Notes under the pieces: generated by a model
Database searches by the model: none
What the model was told of the DNA's origin: nothing
What the model saw: the letters and a program-made list of their open reading frames with translations, nothing else
Assembly (NCBI GenBank): GCA_044347345.1
Contig: JBIKUX010000013.1
Span: forward strand, 1-64,000
DNA from: Bdellovibrionota bacterium
GTDB taxonomy: Bacteria; Bdellovibrionota_C; UBA2361; JBIKUX01
DNA length: 64,000 nucleotides
Reading direction: 5' to 3'
Part shown: piece by piece, positions 1-64,000 of the stretch
How the letters are laid out: each line of letters starts with the position of its first letter
How positions within the stretch are numbered: position 1 is the first letter of the stretch
Position numbers and translations under genes: made by a program

Positions 1-123
1 CCGCCAGCAGCCGCTTCCTGGAGAATCCTCACTATCTGATCCTCCGTAAATCGCTTTCTCATCTCGTCCTCCTGTTAAAGAGGACTATACATCATCACGT
101 AGCTATTACAGGGGGGCAGGGCA
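1..123 (-). mobile_element. IS3-family (IS407-like) insertion sequence, left end with start of transposase OrfA; continues off-window
   Basis: The minus strand starts TGCCCTGCCCCCCTGT at 123 (IS3/IS407-type terminal IR). An AGGAGG RBS and ATG at 62 follow, giving MRKRFTEDQIVRILQEAAAG, a typical IS3 OrfA HTH N-terminus. Confidence 0.88.
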
Positions 124-306
124 GTGATATTTAAGTATAGTGAAGTTCAAGTACTTTCAGATAGGTTGGATCGTACCCTAAATTTTGAGGATCTAATTTG
201 TCTTTACGCTCAAGCAAGAGGATATCAAGAAGTTACAGACAGAGGTGCGCTCGGATTATTTTTACAAACAATTAATTATCCCGGAAATAATCCCAACAAT
301 TCATAG
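124..306 (+). pseudogene. Possible 3' remnant of a gene interrupted by the IS3 insertion
   Basis: The open frame begins exactly at the IS boundary and its stop abuts the convergent gene. No recognisable motif. Confidence 0.3.
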
Positions 307-1269
307 CTTCATAGCAGTTATTGGCATGTAAGGCACTCCTAGCGATGCAGACAAATTACGGACGTTTATTACGCCAGGCTGATTGCTAAATGAAGTAAGA
401 ATACCACGTAATTCATCGCGCGCATCTGCATACAACCTAGCTATTGAGGTAGAAACTTTTTCTCCAGTGCCAGGATGGATAAAGGTACGTTCGTCGGTGA
501 AGCCTTTCGGTAAAGATGAACGCCCCAAATAAAAGAGCCCCTCAAGAGGACGTTTTTTATGGTTTTGGGGTAAAATGAACGACAGACCTTTGGCAATCGC
601 TCCCCAAGCTGGAGATTTAAACCGTGATTGCCACACTGCCATTTGAGTTAGACCATGAGTCCAATCTTTCATTGTAAGCGCCGGGCCATCGATACTCATC
701 CGAGGAACGGAGCGAGCCAAAAACAATCCAATAGTTTGAAGTTCAGAGTCTCTTAGTGACACCAATAAATCTTTTAGCTTTGGCGGTGTTCTTGTCACCC
801 AGTAGGAATCTTTACTCCATTGGTCAATATACCCTTCAAATACGTAATGATCATGCCTAGCTTTTCCTCTCGCTGCTAAATTTTGGTCATAATAATTACC
901 CGTAATGCCAAATACTAGGGGATGTACAGATGAATCTAAAACTAAGTGCGACGTCATTCCAAGTACTAAAGCTGTTAATATCAGCCGAACGGTACGATCA
1001 GCAGATTGATTTGCATCTTTACCAGCTAGCCTCAGAGGAGTAGCCGTATCTTCGCCATTAGTGCCGTGCAGACGCTCTGCTACTATTTCAAAATTTGGAG
1101 GCTTTGTAGGAGAAAAATATGGCACATCGTGAATCATAGATCCAATTAAAGCTACATTTTCAGCTACTAAACCGGTCTTAGCTGAATAGCCATTTAAAGT
1201 GCACCAATTGCGTAACCAAGGAAGTATTACTTCGTCAACAAGCTGCCAATGGAGAATTTCTCGAGGCAT
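301..1269 (-). CDS. Zinc-dependent phospholipase C family protein
   Basis: N-terminal MPREILHW; GSMIHDVPYF, RLHG and SHLVLDSSVHP match the Zn-ligand pattern of the Zn_dep_PLPC family. Confidence 0.75.
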   Translation of the reverse strand: MPREILHWQLVDEVILPWLRNWCTLNGYSAKTGLVAENVALIGSMIHDVPYFSPTKPPNFEIVAERLHGTNGEDTATPLRLAGKDANQSADRTVRLILTALVLGMTSHLVLDSSVHPLVFGITGNYYDQNLAARGKARHDHYVFEGYIDQWSKDSYWVTRTPPKLKDLLVSLRDSELQTIGLFLARSVPRMSIDGPALTMKDWTHGLTQMAVWQSRFKSPAWGAIAKGLSFILPQNHKKRPLEGLFYLGRSSLPKGFTDERTFIHPGTGEKVSTSIARLYADARDELRGILTSFSNQPGVINVRNLSASLGVPYMPITAMKL

Positions 1270-1310
1270 AAAGTATAAAAAAATTTTATTCAGACCTTTT
1301 ATAAGTTTAG

Positions 1311-2033
1311 TTAACCACGAAGAAAAGTCATTATTGCTTTTGTTACCTCATTATTTTGTGGACCGACTAAAAGTTCATGTTCTCCACCTGGGAAAGGATG
1401 CATAACTAACTGCGGGTCACTAGCCCAAGGGTTATGAGTAAAACTTTTGCTTTCACATAAATGGTCATTAGGGTCATATGCAAGAAGGGTAGGACAAGGA
1501 AGGCGCTTAGGTTCAGAGCGTAATACCTGACCCCTTAGTCTAATTAGAGCAAAGACCGCACTCATGGGATAAGCTTGAAGAGACTCGTAAGGAAGTACCA
1601 ATCTACCTTCAATAGACAACTTTTTTTTACGCGCTGGTAAGAATTGGGCAAGAAAAGTGGGAATATATTGACCAAATCTGCACACTCTTTCAACAAAAGA
1701 ACCCCGTAGTTGCAATGGCGGGGCAAGCAGAACTAAGCGGTCAACCTTATTTGGAAATCGTAACGCATATTGAAGAGCAAGGAGTGCTCCCATTGAACAG
1801 CCGATAATTGCTATTGATGCACCTGTACTTTTTGTAAGCTCAGAAGCATTTAGGGTAACTACCTTTGTCCAATCGTGTTCGGTTGCTCGAGCCAATTCCT
1901 TAACTGTGGCACCGTGTCCGGGAAGACAAGGAGCCTTTACTTGCCAACCAGCTTGTTCCAAAGTCCGCCTAAGCGGAACTACCTCAAGCGGTGTAGAGGT
2001 AAGACCGTGAATAAGAAGAGCACCCTTTGACAC
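1311..2033 (-). CDS. Alpha/beta-hydrolase carboxylesterase (Est30/YvaK-like)
   Basis: LLIHGLTSTP, LPGHG, GCSMG nucleophile elbow, C-terminal Asp and His (GGEHEL). Confidence 0.88.
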   Translation of the reverse strand: MSKGALLIHGLTSTPLEVVPLRRTLEQAGWQVKAPCLPGHGATVKELARATEHDWTKVVTLNASELTKSTGASIAIIGCSMGALLALQYALRFPNKVDRLVLLAPPLQLRGSFVERVCRFGQYIPTFLAQFLPARKKKLSIEGRLVLPYESLQAYPMSAVFALIRLRGQVLRSEPKRLPCPTLLAYDPNDHLCESKSFTHNPWASDPQLVMHPFPGGEHELLVGPQNNEVTKAIMTFLRG

Positions 2034-2070
2034 AACGGTAATTTATTTATTAACCACAGTTAGCCTAATT

Positions 2071-3384
2071 TTAATCATCGTATTCAGGTTGTAAACGGGC
2101 TAACTCGCTTTCAAATCGATCTTGAAAGGAAGGGGAGAGTACGTCAGCACACACTGCATACCTAATCAAAGAGTCTCGTTTGCCATTAATAATAGGGCCT
2201 TGAAAATGAACTCCTACAATGCCTGTTTCACTAATTACAACTCTATTAAAAGCTTCATGTAGAGGTAGGTCTCTAGTTGATGGGTCTGTCCGGAGATCGC
2301 GACCCAATACACGCTGGGGAACTTTCCATAAAGTGAAGAATCCAGCTTCTGTTTCGCATGCTGGTCTTAAGCCGATTTGTCGAAATTTTGGTATGATATA
2401 ATTTAGCCTCTTAGCGTAAAGATCGCTTAAATCTTTAAGAGTAGAACTTGCTACTGAGTGATTACCTAAAAACTCGCCGTAAGCCGCCATCAAGGATGGT
2501 ACAGGTCCCGAATCTGTATTTCCTTTGATTAGAATAAAGTCCTCGATAAATTCTCGTGAGCCTATCATTGCGCCCAGCCTAGCGCCTGGATCGTTAAATG
2601 ATTTACTTACTGAGAATAATTCAGCCCATTCAAGCTCAGGGTAATCTTTTGCAACTTCGGCAAGTGGAACGTGAAGTTGCTTTCCACCAGAATTATTACT
2701 CACAAGCCCAGCATAAGCCCCATCGTTTACCAAGCGAGTACCTCTCTTGATACAAAATTCAATAAGACTACGCCATTCATCGGCATTAGCTCCTACAGCG
2801 GCTGGATTACCAGGACGTATTACAAATATGACGTCTGGTCGTTCGACCCCTGCTTCACTAAGAGCCGCCGTTAGCCTGCTAATATTTAGTCGCATATTGT
2901 CTTCGCTGGCGAGAGGCCATACCACACGCTTGCCAGCAAGATATGACTCACTCCAAGTTCCAACCACATCGTATGCCGGGAGGTTGGATACTAGTACGAA
3001 GTTATTCCTATTATTACGGTCGGGTAAATGAAGACCGCAAGCTAATGGAATTATAGTTGATGCACCTTTAATACCCTGAATCGGTATTGCTTTTAAGTGA
3101 GAAAAATCATTTACATTCACTCCTGAATGTAGAGCAACCATGTTGCCGGCAAATGATCTGAGGTTTGTATCTTCCGCATAAGTATGTAACTCGTAGGAAG
3201 GGTCAGCCACGGTCTTCGCTTCAAGTTCCAAGATTTTTGAGCAGGGCACTCCGTCGGGATTTCCTAAGGATAGATTAAGTGGGAGCTGACCGGTTTTCTC
3301 GGTATATTCCCTTATTAAAATATAAATAAGTTGAAATAAGTTAATTCCAGAAGCTGGTATGCGTCGTGCCATCATGTTCTCCAA
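2071..3384 (-). CDS. PLP-dependent aminotransferase class I/II (LL-DAP aminotransferase-like)
   Basis: LNLSLGNPD, PGNP, VNDGAY and the SVSKSF..PGARLG PLP-lysine motif. Confidence 0.85.
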   Translation of the reverse strand: MENMMARRIPASGINLFQLIYILIREYTEKTGQLPLNLSLGNPDGVPCSKILELEAKTVADPSYELHTYAEDTNLRSFAGNMVALHSGVNVNDFSHLKAIPIQGIKGASTIIPLACGLHLPDRNNRNNFVLVSNLPAYDVVGTWSESYLAGKRVVWPLASEDNMRLNISRLTAALSEAGVERPDVIFVIRPGNPAAVGANADEWRSLIEFCIKRGTRLVNDGAYAGLVSNNSGGKQLHVPLAEVAKDYPELEWAELFSVSKSFNDPGARLGAMIGSREFIEDFILIKGNTDSGPVPSLMAAYGEFLGNHSVASSTLKDLSDLYAKRLNYIIPKFRQIGLRPACETEAGFFTLWKVPQRVLGRDLRTDPSTRDLPLHEAFNRVVISETGIVGVHFQGPIINGKRDSLIRYAVCADVLSPSFQDRFESELARLQPEYDD

Positions 3385-3584
3385 TTGCTCGCAGTTTACT
3401 CTGCATCCAAGACTTTATCCACTGTTGATGTAATTTATCGTTGTTGTTTGATTTCTTCGATTTTAAAGATTGTTAGTAAAAATAAGTCACTCCCAGAATT
3501 ACTTAAATTTTAGTAGGGTCAATATAAGAGTGCAATCTTTGTTAGTAATTTTAAAAAATATCATTAATTATTCTTAGCTTCTCT

Positions 3585-4238
3585 ATGAGTTCTGACTCTG
3601 TAACCCGTGAGCGTATAATTTTAGTAGCAAGTCATCTGTTCGCTTCACAAGGATATCGACAGGTAAGTGCGCGGTCTATATGTGCTAAGGCAGAAGCTAA
3701 TCACGGAGCTATTAATTATTACTTTCGCAATAAAGCAAACCTTTACAAAGAAGTTCTCGCATATGCCTATCGCAAGTTGATGCAAGCGCAACCTATTCCA
3801 CAGGTCGAAGCCACAAAAACTGTAGGAACTGAAGACCTTCTAGTATGGATTGAGTGGTACATTGGACGCCTATTTTCATCTCCAGAGACAGCATTTGTTT
3901 GGCGATTAATTAGCCGTGAGCTTATGGAACCCACAGAAGCTTTTGAGTACTTGTCTCAACAACTTATGGCTCCAGTTTTCCTAAGTTTAGAGCAGATCAT
4001 TGCAAAACTTATTGAGCCGATAGATGTGGTAAATTCGGGTGCTTTGGATACTAAAAATACTGTTCGCCTTGTTTCTTTGAGCGTAATTTCTCAGTGCTTA
4101 ATCTATCTGATGGGCAGACCGATGATTGAGCGTCTTCTGCCAGACTTATACGGGTCTATCGAAAATCAAAAAATCCTTAGCCAAGAGATTTTTCGTTTTT
4201 CACTGGCTGGTATAGTCGGTTTTCGCAAGCAGAATTAG
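3585..4238 (+). CDS. TetR-family regulator with CecR/YbiH-type (DUF1956) C-terminus
   Basis: TRERII...LFASQGY...SARSIC..A..NHGAINYYFRNKANLY HTH; RELMEPT motif. Confidence 0.9.
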   Translation: MSSDSVTRERIILVASHLFASQGYRQVSARSICAKAEANHGAINYYFRNKANLYKEVLAYAYRKLMQAQPIPQVEATKTVGTEDLLVWIEWYIGRLFSSPETAFVWRLISRELMEPTEAFEYLSQQLMAPVFLSLEQIIAKLIEPIDVVNSGALDTKNTVRLVSLSVISQCLIYLMGRPMIERLLPDLYGSIENQKILSQEIFRFSLAGIVGFRKQN

Positions 4239-4282
4239 GACAGATCCAATTTACCAAGTATAAATCTGATAAACAGTGCTTT

Positions 4283-5302
4283 TTAAGACTTTCTGAGAGC
4301 GATCTTTTCGATCTCTAATCGTGCCACGGCTTCGTCTCGTCTGTCGTATAGTGCCGTCGTACGAATATCTTCATGAGCTGCTATGCGTTGAGCAGTATCT
4401 CTATTACCACCGTTTTTTAGATAATTCGTTATTCCTGAAGCACGAAAAGTATGATTACACGCTTCAGCGGATATACCAGCAACCAAAGCTCGCCTCTTTA
4501 TCATAGCCCAAGCTTCATGGCGGCGAAGTCGGTGGCCGGAAAGTATATCTGTAAAACCTGGCTGAGTTTGAAAAAGAGGAGCATCGCGAGTGTCTTTATG
4601 TCCTCCTGCTTTTAGATAAGCGTCTAAAGCAATATTAACTTCTGGATGAGCCGGAACTGTATGTGCTTTGCCGCCTTTCTCGTATAGCCTAAGCCAATTC
4701 CCTCCATTGTGACTATAATAATCACCAACATTCATTCCCAACACTGCACTTACTCGAGCAAAGCTGAAAAACATTACAGAAATTAGAGCTCGGTCTCGTA
4801 ATCCTATTAAAGTATTTAGATCTATAGAAGCTAAAAGAGTTGATATTTCGCTATCAGTTAAAATAGGAGTCTTACCTCGCTTCTGTCTGTATTTAATACC
4901 TCGTACCGAGGCAGTAGGGTTTTCTGATATTACTGAAGCTGATTCTAGCCAAGCAAATAACCCTCTAAGAGCGGCAAGATGCTGATTGCGAGTTAATGGT
5001 GCCCCTGGGTGAGATTCTATATAACGTGCAATAACCATCGGAGTTATTTGGGCTAACTGAAGGGAAGAGTAGTTGTTCTCAAGCCATAAAAAAAATTGAT
5101 GAATAGCTCTAAAATAAGCCTCGCGAGTATTTCTATTACGAATTCCAGCAGTAAAGAACTCTGCAAATGAGCGCTGAGCAAAGCCGCCTGCCTTAAAAAC
5201 AGCACTTGGAATATTTGTGCTAGAAATTGAAGAAACTAATTCAGTATTGGTTCGATTTTTCTCTGAGCTCTTCATTGTAAAGGCTATTGTAAGTAAGTTC
5301 AC
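4283..5302 (-). CDS. Tyrosine recombinase/integrase
   Basis: RDRALI..MFFSFARVSA, EKGGK, HTFRASGIT and AHEDIRTTALYD contain the R-K-H-R-H-Y catalytic set. Confidence 0.92.
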   Translation of the reverse strand: MNLLTIAFTMKSSEKNRTNTELVSSISSTNIPSAVFKAGGFAQRSFAEFFTAGIRNRNTREAYFRAIHQFFLWLENNYSSLQLAQITPMVIARYIESHPGAPLTRNQHLAALRGLFAWLESASVISENPTASVRGIKYRQKRGKTPILTDSEISTLLASIDLNTLIGLRDRALISVMFFSFARVSAVLGMNVGDYYSHNGGNWLRLYEKGGKAHTVPAHPEVNIALDAYLKAGGHKDTRDAPLFQTQPGFTDILSGHRLRRHEAWAMIKRRALVAGISAEACNHTFRASGITNYLKNGGNRDTAQRIAAHEDIRTTALYDRRDEAVARLEIEKIALRKS

Positions 5303-5323
5303 TGTTAAGAGAGAGTTTCAACT

Positions 5324-5950
5324 ATGACTATAAATTTATCTTCTGTTTCAAGTACTGTTCAATCAATCGGAAATTTTTTGCTAAAGGAAATTGTACCAAA
5401 AGAGAGTTCGCATTCGGTAGTCTCAAAAAACTGCTCTTCACCTAAGATAGAGGGCAGTTCTTCAGATAAAATCGCTTCTGAATATTTGGAGATGACTAAA
5501 GGCATAATGACTGGTTTGTCCGAGATTATTGCTAAACTACTCGGAGTTTTATCAACACTGTTACCCACCAACTTTGACGTTAGCAATGCAAATACGAATG
5601 ATACGACATTTAGCAATAATAGCAGTAACTTATCTGGTATGAGCACTCCTGCTTCTGGGCTCTCTGATCAATTTCTTTGGAAGCCAGTCTCAGAAAAAGA
5701 CGGTAAGCTTGTAGTCTTATTTCCTGCACGTCTTACTGGTTCAATTAAGGGCGCTACAATAGTGAGTTCAGAGGGTAAAGTGCTCGCTCAGGGGAGGGAT
5801 GTTGGTTTTGGAAATGGGGGACGACATCATTTTAGGTTTGATCGAGCAGGAGCAGATTATCCAGCTGGTGCTCGTCTAGTAGGTCAGCTACAAGATGGTA
5901 GTAAGTATGAAGTAGAAATTAAAACCCCTCACAAGCGGACTATAAAATAA
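5324..5950 (+). CDS. Hypothetical protein with Ser-rich N-terminus and a C-terminal beta-rich domain (FLWKPVSE...GNGGR.HFRF)
   Basis: 208-aa ORF filling the gap between neighbours; the C-terminal domain resembles 57382..57948. Confidence 0.7.
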   Translation: MTINLSSVSSTVQSIGNFLLKEIVPKESSHSVVSKNCSSPKIEGSSSDKIASEYLEMTKGIMTGLSEIIAKLLGVLSTLLPTNFDVSNANTNDTTFSNNSSNLSGMSTPASGLSDQFLWKPVSEKDGKLVVLFPARLTGSIKGATIVSSEGKVLAQGRDVGFGNGGRHHFRFDRAGADYPAGARLVGQLQDGSKYEVEIKTPHKRTIK

Positions 5951-5961
5951 AACTCCAACAC

Positions 5962-8900
5962 TTATTTTGGAGCCTTGAGCCTTTTTAAGGCTCGTACGAC
6001 CACGTTATATTTTTTGATGCCTTTCCTTGTTAATATGCGCATTTTGGTTACGGAAGAGGTAACATTTTTGTAAGCATCACAGGTTCTTGTAGTTATAAAA
6101 TAAAGATTTGGAATTTGTTTAGCTGAGATATTAATCTTTGTAGCAGTAAGTACAAGCTTTCTTGAACGTAAGTTACGCTTGCTAATCTTAAATCTCTTTA
6201 AGAATGAATTTACGGTTCCAGCCGTCTCACCCGCATAAACAGATACGGAACATTCGCTCTTATCAGAGCCTATATTCCGTATCGTCATTGTTACAGTTCC
6301 TCGTTTGTTCTGAATAGTAGAGATGGTGGGAGCCTTATCGTCGTTTTTTCCCCCGTTATTATTGTTGTCGTTTGGCTGACTAGATATCACGTTAGCCGCC
6401 ACTGGGGAGCCTGAAGGAGCTGCGTCTATCACAAGAGGTGGACCACCACTATTTCCACCTGAGCAGTTTTGCCCTTTGGTAAAGGAGATTGCACCACTAG
6501 AGGCTCTTCCACCATCCATTGAGTGCGCTACAATTTCAAGGGAATGGGACCCATTAGCAATATCCGCCAAGGAGTGCACTTCATCAAAACCAGTGTTGCT
6601 CGAATCTGCATTTGGGTAAGTAGTTACAGCAGAAGGAGAATATTTAGTACCATCTAGAGAGGTAAAGTACTGGCCGTCAATAAACACTTGAATAGATGCT
6701 ACATCTTCAAAGCGATTTGGCATCAACGAGTAGCCTTTAAATTGCATCGTATTACAGTAAGTATTTAACGAAGTAGGTGATGCTATAGAAATAATTGGTG
6801 GTGTTTGGGTCGAGCCAGAGTTAACAATTTTTAGTCTTCCCGAGGCACTAGCTAGTGATGTTGAAGCTCCGTCAGAGGCTGTAGCGTAAACATAGTAAGT
6901 TCCCGGTGTAATTCCCGTTGTATCCCAAACACAAATTTTTCCTTCACAGGTAAGTTTTGATGTCGGAATTTCATTACCTCCAGACGTTGCTCCCTTAACA
7001 GTTGAGTAAAACCAACGAATTGTGGGGTTAGGAGTGTCGGTATCCGAGATGTGGTATACGAGAGTAAATTTTCCTCGTGACTCATCATCTTTTCTTAGTT
7101 TTAGATAATCATAATAATATGTTGCAGATATTGGTGGTCCAAAGGGATTGCCGGTATTATCACAACAGATAGCTTCATGAAATTCATGGGGATCTATTCG
7201 AAAGCCATCAAGAATTCCCCCCCAAGTTACTTGACCATCTTCACGCGGAAAAGTAGATAAATCGGCACAGTACTCGTACCAACGGTTATCTTTCCATCTA
7301 TCAAAAATTGTTGCAAAAGCATCAAATTCTTCAACATCGCCTGATGTTTTTTGGTAAAAGTATTTGGTTACTGAACCAAGCCCTAAATCGTAGTCTCTAT
7401 CTAGCATCATCATGAGACAGGCATTACGGTATTCGCTAGCATCAATGGTGAACGGCTTTGGTGAATTAACCCTAAAAGTAATAAAATCATTTGGATCATC
7501 GTTTCCGGCAATATTAGTGCCCTTAAAAAAGTCTCCGCGTCTACCTCCTACTTCGCGCACGTCAGGTAAATAAGTCGTCAAAGCTTCCTTTGGATGACTA
7601 GGGTCTATATCTGTTTTTAAATTCAGTGAGAATTGAACGTCACCAGGTCTAAAATTTAGGGGGATTAATGCTTCTCCTCCCTTAATATCTGGCTGAATAA
7701 TTTTGAGTAGAGGAGGAGCTAAAACTCTTACTGTATTTTGCCCTGAGGTAACTGATATTGCCTCAGATGAGACAAATCCTACTTGCCTTAGTCTTACCCA
7801 ATCTAGACTAAATGTTATTCCTGATAAAATGCTTGGTCGAATAATTAAGGTTGGTTCCGAACCACTCCAACCCGACTCATTGGCCAAATCTACGTGATAT
7901 ATACCGTTTCCTTTGTATTCGGGGCTTGTAGTACGAAGATCCTTGAAACCGCCATTCCAAAGAATTCTAACGGGCTCATTCTCATTGTTTCGGGTAATTC
8001 GTAAACTTAGTTTTGAGTAGGTAGTACCGTCTACAGGAAGGTTTTCGGTAACTAAGAAGATATTTGCGTCTTGTGAGGAGGTTGTTCCGCTAAAGGTTCC
8101 TCCCTCAAATTTTCCATTTGATATATTACCAGCAACTACTACATCAGTTTCGTTATCAAAGTTCCAAGGGTTTCCAAATGTGAGAGTTGAGTAGTCACTA
8201 TCTAGTACAGCAAGTACTCGGTAGACACCCGGAGTTAGGCCTTTGGCTGAGAGAGTGGTTTGGTACGGGCCGCTTGCAGATAAGGAACTAGAAATAAGTT
8301 GATATACTCCATTAAACGGGTCAGTATCGCTATCAAGAAAGAGACTAAAGCGGTTATTGTCTCCTGAAGGGGATGCAGAAACATTTAGCGGTGTTGTACC
8401 ACAAGAGGCAGGGTCTTCAAGTCTTACGTAATCAATACTCACATTTTGAGGAGTCACAGAGGGATAAATTCCTAGACCTGTTATTGGCCCTTGATTCCAA
8501 GGCCTCGGATCAGTACCTGCACTGTTTGAGAGTGGGACTGAATTTAAGTCAATAATATAAGTTTTCCAGCCTGATGTAGTTGGTATCATCCCCGTTATAG
8601 TTGGAGGCTCGCGGTTTAGAAAGCCACGGTCTATTCGAACCCTAAGACCTTGCCCAGCGTCTTCGCTTTCAAGACCCATACGCACTGCTAATTGGGAGTA
8701 TTTTTGAGCGTTAATGGGGAAATTTTGACCCCACCTACCTCCAACTTGTTGGACATTATGAATGCCTGGAGTAAGAAGATGGAAGAGGCCGCCGGCTGGA
8801 ACAGTTGTGGTAAAGTTGAACAGTCCGCTTATGAAACGCGGATTACTTATAAAGGGCAGATCGTTGGGGATAAAGAATGGAATGTCCTCAGTATCTGACA

Positions 8901-9057
8901 TATCCCAAGGGTTTCCGAGATTAAGACTTGCAAAATCGTCGCAGGGTTTAATATCTGCGTCAAAATTGAATACTACCTCAGCCAAGGCGCTATTTACCGT
9001 TAGTATTGTCAGTAACAAAACGCCTGCTATAAACTCGGTTATTATTAAATATTTCAT
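5962..9057 (-). CDS. Large secreted protein with three repeated beta-sandwich (carbohydrate-binding-like) modules, Ig-like domains and a basic C-terminal domain
   Basis: Signal peptide from MKYLII...ALAE (ORF open to 9117). Repeated motifs GNPW, I.a.kYs.L, y.vDL, W.G....l.i.P and DyvrL. Confidence 0.75.
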   Translation of the reverse strand: MKYLIITEFIAGVLLLTILTVNSALAEVVFNFDADIKPCDDFASLNLGNPWDMSDTEDIPFFIPNDLPFISNPRFISGLFNFTTTVPAGGLFHLLTPGIHNVQQVGGRWGQNFPINAQKYSQLAVRMGLESEDAGQGLRVRIDRGFLNREPPTITGMIPTTSGWKTYIIDLNSVPLSNSAGTDPRPWNQGPITGLGIYPSVTPQNVSIDYVRLEDPASCGTTPLNVSASPSGDNNRFSLFLDSDTDPFNGVYQLISSSLSASGPYQTTLSAKGLTPGVYRVLAVLDSDYSTLTFGNPWNFDNETDVVVAGNISNGKFEGGTFSGTTSSQDANIFLVTENLPVDGTTYSKLSLRITRNNENEPVRILWNGGFKDLRTTSPEYKGNGIYHVDLANESGWSGSEPTLIIRPSILSGITFSLDWVRLRQVGFVSSEAISVTSGQNTVRVLAPPLLKIIQPDIKGGEALIPLNFRPGDVQFSLNLKTDIDPSHPKEALTTYLPDVREVGGRRGDFFKGTNIAGNDDPNDFITFRVNSPKPFTIDASEYRNACLMMMLDRDYDLGLGSVTKYFYQKTSGDVEEFDAFATIFDRWKDNRWYEYCADLSTFPREDGQVTWGGILDGFRIDPHEFHEAICCDNTGNPFGPPISATYYYDYLKLRKDDESRGKFTLVYHISDTDTPNPTIRWFYSTVKGATSGGNEIPTSKLTCEGKICVWDTTGITPGTYYVYATASDGASTSLASASGRLKIVNSGSTQTPPIISIASPTSLNTYCNTMQFKGYSLMPNRFEDVASIQVFIDGQYFTSLDGTKYSPSAVTTYPNADSSNTGFDEVHSLADIANGSHSLEIVAHSMDGGRASSGAISFTKGQNCSGGNSGGPPLVIDAAPSGSPVAANVISSQPNDNNNNGGKNDDKAPTISTIQNKRGTVTMTIRNIGSDKSECSVSVYAGETAGTVNSFLKRFKISKRNLRSRKLVLTATKINISAKQIPNLYFITTRTCDAYKNVTSSVTKMRILTRKGIKKYNVVVRALKRLKAPK

Positions 9058-9187
9058 ATTTAGAGTTGGGGGCAGAGTAAATTGATATATCATCGGCCAG
9101 TGGTAACATTTCTGCATAAAAGGTGTGGGAATATATTACCTCCAAAGTAATATGCATTCAGTTTTAGTTAGAGCCAAGATAGGTTTT

Positions 9188-9631
9188 ATGGAAAAGATTA
9201 AACTTTCTGAATTAGAGCGAAATGCTCAAAAGCAAATGTGGCAAGGTCGGCCCTCATGCCTTACAGTTTCGCCGTGGATAGTTTTCCTGATGGCATTAGT
9301 TTTTCCCCCTTTTCTTCTTATTTCTTCGTTGTTTGTTCCGTTAATTGGGGCACTTATTTCAGGAGTTGGATTGTTATTTTCTGCTATGTATCTGTACCTT
9401 GAGCGTTCTTGGTTTATTGGTGTGATATCATTATTAGGTATTTTTTGTTCTATTTTATTACTAAAGTGTGTACACTGGGTCACGATGGGAAAATATGAAG
9501 GTTTGGTGTATCTTGCCATAGGGTTTGCTCCTGCGTTTTCATTGGGTTTTCTCGTATTAAGCTCTATGGGTGTGTGGGCAGTCTTGCAAGCAAAAGCTTG
9601 CTCCGCTGGGGCGTTCGATTCGCGTGTATGA
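9188..9631 (+). CDS. Small integral membrane protein (about 4 TM)
   Basis: Four hydrophobic segments; ORF open from 9125, ATG at 9188 preferred. Confidence 0.6.
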   Translation: MEKIKLSELERNAQKQMWQGRPSCLTVSPWIVFLMALVFPPFLLISSLFVPLIGALISGVGLLFSAMYLYLERSWFIGVISLLGIFCSILLLKCVHWVTMGKYEGLVYLAIGFAPAFSLGFLVLSSMGVWAVLQAKACSAGAFDSRV

Positions 9632-9750
9632 GTCATTCGCCAGAAGTACCGATCAATTGAAATTTTTGGCTCAAAATTACCCAGTGGTTATGTCAAGTAG
9701 CTTATCTTGCGAGGAAACTTTAGTTATCAAGGATTACAGAGTTACGAGCT

Positions 9751-12309
9751 ATGGTAGAAAGTGATGCAGAGTTGTCTAGCCTTCACGGTGAACTAAGTCA
9801 GCTACGAACAGAAAACGAGAGACTAAAAGCACAGTTAAACAGTATAATCAGCTCGAGGTCTTGGCGAATTACTAATTTTCCGCGACGAGTGGCTGAGTTT
9901 TTGCGCAATGTTTTTCCTCTTTGGTGCATACGCTCACACCCTCTTATTCCAGAAGCCGACAAGCATATCATTGGTACCAAAGACGGCATCTTTACGCCCG
10001 TAGGAACTGAACCAATAATCCAACTCCCTTTGTCGGGCAGTCCTTTAAAAGCACAGTGGATTAGATTTCGAGTGGAATTTAAAGCGCAAGAGAAGCAGAG
10101 TACTTTTCTTCTTTATCACAGAACAGGTGAGGGGTTTTCACCGATTAACCGAAATTGGCTAATACTTGCCAGTGGGGGAGAAGATTTCAGTGGTAATAAA
10201 GTCGGTAGTGCAGTAAAGAGTGGGGGAAATAATGACATTTTGTTAAGAGTTCCTCGCGGAGTAGTCGGTTTTAGGTTAGATCCATTTTCACTAAAAGATT
10301 CCTTTCAGATCAAAAATATCCGAGTTTCACCGCTTGGTAGTGTTCAGCTTATTTGGTACTTGGTTCGAACTCGTTTGCTACCAGAGTTGCGAACTCCTTT
10401 AAAGTTTGTATTGAAGTGTCGAAAAGCCCTGGCAATTCTTAAGAAAAGTGGGGTGAGAGGTCTGCTCGGACGCTTTTATTCTGATAATAGATTTCATGAT
10501 TATCCAGATTGGGTTAGGCGCTATGATACCTTAGATGAGGCATCCACCAAGCTATTGCGCCAAGCTGGTAACGCACTGCCTTATCAGCCTAAGTTTTCGG
10601 TGATAATGCCCACTTATAACACACCTCTTTGGGCGCTATCCGCTGCGATTGAATCCGTAAAGAATCAAACCTATCCGAATTGGGAATTATGTATAGCCGA
10701 TGACGCTTCAACAGACCCAAGAGTAAAAACTCTTCTCGCCGAACATCAGGCAGAAGATGCTCGGATTAGAGTTTGTTTTCGCTCAACTAACGGTCATATT
10801 TCAGTTGCGTCAAATGATGCCTTATCTTTGGCTCAAAATGAATTTGTAGGATTTCTTGATCATGATGATCTTCTCGCTCCTTATGCTCTTTTTTGCGTAG
10901 CTGAGGCTCTTAATCGTAACCCTGACTTAGATTTTATCTATTCTGATGAAGATAAGATTGATGAAGCAGGAAACAGACTAAATCCCTATTTCAAGCCGGA
11001 TTGGAGTCCTGAGTTATATCTTTCTCAGAATTATACCACGCATTTCTCAGTTTACAGGCGCGCTCTCATAAAAAAGGTTGGAGGTTTTAGGGCTAAGGTA
11101 AATGGTGCTCAAGATTGGGATCTGACGTGGCGCGTTATTGAGCAAACTTCTGCCGATAAAATCCATCATATTCCTAGAATACTTTACCATTGGAGATTAT
11201 TACCTTCTTCAACTGCTCAAAGTACTTCTGCAAAGCCTTACGTTTTGGCAGCTCAAAAGCAAACTATTGTAGATCATCTTAAGCGCACCAACGTACAAGG
11301 CACTGTAGATATTTTGTCTGATTTGTCCAATGTATGCGTCAAATTCGCGCTTCCTGACTCAGCTCCTCAGGTGTCGATTATTATTCCAACTAAAGATCAA
11401 GCTAGGTTACTTGAGCAGTGTATACGGTCTATTTACGAGAAAACTTCTTATAAAAATTTTGATATAACTATTGTAGATAATTGCAGTAGTGAGAGTGAAA
11501 CTTTTGATCTTTTCAAGAAATTAAAGCGCAATTACCAAAACATAAAAATTCTTCCTTATGACCAGCAGTTTAACTTTTCACGCATTAACAACATAGCTGT
11601 AGAGAGCACTTCAGGATCTTTGGTAGCTTTTCTCAATAATGACATCGAGGTTATTAAAGAGTGCTGGTTAGCGGAAATGGTTAAGTATGCAGTTCAGCCA
11701 GAAATTGGCATTGTTGGGGCGAGGCTTTTATACCCTAATCAAACGCTTCAGCATGGAGGGGTCATCCTAGGCATAGGAGGAGTAGCAGGACATAGCCACA
11801 AAGGTAGGCCGCGGCACGATGTAGGTTATTTTAACAGGTTAGTTTTGCCAATAAATGTCTCAGCTACGACAGCAGCCTGTATGGTCATGAGGCGAGTAGT
11901 CTTTAAGGAAGCCGGCGGTTTTAACGAAAAAGATCTAGTTATAGCTTTTAACGACGTAGACCTTTGTCTCAAGGTTGGTCAACTAGGGTATAGAATTGTT
12001 GTTACTCCTCATGCAGAGCTGTATCATCATGAGTCTATAAGTCGTGGATATGAAGACAGCCCCGAGAAGGTGGCGCGCTTTGAACGAGAAAAAGAGTACA
12101 TGTTGCAAACATGGGGTAAAGAACTTGACTCTGACCCATTTTACAATCCTAATCTTTCAGGGATAACTGAAGATTATGCATTTTCTTTTCCTCCTCGTCA
12201 GCAATCTTTACAGGAATTGTGTAAATCAGTTTTATGCGGTTATCAATTATCATCCCATGTTACAACGAGCGAAATTCCATCCAATCAATCATCTCAGCTG
12301 TCAAGCTAA
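9751..12309 (+). CDS. Glycosyltransferase family 2 with two GT2 domains (O-antigen/glycan biosynthesis type)
   Basis: FSVIMPTYN...ADDAS...FLDHDD and VSIIIPTKD...VDN...FLNND...NDVDLCL; N-terminal coiled coil followed by S.SWRIT. Confidence 0.93.
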
Positions 12310-12956
12310 GCTCGCTTGAGAGTCTCGGGGTAGAGCGAGAAATCATCGTTGTTGATGACTGCTCCACTGATGGTACTACTGAACTATTAAAGGGGCAGCT
12401 TGGGTCTGAGATTGACCAAGTCATATTCCACGAACGCAATCAAGGTAAAGGTGCAGCGTTGCGTACGGGATTTAAGGCGGCTACCGGCGATATTGTAGTG
12501 GTACAAGATGCAGATCTTGAATATGATCCTTCAGAGTATCATCTGTTATTACAGCCGATTTTAGATAATAAAGCTGACGTGGTATTTGGATCCAGATTTA
12601 TGGGAGGTGGTCCACATAGAGTCGTCTACTTTTGGCATATGGTTGGTAATCGTTTTCTGACCCTTCTTTCTAATATGTGTACTAATCTCAACCTCACTGA
12701 CATGGAGACATGTTATAAGATGTTTCGAAGAGAAGTGATCCAGTCCATTACACTTGTTGAAGATAGATTTGGATTTGAACCGGAGATAACTGCTAAAGTG
12801 GCAAAGATCCCAGATATTAGAATTTACGAAGTAGGAATCTCTTATTATGGCCGGACTTATGCGGAAGGGAAAAAAATCGGTTGGCGCGATGGATTCCGCG
12901 CGATATACGCTATCTTGCGGTATAATATATTCTCGAATGGTATTAGGTTCTTTTAA
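12234..12956 (+). CDS. Polyprenol-phosphate glycosyltransferase, GT2 DPM1-like
   Basis: [54 protein letters not shown]. Confidence 0.93.
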
Positions 12957-13929
12957 GGTAAGTAGTTCAAAATTTCTTGGATTTGTTGGTACCTTTCTTG
13001 TTTGCGGAATACTAGCATGTGCTTTTCCTCCTTCGCCTGGTCAAATGGGGCGCTCATTTTCGCCGGATTTTTTGCACCATGATTCGCTCGCTATCGCAAC
13101 TACGCTTGACTTCGGTTTATCTGAATTTATGTCAGGACGGATGGAACGGTCTGAAATAGCGATTGAGCAGGCTTTTTTTGCGACTCCGCAAAATCACCGC
13201 ACGTCTTTAGCTCATAGTTTAGCTGTTGTATATGCGAGGCGTGGAGCATTTGATGAATCACTTGCTATCTACCGTAATCTCAGGGCTGAGCTACCTGAGT
13301 CTATCTCGCTTATGTTTGAGGAAGCTAATGTGCTCATTTCAGCTGGTCGTTATGATGAGGGTTTTTTGTTGTATGACAACATGTTAGTAGAATCTTTAAA
13401 TCGTAAAGATTTTGGATTAGCAGTAACTGTAGCGAGACTTCAGGCGGCTTCTTACTTTCATGTTGGTCGATTTACTGAAGCTAGATGCGCGTCATCCCTG
13501 GCGCACAATTTGCAAATTCAGCAGAATGCTCAAGGTGGTGTGGAAGATCTTATAATTCATGCACGACTATTGGTAGCTGTTGGAGCCTATGATGAAGCTC
13601 TTCGTACTATTAGTGCAATGTTCTCACCTCCTCAGTATGGCACAAATCCACAGCTCCTTCATTTAGCTTCATTAGCATTTTTTGGAAAAGGGGATTTTTT
13701 GGCGGCAGTTGAACTTGGCAGCCGCGCCTTGCAGATTGGATATAATGATAATCTTCAACAAGGGGCGATGAATTTAATACTTTTGAAATTTGCTCCGGGA
13801 TCTGAAATAACCTCTAAGATTGAAGATGATGAAAAACAGCGACTTATAAGAGACATACTACCTAAATTACTGGAAGAACCTATTCCTATAGAGGTAATTG
13901 AAGCTTTACGTGAACTTACAAAAACATAA
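12937..13929 (+). CDS. TPR-repeat membrane/lipoprotein
   Basis: N-terminal hydrophobic segment ending LAC, then repeated helical A..G.ydea patterns. ORF open from 12847. Confidence 0.65.
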
Positions 13930-13951
13930 TTAGAAATTTTTTATAAACGAA

Positions 13952-15625
13952 ATGGCCCATAAGGTTTTTGGCAATATAAAAGGACTACCTCCACTAGCAC
14001 TACGAAAGCTAAATAAATTATTTAGTCGTTCAGTTGATTCAAGTGATTTAGTAACTCGTGAACTTGCTACCGAACTTATAAGTATAGCCACAGATTTAAA
14101 TCGTCGCGTAGGGATACTAGTGTCACGTGAGGGGCAAGTAGAGGAGGTGATGGTTGGTACTTACGATCTTTTGTATCTACCAGATTTAGGGCGCTATCGT
14201 CTTGGACCAGGGCGTTTGCGTCGTCTACGTCTTTTGTTCACTGATATTGGTCGCCATACCGATTCACCTCAAATTCCTTCAGATATTATTGCTGACCTTG
14301 AGAAACTCAGATTAGACATGGTAGTAAGTTTACGTAGTGACGACTCGCGACTACGAATTCCTTTATCATACGGTTATTTAGTACCGCCAACGGTTGAGCA
14401 GCAGATTTATGCATCACGTATCGAGTCAGTACGAGATTTAAGTCAGATATCTTTTAACTTTAGCCAATATATGGCTGACCTTGAAGGAGAACTAACTTCG
14501 TACGATTTACGATTCACCCGAACAGGCCGGACTCGTGCTATGCTTGTAGCAGTAGGTACTAAATCTGAAGCCTTAATGCGTAATTCTCTGAGTGAGCTAC
14601 GCGAGCTTGCTGATACAGCCGGTGTTGAGGTTTTTGATGAAATTTTGCAACGTCGTTTACCTGATCCGAAATATGTTTTGGGGAAGGGGAAATTAGAAGA
14701 GGTGATACTACGATGTCTTCGTTATAGTATTGATATATTGATTTTTGACTCTGAACTGCGCCCCGCTCAATGGCGGTCAATTACAAATGCCACCGAGTTA
14801 AAAGTGCTAGATCGCTCAATGGTAATACTTGATATATTTGCGCAGAGAGCTAAAAGTAGTGAAGGTAGATTGCAAGTAGAGCTCGCTCAATTAAAATATA
14901 ATTTACCGAGACTGACGGAAAGAGATTCAGGACTTTCTAGATTAACTGGGGGCATAGGAGGTAGAGGTCCGGGAGAGACTAAGTTAGAAATCTCTCGTCG
15001 TCGCACCAGAGACCGCATTACAGACCTTGAACGGCGCTTGAAAACTGTGCAAAAGCAGCGAGGAATCAGGCGTAATCGGAGGCAAGAGGCTTCGGTGCCT
15101 TTAGTTGCCATTGTCGGTTATACTAATGCGGGCAAATCAACACTTTTCAATTTACTTACAAACGCTGGAGTTTTAGCAGAGGATCGTCTATTTGCTACTC
15201 TAGATCCTTTTCAGCGTCGTACTAGTATTGAAGATGAGACTGGAACAAGAATTTCTATTGTTTTAAGTGATACGGTTGGATTTATCAGAGATCTTCCAAA
15301 AGAGCTTCTTTCAGCTTTTCGTGCTACTTTAGAGGAACTTTATGAAGCTACTTTATTACTTCATGTGGTGGATATAAGCGACCCACTTCACGATTCTAAA
15401 CGTCAGTCTGTTGAGAAGATTTTAACTAACATGGAATTAAATAATATCCCTACTATTTTGGTAGGAAATAAAATCGATTTACTGAAGGAAGTTAGTGAAT
15501 CGCATGATATTATAGATGATACCTATGACGTTGTAGTATCTGCTGTAACAAGCGCAGGTATTTGTAAGATGAGAAAGATTATAGCTAAAGCTTTAACTAC
15601 ATCACAATTGAGTGCGTGCTTATAA
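13952..15625 (+). CDS. hflX: GTPase HflX, long form
   Basis: ILDIFAQRA..EGRLQVELAQL.Y.LPRL, GRGPGETKLE, GYTNAGKST, LFATLD, DTVGF, NKID. Confidence 0.97.
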   Translation: MAHKVFGNIKGLPPLALRKLNKLFSRSVDSSDLVTRELATELISIATDLNRRVGILVSREGQVEEVMVGTYDLLYLPDLGRYRLGPGRLRRLRLLFTDIGRHTDSPQIPSDIIADLEKLRLDMVVSLRSDDSRLRIPLSYGYLVPPTVEQQIYASRIESVRDLSQISFNFSQYMADLEGELTSYDLRFTRTGRTRAMLVAVGTKSEALMRNSLSELRELADTAGVEVFDEILQRRLPDPKYVLGKGKLEEVILRCLRYSIDILIFDSELRPAQWRSITNATELKVLDRSMVILDIFAQRAKSSEGRLQVELAQLKYNLPRLTERDSGLSRLTGGIGGRGPGETKLEISRRRTRDRITDLERRLKTVQKQRGIRRNRRQEASVPLVAIVGYTNAGKSTLFNLLTNAGVLAEDRLFATLDPFQRRTSIEDETGTRISIVLSDTVGFIRDLPKELLSAFRATLEELYEATLLLHVVDISDPLHDSKRQSVEKILTNMELNNIPTILVGNKIDLLKEVSESHDIIDDTYDVVVSAVTSAGICKMRKIIAKALTTSQLSACL

Positions 15626-15778
15626 GATATTAGTTACTACATCAAAAAATACGTATTTTCTCTTGGAGCAAAAGATTGCTTGCTCAGAGAAATCAGGGAT
15701 TTGTAATCAGAGTTAACTTAGCCAACAAAAAATTATCTGTCGAGCACAATCAAACTCTTTGTAGCGCCGACTAAAGAA

Positions 15779-17640
15779 TTACAGAGCCCCTACCACCCCA
15801 TCATCACCCACTTTCACGACTCGATGAGCTAAGGCTAGTTCGTCGGGGCGATGAGTTATTAGGACGACGGTTCGACTTCGATCCTGAAGCTTCTGTTTTA
15901 GCGCGTGGAGAATTTTATAGCATGTATTATCATCGATTCCGGTTAGTGGCTCATCCAAAAGCAGAATATCTGCTGTACTGAGCAGGGCTCGGGCAAGGCG
16001 CAAGCGTTGTTCTTGGCCTGATGAAAATGCGAGTGAGCCATCGTTTATTATAGCATCAAGCGATGGACAAAAAGAGGTTGCTTCAACTATAGCTAAGGTA
16101 TCTAGAATCTCTTGGTCAGATATGGACCCCCGACCTAGGACTAGATTCTCGCGCACGGTAGCCTTAAATAGCGGATCATTTGGCGTTATCATTATTGAGG
16201 TTAGGGGGCTTTTGTAACCCGAAGGGAATTCTTCGCCATCGACTAAATAGGAGCCCGCAAATGGCGAAAATCTGCCAAGCACTTCCATAAATGAGGTCTT
16301 ACCAACACCACTCTTTCCTGTAATAGCAACTATTTCACCTCGCTTAAGAGTAAACGCTGGAATTCGGATCTGTGTTTTACCGCTTTCTTCTTTTAATCGT
16401 TGTCCGTAGTGCTGACTACAAGTATGGGCTTCGTTGGTATTAAGGATAGTTGTAGCAGATTCACCCCCTTGTTGAGAGTTTGTGAAGTCATTTGTGCCTT
16501 CATTGTTAGGGCTTAGCCCCTTACCTGTATATACTATTAGGACGTCACGTAGTTGGCACTCTTGCCATATTTTTGAATCTTGAGTTTCGGGGATATCGCA
16601 TGTTTCAGCGCTATTTATCTCAAAGCTATTACTGAGTGCTATGGCCTCTCGATTTAGATGGAGAGTGGTAAATTGCTCACGCAGCAGCTTGGCGTCTTCA
16701 CGGCCGTTAATGAAGCTGACGTAACCTTCAATTATGTAGACTAGGACAGAAAAGAGCTGATCAAAAGACCATTTTAGGAGAACTAGAAATCCGACCTCTA
16801 GTTCTTTACTAGCTACCTGATAGGCACCGTAGCCAATAGTACCAATAGTCATAATATTAAAAAGGGAAAGTTGCAGAAGCCATCGCCAGGCATGAAACCT
16901 CTTTAGGGCATCAAGGTTTTGCCAAGATTCTTGATACCGCGAGCTCATAGTCTCAGTATAATATATTTGAGCAAGAAAGCGTTTTATAAACGGCGATCCC
17001 AGAACAAATGAGGTTTGTCGTTCTACCGACTCCAATCGCGAGGCTGTCTGCTTTGCAACGAATGGTGCAATCTGAGAAGAAATACGTAAAGCAACGCTCA
17101 GGAAGGTTGCTACGAAGGCGAGATTAAGCACTAATACAATCGGACTTTGAAAAAAAGTACGACTATCACCGCGACTGCTGAGAATGTCTGGGTTATTAGT
17201 ATCCAGCACCATGCATTCCCGAAGCTTTCAACATACGCCGTATAGGTTTGGAGTGAGGAGTGTAGGCGTTCACGGGATAGTGATCTAAGTTGTGATAACG
17301 GCGCTTGTAGTGCAAGCAAGGTGAGTCGCTGTCGAGTTTTATCTGCCACCTTTTGCCCTAAAGTTTCGCCAAACCGCCGGGTAAGATAATCAAGGCCTTC
17401 AGATAGAAAGACGCATAATGCCCAAAGGGGCATATAGTAATAGAGAACATCATTTACTGTTAGGCTGACAATGGTCGAAATCAGCTCTCCCAATAATATA
17501 ACAGTATAGAATCGCAGCGCTTTGCTCACCAAACCTGTGAACGTTAGAGCAATAAATTTATAGCGTAGCCTTCCAAGATTACGCAGGAAGGCAATTGGGG
17601 GAAAGTCGGGAATTAGATACCTTAGGTTGATTGGTGCCAT
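15779..17640 (-). pseudogene. ABC transporter (TM domain + NBD) split by a 1-nt frameshift at a T7 run
   Basis: ORF 17131..17640 (TM helices) and ORF 15779..17212 (TM, Walker A GKSGVGKT, FSSGQ signature, LLLDEP, ITH) join across 17150-17156 into a protein of about 620 aa. Confidence 0.8.
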
Positions 17641-17861
17641 TTTCTTTCTTTGTGGTGACTTTGCCTCAGTAATTGATGATCGTATATCGGTTTTAGATCG
17701 GTAAGTTTGTAGTCACAAGTCATGATAAGATTACTCTTTTGTTAAGCACTTTAGTGAAACGACTTAATATTTTCTATCTATTTATATAGGTAAAAACCGG
17801 GTAAATATCTTTGATATATATAAGATGTGCTGAAAAATCGTGATCAGTTATTGAAGACAGG

Positions 17862-17906
17862 GCTACTGGCAACAGAGCTACTCGCAACAGAGCTATTGAC
17901 AATAGC
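17862..17906 (+). repeat. Three imperfect 15-bp tandem repeats
   Basis: gctactggcaacaga / gctactcgcaacaga / gctattgacaatagc. Confidence 0.65.
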
Positions 17907-17971
17907 GTAATATAAAAATATGAAGTTTGTACGTCTTTGTTGATACGATAATTTACGTAGTCTTAGCTACA

Positions 17972-19705
17972 TCATAATAGAGTGCGTGCTTGTAAACCGC
18001 AAGCCCATGCATCAAAAAATCCGTAATTACTGTTAGAGCAAAAAGAAGCATTCTGTTGTGTGATAGACATTAATTCTCTTAACCTAGCATAAAGCTCTCC
18101 TGAAGCGGAGTCATCGCCTTGTTTTTCCAGTTCAGCCGCCACCGTAGCCAAAAGGGGCGCATAATAGGGGAATATTTTTACTAGTGTAACTCCAATTGTT
18201 ATAAGATTGTGGTTATTTGCGAGATTTTGATTAAATAGTCGGGTGACTAATTCTCGATAAAATTGTTGATAATGGTGTGAATTGGTACTAAGGCAGTGCA
18301 CAACTATTCCCCACTGCTCTAATTGCAAAAATTTTGAGTGAGCTGTTGTCGCAGCAAGTAAGGAGAATCTTAAATCCTTCGGAAATCGTTTGCGACATTG
18401 GGCTAGGTACTCATTGGCTGTGAGTTTATCAAAGGAGAATAGATAATGCGCGCGAACTATTGCAAGATCAGGATCATCGGCTACAGTTCTATCATTTAAT
18501 ATATCTAGTGATGCTGCTTTTTCACCATTTTTCCAAAGATTTTCTGCTTTTTGTTTAGTAAAATAATTGGGAGAGATTGGATTGATTGTTCCACTTATCT
18601 CATAGTATCCCGGCTTATCTGGAATAAGTGGGTGACTATATTGTTTTTTAGTATGACAAATATTTGTTGTATAAAGTTTCACTCGCTCGTTGCGTAAATG
18701 GTGTATCCGCTCTTTAATTACATAGTTGTAGCATTTACTAAGATCATCTTGGTATTTATTCTGATCGCTAAGGTATAAATTTACAATTTCAAAAAGATCT
18801 CTACTAGTTTTCCAACTAGGGAGTGAGCATGACTCGATAAATTTCTTGTAGGGAACAAAATCTGGAAGTACAGGAAGAACTCCACGGGAGACCATTTCTA
18901 TAGGCTTAATATCACTTCTGCACTCGTTATAAGCAGTTGGAAGAAGTGGAGCGATACCTAAGGTTACGTCATCCCAAAAATCCAAATAATTGTGAATACT
19001 ACCCCATGAGGTGTAAACAACGCGTTCTTTAGGCAATCGGATGGAATCGGGAAGAGCTTCGTTTCCCATCAAATGTATGGCAAGGGTAGGATGGTGTTTT
19101 AATAAGAGTTCTTCAAGTGTGGGTATCACAGATAGTATGTCAGCTATGTGACCCATTGAGCCTGCCCATCCAAGCACTACCTTTTGCTCATGGAGTGATT
19201 TTCTGTGTAATAAGGTTTCTAGTGGTAGGGGTGTTTCGTATAGATGATTTTCCAGTATCGTAATAGGACTAGATGTCGATTTTTTGAAAAGCTCATGCAA
19301 ACTTTCTCCAGTCACGATCACTCCGTCTGATACGTGCATAAAATCTTCGTAAGCTTGCCAAAGAATTGGCGAGCTCCAAGGCTTTGCTACAGGACTCCAA
19401 CTAGGTGGCTCGTAAAAATTGTCGTTATATTCAACGAGGGTTTTTTTGCCCTTTGCTTTTCTAGCCCTTATAGAGGGTAGAATGCTGTAGTCACTTGAAT
19501 GAATGGCTACAAACAGATCAGCGGACTCAGCTAAAATATGCCGCTCAGACGCCCTGTAGTCTAAGTTAACCACTCGCAAGTGGGGCAGTGCGTCAGCTAG
19601 TGCCATGGCTGGCCATTTTACTCGGTGGTAGCAGTCTCCTGTTTCGTCTATTGCGACAAGTTGAATGATTAAAGGGAAAATTTTGTTTTTAGAGGATGTA
19701 GCCAC
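17972..19705 (-). CDS. Glycosyltransferase (GT-B/GT4-like) with C-terminal TPR-like helices
   Basis: GDCYHRVKWP, VEYNDNF, VLGWAGSMGH and LGIAPL..TAYNECRSDIKPIE motifs. Confidence 0.75.
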   Translation of the reverse strand: MATSSKNKIFPLIIQLVAIDETGDCYHRVKWPAMALADALPHLRVVNLDYRASERHILAESADLFVAIHSSDYSILPSIRARKAKGKKTLVEYNDNFYEPPSWSPVAKPWSSPILWQAYEDFMHVSDGVIVTGESLHELFKKSTSSPITILENHLYETPLPLETLLHRKSLHEQKVVLGWAGSMGHIADILSVIPTLEELLLKHHPTLAIHLMGNEALPDSIRLPKERVVYTSWGSIHNYLDFWDDVTLGIAPLLPTAYNECRSDIKPIEMVSRGVLPVLPDFVPYKKFIESCSLPSWKTSRDLFEIVNLYLSDQNKYQDDLSKCYNYVIKERIHHLRNERVKLYTTNICHTKKQYSHPLIPDKPGYYEISGTINPISPNYFTKQKAENLWKNGEKAASLDILNDRTVADDPDLAIVRAHYLFSFDKLTANEYLAQCRKRFPKDLRFSLLAATTAHSKFLQLEQWGIVVHCLSTNSHHYQQFYRELVTRLFNQNLANNHNLITIGVTLVKIFPYYAPLLATVAAELEKQGDDSASGELYARLRELMSITQQNASFCSNSNYGFFDAWACGLQARTLL

Positions 19706-19720
19706 TTATTAAAAATGACC

Positions 19721-19775
19721 ACTCTATCCCTTTCTTGCAAGATGAAATCTCCCTTGAGTGTCTTGGGGATAGAGT
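19721..19775. other. Intergenic stem-loop between the pilin-like gene and the glycosyltransferase
   Basis: actctatccc ... gggatagagt 10-bp inverted repeat, with inner caaga/tcttg pairing. Confidence 0.4.
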
Positions 19776-19806
19776 TTTAAAATGGAGTCAAAAGGCAACT
19801 GGCTTA

Positions 19807-20211
19807 CTATCTGCTTTGGAGGGTACTGTCATTAAACCATGTGCTTATTAGAGATCTGAGGATAAATGAACCGACAGCCACTACTAGTAAGCCAAGGGCT
19901 GCTCGGTACTGTCCGAAGGCTGATGCAAGAATTGCGGCTATTCCAGCGGAAACCATAATCAGGGCTCCAAATGTGCCGTTAATATACGTCAGTATAAGGT
20001 CAACTGATTCCGCTATACGGTCGTCGTTGTACCTGGCTTGCGGAGAGTAGGCTTGAGCTCCTTCAATTGTGCCTCCTGCTATAAGGATGAGTCCGGTTAG
20101 AAGGAATAAGCATTGTATTTGTCTGTTTGTTGGAGCATGAACTGAGGCACCAATAAAAGCCGTCAGGTGTCTGTAAGAGGATACAACTAACTCTTTACAT
20201 GTTCTCATCAC
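19807..20211 (-). CDS. TrbC/VirB2-like pilin family membrane protein
   Basis: Long signal ending AQA, then an amphipathic helix and two TM helices (GTFGALIMVSAGIAAILASAFG...ALGLLVVAVGSFIL), as in VirB2 pilins. Confidence 0.6.
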   Translation of the reverse strand: MMRTCKELVVSSYRHLTAFIGASVHAPTNRQIQCLFLLTGLILIAGGTIEGAQAYSPQARYNDDRIAESVDLILTYINGTFGALIMVSAGIAAILASAFGQYRAALGLLVVAVGSFILRSLISTWFNDSTLQSR

Positions 20212-20422
20212 TGTCTCCAGAAAAATTAGTTCAGTCTAACCATTTCGCTGATTAGGTAATCGAACGATGTTAGCTCTAACCTGAGGAAAAAATATAGTCC
20301 ACGTGGTATCCCACGAATTTGGTACAGTTTTTAAGTAGAACTTACAACTACTTCCTAATCTTTCACTCCGAAGAAGAATCTGAAACCTAGATAGTTTGGG
20401 ATTGGATGGATATGGATTCTCT

Positions 20423-20494
20423 CTGGTACACCCTAGAATAGAAAAACTAGCTATGTATCTGTAAGTATTACAAAATAATTCTAGGGTGTACCAG
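20423..20494. repeat. Perfect 17-bp inverted repeat with 38-bp spacer
   Basis: ctggtacaccctagaat (20423-20439) and attctagggtgtaccag (20478-20494). Confidence 0.85.
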
Positions 20495-20512
20495 GTTTTA
20501 GCCAGGTTTTAG

Positions 20513-20698
20513 CCAGTCGGGAAGTTAGCAGGACAGCTACGCCGAAAAGCCGCTACTGCGTTATGGACAAAGTTTGAATCCTTACCGGAAGAAGACCGCA
20601 AGGCGCGGTTGCTTGAACTCAGGGAGAGGAAGAAAAACGATAAGCCAAAAGCCAAGCGGCGAAAAACTAATTCCCGCCGGACGGCCAAAAGGGGGTAG
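20513..20698 (+). pseudogene. Start-less gene 3' remnant in a GC-richer patch next to tRNA-Asp
   Basis: Open frame PVGKLAGQLRRKAATALWTKFESLPEEDRKARLLELRERKK...TAKRG* with no ATG. Confidence 0.4.
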
Positions 20699-20893
20699 GC
20701 TTCTTGGATGACCGGAGTGTTTTGGATGACGAATGCAATTTGTCATCCAAAAATCATCCAGAGCGGCAAGAAAAGCCGAGATTCGATGAGAAGTGGTGAG
20801 AAGTTGCAAAAAGACCTAAGATGTTTCAAACACTTGCAAGTGCAAAAAAGACTTTGGGATTTGCGCCGATGGAGGGAATTGGCTAAGGAAATA

Positions 20894-20970
<77 letters not shown>

Positions 20971-21109
20971 TTAAAAAACTGACCGTTGTCTTACCGGATT
21001 CTTGAGAATAAGGCAAGAGCTCCACTGTTTGATTCACTTTGGTTACAAGTGGTACTCTCGCGCTATATTTTTTAGATCACAAAAAACCAAAAAAAGAGAG
21101 CGTGGTAAC

Positions 21110-23848
21110 ATGACGCAAGATGGTATTGATGGAATTAGTGAAAATCATCAAGTGCACCAGTATCTACCGGAGTTAATTGAAGAAAAGTGGCAAAGGTATT
21201 GGGAGCATAATCAGATTTTTTCAGGTCAAACATTCTCCTCTTCCACTAGGCCAAAATGTTATATTTTGGATATGTTCCCGTATCCATCAGGAACCGGTCT
21301 TCATGTAGGACATCCTCTTGGATACTCAGCTACTGACGTCTATTCTCGGTATAAACGCATGCTAGGGTATAGTGTCCTCCATCCAATGGGATTTGATGCA
21401 TTTGGTCTTCCAGCTGAGCAACACGCTGTCTCCACAGGTGAGCATCCTTCTCTCATTACTCGGCGAAATTGTGACCTGTTTAGAACCCAATTAAAGCGTC
21501 TCGGCTTTAGTTATGATTGGAATCTAGAGTTAGCTACATGTGACAAAGAATACTATAAATGGACTCAATGGATCTTCTTATTGCTGTATAATTCTTGGTT
21601 TGATATCGAGCTTAACAAAGCTCGTCCCATTGAAACTCTCGCTATTCCGCCTGAAATTACCGAACAAGGTCTTTTAGCAATACAAAATTATCAAGCGGCT
21701 TACCGATTGGCCTATTACTCTGAAGCTCTGGTTAACTTCTGCCCTGCTTTAGGCACCGTTCTCGCAAATGAGGAAGTTATTGATGGTAAGAGCGAGAGAG
21801 GCGGTCATGACGTAATTCGCAAACCTATGAAGCAGTGGATGTTGCGCATCACAGCCTATGCTGAGCGGCTCTTAGCTGGGCTTGATACTGTCGATTGGCC
21901 TGAGAATATAAAAGAACAACAGCGTCATTGGATTGGACGAAAGGAGGGAGCAAACGTAACCTTCTCTTCTCTTGATGGTGATACACAGGTAACAGTTTTT
22001 ACTACTCGCCCAGATACCCTTTTTGGTGTGACGTTCTTAGCTTTAGCTCCAGAAAATTCTCTCGTTACCAAATTCACCACAGACGACCAATGCGCCAAGG
22101 TAACTGCTTACCAAAAAGAGGCATCTCATTTATCTGACATTACCAGAACACTTGAAAATAGAAAGAAAACTGGAGTTTGGACAGGAAGCTTTGTAATAAA
22201 TCCTCTATCTGGTGAGCAGGTTCCCGTCTACGTAGCTGATTACGTATTGTTTGGTTACGGTACTGGCGCTGTCATGGGAGTTCCAGCGCATGATGAACGT
22301 GACTTTGAGTTTGCGCGCACTTTTGATATCGCCATAAAACCAGTAATTCTGCCTAAAAATACGGACGAAGAAACTATCCAAGACGTTATTGATGGTGAAG
22401 ATTTTTGGGAGGGCTCAGGTACTATGCTACCTCTGCCCGTCACCTTAATGGCTGAACTAGGTTTAGTTAATATGCCTAATGAACAAGCTGGAAAGGTCAT
22501 AGTGTCTTGGCTTGAGGCCAACAATTACGGAGAAAAAGTAGTTCAGTATAAACTCCGTGACTGGCTTTTTTCTCGCCAAAGATACTGGGGGGAGCCTATC
22601 CCTATAATTCACTGGCAGGATGGTCGAGTAACTTCTCTTGATGCAAAAGACCTTCCGCTTCTCCTCCCTCAGGTCGAGGATTACAAGCCCTCAGAAGGGG
22701 GCGAATCTCCTTTATCTAAAGTATCTGAATGGGTAAATGTAGTAGACCCAATAACTGGCGTTAAGGGTACGCGTGAAACTAACACAATGCCTCAATGGGC
22801 GGGTTCTTGTTGGTATTATCTTCGTTTTATAGATCCACAAAATACGACTGCTCCATGGGATGAAAATAAAGAAAAAACTTGGATGCCAGTTGACTTGTAT
22901 GTAGGCGGTGCTGAACACGCCGTGCTGCATCTTTTATATTCTCGTTTTTGGCATAAGGTTTTATTCGATCTTGGTTTTGTATCAACTGAGGAGCCTTTCC
23001 AAAAACTTTTCAATCAAGGAATGATTGTTAATGAAGCGTTTCGCAATAAAAAGGGTAGTTTAGTGCCTACCGATAAGGTAATTCACCAAGAAAATGGTGA
23101 CTATATTCATAGAGAGACAGGCGAAAAACTTGAAAAAATAATCGGCAAAATGTCTAAGTCTCTTAGGAACGTCATTGATCCGCTCGAAGTTGTAAAGGAG
23201 TACGGTGCCGACACCTTACGCACGTACTTGCTCTTTATGGGGCCTCTAGATGCTACTCGTCCTTGGGATTCAAAGGCTATTACAGGCAATTTTCGTTTTT
23301 TAAAAAGAGCTTTTAATTTCGTTACTGATAAAGGAAAGGGAGCACTAATTTTAGAAGAACAAGAAAGTTCTGATACTCGGCGCGTTGTTGCGAAAACTAT
23401 TAAACGAGTCACTGTGGACTTAGAAGCCCTTCGTTTTAATACTGCGATATCAGCTCTGATGGAATTTGTTAATAAACTTCAATCAGAAGTTGTGAGCAAG
23501 ACTACCCTATCAGTTTTTGTGCGTTTGTTATCTCCTTTTGCACCTCATTTAGCGGAAGAACTTTGGGAACAGCTAGGAAATGAACCCAGCGTAGCTTATG
23601 CAGAGTGGCCTACCTACGATCCATCGCTACTTCTAACTGAGGAAGTAACAGTTGTGATTCAAATTGAAGGAAAAAAACGAGGAGTGGTAACAGTGCCAAG
23701 AGAGATAGATGAGGTATCACTAAGGCAGCACATTGTCGCTGCTATGTCTACCACTCAATATCAAGTGAAAGATACCGATACTTTTGTTATCGTATATCAA
23801 AAGGACTCTAAGGTACCTAAATTAGTCAATATAATGTTAGCTACCTAA
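21110..23848 (+). CDS. leuS: Leucine--tRNA ligase
   Basis: MFPYPSGTGLHVGH, FTTRPDT, GTGAVMGVPAHD, RDWLFSRQRYWGEP, KMSKS. Confidence 0.98.
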   Translation: MTQDGIDGISENHQVHQYLPELIEEKWQRYWEHNQIFSGQTFSSSTRPKCYILDMFPYPSGTGLHVGHPLGYSATDVYSRYKRMLGYSVLHPMGFDAFGLPAEQHAVSTGEHPSLITRRNCDLFRTQLKRLGFSYDWNLELATCDKEYYKWTQWIFLLLYNSWFDIELNKARPIETLAIPPEITEQGLLAIQNYQAAYRLAYYSEALVNFCPALGTVLANEEVIDGKSERGGHDVIRKPMKQWMLRITAYAERLLAGLDTVDWPENIKEQQRHWIGRKEGANVTFSSLDGDTQVTVFTTRPDTLFGVTFLALAPENSLVTKFTTDDQCAKVTAYQKEASHLSDITRTLENRKKTGVWTGSFVINPLSGEQVPVYVADYVLFGYGTGAVMGVPAHDERDFEFARTFDIAIKPVILPKNTDEETIQDVIDGEDFWEGSGTMLPLPVTLMAELGLVNMPNEQAGKVIVSWLEANNYGEKVVQYKLRDWLFSRQRYWGEPIPIIHWQDGRVTSLDAKDLPLLLPQVEDYKPSEGGESPLSKVSEWVNVVDPITGVKGTRETNTMPQWAGSCWYYLRFIDPQNTTAPWDENKEKTWMPVDLYVGGAEHAVLHLLYSRFWHKVLFDLGFVSTEEPFQKLFNQGMIVNEAFRNKKGSLVPTDKVIHQENGDYIHRETGEKLEKIIGKMSKSLRNVIDPLEVVKEYGADTLRTYLLFMGPLDATRPWDSKAITGNFRFLKRAFNFVTDKGKGALILEEQESSDTRRVVAKTIKRVTVDLEALRFNTAISALMEFVNKLQSEVVSKTTLSVFVRLLSPFAPHLAEELWEQLGNEPSVAYAEWPTYDPSLLLTEEVTVVIQIEGKKRGVVTVPREIDEVSLRQHIVAAMSTTQYQVKDTDTFVIVYQKDSKVPKLVNIMLAT

Positions 23849-24027
23849 TTTCAGGATTTGCGTAGCATACTACCAAATTTTTGCAAAAAATTTAAGCAGA
23901 GAAAAAGCTTTAATCTTTGCTCTTTATTTTCCGACAAAGCATCATAAGGGTACTAGTTTATTCCTCGAAGCAGGGATAAGGAGGCTTTGCGTAGCTTAAC
24001 CCTTTGTTTTTGCAGTTGCAGAGAGAT

Positions 24028-24537
24028 ATGGAGTCAGTACTCCTTTTAAACTCAAGTTACGAACCCTTAAAAATAATCACTTGGCAACGAGCCGTCACCT
24101 TATTTTTCGATGGAAAAGTAGAAGTAGTAGAGGAATATGACCATCAAATTAGGTCAGTATCCCTCGTAATTAAGGCTCCGGCTGTCGTTCGCCTTCTTCG
24201 CTTTGCAAAATTTGGCCGTCAATCACCGCCTTTTTCTCGCCTAAATGTGTTTGCTCGCGACCGATTTGAATGTCAATATTGTGGCAAAAGTCTCTCTGTA
24301 TACACAGCGACAGTAGACCACGTCTTACCAAGAAGTAGGGGAGGCACCACTTCGTGGTTAAATGTGGTATCTTCTTGCAGTCCCTGTAACCGTAAAAAAG
24401 GATGGCTTACCCCCGATGAAGCAGGAATGAAACTTAGAGGTCAGCCTACTAAACCTCAGTGGCTTCCAGTGTTATTATTGCGATCTCATGAAAAAATCCC
24501 CCAACCTTGGCGTGCATTCTTTGTTGTTACCAAGTAA
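24028..24537 (+). CDS. HNH endonuclease (McrA-like)
   Basis: VLLLNSSYEPL...RDRFECQYCG...TVDHVLPRSRGG.TSW.NVVSSC..CN.KKG. Confidence 0.92.
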   Translation: MESVLLLNSSYEPLKIITWQRAVTLFFDGKVEVVEEYDHQIRSVSLVIKAPAVVRLLRFAKFGRQSPPFSRLNVFARDRFECQYCGKSLSVYTATVDHVLPRSRGGTTSWLNVVSSCSPCNRKKGWLTPDEAGMKLRGQPTKPQWLPVLLLRSHEKIPQPWRAFFVVTK

Positions 24538-25906
24538 GGCTCTTACTATCTTGACTGAGCGGTTAAAAGAACCCGCTGTTCGTAAAATTACTAAAGCTTT
24601 ATTGTCTCTCGGTCAGATTTATATTGTGGGAGGAGCCCTAAGAGACGCTGTCAGTGGTGCTATACCTCGTGATCTTGACTTTGCTACAGATGTTGATGCC
24701 GAAACTATTGCGGAGTCTCTCACGAAACTCGGTATTCGAGTTGTTCCCACTGGAATAAGCCACGGCACCGTACTAGTAGTGGGCAAAGATATATCAATTG
24801 AGGTAACTACTTTTCGGTCTCCGTCTAACAGATATCAATCAAAAAGAGGGCACTCAATTGAAGAAGACTTGGCTGGTAGAGATTTCACCGTTAATGCTCT
24901 TGCATGGAAATTAAGTTCCAGTGGTGAGCTACTAGGTGATCTAATAGACCCATTTAACGGCTTTTCTCATATAAACGAAAAGTATATCTGTGGAGTCTCA
25001 CCTGTCATCGATAGATTTAAAGAAGACCCGTTAAGAATCTTGCGAATGGTAAGATTCGGTCCTGCGATAGGTTGGACGGTTGACTCTGCTACCACTCAGG
25101 CCGCAGTTACCTGCGCTAGTGAATTAGCCAGCGTAAGTTGTGAACGAATACGAGATGAATTATCCAGCATAATTGTAGCTAGTAATGCTGGGACAGCTCT
25201 TAAATTTATGGCTAAAAATTGCCTTCTTGAATTTACTCTTCCAGAACTAATGCCAGCTATTGGTTGTGAGCAAAATGAGTTTCATACTGAAGATGTTTTC
25301 AATCATATTTGCTCTGTAGTTGATCGTTCTCCTCATCACTCCCTTTCACTAAGGTTATCAGCCCTTTTTCATGATATCGGTAAGCCAGCTACCTTATCCA
25401 TCAGACCAGACGGTCGTAGAAATTTTTATCTTCATGAAATTGAGAGCGAAAAAATTGCTACCAAAATAATGGAAAGACTTCGTTTCCCGCGAAAACTTAT
25501 TAAGCAAGTAGCTCTTCTGGTTCGTTATCACATGCGACCTTTGTCTTGCGGCCCAGCTGGAGTGCGACGGTTACGACGTGACTTAGCCGAAGATTTTGAG
25601 TTATGGAAAGAATTGAAGCGCGCCGACAAAACACCGGTATGTTCAGAGGAAGATTTTATCGCTGAAATGACACGCTTTAACAGTTTATGTAAAGAAGAAG
25701 ATGAGCGTATAGAACAAGCCAATCGACCAACTCGCTTAGCCATCACTGGAACTGATATTGTTTTATTAGGAATTCCTTCGGGCCCGATAATAGGAAAAAT
25801 ATTAAAAGAATTGGAAGAAGAAATAATTTTAGACCCTTCTAAAAATACCCGTGTCCACCTTCTACAACTTGCAGAAAAAATTCTTACAGACTCATCCACG
25901 AATTAG
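24488..25906 (+). CDS. cca: Class II tRNA nucleotidyltransferase with HD domain (CCA- or CC-adding)
   Basis: VGGALRD, DLDFAT, EDLAGRDFTVNA, EDPLRILR, ERIRDE, HDIGK. Confidence 0.88.
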   Translation: MKKSPNLGVHSLLLPSKALTILTERLKEPAVRKITKALLSLGQIYIVGGALRDAVSGAIPRDLDFATDVDAETIAESLTKLGIRVVPTGISHGTVLVVGKDISIEVTTFRSPSNRYQSKRGHSIEEDLAGRDFTVNALAWKLSSSGELLGDLIDPFNGFSHINEKYICGVSPVIDRFKEDPLRILRMVRFGPAIGWTVDSATTQAAVTCASELASVSCERIRDELSSIIVASNAGTALKFMAKNCLLEFTLPELMPAIGCEQNEFHTEDVFNHICSVVDRSPHHSLSLRLSALFHDIGKPATLSIRPDGRRNFYLHEIESEKIATKIMERLRFPRKLIKQVALLVRYHMRPLSCGPAGVRRLRRDLAEDFELWKELKRADKTPVCSEEDFIAEMTRFNSLCKEEDERIEQANRPTRLAITGTDIVLLGIPSGPIIGKILKELEEEIILDPSKNTRVHLLQLAEKILTDSSTN

Positions 25907-26015
25907 TTAGTATGTATGTCGTTAATCCAACCTAATGTGTGTTACACTTTACAAATTAAGGGAGTAACATGCTCATAGCCCTTAGTTAGATTCAATTTAA
26001 TTAAATTTATTTTTT

Positions 26016-26708
26016 ATGAAGCGGTCTACGGTCACAGCTGCCGGGATTATGATGGCGTTTATTGTTTTTAATCTGTGTTACTTACAGATTAAAACAGTTG
26101 AGGAATCCCGTTTTGAAGAATGGTTAAAAGAAGCTGAAGCAAGAATGTTTATACCGCTAGATAGTACTAGTGATTCAAAAGATTTTACTAAGCCCGGTTT
26201 CAGTACATCATTTTCACCCTCTGAAAAGATTCTGCCAAGTAACTCTAACTCAACCAAGGATTTAAGAGTATCTAAGACAGAGGGAACAACCGGAGAGGAA
26301 GAAGGAGAATTAGTTGAGTACAACGGTGATAGTAATCTTATATCTTCTTTGTCGCTTACAATATCGGGACAAAATAGTAGTATTAGCTACAAGCTTTCAG
26401 CCAATGACAATATAAGTAATCAAACTAAAATTATCCGGCTTCTTCAACTACTGAGGGAGAGTTCGTTTTTTTCGATGTCCAAGGCTTCTTTACTGTCTTT
26501 TAACGCTCAAATTATGACAATTGAGATTGTTGGTGTTGATGGAAATAGATTTAATAGGTCGGTAGATGCTCGAGCACTACAAGAAAAAACCTCTGGGATG
26601 CTATTTTTAAAACTATTTGATCTTTATACAAATTCTACAACTAGTAAGAGTCTAGTAGCGAGTGAAGAAACAAATTCTTCTTCTTCTTTTTCCCGTCTTC
26701 CGAACTAA
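26016..26708 (+). CDS. Hypothetical membrane-anchored protein
   Basis: 230-aa ORF with an N-terminal TM segment, Ser-rich. Confidence 0.6.
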   Translation: MKRSTVTAAGIMMAFIVFNLCYLQIKTVEESRFEEWLKEAEARMFIPLDSTSDSKDFTKPGFSTSFSPSEKILPSNSNSTKDLRVSKTEGTTGEEEGELVEYNGDSNLISSLSLTISGQNSSISYKLSANDNISNQTKIIRLLQLLRESSFFSMSKASLLSFNAQIMTIEIVGVDGNRFNRSVDARALQEKTSGMLFLKLFDLYTNSTTSKSLVASEETNSSSSFSRLPN

Positions 26709-26808
26709 ACCAACCAAACTTGGCTAATTTTTTGAGGTAAGCAGAATGATGCTATTCTCTTGATTTTAGAAATATCTCTTTTAAATATTCAAAAAATAGT
26801 GTGACTAA

Positions 26809-26837
26809 TTGACACTATGAGTCTGTCTAGCTACTAT
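26809..26837 (+). promoter_or_regulatory. Sigma70-type promoter for the tRNA pair
   Basis: TTGACA-N17-TACTAT about 130 bp upstream of tRNA-Ile. Confidence 0.65.
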
Positions 26838-26968
26838 TTTGTTCTCCAAAGACATGTTAACTCTTAGAATAATGTGGTAAAGTGTTTAAAATTTAGCGGA
26901 GTGAATAAAGCCGTTACAGTATTTAAAGTCTAAGTAACCAAATTATTTAAAAAGATCTTTTACTATTA

Positions 26969-27045
26969 GGGCTCGTAGCTCAGCTGGTTAGAGTACACGC
27001 CTGATAAGCGTGAGGTCGGTAGTTCAAGTCTACCCGGGCCCACCA
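26969..27045 (+). tRNA. tRNA-Ile(GAT)
   Basis: GGGCTCGTAGCTCAGCTGGTTAGAGTACACGCCTGATAAGCGTGAGGTCGGTAGTTCAAGTCTACCCGGGCCCACCA. Confidence 0.97.
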
Positions 27046-27188
27046 AAGTTAGCTAAAGTTAACTAAGGCTAGTTTAGCAAAGCTAGTATGGTAAATGTTT
27101 AGCTTGGTAAAAAAGTTTCTTTATGGGAAAGCATAAAAGAAAGTCTTTTAAGAGCTTTAGTAAAGAGTTCTAGCAAAGAGATGTTTAC

Positions 27189-27261
27189 GGGGCTGTAGCT
27201 CAGCTGGGAGAGCGCCTGCCTTGCACGCAGGAGGTCATGGGTTCGATCCCCGTCAGCTCCA
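27189..27261 (+). tRNA. tRNA-Ala(TGC), CCA not encoded
   Basis: GGGGCTGTAGCTCAGCTGGGAGAGCGCCTGCCTTGCACGCAGGAGGTCATGGGTTCGATCCCCGTCAGCTCCA followed by TTTTTT. Confidence 0.96.
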
Positions 27262-27376
27262 TTTTTTCGCTTCCATCCAATTGGAGGCACTTCAAGCTTT
27301 TAGCTGCATCTAACAGAATACATTTTAAATAGTTCGGTTAAAGTGTTATCACTGTTGTGATTAGATATTTTATCTT

Positions 27377-28303
27377 ATGTTCGCCGACGCTCCGATATCT
27401 CTTGAGACAATCGAATTTGCTGCAATCAAAGGTGCTGAAGTCGTCCTATCAGCCATTAAAACTAGAGAAATAAATACTGATAATTATTCGCTAACTTGTT
27501 GGAAAAAAAGCGATAAGTCTCTTGTAAGTTCGCTTGATATTGATTCTGAAAAGGTAATTATTTCTCTCTTAGAATCCCATATCCCTTGTATATCGGAGGA
27601 GCGTGATGGAGTGGCTAATTTCAAAGTACCATCAGATTGGTGGATATCAGTTGATCCAATAGATGGAACTACTAGCTGTGTTAGGAATTTAACAACGCGA
27701 AATGGTCAAATTGGATTTGGTCCATTGTTAGGACTTTTTCATGGTGACAAATTATATGCATCAGTATTTGCTCATATTCCAGAAAGAACTCTGTTTACCG
27801 CCACATTAGGAGCGGGTGCTTGGGCTACGCCATTACCTGACTTAGGAGAAGAGAGAAGTCAAATTTTACCACTTAGCGAGCGACTACCACTAAAACCACC
27901 AACTATTTCAAGAAATTCTTCAAAAGTTCTAAGTGACTGTGCAATGCTAGGATACTTTGGTTCACGTATCGACGCCGAAATCTTGGGGGCTCTTCGTGAA
28001 ACTAAAAGTATTCAAACATTTTATCGGTTTGGCGGTCTAGCTAATGATTGCGTGCGAGTAGCCCGAGGAGATGAAGATATTGCCTTTCAGCTTCAAATTA
28101 AGCCTTGGGATTTTCCGAGCATACTTTTTCTTCATGAATCAGACCATGAAGTAGTGCTAGACCCTTTAAAAACAAAAATACCTTTTGTTGATTGGGGCGT
28201 TAAAGCCAATAATCCAATGATAGCTACAGATAAAAGTTTAATTAGTGAACTACTTTCAAAAATAAAAGATTTATCATCTGAATCTTTTTTGCATACATTG
28301 TGA
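27377..28303 (+). CDS. Inositol monophosphatase (FIG) family protein
   Basis: D..SE, ISEE, VDPIDGT and KPWD motifs. Confidence 0.85.
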   Translation: MFADAPISLETIEFAAIKGAEVVLSAIKTREINTDNYSLTCWKKSDKSLVSSLDIDSEKVIISLLESHIPCISEERDGVANFKVPSDWWISVDPIDGTTSCVRNLTTRNGQIGFGPLLGLFHGDKLYASVFAHIPERTLFTATLGAGAWATPLPDLGEERSQILPLSERLPLKPPTISRNSSKVLSDCAMLGYFGSRIDAEILGALRETKSIQTFYRFGGLANDCVRVARGDEDIAFQLQIKPWDFPSILFLHESDHEVVLDPLKTKIPFVDWGVKANNPMIATDKSLISELLSKIKDLSSESFLHTL

Positions 28304-28315
28304 TCTTAATGCCGT

Positions 28316-28897
28316 ATGGCAGAAGAAGAGCCCACAACATCAACCCCGGAAAAACCTAAAAAAAAAGGGAAACTATTCTTAATAATAGGCCTTGCGGTCA
28401 TCCTTTTAGCAGGTGGAGGGGGAGCATTTTTATTTCTGGGAGGCAAGAAAAAAGTAGAGAAAGAAGCTCATACTGAAGATAGTTTGCCAGTTCTCTCCTC
28501 CTTTACTATTGATACATTTATTGTAAATTTATCTGGAAGCGGAAACTTCCTAAAAACTAAAATTGAAATTGAATACGATACTAAAGTTATAGAAAAGCTC
28601 TCCGCTGCGCAGGTAAAAGCAAGTGGCGCTCATGGTGGTGGAGGCGCTGGTATGAGCGGAGGCGGTGGAGGTGGCGGAGGCGCCGTTAGTGGACCACCCC
28701 CTTTAATGGTTAAGAGAATGCCAATGGTTCGAGATATAATCATCGAATTACTTTCAAGAAAAACTGGTGAAGAAGTTTTAACAGCGACGGGAAGAGAAAC
28801 ACTCAAGCAAGAATTAGTTGATGGTATAAATGATGCGCTAGCCTTCGATGAGCCTGCTGTTGTAGCTGTCTACTTTATTGAATTTGTCGTTCAGTGA
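28316..28897 (+). CDS. fliL: Flagellar basal body-associated protein FliL
   Basis: KKKGKL + TM + GGGG; FIVNL, VRDIII.LLS.KT...G+E.LK.EL, VYF.EFVVQ. Confidence 0.92.
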   Translation: MAEEEPTTSTPEKPKKKGKLFLIIGLAVILLAGGGGAFLFLGGKKKVEKEAHTEDSLPVLSSFTIDTFIVNLSGSGNFLKTKIEIEYDTKVIEKLSAAQVKASGAHGGGGAGMSGGGGGGGGAVSGPPPLMVKRMPMVRDIIIELLSRKTGEEVLTATGRETLKQELVDGINDALAFDEPAVVAVYFIEFVVQ

Positions 28898-28970
28898 GTC
28901 TTTTATCTAACGTTTTTACGATAAAGTAGGTGACGAAAACACTTGGTACTGTTACTGTTTTTATGTAGCA

Positions 28971-29282
28971 ATGATGCACCTAGAGGTTACCGTCATGAAT
29001 CACTCAACCACTCAAGAGGATAAATTTTTGGGAAAGCCTTGGTTGTTGGTTGGGTTGGGGTTGAGTATTATCGCAAGTTTTTCTGGTTGCGCTATTTTTC
29101 GAGCTATAGGGAGCACAGTGGAATCTGTTGGAGAAGGCGCAGCCACTGTAGTTCGTGGAGTAGGCGACGGTTTTGGAAAGGCCGTGGGTGGCACGGGGAG
29201 AGCAGTCAGTAAAGCCGCTAGTGGAAAGTCAGAAAATTTAAAAGGCACAGCTCAAGAAACTGCTGAAGAAATCTCTTTTTAA
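28971..29282 (+). CDS. Small Gly/Ala/Val-rich lipoprotein
   Basis: Hydrophobic signal with lipobox FSGC, then amphipathic G..V...G repeats. Confidence 0.65.
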   Translation: MMHLEVTVMNHSTTQEDKFLGKPWLLVGLGLSIIASFSGCAIFRAIGSTVESVGEGAATVVRGVGDGFGKAVGGTGRAVSKAASGKSENLKGTAQETAEEISF

Positions 29283-29306
29283 ATTTTTTTAGAGTTGTTT
29301 TGAGTA

Positions 29307-29335
29307 TTGCTATCGTTTAATTATCGGGTTATTCT
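29307..29335 (+). promoter_or_regulatory. Putative sigma70 promoter for the SAM-I leader
   Basis: TTGCTA-N17-TATTCT about 25 bp before the riboswitch. Confidence 0.45.
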
Positions 29336-29360
29336 TGCGAGAGTTGTATTAGAAAGTATG

Positions 29361-29478
29361 TCTTATCAAGAGAGGTAGAGGGACCGGCCCTTTGAAGCCT
29401 CGGCAACCAAAAAACATTAAAAATGTTTTGTATTTAATGGTGCCAATTCCGTCAGGTTAAATACCTGAAAGATAAGAG
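29361..29478 (+). ncRNA. SAM-I (S-box) riboswitch
   Basis: TTATCAAGAGAGGTAGAGGGACCGGCCC...GAAGCCTCGGCAACC...GGTGCCAATTCC...GAAAGATAA has all hallmark S-box motifs and lies upstream of a Met-pathway gene. Confidence 0.96.
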
Positions 29479-29682
29479 TTAGTGAGCAGTGTAACCTGCC
29501 TCTAAATCTTTTAGCTTCGGTGTGATTTCTAGAAACTTTCAATAACTGATAGTAGCTAGTGTCATTGTCAGAATAGCTAGAAGAATTTGTGAGAAATTCA
29601 AAGTCGGTCCCGTAAAACTTCTCCTAATGAAAATTTAACTGGAACATCAGTAAAAATTTTCGCTAATTTTGGGAGATTTTAA

Positions 29683-31002
29683 ATGGGTAGCGAGTCATCT
29701 TCAATCAAAGAATTATCTACTCAATCAGAGTGGAATTACCCTTCAGGCTGGCCGTTTAATCAAGCTGAATCACTTAATAAAAGTGATGGTAATGATACGT
29801 TTTGTAATGTATCGGGAACCGCAGCTATACATAAGGGGCGCCCTAACAGGAGAGATTACGGCCCACTAACTTGCTCGCTCGCCAAGAGCACAAATTACGT
29901 TTTTGGCTCTACCGGAGATATTGATCGTTTTTACAAAGGTGAATTGCCTTTTGAATATGGGCGATACGGTAGTCCGACAGTAAACTATACGGAAGATCGT
30001 ATTGCAGCGCTTGAAGGTGGTGACCAATGCTTACTTTTTTCTTCTGGTATGAATGCTATCACCACGACAATCTTATCGTTATTGTCTGCGGGGGATCATA
30101 TAATCGTTGGAGACGATTCCTATAGACGCATCAGACTTTTTTGTACCAAGACGCTTGCAAGATTTGGAATCACTAGTTCAGTTGTTCCCATGGGCGATTA
30201 TGAAGCGCTAGATCTAGCATGCACTCCCAATACCAAGCTCCTAGTATTTGAAGTACCGACTAATCCTTTCCTCCGAGTGCTTGATATCAGCAGGGCGGCG
30301 GAGATAGCTAAAAAACACGGAGCATTACTTCTTTGTGATAGTACACTTGCGTCTCCGTGCGTTATTCAACCACTTAAATTTGGAGCAGACCTAGTTATTC
30401 ACTCTGCTACTAAGTTTTTAGGTGGTCACAATGATTTAATATGTGGTGCCGTAATTGGATCACACGACTTAATTGAAAAAATACATGAAGAGAGAAATAC
30501 ATTTGGTGGAATAGCAGATCCTGATGTTGCATGGCGTCTCGAGAGAAGTTTAAAAACACTTCCTTTGCGCATGAAGCAACACAACTCTTCGGCTCTAACT
30601 CTTGCAAAATTTCTTGAATCGCAATCTCTTGTTGAGCGTGTTTGGTATCCTTTGCTAGAATCCCACCCTGATCACACGGTTGCTACTAAGCAATTTCAAT
30701 CTGGTGGCTTTGGTGGAGGGGGTGTTGTTAGTTTTACCCTCAAAGGTAACGAATCTGGTGCTTGCTTCTTTTTAGATCAACTCAAAATTCCTTTTCTTGC
30801 TGACTCTCTCGGCGGCACAGAATCTTTGGTAAAGCATGTAGCTCGTATGTCTTACTACCGGTATTCCCGAGAGGAAAGATTAAAAGTAGGAATAACAGAC
30901 ACTCTGATTCGTTACTCGGTTGGTCTTGAAGAATGTTCAGATCTGATTGATGATCTTAAAGCAGCTTTTTGCCGTTACAAAAATTATCTTAATGCTATTT
31001 AG
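29683..31002 (+). CDS. metB: Cystathionine gamma-synthase / trans-sulfuration PLP enzyme
   Basis: YGRYGSPT, FSSGMNAI, EVPTNP, HSATKFLGGHND, SLGGTESL, IRYSVGLE; SAM-I riboswitch upstream. Confidence 0.82.
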   Translation: MGSESSSIKELSTQSEWNYPSGWPFNQAESLNKSDGNDTFCNVSGTAAIHKGRPNRRDYGPLTCSLAKSTNYVFGSTGDIDRFYKGELPFEYGRYGSPTVNYTEDRIAALEGGDQCLLFSSGMNAITTTILSLLSAGDHIIVGDDSYRRIRLFCTKTLARFGITSSVVPMGDYEALDLACTPNTKLLVFEVPTNPFLRVLDISRAAEIAKKHGALLLCDSTLASPCVIQPLKFGADLVIHSATKFLGGHNDLICGAVIGSHDLIEKIHEERNTFGGIADPDVAWRLERSLKTLPLRMKQHNSSALTLAKFLESQSLVERVWYPLLESHPDHTVATKQFQSGGFGGGGVVSFTLKGNESGACFFLDQLKIPFLADSLGGTESLVKHVARMSYYRYSREERLKVGITDTLIRYSVGLEECSDLIDDLKAAFCRYKNYLNAI

Positions 31003-31047
31003 AAAATAGATTGCTTACGCCTTGCCTTGTTACCAGAGACAAGAAAT

Positions 31048-31887
31048 CTATTTAATGGCAGCGATCATAGCGACCCAAACTGGATCGTTACTTCCTTTTT
31101 CTGATACTGAGTAATTACCAGTTCCGTTACCTTCGTCATCCTCCTCTTCCCAAAAAAATAGAACATCACTAAAGCCAGCATCTATAATAGATTCTCTAAT
31201 CTCTGGTAGAGCCCATATACGAAATTGGTACTTATAAACATGATTAAGACAAGAACCATCTGGAAACTTAAAGTGTATAGAGCAATCCATAGTCTGAGAT
31301 ATTGGATTTATGTTACTCTGTTCAAAGATATAGCTAAACCCTTTGCGTCGTCTACGCTCTATACCGGTTTTAAAAGCTTCATGACCACCAAATGCATCTA
31401 AAAATAAAATACCATCATTTGTTAGTGACTTAAGTGCAGATTTAAAGTAATTGACAAGATTCGTGCGAGTTAGAAATAGCCAATAGCTAAAATTACCAGC
31501 ATAGATTAAATCTACCGTAGGCTCTGATACATTTACTACATTTTCCTCTATTAACATAAGTCGAGCACGTTGACACGGTGAGAGAAGAGTCTCAGCCTGA
31601 CTTTTACACCATTTAAGTGGTTTCGGATCAATATCTACTCCAATAGCTCGGTAAAGATCTCCTTGTTTAATCCACTCGCGACACAGATAAGCTGTCGAGC
31701 AAAAATCTTCTCGCAGTAAGAATGGATTGCGCCCTCGAATATCAGAGAATTTTGTTTGAAGAAATTCGCACTCAAATTGAGGATCCTGTTCAGATGCTTC
31801 ATATAGCTCAAATGGATCTGCTTGAGCCGCCATAGAGAGGACTTTTTCTTCAGCTTTTAATATAGCATTACGGGAGTGTGATTTCAT
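31048..31887 (-). CDS. Class I SAM-dependent methyltransferase
   Basis: LYE.S.Q.P, LREDFCSTA, GVDID, NFSYW, LDAFGG. Confidence 0.85.
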   Translation of the reverse strand: MKSHSRNAILKAEEKVLSMAAQADPFELYEASEQDPQFECEFLQTKFSDIRGRNPFLLREDFCSTAYLCREWIKQGDLYRAIGVDIDPKPLKWCKSQAETLLSPCQRARLMLIEENVVNVSEPTVDLIYAGNFSYWLFLTRTNLVNYFKSALKSLTNDGILFLDAFGGHEAFKTGIERRRRKGFSYIFEQSNINPISQTMDCSIHFKFPDGSCLNHVYKYQFRIWALPEIRESIIDAGFSDVLFFWEEEDDEGNGTGNYSVSEKGSNDPVWVAMIAAIK

Positions 31888-31896
31888 AAAATTGCA

Positions 31897-32721
31897 TTAA
31901 TCTGATATTTGATTACTAATACCATCGCCAACTTTACCGATATTGCGATCACGAGCGGCCAAAGCGCGAACGGGTAAAACTTTTTGTAAATATTGTACTA
32001 AAGTTTTAGAAAGAGCACTGTAGCCTCTAGGTGATGGATGAAGTTGGTCGGGAAGGAGTAACCGTTTACTAACTTTATCAAAGCGTAAGTCCGCCGGTGC
32101 AGTTAAAGAGTCGCTACCCACTAGTAAGTCATTTAGAGATTTTACCCATGGGCCTTGAGAACCTCTATTTGGGAGCATTAAAATCGCCTTTATGACAAGT
32201 GGCTCGTACGAATTAGAAAATTCACTAGCAAGCGACTTAATTACTTTAACTGTCCTATTTATGTAGCCTAAGGTAACGCGCGGTTCTTCAAAATTCCAAC
32301 GATCATTTCTACCTAAGTCTAGTATCACATAGTCAGAATCTGTGATTGCCTTTACAAGTGGTTCTTGAATCATGCCAGTCATGGCTAATTGATTGCGAGC
32401 TTTGTTGCCCTTAGTTAATAACTTTCGGTATAAATTTTTGGCTTGCATACCAGCATAGCCAAAATTATTGAATTTTATCTGGGATAAGCGTTGAGAAGCA
32501 CGAGCTACATAACCTGCTGGCAATGCTTGATCGTCACCTATACCATAAACAAAGCTGTCTCCAATAATGGATATCACCACTTTACCATCACAATTGAAAT
32601 CTACTACTCCCATAATAGAGGGACAAAAAAGTTCATTTTCTGGTATTGACTGCTCAGTGCTACAATAGGCTTTCTCAGAAAACGCGATACATAAAGAAAT
32701 AAAAACAATAAATAAGCGCAT
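31897..32721 (-). CDS. SGNH/GDSL hydrolase, secreted
   Basis: Signal peptide, IIGDSF..G, LGRND, D.LHPSPRGY. Confidence 0.88.
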   Translation of the reverse strand: MRLFIVFISLCIAFSEKAYCSTEQSIPENELFCPSIMGVVDFNCDGKVVISIIGDSFVYGIGDDQALPAGYVARASQRLSQIKFNNFGYAGMQAKNLYRKLLTKGNKARNQLAMTGMIQEPLVKAITDSDYVILDLGRNDRWNFEEPRVTLGYINRTVKVIKSLASEFSNSYEPLVIKAILMLPNRGSQGPWVKSLNDLLVGSDSLTAPADLRFDKVSKRLLLPDQLHPSPRGYSALSKTLVQYLQKVLPVRALAARDRNIGKVGDGISNQISD

Positions 32722-32778
32722 ATCTCAAATGAAAAAACTTATAAGTCTTCCGCAGATTACATGGAAGTAAAAAATTAA

Positions 32779-33225
32779 TCACGCGTAATTCAGCAGATCT
32801 TGTAAGACTTTTTGAGCACCTACATCAGCATTACACGCAATAAAAATAGTATCATCTCCTGCAATTACTCCAAGTATTCCCGAAATATTTGTACGATCGA
32901 TAGCAGCAGCAACAACGCTTGCATGGCCAGGGGGTGTATGTAAGACAACAAGTTGGCCCGAAGCTACTTTGCGAACAATAAACTCTTTTAGGACGCGCGA
33001 TAAAGACATCCCAAAAGAAGAATTTTCATGAGCAAGCTCATACAATGTTCGTCCGGCTCTTGTTCTACGCACAGCACCAATTTCTGCTAAGTCTCGTGAC
33101 ACTGTAGCCTGCGTTGCCTCAATATTATGTTGTTCAAGGGCAGACACTGCATCACTCTGAGAACTGATAAATCCCTGTTGAACTAGGTTTGATAAAATCG
33201 CTAAACGGACATGCTTTGTAGACAT
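32779..33225 (-). CDS. argR: Arginine repressor
   Basis: ATQATVSRDL, TPPGHA, GVIAGDDTIF. Confidence 0.96.
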   Translation of the reverse strand: MSTKHVRLAILSNLVQQGFISSQSDAVSALEQHNIEATQATVSRDLAEIGAVRRTRAGRTLYELAHENSSFGMSLSRVLKEFIVRKVASGQLVVLHTPPGHASVVAAAIDRTNISGILGVIAGDDTIFIACNADVGAQKVLQDLLNYA

Positions 33226-33248
33226 TATCGTATTAAAATTTTTGTTAT

Positions 33249-34214
33249 TTATTGCTCCGCACCTAAACGGACAAAATTCTCGTAATCAAGAAGCATGAGG
33301 AAAATAGCAGCAGTAGTAGGTAGACGATTATGTGCCTGGTTTATGATACGACTGCGATTAGAGTCAAAAACTCCTCGTGTGATCTCAAGTCCAAAATGAG
33401 CTGGTAAACAATGAAGTACGATGGTATCTCGATGAGCTGAAGATATAAGTGTTTCATTGAGTTGATAAGGAGCAAAGATATCATTTCTTAGATCATTTTC
33501 AGCTTCATCTCCCATAGATACCCATACATCTGTATAAATAACATCTGTATGAGCTAAAAATTGGCTTGGGTCATGAGCTATAGTTATGCTACCGCGTCTC
33601 TTTAACGCAATAGTTTTTGCTTCTTCAATTACATCTGAATGTGGAGTGTATCCAGCTGGTGATGCCACAGCAACATGTAAGCCTGCCATAGCACCTGCTA
33701 ACAAAAGAGAGTGAGCAACATTGTTGCCATCTCCAAGATAAGTGAGATGAAGACCTTCTAAACGCCCGTTAAAACTCTCACTTATTGTTAACAAGTCTGC
33801 TAACGCCTGAAGGGGATGGAAACTATCACATAAGCCGTTAACAATCGGTAACGCACTGGGTTCGGCTAGCGATGTGAGGAGGGAATGTTTGTGTACTCTA
33901 GCTAAAAGAAGAGATAAGTAGCCTGATAAAACTCTTGCAGCATCACCAGGTTCTTCCCCTCTATGAAAGTGCAGCTCATCACTCCTTAAAGTTACAGGGA
34001 AAGCCCCAAGAAGAGACGCTGCTGTTTCAGATGATACCCGTGTACGAAGAGATGGTTTTTCAAATAATAGACCTATTGAACTACCCGTTAAAAATCTTCT
34101 CTTATCTGAAGGAAGCCGTTTAAGAGCCTTGGCTACAGTTAGAACGGCCGCTTGTTCACTTATTGAAATGTCAGTATCTTTTAGGAAGTGGCGAACTCGT
34201 ACTTGTGGTCTCAT
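33249..34214 (-). CDS. argF: Ornithine carbamoyltransferase
   Basis: FEKPSLRTR, HPLQALAD, YTDVWVSMG, HCLPAH. Confidence 0.95.
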   Translation of the reverse strand: MRPQVRVRHFLKDTDISISEQAAVLTVAKALKRLPSDKRRFLTGSSIGLLFEKPSLRTRVSSETAASLLGAFPVTLRSDELHFHRGEEPGDAARVLSGYLSLLLARVHKHSLLTSLAEPSALPIVNGLCDSFHPLQALADLLTISESFNGRLEGLHLTYLGDGNNVAHSLLLAGAMAGLHVAVASPAGYTPHSDVIEEAKTIALKRRGSITIAHDPSQFLAHTDVIYTDVWVSMGDEAENDLRNDIFAPYQLNETLISSAHRDTIVLHCLPAHFGLEITRGVFDSNRSRIINQAHNRLPTTAAIFLMLLDYENFVRLGAEQ

Positions 34215-34241
34215 AAAATCTCCCCCTCCAAAAAAAACTTA

Positions 34242-35426
34242 CTACTCTACCACTTCCTTTGACAAAATCGCGTAAAGCACTCGAATTGCAGCGTCAATAT
34301 CAGCTAAGGTTATGACAAGAGGAGGCACAAAGCGCAGGGTGTCATCATTCACCGCATTTACTATCACTCCTTTTTGTAGAGCCTCATTAGCAACTTTTTT
34401 AGCAATAGGGGCTTTAAGAACTGCTGCTTGCATCAGCCCTATTCCTCGCACTATCTTTACTTTGGGAAGCCTAGTAAGTTGCTCTGCTAAATACGCTCCA
34501 GTAATTGTAGCCTTAGTTAATAAATCATTATCGGCAATATAACGAAGATTAGCTAATGCTGCTGCACAAACAAGTGGGCCACCACCAAAGGTAGAACCGT
34601 GCGTTCCAGGCCCTAGAGCTTCAGCAATATCAGAACGGGCAATACATGCGCCTATTGGAAGTCCGTTAGCTAATCCCTTTGCACTTGTAAAAATATCTGG
34701 CACTACACCATATTGCTCAAATCCCCACCATGTTCCCGTTCGTCCCACTCCACATTGTATTTCATCTAAAATGAGTAGCGCACCATGCACCTTGCAAAGT
34801 TCAGACACACCACATATAAAGTCGTGGTTAGCCGGTATAACACCTCCTTCTCCCTGAATTACTTCAAGGATTACTGCACATGTTTTTGAAGAAATTACTT
34901 TTTCAAAGCTGCGTAAGTTATTAAACTCGGCGTGAATAAATCCACCAGGCAAAGGAGCGAATCCCTCCCATTTACTTGGCTGACCGGTAGCAGCTAGTGC
35001 CCCGTATGTACGCCCATGAAATCCTTTTAAGGCCGCTACAACTGTTGTTCGGTCTTGACCTCCCCACCGTCTCGAAAGTTTCAACGCGCACTCAATAGCC
35101 TCAGCACCTGAATTACAAAAAAAAATCTTACTGGGCCAGGGAGCTAAGTCATCCAACTTACTCGCTAGCGACATCATGGGTTCATTCCAAAAAAAATTGC
35201 TAACATGCACTAATGTATGAGCATGAGCTGCTATAGCACGAGCTACATCTTCATTAGCATGTCCTGATGATACAACAGCGACTCCTGCAAGAAGGTCTAT
35301 GTATTCTTTACCGGATGTGTCCCAAAGTTTAGCGCCTTGCCCTCTAACAAAAGTTACAGGATATCTACCATAGGTGTTCATTACTGGTGACGAATCACCT
35401 AATTTGTGAGCTAAAGCATTTTCCAT
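34242..35426 (-). CDS. argD: Acetylornithine aminotransferase
   Basis: MNTYGR, CNSGAEAIE, FHGRT, EVIQGEGG, DEIQCG, SAKGLANG. Confidence 0.95.
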   Translation of the reverse strand: MENALAHKLGDSSPVMNTYGRYPVTFVRGQGAKLWDTSGKEYIDLLAGVAVVSSGHANEDVARAIAAHAHTLVHVSNFFWNEPMMSLASKLDDLAPWPSKIFFCNSGAEAIECALKLSRRWGGQDRTTVVAALKGFHGRTYGALAATGQPSKWEGFAPLPGGFIHAEFNNLRSFEKVISSKTCAVILEVIQGEGGVIPANHDFICGVSELCKVHGALLILDEIQCGVGRTGTWWGFEQYGVVPDIFTSAKGLANGLPIGACIARSDIAEALGPGTHGSTFGGGPLVCAAALANLRYIADNDLLTKATITGAYLAEQLTRLPKVKIVRGIGLMQAAVLKAPIAKKVANEALQKGVIVNAVNDDTLRFVPPLVITLADIDAAIRVLYAILSKEVVE

Positions 35427-35559
35427 GGTATGTTGTTTCCTGAAATAATCTGGGTATTACATTAAGCTCGGATCAAAAACCTCCAACTATTATTAAAAGA
35501 CTCCCTCCATCGACTGAACTTTTTTATGGGAGAGAACTCTTTTATGGAAAGATCCATTT

Positions 35560-36438
35560 TTATGGAAATATCATAGTGCCAATGCCACGAGCCGTAAAAA
35601 ATTCAAGTAAAACAGCATGTTTACGTCTGCCATCTAAAACATGAGCAGAAGCTACTCCGCGACTAAGAGCAGTCATGATAGCGTCTATTTTTGGTATCAT
35701 ACCAGCTTGAAAACTCCCTTTTTTCTTTAGTTCTTTAAGTGTAGCTGCATCTACTTCTGATATTAACTGTGAGCGCTCCTTAAAATCTTCGTAGACTCCT
35801 TCTGTATTAGTCAGAATTACCAATTTCTCAGCTTTAAGGCTTGCAGCTAGCTCTCCAGCAGCCAAATCAGCATTGATGTTGTAGCATTGTCCTTTCCCAT
35901 CAGAGCCTAATGAGCTAATAACAGGGATGTATCCTGCGTCTAAAAGACGTACCACAGGGTCACATTCAACATGATGAATATTACCGACGAAGCCAAGTTT
36001 TTCGTCTGACATTTCAGCGAAAAAAATATTACCACTCACTCCAGAAAATCCTATTCCTAAAGATCCGAAGGAATTTATTCGGGCAAGTAATTCTTGATTC
36101 ACTTTACCCAGAAGAACCAAAGATGCTATTTCTAAAGTTTGCTTATCTGTAACTCGCTGCCCATCTACAAATTGAGGGTTATGGCCAAGAGCTTCCATGT
36201 AATGGGTTATTTGCGGACCACCTCCGTGAACTACTACTACTCTTATTCCAACGGAATTAAGCAAAAAGATATCTTGAGCAAACGCGTCGGTGGCATCACT
36301 ATTAAGAAGAAGCTCTCCTCCTACCTTTATTACTATTCTTTTGCCTGCAAACCGACGTAAATATGGAATTGCCTCAATCAACACCAAAGCTTTTTCTTCC
36401 ACCTCGGCGAGTAAGCGGGTATCATCGTACCTAATCAT
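35560..36438 (-). CDS. argB: Acetylglutamate kinase
   Basis: IVIKVGG, VHGGGPQI, NINAD, GMIPK. Confidence 0.96.
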   Translation of the reverse strand: MIRYDDTRLLAEVEEKALVLIEAIPYLRRFAGKRIVIKVGGELLLNSDATDAFAQDIFLLNSVGIRVVVVHGGGPQITHYMEALGHNPQFVDGQRVTDKQTLEIASLVLLGKVNQELLARINSFGSLGIGFSGVSGNIFFAEMSDEKLGFVGNIHHVECDPVVRLLDAGYIPVISSLGSDGKGQCYNINADLAAGELAASLKAEKLVILTNTEGVYEDFKERSQLISEVDAATLKELKKKGSFQAGMIPKIDAIMTALSRGVASAHVLDGRRKHAVLLEFFTARGIGTMIFP

Positions 36439-37673
36439 GATTTCTCCATATTAATCTTTAAATACTCGTGGGTGAGATCACATCCAAAAGCCTCGCCTTC
36501 ACAGTCTCCATCTTCGAGTGCAACACTTATATGTATGGTGTTTCCCTTCATATACTTAGCAACACCTTCTTTATCATGATTATACGAAAAACCATCCTTA
36601 CAGACTAAATAGTTGCCAAAAGAGATTGATATCTTGTCTGGATTAACGGGAATCCCTGCCGCACCAACTTCAGCAATTACTCGACCCCAGTAAGCACATT
36701 CACCCGCAATAGCGCATTTTACTAATACAGACCCCGCCACTTTTCGGGCAATTTGTATTGCATCTTGTTTCGTGCGAGCACCATTGACGCGACAGATAAG
36801 TAATTTGTTAGCGCCCTCTGCATCTCGTGCCATGTAAATAGCGAGCGTACGGCAGACTTCATGAAAAGCATCTGAGATAGCCTTAATAGCAGTTGCTTCC
36901 TTTTTAGTATCAGAAATTCGTTTATTTCCCGCGGCTCCATTAGCAAGAAGAAACACCGAATCATTAGTTGACTGACAACCATCGATTGAAAGAGCATGAA
37001 AAGAATCCGAAACGTTTGCTCGTAAAATTTTATCTGCTATCTCGGATGACATTGCTGCATCGGTAAAGAGCGAGATTATTACTGTTGCCATGCCCGGATG
37101 AGCCATTGCAACCCCTTTAGCAATTCCTAAAATTTTAACATTCGTGCCCATTATCTCACATGTGGCACTACACCACTTAGGATGAGTATCGGTTGTCATC
37201 ATACCCCTAGCCGCTAGTGACCAATGGAGAGGAGTTCCACCAAGATCCTCAATATTAGTTCTAATATTTGGGATTATTTTATCATTTGTAATTGGTATAC
37301 CAATCAGACCCGTTTGACCAATGAGTATAGCCTCAGGCTCGCAATCAATAGAATTTGCTACAGTAGTACAAAGTTCCCTTGCCACTGTTATTCCACGAGG
37401 CCCTGTTGCCGCATTAGCATTTCCCGATGTTACGATGACCGCTCGAATTTTATCCGAGTGTGACTGAAGATGCTTACGACTCAAACATACTGGAGCGGCT
37501 GAAACATAATTAGTAGTAAAAACTCCAGCACCTTCTGCCGCTTGTTTTGATACAACTATACTTACGTCTGGCCGACCTGAAGCTTTGATACCAGCTGAAA
37601 AACCTGTTGCTAAGTATCCCTTCGGAAGCATCTCAGGCGTTAACGGTGGAGGAGGCCAAGGTAATAATTCCAT
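36435..37673 (-). CDS. argJ: Ornithine acetyltransferase
   Basis: SGNANAATG, MTTDT, KG.AM.HPGMAT, D...STND, DAEGA, GCDLT. Confidence 0.95.
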   Translation of the reverse strand: MELLPWPPPPLTPEMLPKGYLATGFSAGIKASGRPDVSIVVSKQAAEGAGVFTTNYVSAAPVCLSRKHLQSHSDKIRAVIVTSGNANAATGPRGITVARELCTTVANSIDCEPEAILIGQTGLIGIPITNDKIIPNIRTNIEDLGGTPLHWSLAARGMMTTDTHPKWCSATCEIMGTNVKILGIAKGVAMAHPGMATVIISLFTDAAMSSEIADKILRANVSDSFHALSIDGCQSTNDSVFLLANGAAGNKRISDTKKEATAIKAISDAFHEVCRTLAIYMARDAEGANKLLICRVNGARTKQDAIQIARKVAGSVLVKCAIAGECAYWGRVIAEVGAAGIPVNPDKISISFGNYLVCKDGFSYNHDKEGVAKYMKGNTIHISVALEDGDCEGEAFGCDLTHEYLKINMEKS

Positions 37674-37720
37674 ATTTCGCTTACTTTAAGATATGTTAGT
37701 ATCACTAACTACTAACAAGG

Positions 37721-37758
37721 AAAGTATAAATATACATATATTCGTATTATTATGCAAA
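37721..37758 (-). promoter_or_regulatory. Tandem ARG boxes (ArgR operator)
   Basis: Two 18-bp imperfect palindromes (minus strand tttgcataataatacgaa and tatgtatatttatacttt) 2 bp apart, about 50 bp upstream of argJ. Confidence 0.75.
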
Positions 37759-37804
37759 ATAATTGTTACATTATTCTTGATAATTAGGATCTAAAAATTA
37801 TTCG

Positions 37805-38929
37805 CTAAAATTCTTCAAAAGTACCGAGATCTTTTTTTGGATTAGCACTAGGAGAATTAGAGTTGCCGGTCAAATCAGAAATTTTAATTCGCCAATCTTT
37901 AATAGATTCTAAGCACTGAGGCGTATATCGTCCGTACTCAGCACAAGCAATGCCTGGAAACTTTGGAATAACTTTACGACCACTAGATAAAACTCTTTGA
38001 CACTCTTCACTGATATAACGACTACGAACGAATGGAGCATTTGGTAAAAGAATCGCCTTTATCGTAGTGCTATCTTCTTCCGTCACAGATGGAGAATTTG
38101 CTACACCTAGCCTAATGCCATTTTCAGTTCGATCATTTTCTTTAAAAGTCATCGGATTCAAAACTTTTGACTCAGGAACCAAGCTTGAGGCTGACATTGT
38201 AGGAGGAGATTCGATATCAAACTCTTCTTCACTACATTCAAGAACAATTAATCGATTAAGTATTCTTACTGCATTACGGTGATTCATTAAAAATGTTTCG
38301 TACTTTTCCTGATCCTCTTTAGATGGGGGATTCAAGAGATACGAGCTTTTTTCAAATTGCCGGAAATCTCCCTTTAATTGACTTTTCACAACAGATATTT
38401 TTTTACCTCTCGTCTCAGGATCGGCAAAACTAGGCTGACGCAAGACTCCAGTACGCTGCACAATTGTAATTACGGCATTTCGACATGATGGGGAGATAAA
38501 ACCGTCTCTGGCACACACACCGGCCGAGTTGCTTGGATGAAGCCTTAAAAGTTCATTTCGCGCTTGGATACATTCGTCAGTAACTTTGTTAGGATTATAG
38601 GACAGAGATACATGGAGATTAGTAAAGCACTCGTGGTACACCTTACGTTCATGATTGTAAAGAATCGCAGAATAATTAGAAGGTGACGGATCGCTGCGAT
38701 ATTTACTCTCCGACTGCTTAATCGCAAGAGTTAAGAGTTCTCTCAGAGAAGCCCTTCGGTCCTGAGTAACATGATTTTTTCCATCTACATTTGAATCTTT
38801 AATGTTGTTGGGGCTGACGGTAGAACTAGGTTGCGAGTAAGCCTGACTTAAACTCAGAAATATCAGGATTAAGAGCGTAAAACATATAAGAGACAAATAT
38901 GAAAAATATCTTTGAGAACGGAATGTCAT
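37805..38929 (-). CDS. Hypothetical secreted Cys-containing protein
   Basis: Signal peptide from MTFRSQ...SQAYSQ; internally repeated C.....(l)..P....CA.dG...P.C motif. Confidence 0.65.
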   Translation of the reverse strand: MTFRSQRYFSYLSLICFTLLILIFLSLSQAYSQPSSTVSPNNIKDSNVDGKNHVTQDRRASLRELLTLAIKQSESKYRSDPSPSNYSAILYNHERKVYHECFTNLHVSLSYNPNKVTDECIQARNELLRLHPSNSAGVCARDGFISPSCRNAVITIVQRTGVLRQPSFADPETRGKKISVVKSQLKGDFRQFEKSSYLLNPPSKEDQEKYETFLMNHRNAVRILNRLIVLECSEEEFDIESPPTMSASSLVPESKVLNPMTFKENDRTENGIRLGVANSPSVTEEDSTTIKAILLPNAPFVRSRYISEECQRVLSSGRKVIPKFPGIACAEYGRYTPQCLESIKDWRIKISDLTGNSNSPSANPKKDLGTFEEF

Positions 38930-38930
38930 T

Positions 38931-39809
38931 ATGAGAATCCTCCTCACACTGATAAGTAGAATCGTTGGTTGGGCATCACGTCTTGAATCACCTGCGTTTG
39001 CCGCTAAATTTGCCCTAAAATGTTTCATTTATTCAATTAAACCTAATGTAAAGGAGGCAGCTAAACCGCTTAACCAATATTCGTGCATTCATGACTTTTT
39101 TACTCGCTCTATTCGTCCTGAACTTCGTCCAATAGCTTCTTGCTCTTTTGTGTCCCCAATAGATGGAACGCTTTTGGCAGTAACCCCTGTAAACATTGAG
39201 ACAACCCTGGAAATTAAGGGTCTTGATTATTCAGTCTTTGATCTACTTAGTCCGCTATTTTCAGAAGTAACACAATCAAACTTACAAGGTTACTCTGCCT
39301 GGCATTTCTATCTCTCCCCAAAAGATTACCACCGAGTGCACTCTCCATGCGAGGGAGTTATTGAAGCTGTCGGCTACATTCCAGGCACTTTGTGGCCCGT
39401 CACTAGTTGGGCCCTACGTCTTATACCAAAACTTTATACTAAAAATGAAAGGGTAGTAATACAAATCACTAGGCCTTCAGGAGCCAAAATTTTTGTCATA
39501 TTGGTTGGAGCTTTAAATGTTGGCAACATTACTCTAGCGATTGAACCTAAACTAGAAACTAATCCACGGATACTAGTTAATAATAGTTCAATACTAAATA
39601 AAAATCTTCAATGGATGCCACAAGCAAAAAAGTTCTCATACATGCCAGCTCGAAAGGTTGTTAAGGGCGATGAGGTCGGAATATTTCATCTTGGGTCAAC
39701 AGTTATACTTCTCTCCCCAGACAATGAATTTAAACCATCAGCATCCTTGGTTACAACAACCGAACTATTAAAAAAGCCAATCCAGTTTGGCCAATCTTTA
39801 CTTACATAA
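38931..39809 (+). CDS. psd: Phosphatidylserine decarboxylase proenzyme
   Basis: FFTR.I.PE.RPI, SPIDG, YLSPKDYHRVHSP, KNER, VGALNVG.I and the FHLGSTV cleavage motif. Confidence 0.95.
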   Translation: MRILLTLISRIVGWASRLESPAFAAKFALKCFIYSIKPNVKEAAKPLNQYSCIHDFFTRSIRPELRPIASCSFVSPIDGTLLAVTPVNIETTLEIKGLDYSVFDLLSPLFSEVTQSNLQGYSAWHFYLSPKDYHRVHSPCEGVIEAVGYIPGTLWPVTSWALRLIPKLYTKNERVVIQITRPSGAKIFVILVGALNVGNITLAIEPKLETNPRILVNNSSILNKNLQWMPQAKKFSYMPARKVVKGDEVGIFHLGSTVILLSPDNEFKPSASLVTTTELLKKPIQFGQSLLT

Positions 39810-39861
39810 GCAAAAAATAAGTACAATTCATTAAGTGATGATGAAGCAGGGTAAAATATTT

Positions 39862-41607
39862 CTACGGCTTACTATTTATCCGAGGTAAAATATCACTCAA
39901 AAGTCCCTCTGATAAGGCAATCATTCTGTGCAAAGGAAGAGTTTCTCTCAGACACTGAGCGATTTGTTGCCACCAACCTTGTAAAGAGCGGTCAGCTGTA
40001 AGCCATATTTTCTTTTGAAGAGAGGTAAGAATAGCTTGCTTTGATATGAAAGTAGCCCACGCTGAATCAAAGTCTTCCAAAACTGAGTTCTTTACCAGAG
40101 GCACAATTTTATTTATGAAAACGTTTTCCTCATATAGGAGAAAACCTATACTAAGAGCCTCGAAGGCTTGAAACGATTTGTCAACCAAGGAACCTACGCT
40201 CCCAAAATCACGCACTCTAACGGATGGTAGAGCAGCCACATTACGCTTAAAAAGATAAGCAAGAATTCCAAAATAATGCATTAAAGTAACTGAACTTAAA
40301 AACGGTGCGTTTGGTGAAATAAATTGAAGAAGAAGCTCTCTACTTGTTATAAGACCAAATGGTAGGACTGTCGTCGTTAGTTGCAACTCATTTGGCTCTA
40401 TACCGATATATTCGTGATCACAAGATGCAAAAGATAATTCCTCGTGCCTTAAAATACATGTCAGATCAAGTGGTGCTGTTCGTGCTACCACAGAAGTCTT
40501 ACAGGCACCATTTTCTTTTCTTACTCCACCAAAGGTTATAATGTCAGCATCTCCGGCAACTAGAGGTTTAAGCGCTTGAGCTAAATATGCTTTTGATAAA
40601 AAACCCGACTGTGTAATAATTGCTACATAATCACCAAGACTCTCTCCTATCAAATCAAGTAAATTTGAATTTCGTGATTGATCTGGAGAAACATATCTAA
40701 TTAAAGATGAACAAGCTTTAATCTTAGTTTTATCGTAGCATGGGCTAGATCCACATAAAATCTCAACATTCTGATAACCTGCCTGCTCAACAACTGATGA
40801 AAGAAAAAAATGGAGCTTATTGATATCTTGCGGTAAATCCGGAAGACAAATACTAATAAGATATTTTTGATTGTCTAATATTGTGTTAGTATGGCTTGTT
40901 TTCTTCTGAAGCGACCCGATGTTTTTATTACTTTTAGTTCCATATTCAAATACCTTAATATCTATCGAATATGTATGACTTGATACAAATGTTTCCTCTA
41001 TTTCTACCTTGTACCATGAGATAGGCTTAAGGTGGGATAGATTTTTACAGCGTAAAAGCCATTTTCTTCTCTCCTCATTAAAGCCAAGAAGATTGGAAAT
41101 GTTTAAGCCTAACTGAGCTATAATGAGTGGAAGACCGCTAAAAAAATCCGGTAATTCATACCAAGTAAAGGGTCTAATTGTCCTATTATAATATTCCCAG
41201 GCCTGCCATGACTCATGAATCGCCTGTAATGCGGGCAAAAAATTCTTTTTTCCCTCAATAAGTAAAGCCGCTTTTAAAAAAAAATAAATAACCTGTTCCA
41301 TACCGGCTATACCGATAAAAGTGTAGTCCACTCTAAATTCATTACAAGTGAGGTCTTTCGGTATAGGGGCTGATTCAACGGCTAAATACTGAGCGGAATA
41401 TTGAATGAGTGCATTATCAAGCTCGTAGATATCATCTTCACTTAGAGCGCAAATTCCATATAGCAAACACAGAATCGCAGAATTATTACACTCACTTTTA
41501 AGTAACGGAAGGGCTAAAGAACTTTCTCCGGCTGAAAGCAATCTAAATGAAGCTCTGATAATTCTATCCTGACCCTGAACCTGAGGCTCATCTTTTATCC
41601 TGTCCAT
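39862..41607 (-). CDS. Hypothetical protein with helical N-terminus and degenerate GT2-like domain
   Basis: LISICLP...SVVEQ.GYQNVEIL...GDYVAII resembles a GT2 fold but has no DxD. Confidence 0.5.
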   Translation of the reverse strand: MDRIKDEPQVQGQDRIIRASFRLLSAGESSLALPLLKSECNNSAILCLLYGICALSEDDIYELDNALIQYSAQYLAVESAPIPKDLTCNEFRVDYTFIGIAGMEQVIYFFLKAALLIEGKKNFLPALQAIHESWQAWEYYNRTIRPFTWYELPDFFSGLPLIIAQLGLNISNLLGFNEERRKWLLRCKNLSHLKPISWYKVEIEETFVSSHTYSIDIKVFEYGTKSNKNIGSLQKKTSHTNTILDNQKYLISICLPDLPQDINKLHFFLSSVVEQAGYQNVEILCGSSPCYDKTKIKACSSLIRYVSPDQSRNSNLLDLIGESLGDYVAIITQSGFLSKAYLAQALKPLVAGDADIITFGGVRKENGACKTSVVARTAPLDLTCILRHEELSFASCDHEYIGIEPNELQLTTTVLPFGLITSRELLLQFISPNAPFLSSVTLMHYFGILAYLFKRNVAALPSVRVRDFGSVGSLVDKSFQAFEALSIGFLLYEENVFINKIVPLVKNSVLEDFDSAWATFISKQAILTSLQKKIWLTADRSLQGWWQQIAQCLRETLPLHRMIALSEGLLSDILPRINSKP

Positions 41608-41744
41608 GTTATCTTACTTACTAACTGACCTACCTATCTTGTTACTTGGTGAACCTCTTACCAACTGCTCTAATCTGTCGAAAAATATGAGCAAGAATGC
41701 CGAGGAAAATAGAATTTAATTGTGTTAATAGTAGGTTATGCCAC

Positions 41745-41801
41745 CTAGCATACTTTTTGCTCTTATAATATAAAAATGTCCTCAGCTGCCAATATTTTGG
41801 C
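41745..41801 (+). promoter_or_regulatory. flgB promoter: atypical sigma54 -24/-12 element plus downstream 14-bp palindrome
   Basis: CTAGCATACTTTTTGCT (41745-41761) and GCCAATATTTTGGC (41788-41801); the same architecture recurs before fliE. Confidence 0.65.
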
Positions 41802-41850
41802 GATGTATAAAAAAGTGTCGCTTAATTTTTTAAGGCAAAGGAAAGTACCC

Positions 41851-42255
41851 ATGAGCATAGTAGACCAACTATTTGGAAGTCAGGTAACCGGTCTTTCAAA
41901 AATGCTGGATCTGAGTTGGCGTCGACACAAAGTCATAACTTCAAATATAGCAAATGCAGAAACACCTCAGTATAGAGCCGTAGATTTACACTTTGGGAGT
42001 GAGCTTGAGCGCGCATTTGATCAGTATCAAGGAGTTACTGCTCGAACCAGCCCACAACACCTAGAAGTATCTACTGAGAGTGTGGCTCATTTATTACCAG
42101 ACTTAACGGGTGCTACCAAACCTGACGGTAACAACGTAGATCTTGATATACAAATGGGTCAACTATCCTATAATAGCGGTAAATACTCACAGGCATCTGG
42201 GATACTACGCAGAAAATTCGAAAGAATCTCTAGTATAATTAGAACGGTAGCTTAG
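41851..42255 (+). CDS. flgB: Flagellar basal-body rod protein FlgB
   Basis: RHKVITSNIANAETPQYRAVD, DGNNVDLD. Confidence 0.95.
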   Translation: MSIVDQLFGSQVTGLSKMLDLSWRRHKVITSNIANAETPQYRAVDLHFGSELERAFDQYQGVTARTSPQHLEVSTESVAHLLPDLTGATKPDGNNVDLDIQMGQLSYNSGKYSQASGILRRKFERISSIIRTVA

Positions 42256-42257
42256 CT

Positions 42258-42686
42258 ATGAGTGATATTTACGAAATATTAGCAGCTGGAATGAGCGCGG
42301 CTAGACTAAGAGTAAATGTACTAGCTTCAAATATTGCTAATGCTGAAACATCCAAGACGGCTGAAGGTGGACCTTATAAAAGACGTGACATTGTTCAGAT
42401 AGCACAAACGGTAAAAGGTGAATTTACCGATGCGCTTGACACAATGACACTGATGAGACCAGCCGTACTTGCAGTAGTTGAGGATCAAACAAACCCAAGG
42501 TTAGTTCATCAACCAGGGCATCCCGATGCAGACGCCGACGGCATGGTATCTTTTCCAAATATCAATGTAGTCACCACTATGACAGACCTTATGGCGGCAA
42601 GCCGCTTATATCAGGCTAACGTTACAGCTCTGGAAACAGCTCGCCAGATGTCTGATGAAGCTAAGCGGATTTCTGTTCGCTCTTAA
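42258..42686 (+). CDS. flgC: Flagellar basal-body rod protein FlgC
   Basis: GMSAARLR..V.ASNIANAET...GGPYKRR, PGHPDAD..G.V.FPNIN, ASRLYQAN. Confidence 0.96.
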   Translation: MSDIYEILAAGMSAARLRVNVLASNIANAETSKTAEGGPYKRRDIVQIAQTVKGEFTDALDTMTLMRPAVLAVVEDQTNPRLVHQPGHPDADADGMVSFPNINVVTTMTDLMAASRLYQANVTALETARQMSDEAKRISVRS

Positions 42687-42726
42687 AAGAAGGAAACAAC
42701 ACTGATAGAAACCTTAGATACTTCCT

Positions 42727-42784
42727 CTAGCACAACTCTTGCTTACTTAAGGATTTAAATCACCAAAATTGTCAATGTTTTGGC
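42727..42784 (+). promoter_or_regulatory. fliE promoter: atypical sigma54 -24/-12 element plus downstream 14-bp palindrome
   Basis: CTAGCACAACTCTTGCT (42727-42743) and GTCAATGTTTTGGC (42771-42784). Confidence 0.65.
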
Positions 42785-42860
42785 ACAATAAAGGCGATCT
42801 TAAAAAGCTATAAAGCTGAAAGTTATACTTGCGAAGCAAAGATATCGAGGCAAGAAGAAT

Positions 42861-43184
42861 ATGTCTGTAGACAGTATCTCGAAAGCACTAAAAGGATTTT
42901 CATTTGAGCGAATTTCTCAGCCCCTTTTAGAGAAAAAAACTAATATTAGTGAATCAACTCAAGCCGGATTCAGCGAAGCTTTAGAGAAAGCTCTTGAACG
43001 AGTAAATAGTCTTGATGTACAAGCTGAAAATCTGGTTGCTCAGGCTACATCTGGTAAAAAACAAGTCGCTCCTCACGAACTTATCTTATCTTTGGAAAAG
43101 GCAGATGTTGCATTTGAGCTTATGAATAAAGTCAGGCAACAAGTAATAAGAGCCTATGAGGAGGTGATGAGAACCCCAATTTAA
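42861..43184 (+). CDS. fliE: Flagellar hook-basal body protein FliE
   Basis: F...L..AL..VN, HEL....EKA...FELM.KVR..VI.AYEEVMR. Confidence 0.93.
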   Translation: MSVDSISKALKGFSFERISQPLLEKKTNISESTQAGFSEALEKALERVNSLDVQAENLVAQATSGKKQVAPHELILSLEKADVAFELMNKVRQQVIRAYEEVMRTPI

Positions 43185-43213
43185 TAGTAGAAATTTTATA
43201 GTGAGCCACAATT

Positions 43214-44941
43214 ATGGCAAAGCCGCCACGATCAAGTTTTGACTTATCTGCTTCTTTTGCTCAATTAATTGATGCTTATTTGAAGCTACCATTAAATCAA
43301 AAAATATTATTCCCATTTCTTTTAGCACTATCAGTGTGGGCGATTGTTTTTGTAGCGCAATGGGCGAATAAAGCTGATTATGTGGTATTATTCTCAGACC
43401 TTGAGTCAGCAGATGCTGGAGCCGTTATTGAGCGATTAAAAACAATGAAAGTAGCTTATGAAGTTCGTGGTGACGGCCGAACAGTAGCTATATCTCCACC
43501 CGAGATGGTTCATGAGATGAGACTACAACTTGCCTCAGAGGGAATCCCTTCAAAAGGGACAGTTGGATGGGAGGTATTTGATGGTGTCAGTTTAGGGCTT
43601 ACCCAACAACAAGAATGGTCACTCCGTATTCGTGCTAAGCAGGGAGAGCTAGAAAGAACTATAGCGGCACTTGAGGCGGTGCAAGCAGTTCGAGTGCACA
43701 TTTCTGAGCCAGAACACCGCGGTTTTGGTAAAAATGAACAACAAGCCACTGCATCAGTACTACTTAGATTACGCGCTGGAGGGGAACTCGATCGCAAGCA
43801 GATAAAAGGAATAGCAAACTTAGTAGCAGGTAGCGTTCAGGGTTTAAAGCCGGAGAATGTTACAATTATTGATAGTAACGGTAACCCACTCACACAATCT
43901 GAGGAAGAGCGCAAAAATGAACTTGATGGTGGTGGAGAGTCTTACCGTATTGAATATCAAAGAACTGTTGAAAGAGGCTATATTGATAGGATTGAGCAAA
44001 TGCTACAAAAAGTGCTTGGTCCAGGTAAAGCCGTAGCTAGAGTAACGGCGGATATAGATTATTCGAGCAGTGAACGAGAGGAAGAAAGCTATGATCCTGG
44101 AGGTCAAGTTATTAGATCAGAACGTACTATAGCAGAGGGAACAGGTGCATCTCAGCGAGGTGGAGTTCCAGGCGTTACAAGTAATCTTAGTAACGATCCA
44201 AATCTATTGTCTCCACCAAAAAGTGACGGCGAAAACTCAAAACGAAGCGAAAGCGTCAAAAATTATGAAGTATCCAGAGCAATCACTAAAAGTGTTGCAC
44301 CTCGAGGAAGTGTCGTAAAACTTTCAGCAGCTGTTCTTGTAGATGGTACATACGAAGAGCCGACAAGTACAACAGAATCTGCATCACCATCCGAAAAACC
44401 GTCTGAAGAAGCTCCAGCTCAAGAAAAGGAGACCGCTTCGCAAAAAAAAGTTTTTAAACCACTCGATGCAGAAACCCTTGCTCGAATTGAGGGTATAGTA
44501 AAGGGTGCGATAGGCTTTGATTCCAATAGGGGTGATTCTGTAACCGTTGAGAGCATTCCTTTTTATCAACCCGACCAAAGTCTTGAAGAGTCCCTAAAAA
44601 GTGCGGAAATGTGGCAAAATATCTTCGGTATTTCATCTAGAATCCTACCTGCACTATTTGTCTTTATCTTTATCTGGGCCTTTGTACGTCCACTTCTTAA
44701 CTTTATATTAACACCATCTGAGGCAGAGACAGATTTAAATAGACTTCTACCTAAGGGAGTTTTTGAACTTGAGAAAGAACTGGATGCTGAACGAACAAAG
44801 GCTACAATTCCTGAATTTGAGCCAACCATTGACCTTGAGCAACTAGAAGAGCTCATGTCTGAGAACTCTCGAATTGTAAGGGAAAATCCGCAACAAGCTG
44901 CTCTTCTCATAAGATGGTGGTTAAATGATGGAAGGTTATAA
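43214..44941 (+). CDS. fliF: Flagellar M-ring protein FliF
   Basis: Two TM segments, Y.VLFSDL, G.VGWEVFD, GELERTI, ATASVLL, NYEVS, GFDSNRGD and C-terminal P..AALLIRWWL. Confidence 0.96.
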   Translation: MAKPPRSSFDLSASFAQLIDAYLKLPLNQKILFPFLLALSVWAIVFVAQWANKADYVVLFSDLESADAGAVIERLKTMKVAYEVRGDGRTVAISPPEMVHEMRLQLASEGIPSKGTVGWEVFDGVSLGLTQQQEWSLRIRAKQGELERTIAALEAVQAVRVHISEPEHRGFGKNEQQATASVLLRLRAGGELDRKQIKGIANLVAGSVQGLKPENVTIIDSNGNPLTQSEEERKNELDGGGESYRIEYQRTVERGYIDRIEQMLQKVLGPGKAVARVTADIDYSSSEREEESYDPGGQVIRSERTIAEGTGASQRGGVPGVTSNLSNDPNLLSPPKSDGENSKRSESVKNYEVSRAITKSVAPRGSVVKLSAAVLVDGTYEEPTSTTESASPSEKPSEEAPAQEKETASQKKVFKPLDAETLARIEGIVKGAIGFDSNRGDSVTVESIPFYQPDQSLEESLKSAEMWQNIFGISSRILPALFVFIFIWAFVRPLLNFILTPSEAETDLNRLLPKGVFELEKELDAERTKATIPEFEPTIDLEQLEELMSENSRIVRENPQQAALLIRWWLNDGRL

Positions 44942-45058
44942 AGCTAGGAGTTATTGCTGAGTTCAAGTGAGCTGAATCTAACTATTCATAATATAGGCTC
45001 AGATTTTAAGGCAACAATAATGAAGTTCTTTATCACAAATAGTAGATAATCAAAGAAT

Positions 45059-45898
45059 ATGAGTGGCGATACTGAACATCCTTCATCTCAAATAGAGAGC
45101 TCTGAACCAAAGATAACTCAACTTAATCATGTAACATCACCCTTTATAGAGGCTGGATTTCCAATAATTGGTGATGTTAATGACAATTATCAATTTGAAC
45201 CTTTTAAAGCAGAATTGATTGGGGAAAATGACCTAAAATCTGATCCCATGTTTGAAATTTTCGCAGATTTTGAAAATAACCCGAGTAATATTCGGTGGCA
45301 CTTGCCGCCTGATATAGCGAAGCAGAAGCAGCTTGAACTAATTCAAGGTGACCAAGTCGAACAAACAATAACTCTAACTGTTAAGGAATTTGAAAATGAA
45401 ATAAAAAGTGCTACAGAAAAAGGAGCATCAGAGGGCTTCATATCTGCTCAAAATCAATTTGAAGAGAAACTTACAGAATCATCCAGACGTATCTTAGATA
45501 TTTTTGAGCAACTAAAAGAACAAATTGACGCATCTATAGAAATGATGCAGAGGAAAGCTGTTAAACTATCTGTAGATTTAGCTGGACAGATTCTTAATCA
45601 AAAAATTAACGAAGATCCATATTACTTGATACCCGTTATACGAGAGGCATTTGGTTTAGTATCAGATTCAAAAATATTTTCAGTAAAAGTTTCGCCTCAC
45701 GATTTTGAGTTTCTTGATAAGAGCCAACTTTTAGAAAAGCTCGGTCAGCAACAAGACACTTGGGAGTTTCTTCCTGACTCAAATATTGAGGCTGGTTGTA
45801 TTGTTGAAACAACAGCTGGTCAGATTGAGATTGATCTCTTATCAAGTTTTTCTCAGTTAAAGAATATATTGCTAGAGGAAGATGAACAATCCTCCTGA
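45059..45898 (+). CDS. fliH: Flagellar assembly protein FliH
   Basis: A..KG..EGF repeat region, VKVSP.D, D..I..GCIVET..GQI; directly upstream of fliI. Confidence 0.85.
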   Translation: MSGDTEHPSSQIESSEPKITQLNHVTSPFIEAGFPIIGDVNDNYQFEPFKAELIGENDLKSDPMFEIFADFENNPSNIRWHLPPDIAKQKQLELIQGDQVEQTITLTVKEFENEIKSATEKGASEGFISAQNQFEEKLTESSRRILDIFEQLKEQIDASIEMMQRKAVKLSVDLAGQILNQKINEDPYYLIPVIREAFGLVSDSKIFSVKVSPHDFEFLDKSQLLEKLGQQQDTWEFLPDSNIEAGCIVETTAGQIEIDLLSSFSQLKNILLEEDEQSS

Positions 45899-47204
45899 TC
45901 GCTTCGACAAAGCACTCCTTACAGCAAAAGAATTATCTCGTTTTAAGAAGCGGGGATCAGTAACAGAGATTAGAGGGCTTATTATCGAGGCAAGTGGCCC
46001 ACTTGCTCCCCTTGGATCTTCAGTAACGATAGAAGGGGAAAATCTATCTGCTCGAGCGCAAATTGTTGGTTTTACGAAGGAAAAAGTGCTTTTGATGGCT
46101 TATGATGATGTATACGGATTAGTGCCAGGAGCCTCGGTCATTTTTTCTTCAGGAGATAAAGAGGTAAAAGCATCACTGGATCTACTAGGACGAGTTGTTA
46201 ATGGCTTTGGCGCGCCAATTGATGGAGGACCAAGGATAAATTCCGGAGATTCTATTCAACTTTATCGACAACCTCCTAATCCACTCACCAGACGACCTAT
46301 TTCTCAGGTACTTGATGTTGGCGTGCGAGTTATAAACACATTACTTACTATTGGAAAAGGTCAAAGGCTGGGAATAATGGCAGGCTCAGGTGTAGGTAAA
46401 TCTACCCTTTTAGGAATGATTGCAAAGTATGCTGCTAGTGATGTGAATGTTATTGCTCTTGTCGGGGAACGAGGACGAGAGGTTCGAGAGTTTATTGAAC
46501 GAGATTTAGGAGCAGAGGGTAAAAAAAGATCAGTAGTAGTCGTTGCTACTGGAGATACCTCTCCTCTAGAGCGCCTTAGAGCTGCTTTTTTAGCAACTGC
46601 CTATGCAGAGTTTTTTCGTGACCAAGGTAAGAAGGTTATCCTGATGATGGATTCAGTAACGAGACTTGCAATGGCTCAACGAGAAATTGGATTAGCGATT
46701 GGAGAGCCTCCCAGTACTAAAGGTTATACTCCTTCAGTGTTTTCTATGCTTCCCAAACTTTTGGAACGCGCGGGTAATTGCTCTGGTGAAGGATCTATTA
46801 CCGGATTATATACAACCCTTGTTGAAGGCGATGATATGAACGAGCCCATAGCTGACGCAGTAAGAGGGATACTTGACGGACACATTGTGCTATCTCGAAA
46901 GCTAGCAGGAAGAGGTCATTTTCCTGCCGTTGAGGTTTTAGAGAGCGTATCTCGAGTTGTCAGAGATATTGTTCCAAGCGATGCTTTAAATCTTGCTCAA
47001 ATGGTTAGGGAAGTTTTAGCAACATATAAAGATACTGAGGATCTTATAACCATCGGCGCATACAAGCCTGGACAGAATAAACAAGTCGATCGAGCTGTGT
47101 CACTGTATGAGCCATTGATAAAGTTTTTAATTCAAGCAGCAGACTCAAAAAGTTCGATGGAGGAATCTTGGCAGCACTTGGTAAGTATCTTTTCCAAATC
47201 TTAA
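45882..47204 (+). CDS. fliI: Flagellar export ATPase FliI
   Basis: AGSGVGKSTLLGM, GERGREVREF, MDSVTR, GEPP..KGY, DGHIVLSR. Confidence 0.97.
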   Translation: MNNPPDRFDKALLTAKELSRFKKRGSVTEIRGLIIEASGPLAPLGSSVTIEGENLSARAQIVGFTKEKVLLMAYDDVYGLVPGASVIFSSGDKEVKASLDLLGRVVNGFGAPIDGGPRINSGDSIQLYRQPPNPLTRRPISQVLDVGVRVINTLLTIGKGQRLGIMAGSGVGKSTLLGMIAKYAASDVNVIALVGERGREVREFIERDLGAEGKKRSVVVVATGDTSPLERLRAAFLATAYAEFFRDQGKKVILMMDSVTRLAMAQREIGLAIGEPPSTKGYTPSVFSMLPKLLERAGNCSGEGSITGLYTTLVEGDDMNEPIADAVRGILDGHIVLSRKLAGRGHFPAVEVLESVSRVVRDIVPSDALNLAQMVREVLATYKDTEDLITIGAYKPGQNKQVDRAVSLYEPLIKFLIQAADSKSSMEESWQHLVSIFSKS

Positions 47205-47247
47205 ATTTTTTCTCGACGTTATCTTTAATTCTCAGAGGATATAGTTT

Positions 47248-47685
47248 GTGAAAAAATTTTCATTTCGATTAGAACGAATCTTGCAATACAGAAAACGATA
47301 CGAAGATGAAAAAAAGCGTCAATTAACTAATGCTGTTTCAGCACGCGATTTAATACTGGCAAAACAGCGAGAAATTTTAAAGTCTCTGGAGGAAAACGAA
47401 ATTCAAACTTCTGAAGAGCAATCTGCTGGAGTAGCACTACAAGGCTTATATGGTGCAGGGCTACTTGCACAACTTGCCCTCAGTGAACAAGAGATTATTG
47501 AACATGAGAAACGCATTGAAATTATCAAAAATGAATATATTGAGGCGATTAAAGATGTAAAGGTTCTAACTACCATTAAGGAGTCTAGGCTTGCAGAGTA
47601 CAATCACGACTTAGAAAAAGCTGAGGCCGCAATAATTGATGAACTAGCCACTCAACGCTCACCAAGAAAGAGGTACACGCTATGA
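47248..47685 (+). CDS. fliJ: Flagellar export chaperone FliJ
   Basis: MKKFSFRLERIL.YR...E, coiled coil, C-terminal IDELA; follows fliI. Confidence 0.9.
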   Translation: MKKFSFRLERILQYRKRYEDEKKRQLTNAVSARDLILAKQREILKSLEENEIQTSEEQSAGVALQGLYGAGLLAQLALSEQEIIEHEKRIEIIKNEYIEAIKDVKVLTTIKESRLAEYNHDLEKAEAAIIDELATQRSPRKRYTL

Positions 47686-48518
47686 AAAAATCTCGTCCAA
47701 CTATGTCAAAAGAACAAGCGATTGAGCTTTACAACGATCTCCACCGAACCATGCAACAAATGGTAAAAAATACCGCATCCATGAATCCAAAGACGGATTT
47801 ATCAAAAAAACCACAAAATAAAAATATTGATAAGGCCAGTACTCTGAAAATTTCAAATCATCCAAACGACTGGGAAGCTGAAGGTACCAAACTTAGCTAT
47901 AAATCGAGTTGGAGCTCTTCCAGTAAAGGAATGTTTTTAACAATAGCGGCTCTTTGTGCCATTCGGCTAATATTTGGTATAGCTGAGTTTTTGGGAGTCA
48001 ATATTTCTAAATTACAGGAAGCTAAGGCTGTAACCAAATCAGAGGTTACCCTTCAGAATACTCCTCGACTTCCTATGACCAATACAGAGCGAGATTTACT
48101 TTTGGATTTAGATCGTAGGCGAGTAGACCTCGAGAGCCGATCTGCTCGTCTCGATGACCGAGCCAAGGAATTAGCTGAGCAAGAAAAAGCATTATCTGTT
48201 CAGCTAAGTGAGCTCCGAGAGCTTACGGGTGCACTTCGTCAAGCTCGGCTCGAAAATTCAAAAGAAGAGTCCGCAAAAGTAGAACAACTCTCAAAAGTTT
48301 ACGGATCTATGAATCCACCTGAAGCCGCTGCCTTAATTGAACAACTAGACATTCAAATCGCTTTACCACTTTTGGTGAGAATGCCTGATAAGCGAATGGC
48401 ACAAATTTTAGCTCTTATGAAGCCAGAGAAAGCCGTACAGATCACTAGAATGTTATCCAGCACAAAATATGATTCATCACCTCTACCGAAACAGAGCGAA
48501 AAATCTAATCTTAAGTAA
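47682..48518 (+). CDS. MotE/FlbB (YlxF-like) flagellar protein with MgtE-N-like domain
   Basis: TM + coiled coil + LSKVYGSMNPPEAA.LIEQLD...L..M....A.IL..M.PEKA. Confidence 0.8.
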   Translation: MKKSRPTMSKEQAIELYNDLHRTMQQMVKNTASMNPKTDLSKKPQNKNIDKASTLKISNHPNDWEAEGTKLSYKSSWSSSSKGMFLTIAALCAIRLIFGIAEFLGVNISKLQEAKAVTKSEVTLQNTPRLPMTNTERDLLLDLDRRRVDLESRSARLDDRAKELAEQEKALSVQLSELRELTGALRQARLENSKEESAKVEQLSKVYGSMNPPEAAALIEQLDIQIALPLLVRMPDKRMAQILALMKPEKAVQITRMLSSTKYDSSPLPKQSEKSNLK

Positions 48519-48543
48519 ATATAATTAGGTAAACTATCAAATA

Positions 48544-50172
48544 CTACGAGCCACTAAAAACCTGCGAATATACGATGTAAGTCTGAGCCAATATGATCTT
48601 AAGGATCAAACTGATTGGATACACTGCGGTGTAGGAAAGAGCTGGAAGGTCACTTTGAGTTCTCTCTCGTAACGTAGCAAAACCTGCAGCGTTATTCATC
48701 ACTCCGCATATAAAACCCAAAGTAGCGAGCAAATTCTCTCGAAAAAAAATATGAGAAATAATAAACGTAGTTACAACGCAAATGAGAGAAGTAAAAGTTC
48801 CCGCAAAAAAAATTGTGGCTCCATCTTTTAAAACCTCAGCAAGAGGACCTGAACCTCCAAATGTTCCAGCAGCAGCTAAAAATAGCATGAGACCAAACTC
48901 TCTGCACAGATTCTTTGCCGCTTGAGGGACATACATCGAGATATTACCTATATGACCAAAATGACCGATAACGACACTGGTAAGGAACGCTCCTCCGGCA
49001 AGACCAAGCCTAACAGTTATGTCTCCTGGTAGTGATATCGGCAAAGATCCAATGATGACAGCTAAAAGTAAGCCACCTAAAAAAGGCAACATGCTTGTTT
49101 CGTCTACAATATGCTTCTTGGATGCAAATTCAGATACAAACCTTTGTACATTCTCTGCTTTGCCTACAATTCTTACTTGATCACCGATATCTAAAGATGT
49201 TGTCCCTCGTGCTACAAAAGTTACTGCTTGTCTTCTAACACTAAGAATCAGTACATCGAAACTATCAAATATTCTAAGCTCTCCAAGAGTTTTTCCGACA
49301 AGTGCCGTATTACTAATTTCAACATCAATCAAGGTAACACTTCTATCCAGCTCTCGAGGAGGTTTGGTTTCTTCTCCAATTAAAATCTGCATATTCTCAA
49401 AGTCGGTTGTTTGTCCAACTATTGATAAAATATCCCCTAATTCAATTTTGAGCTCAGGCTCAGCGAGTAGTGTTTTCCCCTCTCTTATAACGGTTGAAAT
49501 ATTAAGTTGGTTACGTTGGCGAGTATTTAATTCTCGTAAAGTTTTGCCACTACAATTTGGATTAGTAACTTTTAAATGTCGCAGAACTACCAAAGGCTCA
49601 ATCTGTCTTCTAGATCTAACCCACAAGCGGTCTGCTTGCTCTAAACTGATGCCTAGTAATCTTGGTAATATCTGCATAGCTACGACAACTATAAGCATAG
49701 CAAATGGGTAAACTAACCCATAACTGAGAGAGGCATCAGCTTGTGCTGTCGGGGTGCCGATGGTCATAGCATCAAGAGCTGCCGCTAAGGAAGATGTATT
49801 TGTAAGACCTCCCGAAAAAATACCAACGCTAATTTCATTTCTCAGGTTAAAAAATGATGACATCACAAGAACTACAAGCAGAGATATCACCGGTGGTACA
49901 GTGGCGATGATAATTATCTTGCTTCCGGAATGTTTTAATGTTCTGAAAAAGCGTGGCCCTGCTTGAAGACCTACTGCATAAACAAAAAGTAATAAACCTA
50001 TTTCGAAAACAACTCTGTTAAGTTGATATCCATAGGAGCCAAAGATAAGTGCAGTAAAAAGAACTCCTAATGACCCGAGTGAAAACCCAGCAATTTTAAT
50101 TCGGCCTAAAACTGTGCCAAAAAACAATATGATGCACAGGAGAAGCAAATTTGAAGAGTCAGAGGAGCTCAT
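48544..50172 (-). CDS. AspT/YidE/YbjL-family antiporter with two TrkA-C domains
   Basis: GLLLFVYAVGLQAGP.FF, G...G.LTNT.SLAAA, Y...YP duplicated; central RCK-C domains. Confidence 0.9.
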   Translation of the reverse strand: MSSSDSSNLLLLCIILFFGTVLGRIKIAGFSLGSLGVLFTALIFGSYGYQLNRVVFEIGLLLFVYAVGLQAGPRFFRTLKHSGSKIIIIATVPPVISLLVVLVMSSFFNLRNEISVGIFSGGLTNTSSLAAALDAMTIGTPTAQADASLSYGLVYPFAMLIVVVAMQILPRLLGISLEQADRLWVRSRRQIEPLVVLRHLKVTNPNCSGKTLRELNTRQRNQLNISTVIREGKTLLAEPELKIELGDILSIVGQTTDFENMQILIGEETKPPRELDRSVTLIDVEISNTALVGKTLGELRIFDSFDVLILSVRRQAVTFVARGTTSLDIGDQVRIVGKAENVQRFVSEFASKKHIVDETSMLPFLGGLLLAVIIGSLPISLPGDITVRLGLAGGAFLTSVVIGHFGHIGNISMYVPQAAKNLCREFGLMLFLAAAGTFGGSGPLAEVLKDGATIFFAGTFTSLICVVTTFIISHIFFRENLLATLGFICGVMNNAAGFATLRERTQSDLPALSYTAVYPISLILKIILAQTYIVYSQVFSGS

Positions 50173-50294
50173 GATGTAGTCTGAAAGTAGTATTTATTCT
50201 ATTGGTATAAAAGAGTTATCGTTGTTTATAAAACTAAACTCATTCATTTTTATTATTTTCTATTAATTTTAGCGATATCTTTCAATTTATATCT

Positions 50295-51737
50295 CTAAGA
50301 GCAATGTGGTTTATGAGCTACCCGAAGAAATTCCGTAACAGACACTCTCTGAAATTCCTCTGGATTTTCCCACCAAAATATTAACTTTTCAGCTCGCAAT
50401 GGAGAGTATACAGATTTTAAGGCAGCTAAAATTTTTTCTCTTAAATATGGATGTCCTTCCGAACGTCTTCGCTTATGTCCTATTGGATATTCAACTATAA
50501 CTTTTTCTGTCGCGGTTCCATCAGTGAAAAAAACTTGAACGCTGTTAGCAATGCTGCGCCGAGTAGGGTCGTAGTAACCTTCAGTAAATTGCTCATTCTC
50601 GTCCACAATCATTCGACTTCTAAGAAAATCTATCCGTGGGTCGGCTGCTACTTCATCGGTGTAATCTAGTTCAGTTAAATTTCCTTTGAGAAGAGCTATT
50701 GCTACTATATATTGAATACAGTGATCACGATCAGCTGGATTTCTTAGCTCTCCTGTTTTTGAAATTATCCTCTTACCTGGCTCTTGAGTGTAAATTTCTA
50801 TTCGCTCGATTTGATCTATTTTAGATGCGACAAAAGGATAAAGTTCTATGGCGCATTCAATAGCCGTCTGAGAATGAAACTCAGCCGGAAAAGCTATTTT
50901 AAGTAAAATGTTTTCCGCTACGTAAGATCCAAATTCACGAGAAATTGTGATAGGTTTACCCCTAAGTATTACGTCATTGAACCCCCACTTTGGTGTAGAT
51001 AACACTCTGGGATAACCTTGTTGTTTGCCCTGTAGAATTAAATAGGCAAGACGAACTGCGCGACTTGTTGCATCTCCAGCGGCCCAAGATTTTCGAGGCC
51101 CAGTGTTTGGATAATGTCTATATGTCCTAAGACTGTTTCCGTCAAGCCATACATGTGACAGTGCTTGCTCTATATCTTGCTTAGAACCACCAAACAGCTC
51201 AGTAGCTATTGCTACTGAAGCTAACTTTACTAAAATTACATGGTCTATACCAACTTCATTAAAAGAATTATTAAGAGCTAGTACGCCTTGAATTTCATAA
51301 GCTTTCACAGCTCGCAACAAAATATCAGCCATAATATATGGTGCTTTACCGGCTGATAGCGCTACACGACTTACGTAGTCACTAACGGCTAGTATCGCTC
51401 CAAAATTATCTGACGGATGACCCCATTCAGCAGCAAGCCATGTATCGTTAAAATCTAGCCAGCGAATTAAGGTGCCTATTGCAAAAGCACTTTGAACGGG
51501 ATCCAATATAAATGGGGTTGCAAAAACTCGCGAGCCATTTGTCACATTAATCTCAGAACTAATTGGACTAATTACAGCCATGCATTCCGATACTTTGGTA
51601 GCTAAAGCGGCACAAGCAAGGCTATCAAATAAACAGTGGTGAACCATAGCCAATGCTTCTGCTGTTGGGATAAATGATTTTGATGATGCATATTGCGCTA
51701 TAGCTACCAGTTCTTGGTCATATTTAAGAGTAGCCAT
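50295..51737 (-). CDS. prpD: 2-methylcitrate dehydratase
   Basis: RWLDFNDTWLAAEWGHPSDN, YRH.PNTGPRKSWAAGDA, FPAEFH.QTA, NPADRDHC.QY. Confidence 0.97.
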   Translation of the reverse strand: MATLKYDQELVAIAQYASSKSFIPTAEALAMVHHCLFDSLACAALATKVSECMAVISPISSEINVTNGSRVFATPFILDPVQSAFAIGTLIRWLDFNDTWLAAEWGHPSDNFGAILAVSDYVSRVALSAGKAPYIMADILLRAVKAYEIQGVLALNNSFNEVGIDHVILVKLASVAIATELFGGSKQDIEQALSHVWLDGNSLRTYRHYPNTGPRKSWAAGDATSRAVRLAYLILQGKQQGYPRVLSTPKWGFNDVILRGKPITISREFGSYVAENILLKIAFPAEFHSQTAIECAIELYPFVASKIDQIERIEIYTQEPGKRIISKTGELRNPADRDHCIQYIVAIALLKGNLTELDYTDEVAADPRIDFLRSRMIVDENEQFTEGYYDPTRRSIANSVQVFFTDGTATEKVIVEYPIGHKRRRSEGHPYLREKILAALKSVYSPLRAEKLIFWWENPEEFQRVSVTEFLRVAHKPHCS

Positions 51738-51868
51738 AATTTCTCCTATATTTTTTTAATCTGAATTGATCAGATTAATTCTTAACTTATGAATGCTCCG
51801 GATCTAAAATGTGTAAAAATCCCGACCTACTCATTTCTGTCATAAAAAATTAAGGTAAGGTTTATATG

Positions 51869-53011
51869 TCATGGGCGTTTAGATAATGGCACTACTTGTC
51901 TTTCAGGCGGGCCAACATATTCTGCGCTTGGCCTGATAATTCTATTATTAAGCCGTTGCTCTAATATATGAGCGCACCAACCAGCTATGCGCGAACAAAC
52001 AAAAATTGGAGTGAATAATTTTGTCGGTATTCCCATAAAATGGTAAGCAGACGCATGATAGAAATCAGCGTTTGGGAATAATTTTTTTTGCTGCCATAGC
52101 AATGCTTCAATAGCTTCAGAAATTTCATAAAGATGGGATTCAGGATGTTGTATTGAAAGTTTCTTTGCAAAACTTTTTATAACTGCACTTCTTGGGTCAC
52201 TAGTTCGGTAGATCGCATGACCAAAACCCATTATTTTTTGTTTATTTCTGAGTAAAATCTCAACTCCTGATACTGCCTCTTCTGGAGATGAAAACTGGCT
52301 AATTAGTTCCATTGCTTTCTCATTAGCTCCTCCGTGCAGAGAACCTCTTAGTGTTCCTATTGCAGCTGTGATTGCTGAATAAATATCTGATAAAGTTGAT
52401 GCGCATACTCGTGCCGCAAAGGTAGAAGCGTTAAATTCATGTTCGGCATACAGAATAAGGGAAGCGTTCAATACTGAAACATGTTCAGGATTTGGTTTAT
52501 CGCAAAGAAGGAGAAGTCTTAAAAAATGACCGGCAAGGGATGTTTCTTCACTTGTCGTGGAAATCCGTTTATTGTGATGCGAGAAGTGATACCAATAAAG
52601 AAGCATGGCAGGAAGTGTAGCTAATAGCCTCTCAGCTACTGCAAATAAAGAAACTGAAAATAAAGAAGATGGGTTTGTCTCAAAAAAATCTTCCTCCGGC
52701 TCCAAGCTACCTAGCACAGAACAGCCAGTTCTTAAAACATCCATCGGATGACTAGATTTAGGCAGCTCCTCTAGCACTTTACACAAGATCGGTGGCAGAG
52801 ATCTTTTCTCTATTAAAGAAGCACTAAAACTACTAAGCTCACTTGAATTGGGCAAATCTCCCTTAATTAGAAGATAAGCTATTTCCTCAAAAGAAGTCGT
52901 AAGTGCTAGTTCGGTTACATCGTATCCACGGTATCGCAAACCGTTTTCCTCTGCGCCGACTGTTGCAATTGCGGTTGTCCCTGCAACTATTCCTCGCAAG
53001 CCTTCGCTCAT
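51869..53011 (-). CDS. prpC: 2-methylcitrate synthase
   Basis: GLRG..AG.T, LYAEHEFNASTF, LHGGANE, MGFGH, FPNADFY; lies between prpB and prpD. Confidence 0.95.
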   Translation of the reverse strand: MSEGLRGIVAGTTAIATVGAEENGLRYRGYDVTELALTTSFEEIAYLLIKGDLPNSSELSSFSASLIEKRSLPPILCKVLEELPKSSHPMDVLRTGCSVLGSLEPEEDFFETNPSSLFSVSLFAVAERLLATLPAMLLYWYHFSHHNKRISTTSEETSLAGHFLRLLLLCDKPNPEHVSVLNASLILYAEHEFNASTFAARVCASTLSDIYSAITAAIGTLRGSLHGGANEKAMELISQFSSPEEAVSGVEILLRNKQKIMGFGHAIYRTSDPRSAVIKSFAKKLSIQHPESHLYEISEAIEALLWQQKKLFPNADFYHASAYHFMGIPTKLFTPIFVCSRIAGWCAHILEQRLNNRIIRPSAEYVGPPERQVVPLSKRP

Positions 53012-53097
53012 CGCTATCCTTCTATGTTATCATTACTCTAAACAAAGTGGTGTTTGGTTAATTGTCTGTTTTGCTGATGTGTTAATTCGTCACTATG

Positions 53098-53991
53098 TTA
53101 CGACGCCTCAATCTTAGTTTTCTGTGCGCTTAGCTCATCAAGATAATTTTCTGATTCGTGATACTTGATTACTTCGTATAGCTCTGAGCGAGTTTGCATC
53201 AATGGTAAAAGTTCACTTTGTGTTCCTCGAGCGCGTAAAGTTTCATAGACCGCAAGTGCAGACTTACTCATTACGCGAAAAGCAGTTAAGGGATAAAGAG
53301 CCATTCTCACGCCAACGCTCCCAAGCTCGCCCAGAGAGAAGAGGGGAGTCTGACCAAACTCAGTTAAATTTGCTAAAACTGGCACCTTACATCGCAAAAC
53401 AAACTCTCGGTACTCATCAAGACTCTTAACTGCTTCAGGGAAAATAGCATCAGCACCACATTCAACATAAAATTGAGCGCGCTCCAAGGCTACCTGTAAG
53501 CCCTCAAGAGCTAAAGCATCAGTTCTTGCGATAACAAAAAGTGAAGAGCTAGTGCGAGAATCAACTATGGCCTTGAGCCGAGAACCCATTTCTTCTGGTG
53601 CTACCACCTCTTTATTGGGTCTATGTCCACACCGTTTAGCCTGTATTTGGTCTTCAATCTGAAGCGCGCTAACGTTACACCTCTCAGCAGATTTTACCAC
53701 TCTCTTGATTGTTAATGCATTCCCCCAACCGGTATCGATATCAACTAAAAGTGGTACATCTACAACATCAGTTATTCGCTGAGCTTCCCCGAATACCTCG
53801 GTAAAAGTTGTCAATCCTAAATCTGGAAGACCAAAAGCGTTCACTGAAACACCACTACCGGACAAATAGAGGGCTTTCATACCAGCCTTTACAGCTAGCA
53901 AAGCTGTGTAAGCGTTAGTCACTCCGGGAATTTGAAGAGGAGACTCAGCTATTAAGGCTTCATTAAATGTCTTGCGCATAATTTTAAACAA
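53098..53991 (-). CDS. prpB: Methylisocitrate lyase
   Basis: GLPDLG, VDIDTGWG, IEDQ..AKRCGHRPNK, ARTDA, LANLTEFG.TP. Confidence 0.96.
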   Translation of the reverse strand: MFKIMRKTFNEALIAESPLQIPGVTNAYTALLAVKAGMKALYLSGSGVSVNAFGLPDLGLTTFTEVFGEAQRITDVVDVPLLVDIDTGWGNALTIKRVVKSAERCNVSALQIEDQIQAKRCGHRPNKEVVAPEEMGSRLKAIVDSRTSSSLFVIARTDALALEGLQVALERAQFYVECGADAIFPEAVKSLDEYREFVLRCKVPVLANLTEFGQTPLFSLGELGSVGVRMALYPLTAFRVMSKSALAVYETLRARGTQSELLPLMQTRSELYEVIKYHESENYLDELSAQKTKIEAS

Positions 53992-54241
53992 TCTCCACCC
54001 TGCCTTAGTATAAGACTTCTATTAAAAGATATTGGCAAGACTACCTTTTAGGCAAATCACTTTTTAGTCTATTAGAGCTTACTTTTGGTGAGCTTGAGAG
54101 TAATAAATAAAGCTGTTAACCTTTTTGTATTTGTTTTACCTTCTGGCTATAAAACTAATAAAAGTAATTAGTATTTAGTAACAGCTTAGCAGTTAAAAAT
54201 AGTTTTCTAGCGAAAAGCTACCTAGTAAGGAAAGTACCCAA

Positions 54242-55564
54242 ATGGAAAGAAACCAGACCGTCGTCATTTCTCCTCGACGCTCTGCTCGAATCAAAGGTGC
54301 TAGTAGAGGGCGTGGAACATTACGACCAAGCAACCTTAATATTTCTTCGTCTAAAAATATTTCTTCGTCTAAATCTCGTGGAACAACGAGGGGGTCATCT
54401 GAACCAACAACAGTATCATCAGAAACAGTAGCATCAGAAAGAGTTGAGAGCAGTAAAGAGAGTTTTACTGAATCACTTGCAAGCGACACCATAAAGGTCA
54501 GAAAAATTATCCACATTAATATGGATAATTTGTATGCTGCAATTGAACAAAGAGATAATCCAACTCAGTTACTCGGTAAGCCAGTTATTGTGGGAAGAGA
54601 GGATTTAGGAGAGCGCAGTGTAGTGTGTTCCGTGAGTAAAGAGGGTGCCAATTACGGAATTCACAATTCCATGCCAATTAAACTTGCTATAGCTCGGTGC
54701 CCTAACGTGATAGTCGTACCTCCACGTTTTGCGGTATACCAAAAAGTATCTCAGCAAATTTTAGGCATTCTCAAAGAATACAGCCCATTTGTTGAACCCC
54801 TTGAACTTGTTGAAGCTTATATTGAGGTTACTGACTCTCCGAAAGGATTAACCTCGGCAACTTTACTTGCAAAGGAAATTAAACAAAGAATATTGCAATC
54901 GACCGGTCTGATTTGCTCGATAGGAGTGTCAAATAATAAATTTGTTGCCAAAGCCGCCAGTAGTTTGGGTAAACCAGATGGCCTTGTAGTCGTTCCTCCA
55001 AATAAAGTTTGTGAATTTTTGGAGCAACTTCCAATTCATAATTTTCATGGTATCAGTAAAACAACGACAGAACGATTTTTACAACGAGGTGTAAAAAATG
55101 GGCTTGATTTAAAAAGGATCTCTGAATTAGAGCTCCGTCAGAATTTCGGCAAACTAGGCTATTTTTTGTATTATTTAGTCCGAGGTAAAGATAACAGGTC
55201 TATAATTGCAAACCGCGAACAGAAATCACTTTATGCCGGGTTTACCTTTGTTCATGAAGAAAAAGTGCTCAATATTATTGAGGGTAAACTACTTGAGCTC
55301 ACTGAACTTGTGACCGAAAAACTGAATTATCTTGACCGAGGCGCTAAATGTGTGGTTGTCAAGATAACAAACTCATTATTTATCACACGTTCTCGCCGGC
55401 TTTCTTTTGCTACCTCGACCATAAACTGTGAGGATCTTAGCCGAGCCGCTCGATTTTGTTTACTTGCTCTGATTCAACCCAATGAGAGCATTCATCGTAT
55501 TGGTGTTAGTTTAACTAACTTAGCCGAGCGGCCAAAATATCAGCAATTGAGCATTTTTGGCTAA
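54242..55564 (+). CDS. dinB: DinB (Pol IV)-like Y-family protein with substituted catalytic residues
   Basis: Full DinB fold (RKIIH...AAIEQRDNP, NKFVAK.AS...KPDGL, little finger, QLSIF tail), but HINMD and LELVEAY replace HVDMD and LSLDEAY. Confidence 0.85.
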   Translation: MERNQTVVISPRRSARIKGASRGRGTLRPSNLNISSSKNISSSKSRGTTRGSSEPTTVSSETVASERVESSKESFTESLASDTIKVRKIIHINMDNLYAAIEQRDNPTQLLGKPVIVGREDLGERSVVCSVSKEGANYGIHNSMPIKLAIARCPNVIVVPPRFAVYQKVSQQILGILKEYSPFVEPLELVEAYIEVTDSPKGLTSATLLAKEIKQRILQSTGLICSIGVSNNKFVAKAASSLGKPDGLVVVPPNKVCEFLEQLPIHNFHGISKTTTERFLQRGVKNGLDLKRISELELRQNFGKLGYFLYYLVRGKDNRSIIANREQKSLYAGFTFVHEEKVLNIIEGKLLELTELVTEKLNYLDRGAKCVVVKITNSLFITRSRRLSFATSTINCEDLSRAARFCLLALIQPNESIHRIGVSLTNLAERPKYQQLSIFG

Positions 55565-55601
55565 TTAGCTGGTATTTAGTAAATCTTTTGTCGTAATTTT
55601 T

Positions 55602-57203
55602 ATGATACGATTTTGTATTCCTCTATTTTTCTCTTTCTTACTATCAATAATTACTTATAGCAATATTGATGAAGATTTGTGGTGGCACCTCAGAGTAGGT
55701 CAATTAATTTACGGTAACGGTGAACTGCCGGCTTTAGATCCGTACTCTTACACGGCGTCATCTGCGCGTTGGATTAACCATGAGTGGTTAAGCGATGTAG
55801 CTATAGCTAAAATTTACAATATTTCAGGAAGCATCGGTCTTTTCTGGCTCAGAGCAATATTAATTATTTGTATAGGAGCATTACTATACCGCCTCGCAAA
55901 ACCTTTCGGTTGGATTGGCATGATAACCGGATGTATTGTTGTCGCCGAATTAGGAAAAGGTCTTGGCACTCGACCTCAGATTTGGACGTATGGCAGCATG
56001 GCCGTCCTTGTTCTAATCTTTGGTTCGTCAGTGCTAATAAATCGTACCAACCTTAGTAGGGTTAGGGTAGGGTGGGGGATGCTACCAGCAGCTCTGCTGT
56101 TCCCTTTTTTTTCGCTTTGGGTAAACATCCACGGTGGTTGGATAGCTGGAGTGGTATTTCTCTTGGGTTTAGCTGGTCATGCCATTCTATTCAATGCACC
56201 GAAGAGAGAGATTTTATTTAGATCCAGCTGGGCGATTTCAGCATTATTGGGAACTTTAATTAACCCCTACGGCACCGAAGTCTATAAATACTTGCTTAAT
56301 GAATTTAGCAGAAATCATCCAATTACCGAGTGGCAACCCATAACTGTTAATTTAAGTGAGCATTTGCCATTTTTGCTTCTTACAATACTTTTTGTAATTT
56401 TACATCTGTACCTGTTCAAGAAAAATTTGCATCGACTGACTCTATACTCTCCGAGTACTGCTCCGCTAAGTTTAGCCGCATTTTTTGCTATTATTTTGGC
56501 TTGGCAAGCTCAACGACATACTCCCTTAGCTGCCTTACTACTTTTTGTACCGATAGCTAGCGGCTTAACTGGCATTGTCGATTCATTTCCGAAAACTTTT
56601 TTTTCTAAGCAGTCAGTTTCGATTTTAAAGATTAGTTTAGTAGCCTTTACACTTTATAAAATTGTTAATGCAGTGTTGTTATTCTCAGTACACTCTGGTC
56701 AGTTGTTCTATTTTAATGATGAATATCCAGAAGAGGCACTGAAACACACCAAGCAGTTAATGACTTCAGGAAAAATGGCAGTACCTCTTGAGTGGGGTGG
56801 CTATGTATTGGCTTTAGCTGGTCCAAATATTAAAATTTCTCTTGATGGTAGGTTCGCAACTCTCTATCCAGAATCAATAGTTGAGGGAAATTTTGCTCTC
56901 TATAACGGGGCAACTGGTTGGGAAGAATACATTCAAAAATTTAAGCCTGACGTCATTCTAGCACCAAACTATCTTCCACATCTGGAAAAAAGCGACAAAT
57001 GGACAGTAAGTTACCGAGACAAAATTTCCACGGTCTATCTTGCGACTGATTCTTTATCCACTGACTCTTTATCTACTGACTCTTTATCTACTGGCTATGT
57101 CCCCAAGAAAGCTTTTAGTCTAGAAAACTCGCCTACCATGACCTTCTCGCATTCGCATTTTCCTCTCAACGAAACTGGAAGACTCGTAATTTTTTCTCCC
57201 TAG
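55602..57203 (+). CDS. Multi-pass membrane protein, GT-C-like (putative lipid-linked glycosyltransferase)
   Basis: DEDLWWHLRVG, DPYSYT, WINHEWL, RPQ, LWVNIHGG, INPYG, EWQP, WGGY and DGR across about 11 TM segments. Confidence 0.65.
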   Translation: MIRFCIPLFFSFLLSIITYSNIDEDLWWHLRVGQLIYGNGELPALDPYSYTASSARWINHEWLSDVAIAKIYNISGSIGLFWLRAILIICIGALLYRLAKPFGWIGMITGCIVVAELGKGLGTRPQIWTYGSMAVLVLIFGSSVLINRTNLSRVRVGWGMLPAALLFPFFSLWVNIHGGWIAGVVFLLGLAGHAILFNAPKREILFRSSWAISALLGTLINPYGTEVYKYLLNEFSRNHPITEWQPITVNLSEHLPFLLLTILFVILHLYLFKKNLHRLTLYSPSTAPLSLAAFFAIILAWQAQRHTPLAALLLFVPIASGLTGIVDSFPKTFFSKQSVSILKISLVAFTLYKIVNAVLLFSVHSGQLFYFNDEYPEEALKHTKQLMTSGKMAVPLEWGGYVLALAGPNIKISLDGRFATLYPESIVEGNFALYNGATGWEEYIQKFKPDVILAPNYLPHLEKSDKWTVSYRDKISTVYLATDSLSTDSLSTDSLSTGYVPKKAFSLENSPTMTFSHSHFPLNETGRLVIFSP

Positions 57204-57276
57204 AGAGAGGGCTCTGTCCTTACAAAAAGAGCCCTGAACGTAAACTCTGAAATAAGTTTTTCTTACTATTACTAGC

Positions 57277-57311
57277 CTCGTCGTACATAATGCCTTTTTA
57301 TGTACGACGAG
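57277..57311. terminator. Perfect 14-bp hairpin between convergent genes, probably a bidirectional terminator
   Basis: ctcgtcgtacataa-tgccttt-ttatgtacgacgag; a second hairpin agggctct...agagccct lies near 57208-57236. Confidence 0.6.
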
Positions 57312-57381
57312 ATTGTAAAACCTCGAGAGAAGATATTAGGTGCTAAGTATTAAGTATTAAGTATTCGGCTTAATTTAACTC

Positions 57382-57948
57382 TTAACGAATAGTTTGATTA
57401 CACAATCCTTTAACGCTACCGATGCACCGTCCGGCATCTTCTACTTTAGCACAACTTTTTTTGTTCAAAGTGAAAAATATCGCAGGTTTACCAGAGCTTT
57501 TAATAGCTTTGCGTCTGAGGCTAGATGTACTCATAGTACAACGGTACCTACCTCCACTGTGGCCATGCGCCACCGCCCACGGACAAGATCCGATTGTTGT
57601 TCCTTTAGAATCTAATATTTTAGCACCTTTAGTTGAGCCAATTCTTGCATTCAAAATTAAAGTAGGCTCCTTTCGAAAACCGACTATTGGGGCCGGATAA
57701 GTACGGCCACCGGCTCTCATTGGAGCTGAATGCTTGTAAATAAATGAACGACCTTTTTTTACATCTAAAATGCGCTCACAACCGCGTTTTACAAGCTCTT
57801 TATACTCACCTTTACCTACCTGTTCTGCTCGATTTAAGCTAAGTGACTTAGCACCACTACTATCACTCTCTTGTGCGTAAACTAAAGAGCCCGGAAGTTT
57901 TACGGCAAAAAGTAATACAAAACATGTAATGATGTTGGTTTTTTTCAT
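57382..57948 (-). CDS. Secreted basic Cys-rich hypothetical protein
   Basis: Signal peptide ending VYAQE; 6 Cys in the mature region; similar to the C-terminal domain of 5324..5950. Confidence 0.7.
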   Translation of the reverse strand: MKKTNIITCFVLLFAVKLPGSLVYAQESDSSGAKSLSLNRAEQVGKGEYKELVKRGCERILDVKKGRSFIYKHSAPMRAGGRTYPAPIVGFRKEPTLILNARIGSTKGAKILDSKGTTIGSCPWAVAHGHSGGRYRCTMSTSSLRRKAIKSSGKPAIFFTLNKKSCAKVEDAGRCIGSVKGLCNQTIR

Positions 57949-58248
57949 TCTTCATCCTCTCTATTTTAGCTAAAATAGCCACTTATTAATCTAGTAGTTA
58001 GCATAATCTCGCCGCTGATTATGCCTAGTGAAATACTCTAACTGCAATAAATTAAATGTTTTTATCCGAAGATTAACCAAAATACTTATTTTTCTCTCAT
58101 TCTCGCTTTTACAACTTAGTTGCGCTAAGCTCCTTACAGAGAAGGCATCTAATTCTAATAATATTCCACCCTGCACTTAGAATTTTAATAATGATGTTTA
58201 AATAATCAGGTTTTGGGCGAATTTATTTTACCAAATTTTACAGGCATA

Positions 58249-58836
58249 ATGAGGCGTTTCCTTAAAAACCATACCATACAGTTACAGTCCGAGTTATCAA
58301 AAAAACTCGGTGAGTGTAACAGTCATTGTGCTTGTGATGGTTCGGGTAATAATCTAGTCGCTGTGGATCAGTCTGACCGAATTGGAATCATTGTTTCTTT
58401 GTTATGCCTTTTTCACTGCGCTGCTCCAGCTATTTGCGCATCTTTTCTGCCAGCTCTAATTGAGGTAAACGGATTACTAGCAAAAGAGTCAGCCGAAGCT
58501 TTAGTTCATTTTTTTTTAGCACCATTAGTGATTTTTACAGCTCTCGTAAGTGCTAAGGCAATTCATCGAAAATGTGCTGAGCATTGCCTATGTAAGCTAG
58601 CTTTTATAACTGGAGCTGCTCTAATTTTTTTAACTGTTGTGTTAGAATGCCTTGGAATAGCCGACAACCTCAAGATTACGGTGGGTAGTGTAATCTTGAG
58701 CACTACAACACTAGAATCGGTCTTAACTGTATCAGCAGGAGTAATTTTAGTTTGTGCCCACCTTCACAGGATTTTTTATCCTTCAAACACAACTATTCCT
58801 ACCAGTAAATATCAGGCAGTAAATATCAAAAATTAG
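58249..58836 (+). CDS. MerC-domain membrane protein
   Basis: DRIGI..S.LC..HC, E..VH and C-terminal E..LTV..G.IL..AH; 4 TM. ORF open from 58213. Confidence 0.75.
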   Translation: MRRFLKNHTIQLQSELSKKLGECNSHCACDGSGNNLVAVDQSDRIGIIVSLLCLFHCAAPAICASFLPALIEVNGLLAKESAEALVHFFLAPLVIFTALVSAKAIHRKCAEHCLCKLAFITGAALIFLTVVLECLGIADNLKITVGSVILSTTTLESVLTVSAGVILVCAHLHRIFYPSNTTIPTSKYQAVNIKN

Positions 58837-58900
58837 CTAGTTAAATAGAGCGCTATTAACTGGCTTGCAAAAAGTATCACTAGCTGATATCCACGTGGTC

Positions 58901-58996
58901 GTTCCTAGGGGAGGCTACCAGCCTGAGATGCGAGTATAATTGCTACGCGAACCCTTATTTTTTAAACCTGATTCGGATAATGCCGACGTAGGAAAG
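58901..58996 (+). ncRNA. TPP riboswitch
   Basis: CTAGGGGAG...GCCTGAGA...ACCC...AACCTGAT.CGGATAATGCCGACGTAGGAA; P1 pairs ttcct/aggaa. Confidence 0.93.
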
Positions 58997-59010
58997 GGGC
59001 CATAAAATAT

Positions 59011-61206
59011 ATGAAATTTTCCATTACTAAGATTTTAGTAGTTAGATCAGTTTTTTTAGCACAACTCTTTTCAACATTTTTTTTCTCTCAATTACTTTTT
59101 GTCAGTGAATCGTTTTTTTCATTATTATTCGTCTCTTCACTCGAGTTTTTTTTAGGAACGAAAAATTTACAAGCTGAACAACAGGACAACAATGTTGAGA
59201 ATAATAGTTCCTCAAATACTTTAATCACAGTGCGTGGATATTCTCTTCCAACTACCTTACAAAAAGTTCCTGGAAGCACTTCAATTATATCGCAAGATAA
59301 TCTTGTGCAGAGTGGCTCTGACTTTTTTCAACAACAAATTCTTACTCTACCAAATCTAAACTGGGCCGGAGGAACATCTCGACCTCGCTACTTTCAAATC
59401 AGAGGAACAGGTGACACTGAACAGTATGAAGGTGCTCCAAATTCATCCGTAGCAGTTATATTAGATGAGGTGGATGTTACTGGTGTTGGAGCGGCTCTTA
59501 CATTATTTGATATTGAACAGCTCGAATTACATCGAGGTCCTCAGCCGATAAGATTTGGTTCAAGTGCACTGGCAGGTGCTCTTAATTTAACCTCGGCAGA
59601 ACCTACCTCTAAGTACACCGGTACGGGCTTAATATCAGTGGGAAATGATAACCTCATTCAAGGTGGTGGAGCCCTTGGAGGAGCTGTTTCACAAGAAGCA
59701 CAATTTAGAATAAGCGCATTTGGACACAAACAGGATGGGTTTCGACACAATGAATTTTTGAACAGTAATTCAACAAATGATAGAGATGAATTTACTGGCC
59801 GCGCTAAACTAAAGATAACTCCATGGGACAACTTTAATTCTTTGACTTTATCGGTAATTTCAGCAGACCTTAATAACGGTTTTGATGCGTTTAGCGTGCA
59901 AAACAAATTCATAACACAATCAGATCGTCCAGGAGAAGATGAACAAAGATTTAGACTTGTATCATTAACGGGTAAATTTAGCGTTGATGATAGTACAGAG
60001 CTCCTCTCAGTTACGAGTTACTATCAATCCAAATTAAACTATTCTTTTGATGGTGACTGGGGTAACAACCCTTTCTGGGCACCATTTACTCCTTATGATT
60101 TTTTTTCTTCAACAAATAGATCACGTGAAGTGTTAGCTCAACAAGTACGCACAGTCACTAAAATACCAACATTTAACGGTAGCCTTAGTTGGATGAACGG
60201 CATCTTTATTCAAGACTTAAGTGAAAATACAGCAACAAGGGAGTTTTCTGATAATGAACAATACGACTCATTAGATGAATACTATGACGCTACCACTGCT
60301 GCAGTTTTTTCTAACATATCAGCGCCCGTTTCTTCACAAGTAACACTATCAATTGGCGGACGAATTGAAAGAAGACTAACGGATTATAAAGATTCTCGAG
60401 ATAGTCTATTTACACCAGCAGATACTATGACAGGTGGATTAGTTTCCGCCCAATATCATTGGACAGAAAATTCCCATTTATACGGGCTTATAAGCCGAGG
60501 CTTTAGAGGTGGTGGATTTAATTCAGGACCTAACGTGCCGCTAAATTTCAAAGAATACACATCAGAAAATCTTATAAATTATGAGATTGGAGTAAAGAGC
60601 TACCTATTGGAACGAAAAGTAAATCACTCACTCTCGTTGTTTACTCAGGCTCGACGTGATCAACAAATTGGTTTATCGATCCAAGATGATCCGTCTGACC
60701 CTTTATCATTCACTTATATCACCGAAAATGCCGCTAAAGGGCGCACTTATGGTTTAGAAAACGAGATAGACTATACAGTCACAGAAAGATTGAACTTAAA
60801 CACTACGCTCGGTTTACTAGACACAGAGCTTACCGAAGTTGATCCGCTCCTAGCAACGCTCGAAGGGCGAGCCCAAGCTCATGCGCCTCGATGGCAGTAT
60901 AGTGCTTCAACCAGTTATAAATTTACCGATAACATCACTGGGAGCTTAGGGATAGCTGGTCGAGGGTCATTTTATTTCGGTGATTCTCATAATTCGAAAT
61001 CATCCCCATATCATCTGATAAACGCCAATATCGCGTATAAATGGGGCACTTGGACAGCTCAAATTTGGGGAAGAAATTTAACTGATGAACAATATGCAGT
61101 TAGAGGATTCTTTTTTGGTAATGAGCCTCCAGATTTTTCGAATAAAAAATATGTGCAGCTTGGTGATCCGCTCACAACTGGCGTTACTATCATTTATAAT
61201 TTTTAG
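59011..61206 (+). CDS. TonB-dependent receptor, probable thiamine uptake
   Basis: PN....G.SRPRYFQIRG, LFDIEQLELHRGPQ...FG..AL.G, C-terminal YNF; TPP riboswitch upstream. Confidence 0.92.
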   Translation: MKFSITKILVVRSVFLAQLFSTFFFSQLLFVSESFFSLLFVSSLEFFLGTKNLQAEQQDNNVENNSSSNTLITVRGYSLPTTLQKVPGSTSIISQDNLVQSGSDFFQQQILTLPNLNWAGGTSRPRYFQIRGTGDTEQYEGAPNSSVAVILDEVDVTGVGAALTLFDIEQLELHRGPQPIRFGSSALAGALNLTSAEPTSKYTGTGLISVGNDNLIQGGGALGGAVSQEAQFRISAFGHKQDGFRHNEFLNSNSTNDRDEFTGRAKLKITPWDNFNSLTLSVISADLNNGFDAFSVQNKFITQSDRPGEDEQRFRLVSLTGKFSVDDSTELLSVTSYYQSKLNYSFDGDWGNNPFWAPFTPYDFFSSTNRSREVLAQQVRTVTKIPTFNGSLSWMNGIFIQDLSENTATREFSDNEQYDSLDEYYDATTAAVFSNISAPVSSQVTLSIGGRIERRLTDYKDSRDSLFTPADTMTGGLVSAQYHWTENSHLYGLISRGFRGGGFNSGPNVPLNFKEYTSENLINYEIGVKSYLLERKVNHSLSLFTQARRDQQIGLSIQDDPSDPLSFTYITENAAKGRTYGLENEIDYTVTERLNLNTTLGLLDTELTEVDPLLATLEGRAQAHAPRWQYSASTSYKFTDNITGSLGIAGRGSFYFGDSHNSKSSPYHLINANIAYKWGTWTAQIWGRNLTDEQYAVRGFFFGNEPPDFSNKKYVQLGDPLTTGVTIIYNF

Positions 61207-61208
61207 AT

Positions 61209-61796
61209 ATGTTAACGGTTGAGATATGCGGCACTCTTATCGCTCTTGGTTACGTTTTGCTTACTATTTGGGAAGATAGTCGATGTTGGTACCTCGCCAT
61301 CGTAAGTGCAATAATTTTTTCTTATATTTTTTTTCAAGCTGAGCTTTACTTTGAGTCCATCCTTCAATGGATCTTTGTAATACTATCAATACGGGGTCTG
61401 CTTTTATGGGGTAATGGTAAAAATCAAGAAAAACTACAGTCTCAAAAATCATTATCTCCTAAATGGATGTCTTCCAAAGAGCGTATAATTCATTTTATTG
61501 CCTGTATTATAGGAACCTTTAGTCTTGTCGCTATAGCCTCTTTCACATCACTCTCACTCTCACTTTCACCAGTCATAATTTACCTAGATGCGTTTATTAC
61601 TGCTGGTAGTATTGTGGCTACCATTCAAGCAACTAAGAAGGCTACTGAAAGTTGGCTATCATGGATCTGCGTAAACTGCCTAGCCAGTGGGCTATACATC
61701 CATAAAAACCTTTATATTACCGCTTTTTTATACGGTGTTTATACCTTGCTCGCAGTTTATGGATTTAATAAATGGCGACAAAAACAGCGACTGTGA
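61209..61796 (+). CDS. pnuC: PnuC-family transporter (PnuT, thiamine)
   Basis: LYFE..LQ, G...W, LDAF.T..S, E.WL.WI..N, LY; co-transcribed under the TPP riboswitch. Confidence 0.88.
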   Translation: MLTVEICGTLIALGYVLLTIWEDSRCWYLAIVSAIIFSYIFFQAELYFESILQWIFVILSIRGLLLWGNGKNQEKLQSQKSLSPKWMSSKERIIHFIACIIGTFSLVAIASFTSLSLSLSPVIIYLDAFITAGSIVATIQATKKATESWLSWICVNCLASGLYIHKNLYITAFLYGVYTLLAVYGFNKWRQKQRL

Positions 61797-61854
61797 CTAT
61801 GCCTGTGACTATGACTGTGACTGTGCCTGTGACTGTGAGTATGACTGTGCCTGT
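61789..61854 (+). repeat. Hexanucleotide tandem repeat, 11 units (gactgt/gactat/gcctgt/gagtat)
   Basis: Read directly; overlaps the pnuC stop codon. Confidence 0.9.
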
Positions 61855-61859
61855 TCTCA

Positions 61860-62048
61860 GAAACTATTTCTGGAAATATCGAGCAAAGTCGTTCGCGCCG
61901 TTCCTCTGCAACATCCATCGACTCCAATTATCGTATGCACGCCATAGCTCGTCACGACGTGCTTCAAGGGTGCGCCGTTCCTTCTCGAGCTTTAGTTTAT
62001 CTGGAAGATTACCAGCTGAACGAGCCTGCTTTTATCATCTTGGCTCAT
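61860..62048 (-). pseudogene. Degenerate 5' fragment of a putative AbiEii-type toxin
   Basis: Its ATG overlaps the antitoxin-like stop (ATGA); it reads MSQDDKSRLVQLVIFQIN* then SSRRNGAPLKHVVTSY. Assignment rests mainly on position. Confidence 0.3.
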
Positions 62049-62240
62049 AAGAGAGCTTCAACATACGGAACCACTCTGTGGTGCACTCCCATTGCGGATG
62101 CAAGGTTGAGAACTTTGGTAGCTGTTGTCTTCTTAGTCGCTATCGCCCTCTTAAGGGCATCAAATCCGATGCGGGGAGAGATTATGACTTTAAGGGTTAG
62201 CGCATCCATGATAGTTCGCTCAATCGTTGTAATTGAATAG
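62045..62240 (-). pseudogene. C-terminal remnant of a type IV TA (AbiEi-like) antitoxin
   Basis: YSITTIERTIMDAL...IGFDALKRAI..KKTT...VL.LA..MGV..RV.PYVEALL matches the AbiEi C-terminal pattern; no intact N-terminal HTH. Confidence 0.6.
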
Positions 62241-62871
62241 CCACCGTGAGACGCAAATCCCCCCTTCCGCATCGAGTCGCGTGCTCGATCAAGAAGTTGC
62301 GAGAAAGCTCTGAGAGACAAGACCCAAAGCACTCTATCTGCATGAGATCGAACGAGCATTAGATACAACCAAGAAACAACGATAGCAAGTCAAGGTGATA
62401 AGAGAGCTTGATGTAGCAATCAAAGACTATCGAGACGTTCTAGTTATTATTGTGGAGCAGTAAGTGCCGTATCTATTGAATGAGCGACTACCCTTACAGA
62501 AGAGGGATAGCGTATGGCCCTACTAAAGTTCAAACAGTTCCACAAACGAGAAGCCAACATCCATGAGAGCACACAAACGCCATCATCTCTCTCCAAGCTG
62601 TACGACATCAACCAAGACGGCATGGAGATCCACATCAACATCGTTCTTACCAAACATGAGCAGCACCTTCAGGTCGTGTGCAGTTTCTATATCGAGTAGC
62701 TGACGAATTGGCTGCTATAGAGAAGGCTCTGAAGCAGTAGCAATCCCAAGACCGAGGACATATGTCACTGGGTAGATTACCCGTTGAAAACTAGTGCTGC
62801 CTGTGGTCTGATACCGACTGTTCCGACCTTCTTTTACCAATTAGACAAACGTTTCTTTATTGGAGAGGCGC

Positions 62872-63069
62872 ATGGGACTAAATCCAGCTACCGAGCAATG
62901 GGTGTCAGTCGAGCAGATTGCTCAACATCTGAATGTCAAAGCCTTCACCATCTACAAATGGCTTGAGCGAAAGGATATGCCTGCACACAAGGTGGGTCGG
63001 AAGGCTCTCTGGAGGTTTAGAACCTCGGAAGTTGACAAATGGGTCGAGTCTCTGGAAGAGCCGGCATGA
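62872..63069 (+). CDS. Excisionase-like helix-turn-helix protein (HTH_17)
   Basis: WVSVEQIAQHLNVK..TIYKWL....MPAHKVGR..WRF..SEVD.WV; GGAGAGG RBS. Confidence 0.88.
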   Translation: MGLNPATEQWVSVEQIAQHLNVKAFTIYKWLERKDMPAHKVGRKALWRFRTSEVDKWVESLEEPA

Positions 63070-63098
63070 ATTACAGTGCGGACGAGCAGGAGTAAAGC

Positions 63099-63737
63099 TT
63101 GGGTAGCAATTTAGCCATAAACCGGTATGCGCAGTTGGGAGAGGAGTCTTATGACACCAATCTCATTACTGGCGCCCTGTTATGGGCTGACATGCGCAAG
63201 CTCGCCCAGCTTATCTGCAGCGGTCATACGCCTGCAGCAATCAGATCGCTTGTGGTAGAAACCAACTTGCTGCAACGAAGCAGGCCAAAAACTTCATTAA
63301 ATATCTATTCATACTTGTCTAAGCGTCTTTCAATCTCCCCTCCATCTCTTATTCGTTTGATAGCTGACGGTAATAGCATCGTTTCGAGACAAGCAGCTCT
63401 TCTCGCAGCGATGCTATCAAGTCGATTTCTTAGGGAGTTTTTTGGCACTGTAGTTTGCGATCGCCTTGAGAGCTTTAACCCCTCGCTGGCTTCACTGTTT
63501 TGGGAAGACTACTGGAGCTCTTGTGTTGCAAACGACCCCTCACTTCATTCGGTCAGACAAAAGACAGTCAACAAAATCAGATCCAATCTGCTCAAAGTTC
63601 TAGTTGAAGTAGATGTCCTCGAATCTCCAAAGGCAAAGGCGTTAAAGGCTGTTCGATTTTATCCACAAGTCACAGCACTTTTGAAGTCGTCAGAGCTTAT
63701 GTGGTTAAAACCCTATATTAGAAGCTTTGTAAGGTAA
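63099..63737 (+). CDS. brxA: BREX protein BrxA (DUF1819)
   Basis: Y...LI.GAL...D.RK.A.L...N.LQR...T......L..RL...Q..LLA....S..L.EF...VV...T..KI...L.KVL.E; followed by brxB. Confidence 0.85.
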   Translation: MGSNLAINRYAQLGEESYDTNLITGALLWADMRKLAQLICSGHTPAAIRSLVVETNLLQRSRPKTSLNIYSYLSKRLSISPPSLIRLIADGNSIVSRQAALLAAMLSSRFLREFFGTVVCDRLESFNPSLASLFWEDYWSSCVANDPSLHSVRQKTVNKIRSNLLKVLVEVDVLESPKAKALKAVRFYPQVTALLKSSELMWLKPYIRSFVR

Positions 63738-63741
63738 GAGT

Positions 63742-63897
63742 ATGGATGCAAAGCTTGAATTACTTAAAACTCGACTCAATAAAATCCGGGAGAAGATCTC
63801 CTCCCCTGCATTTCTTTCCAACGAAGGCATCGGAAACGAGATTGGATTCTATATCTTCGACTATGCGCCACAGTTCGAGTTGACCGCTACAGGGTAA
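63742..63897 (+). pseudogene. brxB: Truncated BREX BrxB (DUF1788), 51 aa
   Basis: MDAKLELLKTRLNKIREKISSPAFLSNEGIGNEIGFYIFDYAPQFELTATG* carries the FL...G.GNE..FYIFDY motif of the BrxB N-terminus. Confidence 0.85.
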
Positions 63898-64000
63898 GAT
63901 GTCAAACGAAGAGAAGCGTCTCGATGCCCAAATCGACACCGCCAGCACACCTGCTGAGCGAAATAGATTCAAGAAGGAACTTGAGAAGCTTAAGAAAAAG
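63884..64000 (+). pseudogene. pglX: 3' fragment of BREX methyltransferase PglX; continues off-window
   Basis: Frame reads PLQGKMSNEEKRLDAQIDTASTPAERNRFKKELEKLKKK, matching the PglX C-terminal coiled-coil segment as I recall it (..YV.PLQGK...A.ST.ER....KEL.KL.K). Confidence 0.7.

Follow-up and report, generated by a model that had tools for sequence, protein, structure and literature searches.

The sites in front of flgB and fliE in this genome of an uncultured Bdellovibrionota bacterium from a lake are probably sigma-54 promoters that are served by an ordinary RpoN, carry a promoter-specific relaxation of position -25 and respond to a bEBP through palindromes located downstream. Both are found on the plus strand of the window, the whole stretch of 64,000 nucleotides that was analysed. 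An earlier note on this DNA had described them as -24/-12 cores of the sigma-54 type followed by a site of the FleQ-box type, and had attributed their unusual -24 element to an RpoN, or an RpoN paralog, of altered -24 specificity. The description of the modules stands, whereas the altered sigma factor does not.

The flgB core, TAGCAT-N5-TTGCT, occupies positions 41746–41761 (CTAGCATACTTTTTGCT at 41745–41761), with the G of -24 at 41748 and the C of -12 at 41760, and matches the sigma-54 consensus at nine of nine scored positions. The fliE core, TAGCAC-N5-TTGCT, is recognized by sequence match at 42728–42743 (CTAGCACAACTCTTGCT at 42727–42743), with the C of -12 at 42742. The sequences and coordinates of both modules are as the earlier note gave them. 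Each core contains the GC of -12 within TTGCW (TTGCT at 41757–41761 and at 42739–42743), and each retains the 10-nt spacing between the dinucleotides and GCAY after the first position, which results in the shared form TAGCAY-N5-TTGC. GG at -25/-24 is found in neither core: both read AG, only the second G being present, and in the flgB core it is an A that replaces the first G of the pair. The start sites predicted from these positions are approximately 41772 for flgB and approximately 42754 for fliE.

The flgB gene (134 aa; 41851–42255, plus strand) is identified by TIGR01396 with 88.4 bits against a cut-off of 59.05. Its start is assigned to the ATG at 41851 and the longest-ORF start at 41776 is disfavoured, because relatives align from residue 1–3 of the 41851 form and the RNA contigs start no earlier than 41794. 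On the same strand follow flgC (42258–42686, profile match), a spacer of 174 bp (42687–42860) that harbours the second module, fliE (42861–43184, profile match) and the remainder of the operon (43214–48518), which comprises fliF, fliH, fliI, fliJ and a gene with an MgtE_N domain; no fliG was detected in this last section. Comparison with relatives, which are same-order Bdellovibrionota-labelled MAGs and, here as in every locus count below, non-independent samples, reveals the spacer to be lineage-specific, as 24 of the 27 related loci have an estimated flgC–fliE gap of 0–28 bp. The fliE module would then be a lineage-specific internal promoter, probably duplicated from the flgB module, and could provide a separate input for fliE-fliF-fliH-fliI-fliJ.

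Sites in the relatives were picked blind to positions -26 and -25, by scoring nine other consensus positions and taking the best site within 260 nt upstream of the gene. Before flgB, all 33 loci have a site with at least eight of the nine positions, and 29 of them conserve all nine, which bears out the sigma-54-type core: the same core occupies the same place in every related locus. At -25, 14 of these 33 loci have A, 10 have T, 4 have C and 5 have G; the non-G count may be overstated, as a 5-nt register shift yields a canonical GG-N10-GC in the T-bearing relatives L003, L012, L137 and L142. The first G is thus kept in 5/33 flgB loci, in contrast to 25/28 for flgK, 16/18 for motA and 11/12 for fliD when the same method is applied. 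Judged by these counts, the deviation at -25 appears to be a conserved quirk of the flgB promoter in this order, with every other consensus position kept; the first-G position would be unconstrained at this promoter throughout the order, A being the base in the present genome. The orthologous flgB site shows a canonical GG in family f3 (TGGCAC or CGGCAT in L016, L020 and L021), and flgB promoters of outgroup phyla also have GG at that position (for example L151, L160, L165, L166, L177, L192 and L194), which therefore argues that the flgB site is a sigma-54 promoter by descent. The fliD site of the present genome carries T at -25; this case was dropped from the phenomenon, as it is not conserved in the relatives counted above.

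A 14-bp palindrome, GCCAATATTTTGGC, is located at 41788–41801 in the flgB leader. It has the form GCCA-N6-TGGC and is presumed, from its sequence and from comparison with the literature, to be a FleQ-box-like bEBP site; it begins 28 nt after the C of -12 and is centred +34.5 from that base, or around +23 from the predicted start. The fliE leader contains a near-palindrome, GTCAATGTTTTGGC (42771–42784; GTCA-N6-TGGC), which is imperfect (GTCAA vs GCCAA), begins 29 nt after the C of -12 and is centred at +35.5. The distance of 28–29 nt at both promoters agrees with the earlier observation. A further match to GCCA-N6-TGGC, at 43205–43218, overlaps the fliF start codon and may be a second binding site or a chance occurrence. 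All belong to the FleQ-box-like family G[TC]CA-N6-TG[AG]C. Fifteen sites of the family in this genome are intergenic or at a gene edge, and five of these are located at the starts of flagellar genes: in the leaders of flgB and fliE, at the start of fliF, and at flhB (+45.5) and motA (+93.5).

The same palindrome family accompanies the flgB core in 27/33 related loci, which lends weight to the enhancer-like role ascribed to it before. Relatives carry GTCA-N6-TGAC as well as hybrids such as GCCA-N6-TGAC. The palindrome is positioned upstream of the core in 24/33 loci, as G.CA-N6-TG.C centred between -64.5 and -114.5 from the C of -12; a downstream location is observed only in the present genome (+34.5) and in one other family (+33.5/+34.5 in L016 and L021). 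Here the palindrome would thus lie within the transcribed leader, at about +23 from the predicted start, while in most relatives it stands ~65–115 nt upstream of the -12 C. Binding of a bEBP to this 14-bp element would switch on transcription, and within this single order the enhancer would have moved from around -95 to around +34 as counted from the -12 C.

It is unlikely, but deserves consideration, that the promoters are of the sigma-54 type and the palindromes serve another purpose, as a repressor operator or roadblock, as part of a divergent promoter or as hairpins in the leader RNA. The flgB copy, at +16 to +29, falls inside the transcribed leader, where a bound protein could block rather than activate transcription, and FleQ is reported to repress certain promoters through sites near the start (PMC6120874, PMC10723142). 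On the minus strand, TTGGCA-16-TATTAT (41792–41765) scores 10/12 as a sigma-70-like site; nevertheless, such sites number 3, against 3.3 expected by chance. Both copies can form a 5-bp RNA stem, because the T/G mismatch turns into a G-U pair in RNA, yet the leaders fold no better than shuffled sequences (z = -0.8 and -0.5). The upstream position of the same family in 24 of the 33 flgB loci, 65–115 nt away, makes a leader RNA or a roadblock impossible there, and FlrC sites, which typically lie downstream of the start, are described as true enhancers (PMC6504787, PMC7064773). Two other interpretations of the palindrome were discarded: a shifted sigma-54 site starting in it (TTGGCAC from 42780) has no GC at -12, the second-best site reaching 6/9, and a sigma-28 promoter with a GCCGATAA-like -10 would require a gap of 15 nt, whereas the TAAA-to-palindrome gaps are 13 and 11 nt by inspection. 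An Rfam scan of 41500–43000 returned nothing but a chance snoRNA-like match under threshold.

The preferred reading, with the palindrome as an enhancer, can be set beside the available transcripts. In lake metatranscriptomes, RNA contigs from three samples of a single study start at 41794, 41798 and 41799, and positions 41000–41793 are covered in none of four RNA runs, so that an RNA boundary falls just downstream of the flgB site. One contig extends over 41794–43243 with zero mismatches. The contig starts, which are ends of assemblies from a single study, are located 22–27 nt past the predicted +1, and the boundary is compatible with a start at ~41772 and equally with one at ~41777, as would be specified by a TATAAT at 41764–41769. 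The RNA contigs run through the fliE module and do not point to a separate start there; one run begins only at 42878.

The TATAAT gives rise to a further alternative, slightly less probable again than a non-enhancer palindrome, in which the -24/-12 sequence is a look-alike, a weak or silent relic, and flgB is read from another promoter, for instance a sigma-70 one. The hexamer is perfect and sits 4 nt beyond TTGC, a start at ~41777 suits the contig boundary as well as 41772 does, and loss of the contacted G should lower sigma-54 binding (PMC12096077). However, the TATAAT has no acceptable -35, and a scan of the plus strand from 41608 to 41850 disclosed no sigma-70-like site; moreover, the fliE module lacks a TATAAT at the equal offset and GC-rich relatives have no -10-like sequence at this place. 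Conservation of at least eight of the nine other positions in all 33 loci, and of all nine in 29, with -25 alone drifting, is not the behaviour of a relic.

The sigma-54 machinery encoded in the genome, which is 95.8% complete, includes a single rpoN and eight strong Sigma54_activat matches, of which seven are complete genes whose products have a Fis-type HTH. The presence of rpoN, which had been put forward as a check, is thereby confirmed. Inspection of the RpoN box for substitutions disclosed none: it reads ARRTVAKYR, the canonical form, with both arginines intact, and is the same in 29 of 30 rpoN loci, the present genome counted, the thirtieth being broken by a contig end. At least seven promoters in the same genome, six flagellar ones and that of a pilin gene, display GG-N10-GC; they precede motA, flhB, flgM, flgK, flagellin, an SLT gene and the pilin gene. 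TAGC is therefore not enriched at other flagellar operons, where GG stands instead, although enrichment there was the outcome on which the altered-specificity proposal had been staked beforehand.

It is accordingly very improbable that the RpoN of this lineage, or an additional RpoN, has moved its -24 specificity from GG to AG. Two identical TAGCA deviations within one operon speak for such a move, and engineering of the second arginine in the RpoN box has been shown to alter the -24 preference: in the sigma-54 R456 variants, a substituted arginine is paired with a changed -24 dinucleotide (NAR 2025, PMC12096077). Those variants illustrate what an altered-specificity RpoN looks like, whereas the protein encoded here keeps both arginines, so their mechanism is not in play. 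Against a moved specificity stand also the single rpoN with its intact box here and in 29/30 loci, the GG promoters within the same genome, flagellar ones among them, the GG that relatives keep at flgK, motA and fliD yet not at flgB, and the variation of the flgB -25 base among A, T and C, with no shift to a single new base. The -24 deviation is a property of the promoter, not of the sigma factor, and a re-specified sigma factor is excluded. Both sites would be read by an RpoN with an unchanged box.

TAGCAY-N5-TTGC occurs twice in the window against an expectation of 0.23, a number attained by 2 of 100 shuffles, and ten times in the genome; on a crude ORF map seven of these ten fall within ORFs, one lies at the margin of an ORF of 72 aa, and the flgB and fliE copies are the only intergenic ones. 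The composite of GCAY-N5-TTGCW, 15–45 nt and G[TC]CA-N6-TG[AG]C, sought on both strands of the 2,528,573-base (2.53 Mb) genome, is found exactly twice, at flgB and fliE. A chance resemblance in AT-rich intergenic DNA, which the G+C content of 40% and the eight further lone matches might favour, can be dismissed as next to impossible in view of this composite, present only twice in the genome and both times in the flgB/fliE operon, and of the core orthologous in 33/33 related loci. A looser genome scan, with an NNGC-N8-TGC-like pattern, gave matches too numerous to inform; its intergenic and coding matches numbered 51 and 241 with A at -25, 21 and 153 with C, 42 and 162 with G, and 60 and 194 with T.

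Natural sigma-54 promoters one base off the GG rule have precedents in Myxococcus xanthus, where the characterized promoters of asgE, spi, nla6 and MXAN3778 (GA) are reported to show a one-base deviation in GG or GC (PMC7910581). Each of these is an individual promoter from one species, and in MXAN3778 it is the second G that differs; in the order examined here, by contrast, a single orthologous promoter leaves its first G unconstrained in approximately 16 families, with sister promoters retaining GG. Among the titles and abstracts listed by a search on RpoN and flagellar promoters in Bdellovibrio, none dealt with promoters of this kind.

It is conceivable, although on balance we lean against it, that the flgB promoter of this order represents a distinct natural class of sigma-54 promoter, at which the holoenzyme dispenses with the first G, its RpoN box being unaltered, and -25 is either free or kept non-G over some 16 families. 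If so, compensation for the lost contact would come from a feature peculiar to this promoter, for instance the flagellar activator, the shape of the DNA or an accessory factor, or else a poor closed complex would have been selected, with the result that transcription of the first rod/MS-ring operon strictly requires the operon's own enhancer. The GG of -24 serves as a hard filter in nearly all predictions of sigma-54 regulons. As the first G varies at flgB while RpoN is unchanged, a prediction filtered in this way would overlook the first flagellar operon throughout the group. If confirmed, the promoter would offer a natural series in which -25 is A, T, C or G and the enhancer lies up- or downstream, which bears on the share of the first G in closed-complex formation and on whether a weak -24 element enforces enhancer dependence.

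In Pseudomonas, some FleQ sites reportedly also have a downstream position relative to that of RpoN. The element recognized by FleQ is a pseudopalindrome of 14 bp, GTCaNTAAAtTGAC, and the arginines of the protein have been modelled on the 5'-GxC ends, contacts that would tolerate a middle T or C (PMC6120874, PMC10723142). The elements described here resemble this box in length, in their 4-nt ends and 6-nt A/T-rich centre, and in their left halves, GTCAAT and GCCAAT, which match; they differ in the right half, TGGC and not TGAC. Set against GTCA-N6-TGAC, both GCCA-ATATTT-TGGC and GTCA-ATGTTT-TGGC agree in length and frame but depart from it at one or two end positions. A further difference concerns the protein, as the Pfam FleQ N-terminal domain is absent from all seven complete bEBPs scanned and no FleQ ortholog is found among them.

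A further analogy is provided by the FlrBC class III promoters of Vibrio cholerae (flgB, flgK, flaA) and by the systems of the same kind in Pseudomonas aeruginosa (FleSR) and Campylobacter jejuni (FlgSR), in which flgB operons are reported to be driven together with sigma-54 (PMC6504787, PMC7064773). In these cases a soluble histidine kinase and a REC-AAA+-HTH regulator control a flgB-first rod operon, and the present genome encodes candidates for both. The differences are that the -24 element here lacks the first G, that the operon adds fliE-fliF-fliH-fliI-fliJ, which in Vibrio are class II genes under the master regulator, and that the regulator scores under every NCBIfam equivalog cut-off.

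The most likely activator is a flagellum-associated response regulator of 491 aa with REC, AAA+ and Fis-type HTH domains, encoded on contig C37 just after the gene for a soluble histidine kinase; the alternative is the adjoining receiver-less bEBP of 399 aa on the same contig. None of the bEBPs passes an NCBIfam equivalog cut-off, so the activator is assigned by neighbourhood only. A bEBP gene is located directly upstream of flgB in L019, L026 and L029, and its products are 57–60% identical to the 491-aa regulator, with which they have the C-terminal recognition helix LLGISIRTLRNKL in common. The L027 protein ends in the same helix; its upstream gene was not extractable and stands outside the identity comparison. 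The genome also harbours an flhG/fleN-like gene.

The contig carrying this stretch (C54) belongs to a genome of 2.53 Mb in 68 contigs, with 40% G+C. Its flgB, flgC and fliE genes each score above the cut-off of an NCBIfam equivalog model, and fliF, fliH, fliI and fliJ come after them. The flgB promoter core, TAGCAT-N5-TTGCT, lies at 41746–41761 (G(-24) at 41748, C(-12) at 41760), 90 nt upstream of the start codon at 41851; a second core, TAGCAC-N5-TTGCT, occupies 42728–42743 (C(-12) at 42742) within the flgC–fliE spacer. Each is followed by a palindrome: GCCAATATTTTGGC at 41788–41801, beginning 28 nt past C(-12), and GTCAATGTTTTGGC at 42771–42784, beginning 29 nt past it. The sequences quoted in the earlier note are thus confirmed, as is the double occurrence of the module. 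TAGCAY-N5-TTGC has two matches in the window, where 0.23 would be expected, and ten genome-wide, the flgB and fliE sites being the sole clearly intergenic ones. Chance resemblance is excluded as the source of the double module, as the composite of core and palindrome (15–45 nt apart) is present at exactly these two places in the whole genome and the core is orthologous in the flgB loci of relatives.

The A that replaces the first G of the -24 element had been ascribed to an RpoN, or a paralog, with altered -24 specificity. A Pfam Sigma54_DBD search reveals a single rpoN in this genome (95.8% complete), and its RpoN box is an unsubstituted ARRTVAKYR with both arginines intact. The two residues are retained in 29 of 30 rpoN loci, this genome included, the thirtieth being truncated at a contig end. 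As reported in a 2025 study, they contact the GG base-specifically, a change in the second re-specifies the -24 dinucleotide, and an altered -24 promoter has ∼1.4% activity with wild-type sigma-54 (PMC12096077). Nor is the deviant motif enriched before other flagellar operons, an outcome that the earlier note itself had named as refuting its inference: GG-N10-GC sites stand there instead, upstream of motA (tgGCAT-N5-TTGCA), flhB (tgGCTC-N5-TTGCA), a flgM-like gene (tgGCCT-N5-TTGCT), flgK (tgGCAC-N5-ATGCT) and a flagellin gene (tgGCAA-N5-TTGCT), and likewise before an SLT-domain gene and a type IV pilin gene, the last with a canonical GGTGGCAC-N5-TTGCT promoter. Because of these sites and the ordinary RpoN box, the altered-specificity interpretation is excluded. 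Adjoining the pilin gene, G000:C5:24261-27758 (L101; G000 denotes this genome) encodes a 690-aa fusion of a PilS-like membrane domain, a PAS domain, a sigma-54 activator domain and an HTH.

Base -25 was compared across 40 genomes of the same order, none from the same family or genus, 36 of which have flgB; most public records for the nearest relatives carry a Bdellovibrionota or Bdellovibrionales MAG label, and the DNA and RNA runs containing the window stretch are lake or freshwater metagenomes. All 16-mers in the 260 nt before the start codon were scored at nine positions (-24 G, -23 C, -22 A, -21 Y, -15 T, -14 T, -13 G, -12 C, -11 W) and the best was taken. Positions -26 and -25 were ignored, since sites must not be chosen by the feature to be counted; selection therefore inflates information at the scored positions, not at -25. 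A flgB site scoring at least 8/9 is found in 33 of 33 loci (9/9 in 29), with A in 14, T in 10, C in 4 and G in 5 at -25, although L003, L012, L137 and L142, all with T, also offer a canonical GG-N10-GC in a register 5 nt away, so that the true non-G count is possibly a few lower. Sites of the same quality precede flgK in 28 of 30 loci (G 25, C 1, A 1, T 1, the T being a doubtful pick with a GG site visible close by), motA in 18 of 29 (G 16, T 2) and fliD in 12 of 34 copies from 30 loci (G 11, T 1, the T from this genome); related genomes are not independent in any of these counts. At -25 the flgB sites carry 0.2 bit of information, versus 1.5 for flgK and 2.0 for motA. Non-G bases at the flgB site span 16 families; G throughout is confined to family f3 (3/3), and in f16 two registers are possible and the site is ambiguous. 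The flgK sites have predominantly G in 13 families and a mixture in f6. Beyond the order, records labelled Oligoflexia, Acidobacteriota, Nitrospirota or Campylobacterota show the canonical GG at their flgB promoters.

As flgB departs from G where flgK, motA and fliD keep it, with the RpoN box unchanged, the deviation lies, on this comparison, in one orthologous promoter: non-G at -25 is its order-wide property under an unchanged sigma factor. Already known are flgB operons under sigma-54, two-component activators of flagellar genes, boxes of the FleQ type and enhancers lying downstream, and single natural promoters one base off GG are described in M. xanthus for asgE, spi, nla6 and MXAN3778 (PMC7910581). 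No published description of a promoter-specific, order-wide loss of the first-G constraint with an unchanged RpoN box was found in the literature searched. The deviant fliD site, before one of two fliD genes (G000:C32:50805-50820 (-), L035/L219), has a 9/9 core with T at -25 (ttGCAT-N5-TTGCT); with G in 11 of the 12 sites, either the T is private to this genome or the site is not the promoter of the gene.

The flgC–fliE gap measures 174 bp here and, as estimated at 27 loci of relatives, 0–28 bp in 24, 55 bp in two and 109 bp in one; since it is mostly short in relatives, the second module must have arisen in this lineage. From the -24 element to the palindrome end the two modules align with one gap of one base, and about half of their spacer positions are identical. 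This suggests that the fliE module is a duplicate of the flgB module, a reading unproven in such AT-rich DNA. Further downstream, fliG is missing from the 117-bp gap between fliF and fliH (44942–45058); a fliG gene sits on contig C37 (G000:C37:55642-55956, L217), and C27 has another, shorter FliG_C match.

Four metatranscriptomic runs of one study supplied contigs that were mapped to 41000–43600. A single mismatch-free contig, 41794–43243, covers flgB, flgC, the spacer and fliE. In none of the four runs does an RNA contig cover 41000–41793, a range that includes the first 608 bases (41000–41607) of the divergent gene. This shows that the operon is present in the RNA libraries and its upstream neighbour is not. 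The divergent gene (581 aa, 39862–41607 (-)) and the one beyond it (407 aa, 37805–39028 (-)) matched no Pfam or NCBIfam family. The leftmost RNA contig starts at 41794, 41798 or 41799 in three runs; these ends, of assembled contigs from one study with the strand not known, are weak evidence for a 5' boundary 22–27 nt past the predicted +1 (∼41772), and a start a few bases later fits them equally. The boundary is thus also compatible with a sigma-70-type start from TATAAT at 41764–41769; this hexamer, however, is without a -35, does not recur in the fliE module and is not matched by a similar sequence in relatives.

A G.CA-N6-TG.C inverted repeat, mainly GTCA-N6-TGAC with hybrids such as GCCA-N6-TGAC, lies near the flgB promoter in most loci; six of the 33 have none under this strict pattern. 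Its centre is -64.5 to -114.5 from C(-12) in 24 of 33, clustering near -65, -83, -95, -106 and -115, and downstream in L016 and L021 of family f3 (+33.5 and +34.5), as in this genome (+34.5). The same upstream palindrome occurs at some relatives' motA promoters. Within this genome, G[TC]CA-N6-TG[AG]C as a whole shows no intergenic enrichment; five of its 15 intergenic or gene-edge sites are at flagellar genes, namely the flgB and fliE leaders, one overlapping the fliF start, one at +45.5 from the flhB GG promoter, which is a helical turn further out than +34.5, and one at motA (+93.5). Operators or leader hairpins are an alternative reading of the palindromes, but the upstream position in most relatives and the unremarkable folding energies together favour a DNA site bound by an activator. 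The palindrome has the length and frame of the Pseudomonas FleQ box, described as inverted GTCAAT/ATTGAC repeats (GTCaNTAAAtTGAC in P. aeruginosa, GTCAaAAAAtTGAC in P. putida) with arginines modelled on the 5'-GxC ends (PMC6120874, PMC10723142), and enhancers located downstream are an established feature of V. cholerae FlrC (PMC6504787).

At motA (G000:C63:63382-63397, L032/L066) a 16-nt near-palindrome, CCTGTTTTAAAACGGG, begins 9 nt past the sigma-54 promoter, and the gene start contains a perfect GTCA-N6-TGAC (63459–63472 of contig C63). Most flgK loci of relatives (L037–L065) have cGGCA-N5-TGCCg (13–15 bp, spacer 5 not 6) ∼26–27 nt past the promoter TTGC, apparently a second, conserved class of downstream enhancer that serves another activator; the flgK leader of this genome has GAAC-N4-GTTC only. 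In the flgB leader, between palindrome and ribosome-binding site, 41799–41822 holds a terminator-like hairpin followed by TAATTTTTTA; the region has two such sites, not above the 0.9 ± 1.1 of shuffles.

Eight strong sigma-54 activator domains are encoded in the genome; among the seven complete bacterial enhancer-binding proteins (bEBPs) scanned with Pfam none has a FleQ N-terminal domain, and no bEBP here reaches an NCBIfam equivalog cut-off. A row on C37 comprises a receiver-less bEBP (399 aa, AAA+ and Fis-type HTH), a TPR protein, a soluble histidine kinase (252 aa) and a REC-AAA+-HTH regulator (491 aa). In relatives L019, L026, L027 and L029 a bEBP gene terminates right before the flgB enhancer; those of L019, L026 and L029 are 57–60% identical to the 491-aa protein and share its C-terminal helix, LLGISIRTLRNKL. 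By neighbourhood and similarity, the C37 kinase and 491-aa regulator are the likely activator, resembling the flagellum-associated two-component systems FlrBC, FleSR and FlgSR, which are described as driving flgB operons with sigma-54 (PMC7064773). At loci from Bdellovibrio bacteriovorus and Oligoflexales- or Pseudobdellovibrionaceae-labelled records (L149, L152, L155, L157, L162, L179, L197, L201, L211, L212), the same Fis-type helix closes a bEBP gene that reaches or enters the flgB start, with no -24/-12 core between the two genes, which suggests their co-transcription.

Follow-up and report, generated by a model that had tools for sequence, protein, structure and literature searches.

The window analysed here, a stretch of 64,000 nucleotides of DNA from a Bdellovibrionota bacterium, carries a gene with the layout of a DinB (Pol IV) type Y-family polymerase in which catalytic residues are replaced. 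This raises the question whether the gene is a dinB drifting towards a pseudogene or encodes a protein that is kept for work other than DNA synthesis. The features of the gene and its product (P0001) are as follows; residue names such as D8 refer to E. coli Pol IV, and equivalences were taken from an alignment to that enzyme.

54242..55564, + strand: whole gene, putative DinB-derived pseudo-polymerase of 440 aa (ORF call, domain matches, predicted Y-family fold)
54226..54231, + strand: Shine-Dalgarno-like TAAGGA ahead of the upstream ATG, kept in the sister species
54242..54301, + strand: basic peptide at the N-terminus (residues 1-20), conserved, with 19/20 residues matching in the sister species (L039)
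54302..54496, + strand: rest of the leader, with weak conservation as far as residue 38 or so, followed by a Ser/Thr-rich spacer
54518..54535, + strand: motif I, remodelled (D8N, A(11)N, F12L); M9, D10 and the steric-gate aromatic kept
54614..54670, + strand: fingers motif II, remodelled (G39S, Y46K, A48G, R49A, S55N, A56S)
54803..54814, + strand: motif III (S/A101E, D103V); E104 kept
54998..55192, + strand: thumb (253-317), with GxS in place of the helix-hairpin-helix GxG at residue 272
55223..55525, + strand: little-finger domain, residues 328-428; template-base contacts K291 and R330 replaced by T376 and H418
55541..55558, + strand: C-terminal motif for clamp binding, QQLSIF, residues 434-439 (protein sequence, predicted complex)

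Reading frame and catalytic pocket

The frame from 54242 to 55564 (+) contains no internal stop, and the earlier note was right to call it full length at 440 aa. P0001 contains PF00817 and PF11799 in the palm-fingers-thumb-little-finger order of DinB and, with 311 bits, exceeds the cut-off of 256 set for NF002677, the equivalog of DNA polymerase IV in NCBIfam; codon use is ordinary (36th percentile). The gene is an annotation trap, as it passes this cut-off with its catalytic loss unflagged. Moreover, the database version of the protein has 347 aa and starts at M94, so that the change at D8 (N93) is hidden in that record; a start at M94 would cut the first palm strand.

A sequencing error, which the earlier note had named as a possible refutation, was excluded. 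Contigs of runs X9 and X10 cover both substituted Asp codons and one X18 contig covers N93 and motif II; these independent lake contigs carry the same letters and rule out a sequencing or assembly error as source of the altered pocket. When eight runs were compared at low depth, no differing letter was listed for the gene, and population pN/pS had zero variants to work with; these runs may share one lake. Contigs on dinB and prpB were also found in the RNA run X15, where contigs of an RNA library do not show transcription, and a promoter scan at the gene gave nothing above chance.

In the alignment to E. coli Pol IV, D8 corresponds to N93 (AAT, 54518), D103 to V190 (GTT, 54809) and the position of S101 to E188 (codon 54803). 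Of the triphosphate triad Y46/R49/K157, represented by K133/A136/K244, only K157 is kept; D10 (D95) and E104 (E191) are retained as well. On the template side, contacts at G39, A56, K291 and R330 are changed. The substitutions reported in the earlier note (D8 to N, D103 to V, S101 to E) and the replacement of the Y.AR..G motif are thereby borne out. For comparison, 273 homologs were collected and 264 of 330-430 aa, picked by likeness to the query, were used as references. All 264 of these have D103, Y46 and R49, and D8 occurs in 247/248 that cover the site. The position of S101 is Ala in the ortholog P0127 and in 28/264 references, and the ancestral residue there may have been Ala rather than Ser. 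According to sections of PMC3643571, D8 and D103 are metal ligands of Pol IV, and single D8A or D103N mutants are in use as polymerase-null controls in excerpts of PMC4117773 and PMC3096655. Judged by these residues, P0001 likely makes no DNA. D8N alone recurs sporadically among DinBs: the unrelated P0018 and L034:5001-5723 carry it with D103, Y46 and R49 intact.

Relatives and the pattern of change

A word-based search returned, besides the gene's own fragment, only ordinary DinBs 37-50% identical to P0001. Scanning 1.84 billion representatives with HMMER gave one clear ortholog, P0127 (380 bits; next hit 252), a protein-only record of 432 aa that is 49% identical and has all catalytic motifs intact, a 75-residue N-terminal extension of its own and a divergent little finger. 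Two of its pocket positions are already off consensus (A11V, S55T). The two proteins form a clade with an SH-aLRT of 100, with branch lengths of 0.83 for P0001 and 0.44 for P0127 (1.16 and 0.54 in a second tree). All trees were quick trees; in one the pair fell outside the starred group of DinBs of the order and class, and an AU test did not reject its grouping with the DinBs of the order (p=0.12). The little fingers of both proteins are 48% identical. Among 6971 active pairs with like core identity, 15 reach this little-finger identity; of 654 pairs matched in little-finger identity, 111 show a core identity no higher than here. This relation supports the orthology of P0001 and P0127 and is weak on selection.

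No third full-length member of the clade was found in the searches, and viral contigs gave nothing. A profile of the C-terminal half of the clade scored 300.7 bits on P0001 and at most 75.6 in 123 other genomes of the phylum. Within the order, 7/90 other genomes have a DinB, all seven with intact motifs, and in the remaining 83/90 nothing matched DinB with an E of at most 1e-40. An order- or phylum-wide family of inactive DinBs is ruled out by the seven intact proteins together with the phylum profile scan. As a side observation, many genomes of the order (L008-L028) carry UmuC-like or other intact Y-family polymerases, not DinB. The earlier note had suggested looking for the substitutions in orthologs and had regarded intact close orthologs as evidence against its reading. 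P0127, the closest full-length ortholog, shares none of the catalytic losses and keeps every catalytic residue, D8 and D103 among them, which counts in part against that reading; the loss of the pocket is thus lineage-specific and not the mark of an old family.

The metagenome contig L039 represents a sister species, with 80% DNA identity over prpC-prpB and the same gene order. It stops at codon 67 of dinB, before the active-site region; up to there, gene order, ribosome site and start codon are preserved, together with 19/20 residues at the N-terminus.

We then asked where in P0001 conserved sites have changed, using as pocket the nascent-base-pair residues given in sections of PMC3643571. 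Changes were found at 10/18 pocket sites and at 13/82 other sites (Fisher p=0.0009), compared with 2/18 and 10/82 in P0127. The contrast held at matched conservation of at least 95% (8/13 vs 5/32, p=0.004), with P0127 as ancestral proxy (8/16 vs 8/72, p=0.001) and with the 134 HMMER representatives alone. The pocket changes require 14 or more base changes across 11 codons, with no stop arising. In a neutral simulation with point changes only and no indels, the frame remained open in 4/1000 cases at 20% residue divergence and in 0/1000 at 30%. Hydrophobic columns were kept at 85/90, and 4/5 exceptions lie within motifs I-II. Outside the pocket, P0001 differs at 9/50 sites conserved at 90%, more than 99% of the references do, and it has lost 10/33 basic columns (reference median 5, 95th percentile 11) as well as the helix-hairpin-helix glycine (G272S). 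Altogether, the pattern of loss seems unlike that of random decay. With one full-length sequence of this kind from one species, selection for a folded protein without catalysis is likely though unproven. The DinB cut-off and the pocket-focused loss support the view of the earlier note that this is an independently derived pseudo-polymerase and not an ImuB.

Clamp motif and N-terminal leader

The AlphaFold2 model of P0001 shows a complete Y-family fold with a mean pLDDT of 85.5 and a low-confidence N-terminus. The structures nearest to it are DinB, with a TM of 0.91 (by target) and an rmsd of 2.2 Å to 4ir1_A. The protein ends in QQLSIFG (434-440), one residue past the clamp motif, which leaves no room for a RecA-NT tail; only 2/1861 ORFs of the genome have a strict clamp motif at the C-terminus. 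Residues 322-440 were modelled with the DnaN of the same genome, alongside three controls. The predicted complex scored 0.73 and the best control 0.00; the mark set for this score is attained by 116/157 solved pairs and 2/215 mismatched pairs. Runs agreed in at least 98% of contacts, with a partner pLDDT of at least 84, and residues 434-439 were placed on DnaN 173-178 and 364-369, the clamp pocket. Because a Pol IV little-finger/clamp structure had already been solved (listed among the references of PMC3643571), the passing score shows likeness, possibly learned by the predictor from that structure, and is not proof of binding. The tail is thus predicted to dock on its own clamp, and the clamp motif that the earlier note described as intact is present.

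The first 85 residues contain 21 Ser, 9 Thr and 10 Arg, and residues 1-50 contain 12 basic and 1 acidic residue; pLDDT is below 50 at residues 1-65, where alignment cover is small. In these respects the Ser/Arg-rich, disordered leader of about 85 aa described earlier was found again, with the qualification that part of it consists of tandem duplications of a type frequent throughout this genome. The leader holds an exact 18-nt duplication (54338-54373) and a 15-nt one with a 14/15 match (54411-54440), and the sister species has a 15-nt expansion of its own. Genome-wide (G000), 144 exact tandem duplications of 12-20 nt were counted, with a peak at 15 nt, compared with 0 in 1 Mb of shuffled DNA. 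TDSLS repeats are also seen in the ORF at 55602-57203, alongside the tandem duplications of the genome. P0001 as cause of these duplications gained no support: loci of families f10 (intact DinBs) and f7 show some too, in small and overlapping samples.

The start of the leader behaves differently from the rest. Over the first 20 codons, the gene and its counterpart in L039 differ by three synonymous changes and one non-synonymous change (residues 1-8 served as search pattern), corresponding to a dN of 0.023 and a dS of 0.22, vs 0.056 and 0.78 for the neighbouring prpB; indels later in the leader are in frame. The leader thus looks like a short conserved basic peptide of about the first 20-35 residues on a tolerant spacer. 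This conservation could be at the nucleotide level, given a constraint on synonymous sites too (dS 0.22). The peptide had no match elsewhere in the genome or in the Atlas (best score 0.75) and the leader was not alignable to the extension of P0127; N-terminal extensions of more than 30 aa occur in 6/247 references. A resemblance between the SPRRSAR peptide and eukaryotic chromatin-binding motifs gained no backing from the genome or the Atlas.

Genomic setting and possible roles

The gene is divergent from prpB and is followed by a gene for an unassigned membrane protein. Nothing else in the genome, which is 95.8% complete, matches PF00817; a second, active DinB was not found there, and the term 'paralog' used in the earlier note is dropped, together with the idea of a paralog of an active DinB. 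A complete imuA-imuB-dnaE2 run lies on another contig (G000:C40:38650-44389, L033), with imuA of 287 aa (weak ImuA/SulA match), imuB of 545 aa and dnaE2 of 1069 aa, the last above the NF004225 cut-off; lexA-recA and dnaN are present as well. The earlier note had separated the gene from ImuB by the missing imuA/dnaE2 neighbourhood and had proposed a search for dnaE2. Both points turned out well: P0001 passes the DinB cut-off, a separate imuB exists, and dnaE2 is found with it on C40. The same full-length imuB rules out that P0001 stands in for a lost ImuB. The clamp motif of this genome's ImuB (QFDLN) is weak, and among 28 aligned sequences this ImuB diverges most, being off the order consensus at 33/104 columns compared with at most 26 in 27 relatives. 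Compensation for a broken ImuB clamp motif is ruled out, as the motif is weak or degenerate throughout the order, including relatives without such a DinB.

A putative LexA box, the direct repeat TTCTA(G/T)-N5-TTnnA(G/T), was present in 26/30 lexA upstream regions and in 26/30 imuB loci (L062-L090, L092-L121; many from one genus), against a background of 0.03 per kb; a limited literature search found no description of this order-wide repeat. Sites in this genome lie upstream of imuA (G000:C40:44525), of lexA-recA (G000:C21:45128) and of a UvrD-like gene (G000:C49:92810), and the best intergenic match precedes imuA (17.3; lexA 11.7). Upstream of dinB no such predicted box was found (best score 9.6, not conserved; sister 3.8), and it is likewise absent from 6/7 loci of active DinBs in the order. 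The gene probably does not belong to the SOS regulon, and the lack of the box that imuA has weakens a role as SOS mutasome adaptor.

Inactive Y-family proteins are already known (ImuB, the scDinB2-like, gbDinB2-like and Kyrpidia types). Like ImuB, P0001 combines a Y-family fold lacking catalytic residues with clamp binding, which is predicted for P0001; unlike ImuB, it is far closer to DinB (about 40% identity), has neither RecA-NT nor ImuB-C and lies outside an imuA/dnaE2 operon in a genome with a separate ImuB. The scDinB2-like, gbDinB2-like and Kyrpidia-type proteins are inactive and related to the PolY-core, as is P0001, and according to sections of PMC6511836 they occur with dnaE2 and/or ImuB-C and carry RecA-NT. 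Going by these descriptions, P0001 is set apart from the scDinB2-like and gbDinB2-like types as solitary, without RecA-NT or dnaE2 linkage, and as sister to an intact DinB. With the PolY-core of E. coli Pol IV (4ir1) it shares the domain order, the predicted fold, the clamp motif and the lack of a RecA-NT tail, and it differs at D8, D103, Y46, R49, S55, A56, K291 and R330 and in its 85-residue leader. P0001 thus appears to resemble inactive PolY proteins in its working and to belong neither with ImuB nor with active DinB. Excerpts of a 2026 survey (PMC12926913) describe inactive Y-family members as dispersed or in diffuse groups. Beyond this survey and PMC6511836, as far as the sections of both go, the literature searched describes no solitary DinB of this kind; the supplement of the former may list some.

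The closest functional likeness is to E. coli Pol IV D8A and D103N, which also combine a dead pocket with an intact clamp motif; those are engineered single mutants, whereas P0001 is a natural gene product with the whole pocket remodelled. In excerpts of PMC5643309, Pol III that meets a hairpin or downstream primer loses clamp and primer end to Pol IV D8A, a takeover that requires the clamp motif, and D8A pauses Pol III more than the wild type does; excess DinB slows forks (sections of PMC4330395). From these mutants we infer that a protein that synthesizes no DNA could still take over from Pol III in a clamp-dependent manner. We put at about even chances that P0001 is a non-catalytic occupant of clamp and primer end. 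The catalytic pocket has been lost in this lineage, and selection has likely kept the gene. The protein would bind the clamp via its C-terminal motif, take the place of stalled Pol III and keep the 3' end occupied but unextended, in the manner of a brake or placeholder; strand displacement would be limited and forks slowed or parked until repair or the DnaE2 mutasome acts, so that Pol III would be braked without mutations being made. The basic N-terminal peptide might, on its flexible spacer, contribute binding to nucleic acid or to a partner.

Against any such role it can be held that, in E. coli, dinB(D103N) as the single chromosomal copy resembles a dinB deletion in tests of survival under MMS or NFZ (sections of PMC3096655), and hence that a dead DinB may have no effect at normal level. 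That the gene is simply decaying, its activity lost and no stop yet acquired, is rather unlikely. The intact P0127, the branch to P0001 that is about twice as long and also fits relaxed constraint, the loss of some DNA-binding residues, the restriction to a single species and the dispensability of DinB in the order (83/90 genomes without a match) would all agree with decay; the clustering of changes in the pocket with the core spared, the many hits on the gene without a stop and, in a species with about 80% DNA identity, a start peptide that is conserved and indels that stay in frame speak against it. Residual activity of a rebuilt site (E188, E191, D95, K133), as weak synthesis or other DNA-end chemistry, is very improbable: E104, D10 and K157 are kept, a Glu has arisen beside the former D103 and a Lys in place of Y46, but both metal ligands (PMC3643571, in part) and R49 are gone, and mutants lacking one ligand, D8A or D103N, already serve as polymerase-null (PMC4117773 and PMC3096655, in part).

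Two further readings give the protein a different partner, and each is improbable. As a second scaffold in the mutasome made up of ImuA, ImuB and DnaE2, P0001 would recruit DnaE2 or ImuB to the clamp. The genome does encode this set, its unusually divergent ImuB has the weak QFDLN motif, and the inactive PolY groups described in excerpts of PMC6511836 go with DnaE2. P0001, however, has neither a RecA-NT nor an ImuB-C region and stops at the clamp motif, its gene is unlinked to dnaE2 and lacks the LexA-like box of imuA, and ImuB clamp motifs are equally weak in relatives without such a DinB. A job away from the replisome, as a DNA/RNA binder or adaptor led by the N-terminal peptide with the clamp motif secondary, would suit the strongly basic residues 1-50, the missing SOS box and a start more conserved than prpB (dN 0.023 vs 0.056). 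It fits less well with a peptide that is unmatched in genome and Atlas and unalignable with the extension of P0127, with conservation that could be at the nucleotide level, and with the retention of the whole fold and the clamp motif.

If the clamp and primer-end reading is right, its interest lies in the fact that the question of a true non-catalytic role of DinB, in fork braking or polymerase exchange, has until now been approached through engineered mutants. A gene from nature with catalysis shed and fold and clamp motif kept would mean that such a role is selectable alone, a weight limited by the single species. P0001 and the intact P0127, 49% identical, offer a pair for direct comparison at the bench. 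A wider reading is doubtful: bacteria might repeatedly have made DinB a solitary, RecA-independent pseudo-polymerase, a clamp-bound brake or anti-mutator, of which this pair would be a natural before-and-after and the N-terminal peptide a new targeting element.

The surroundings of the gene in the window are mixed. On the minus strand, 50295-53991 holds ordinary prpB-prpC-prpD-like methylcitrate genes, of which prpC and prpD were named by sequence reading and prpB by profile scan. The 533-aa membrane protein directly downstream of dinB (55602-57203, +) and a 188-aa protein with a signal-peptide-like start (57382-57948, -) gave no Pfam or NCBIfam match. At 63099-63737 (+) lies a BrxA-family gene, possibly the start of a BREX defence locus that continues beyond the window.
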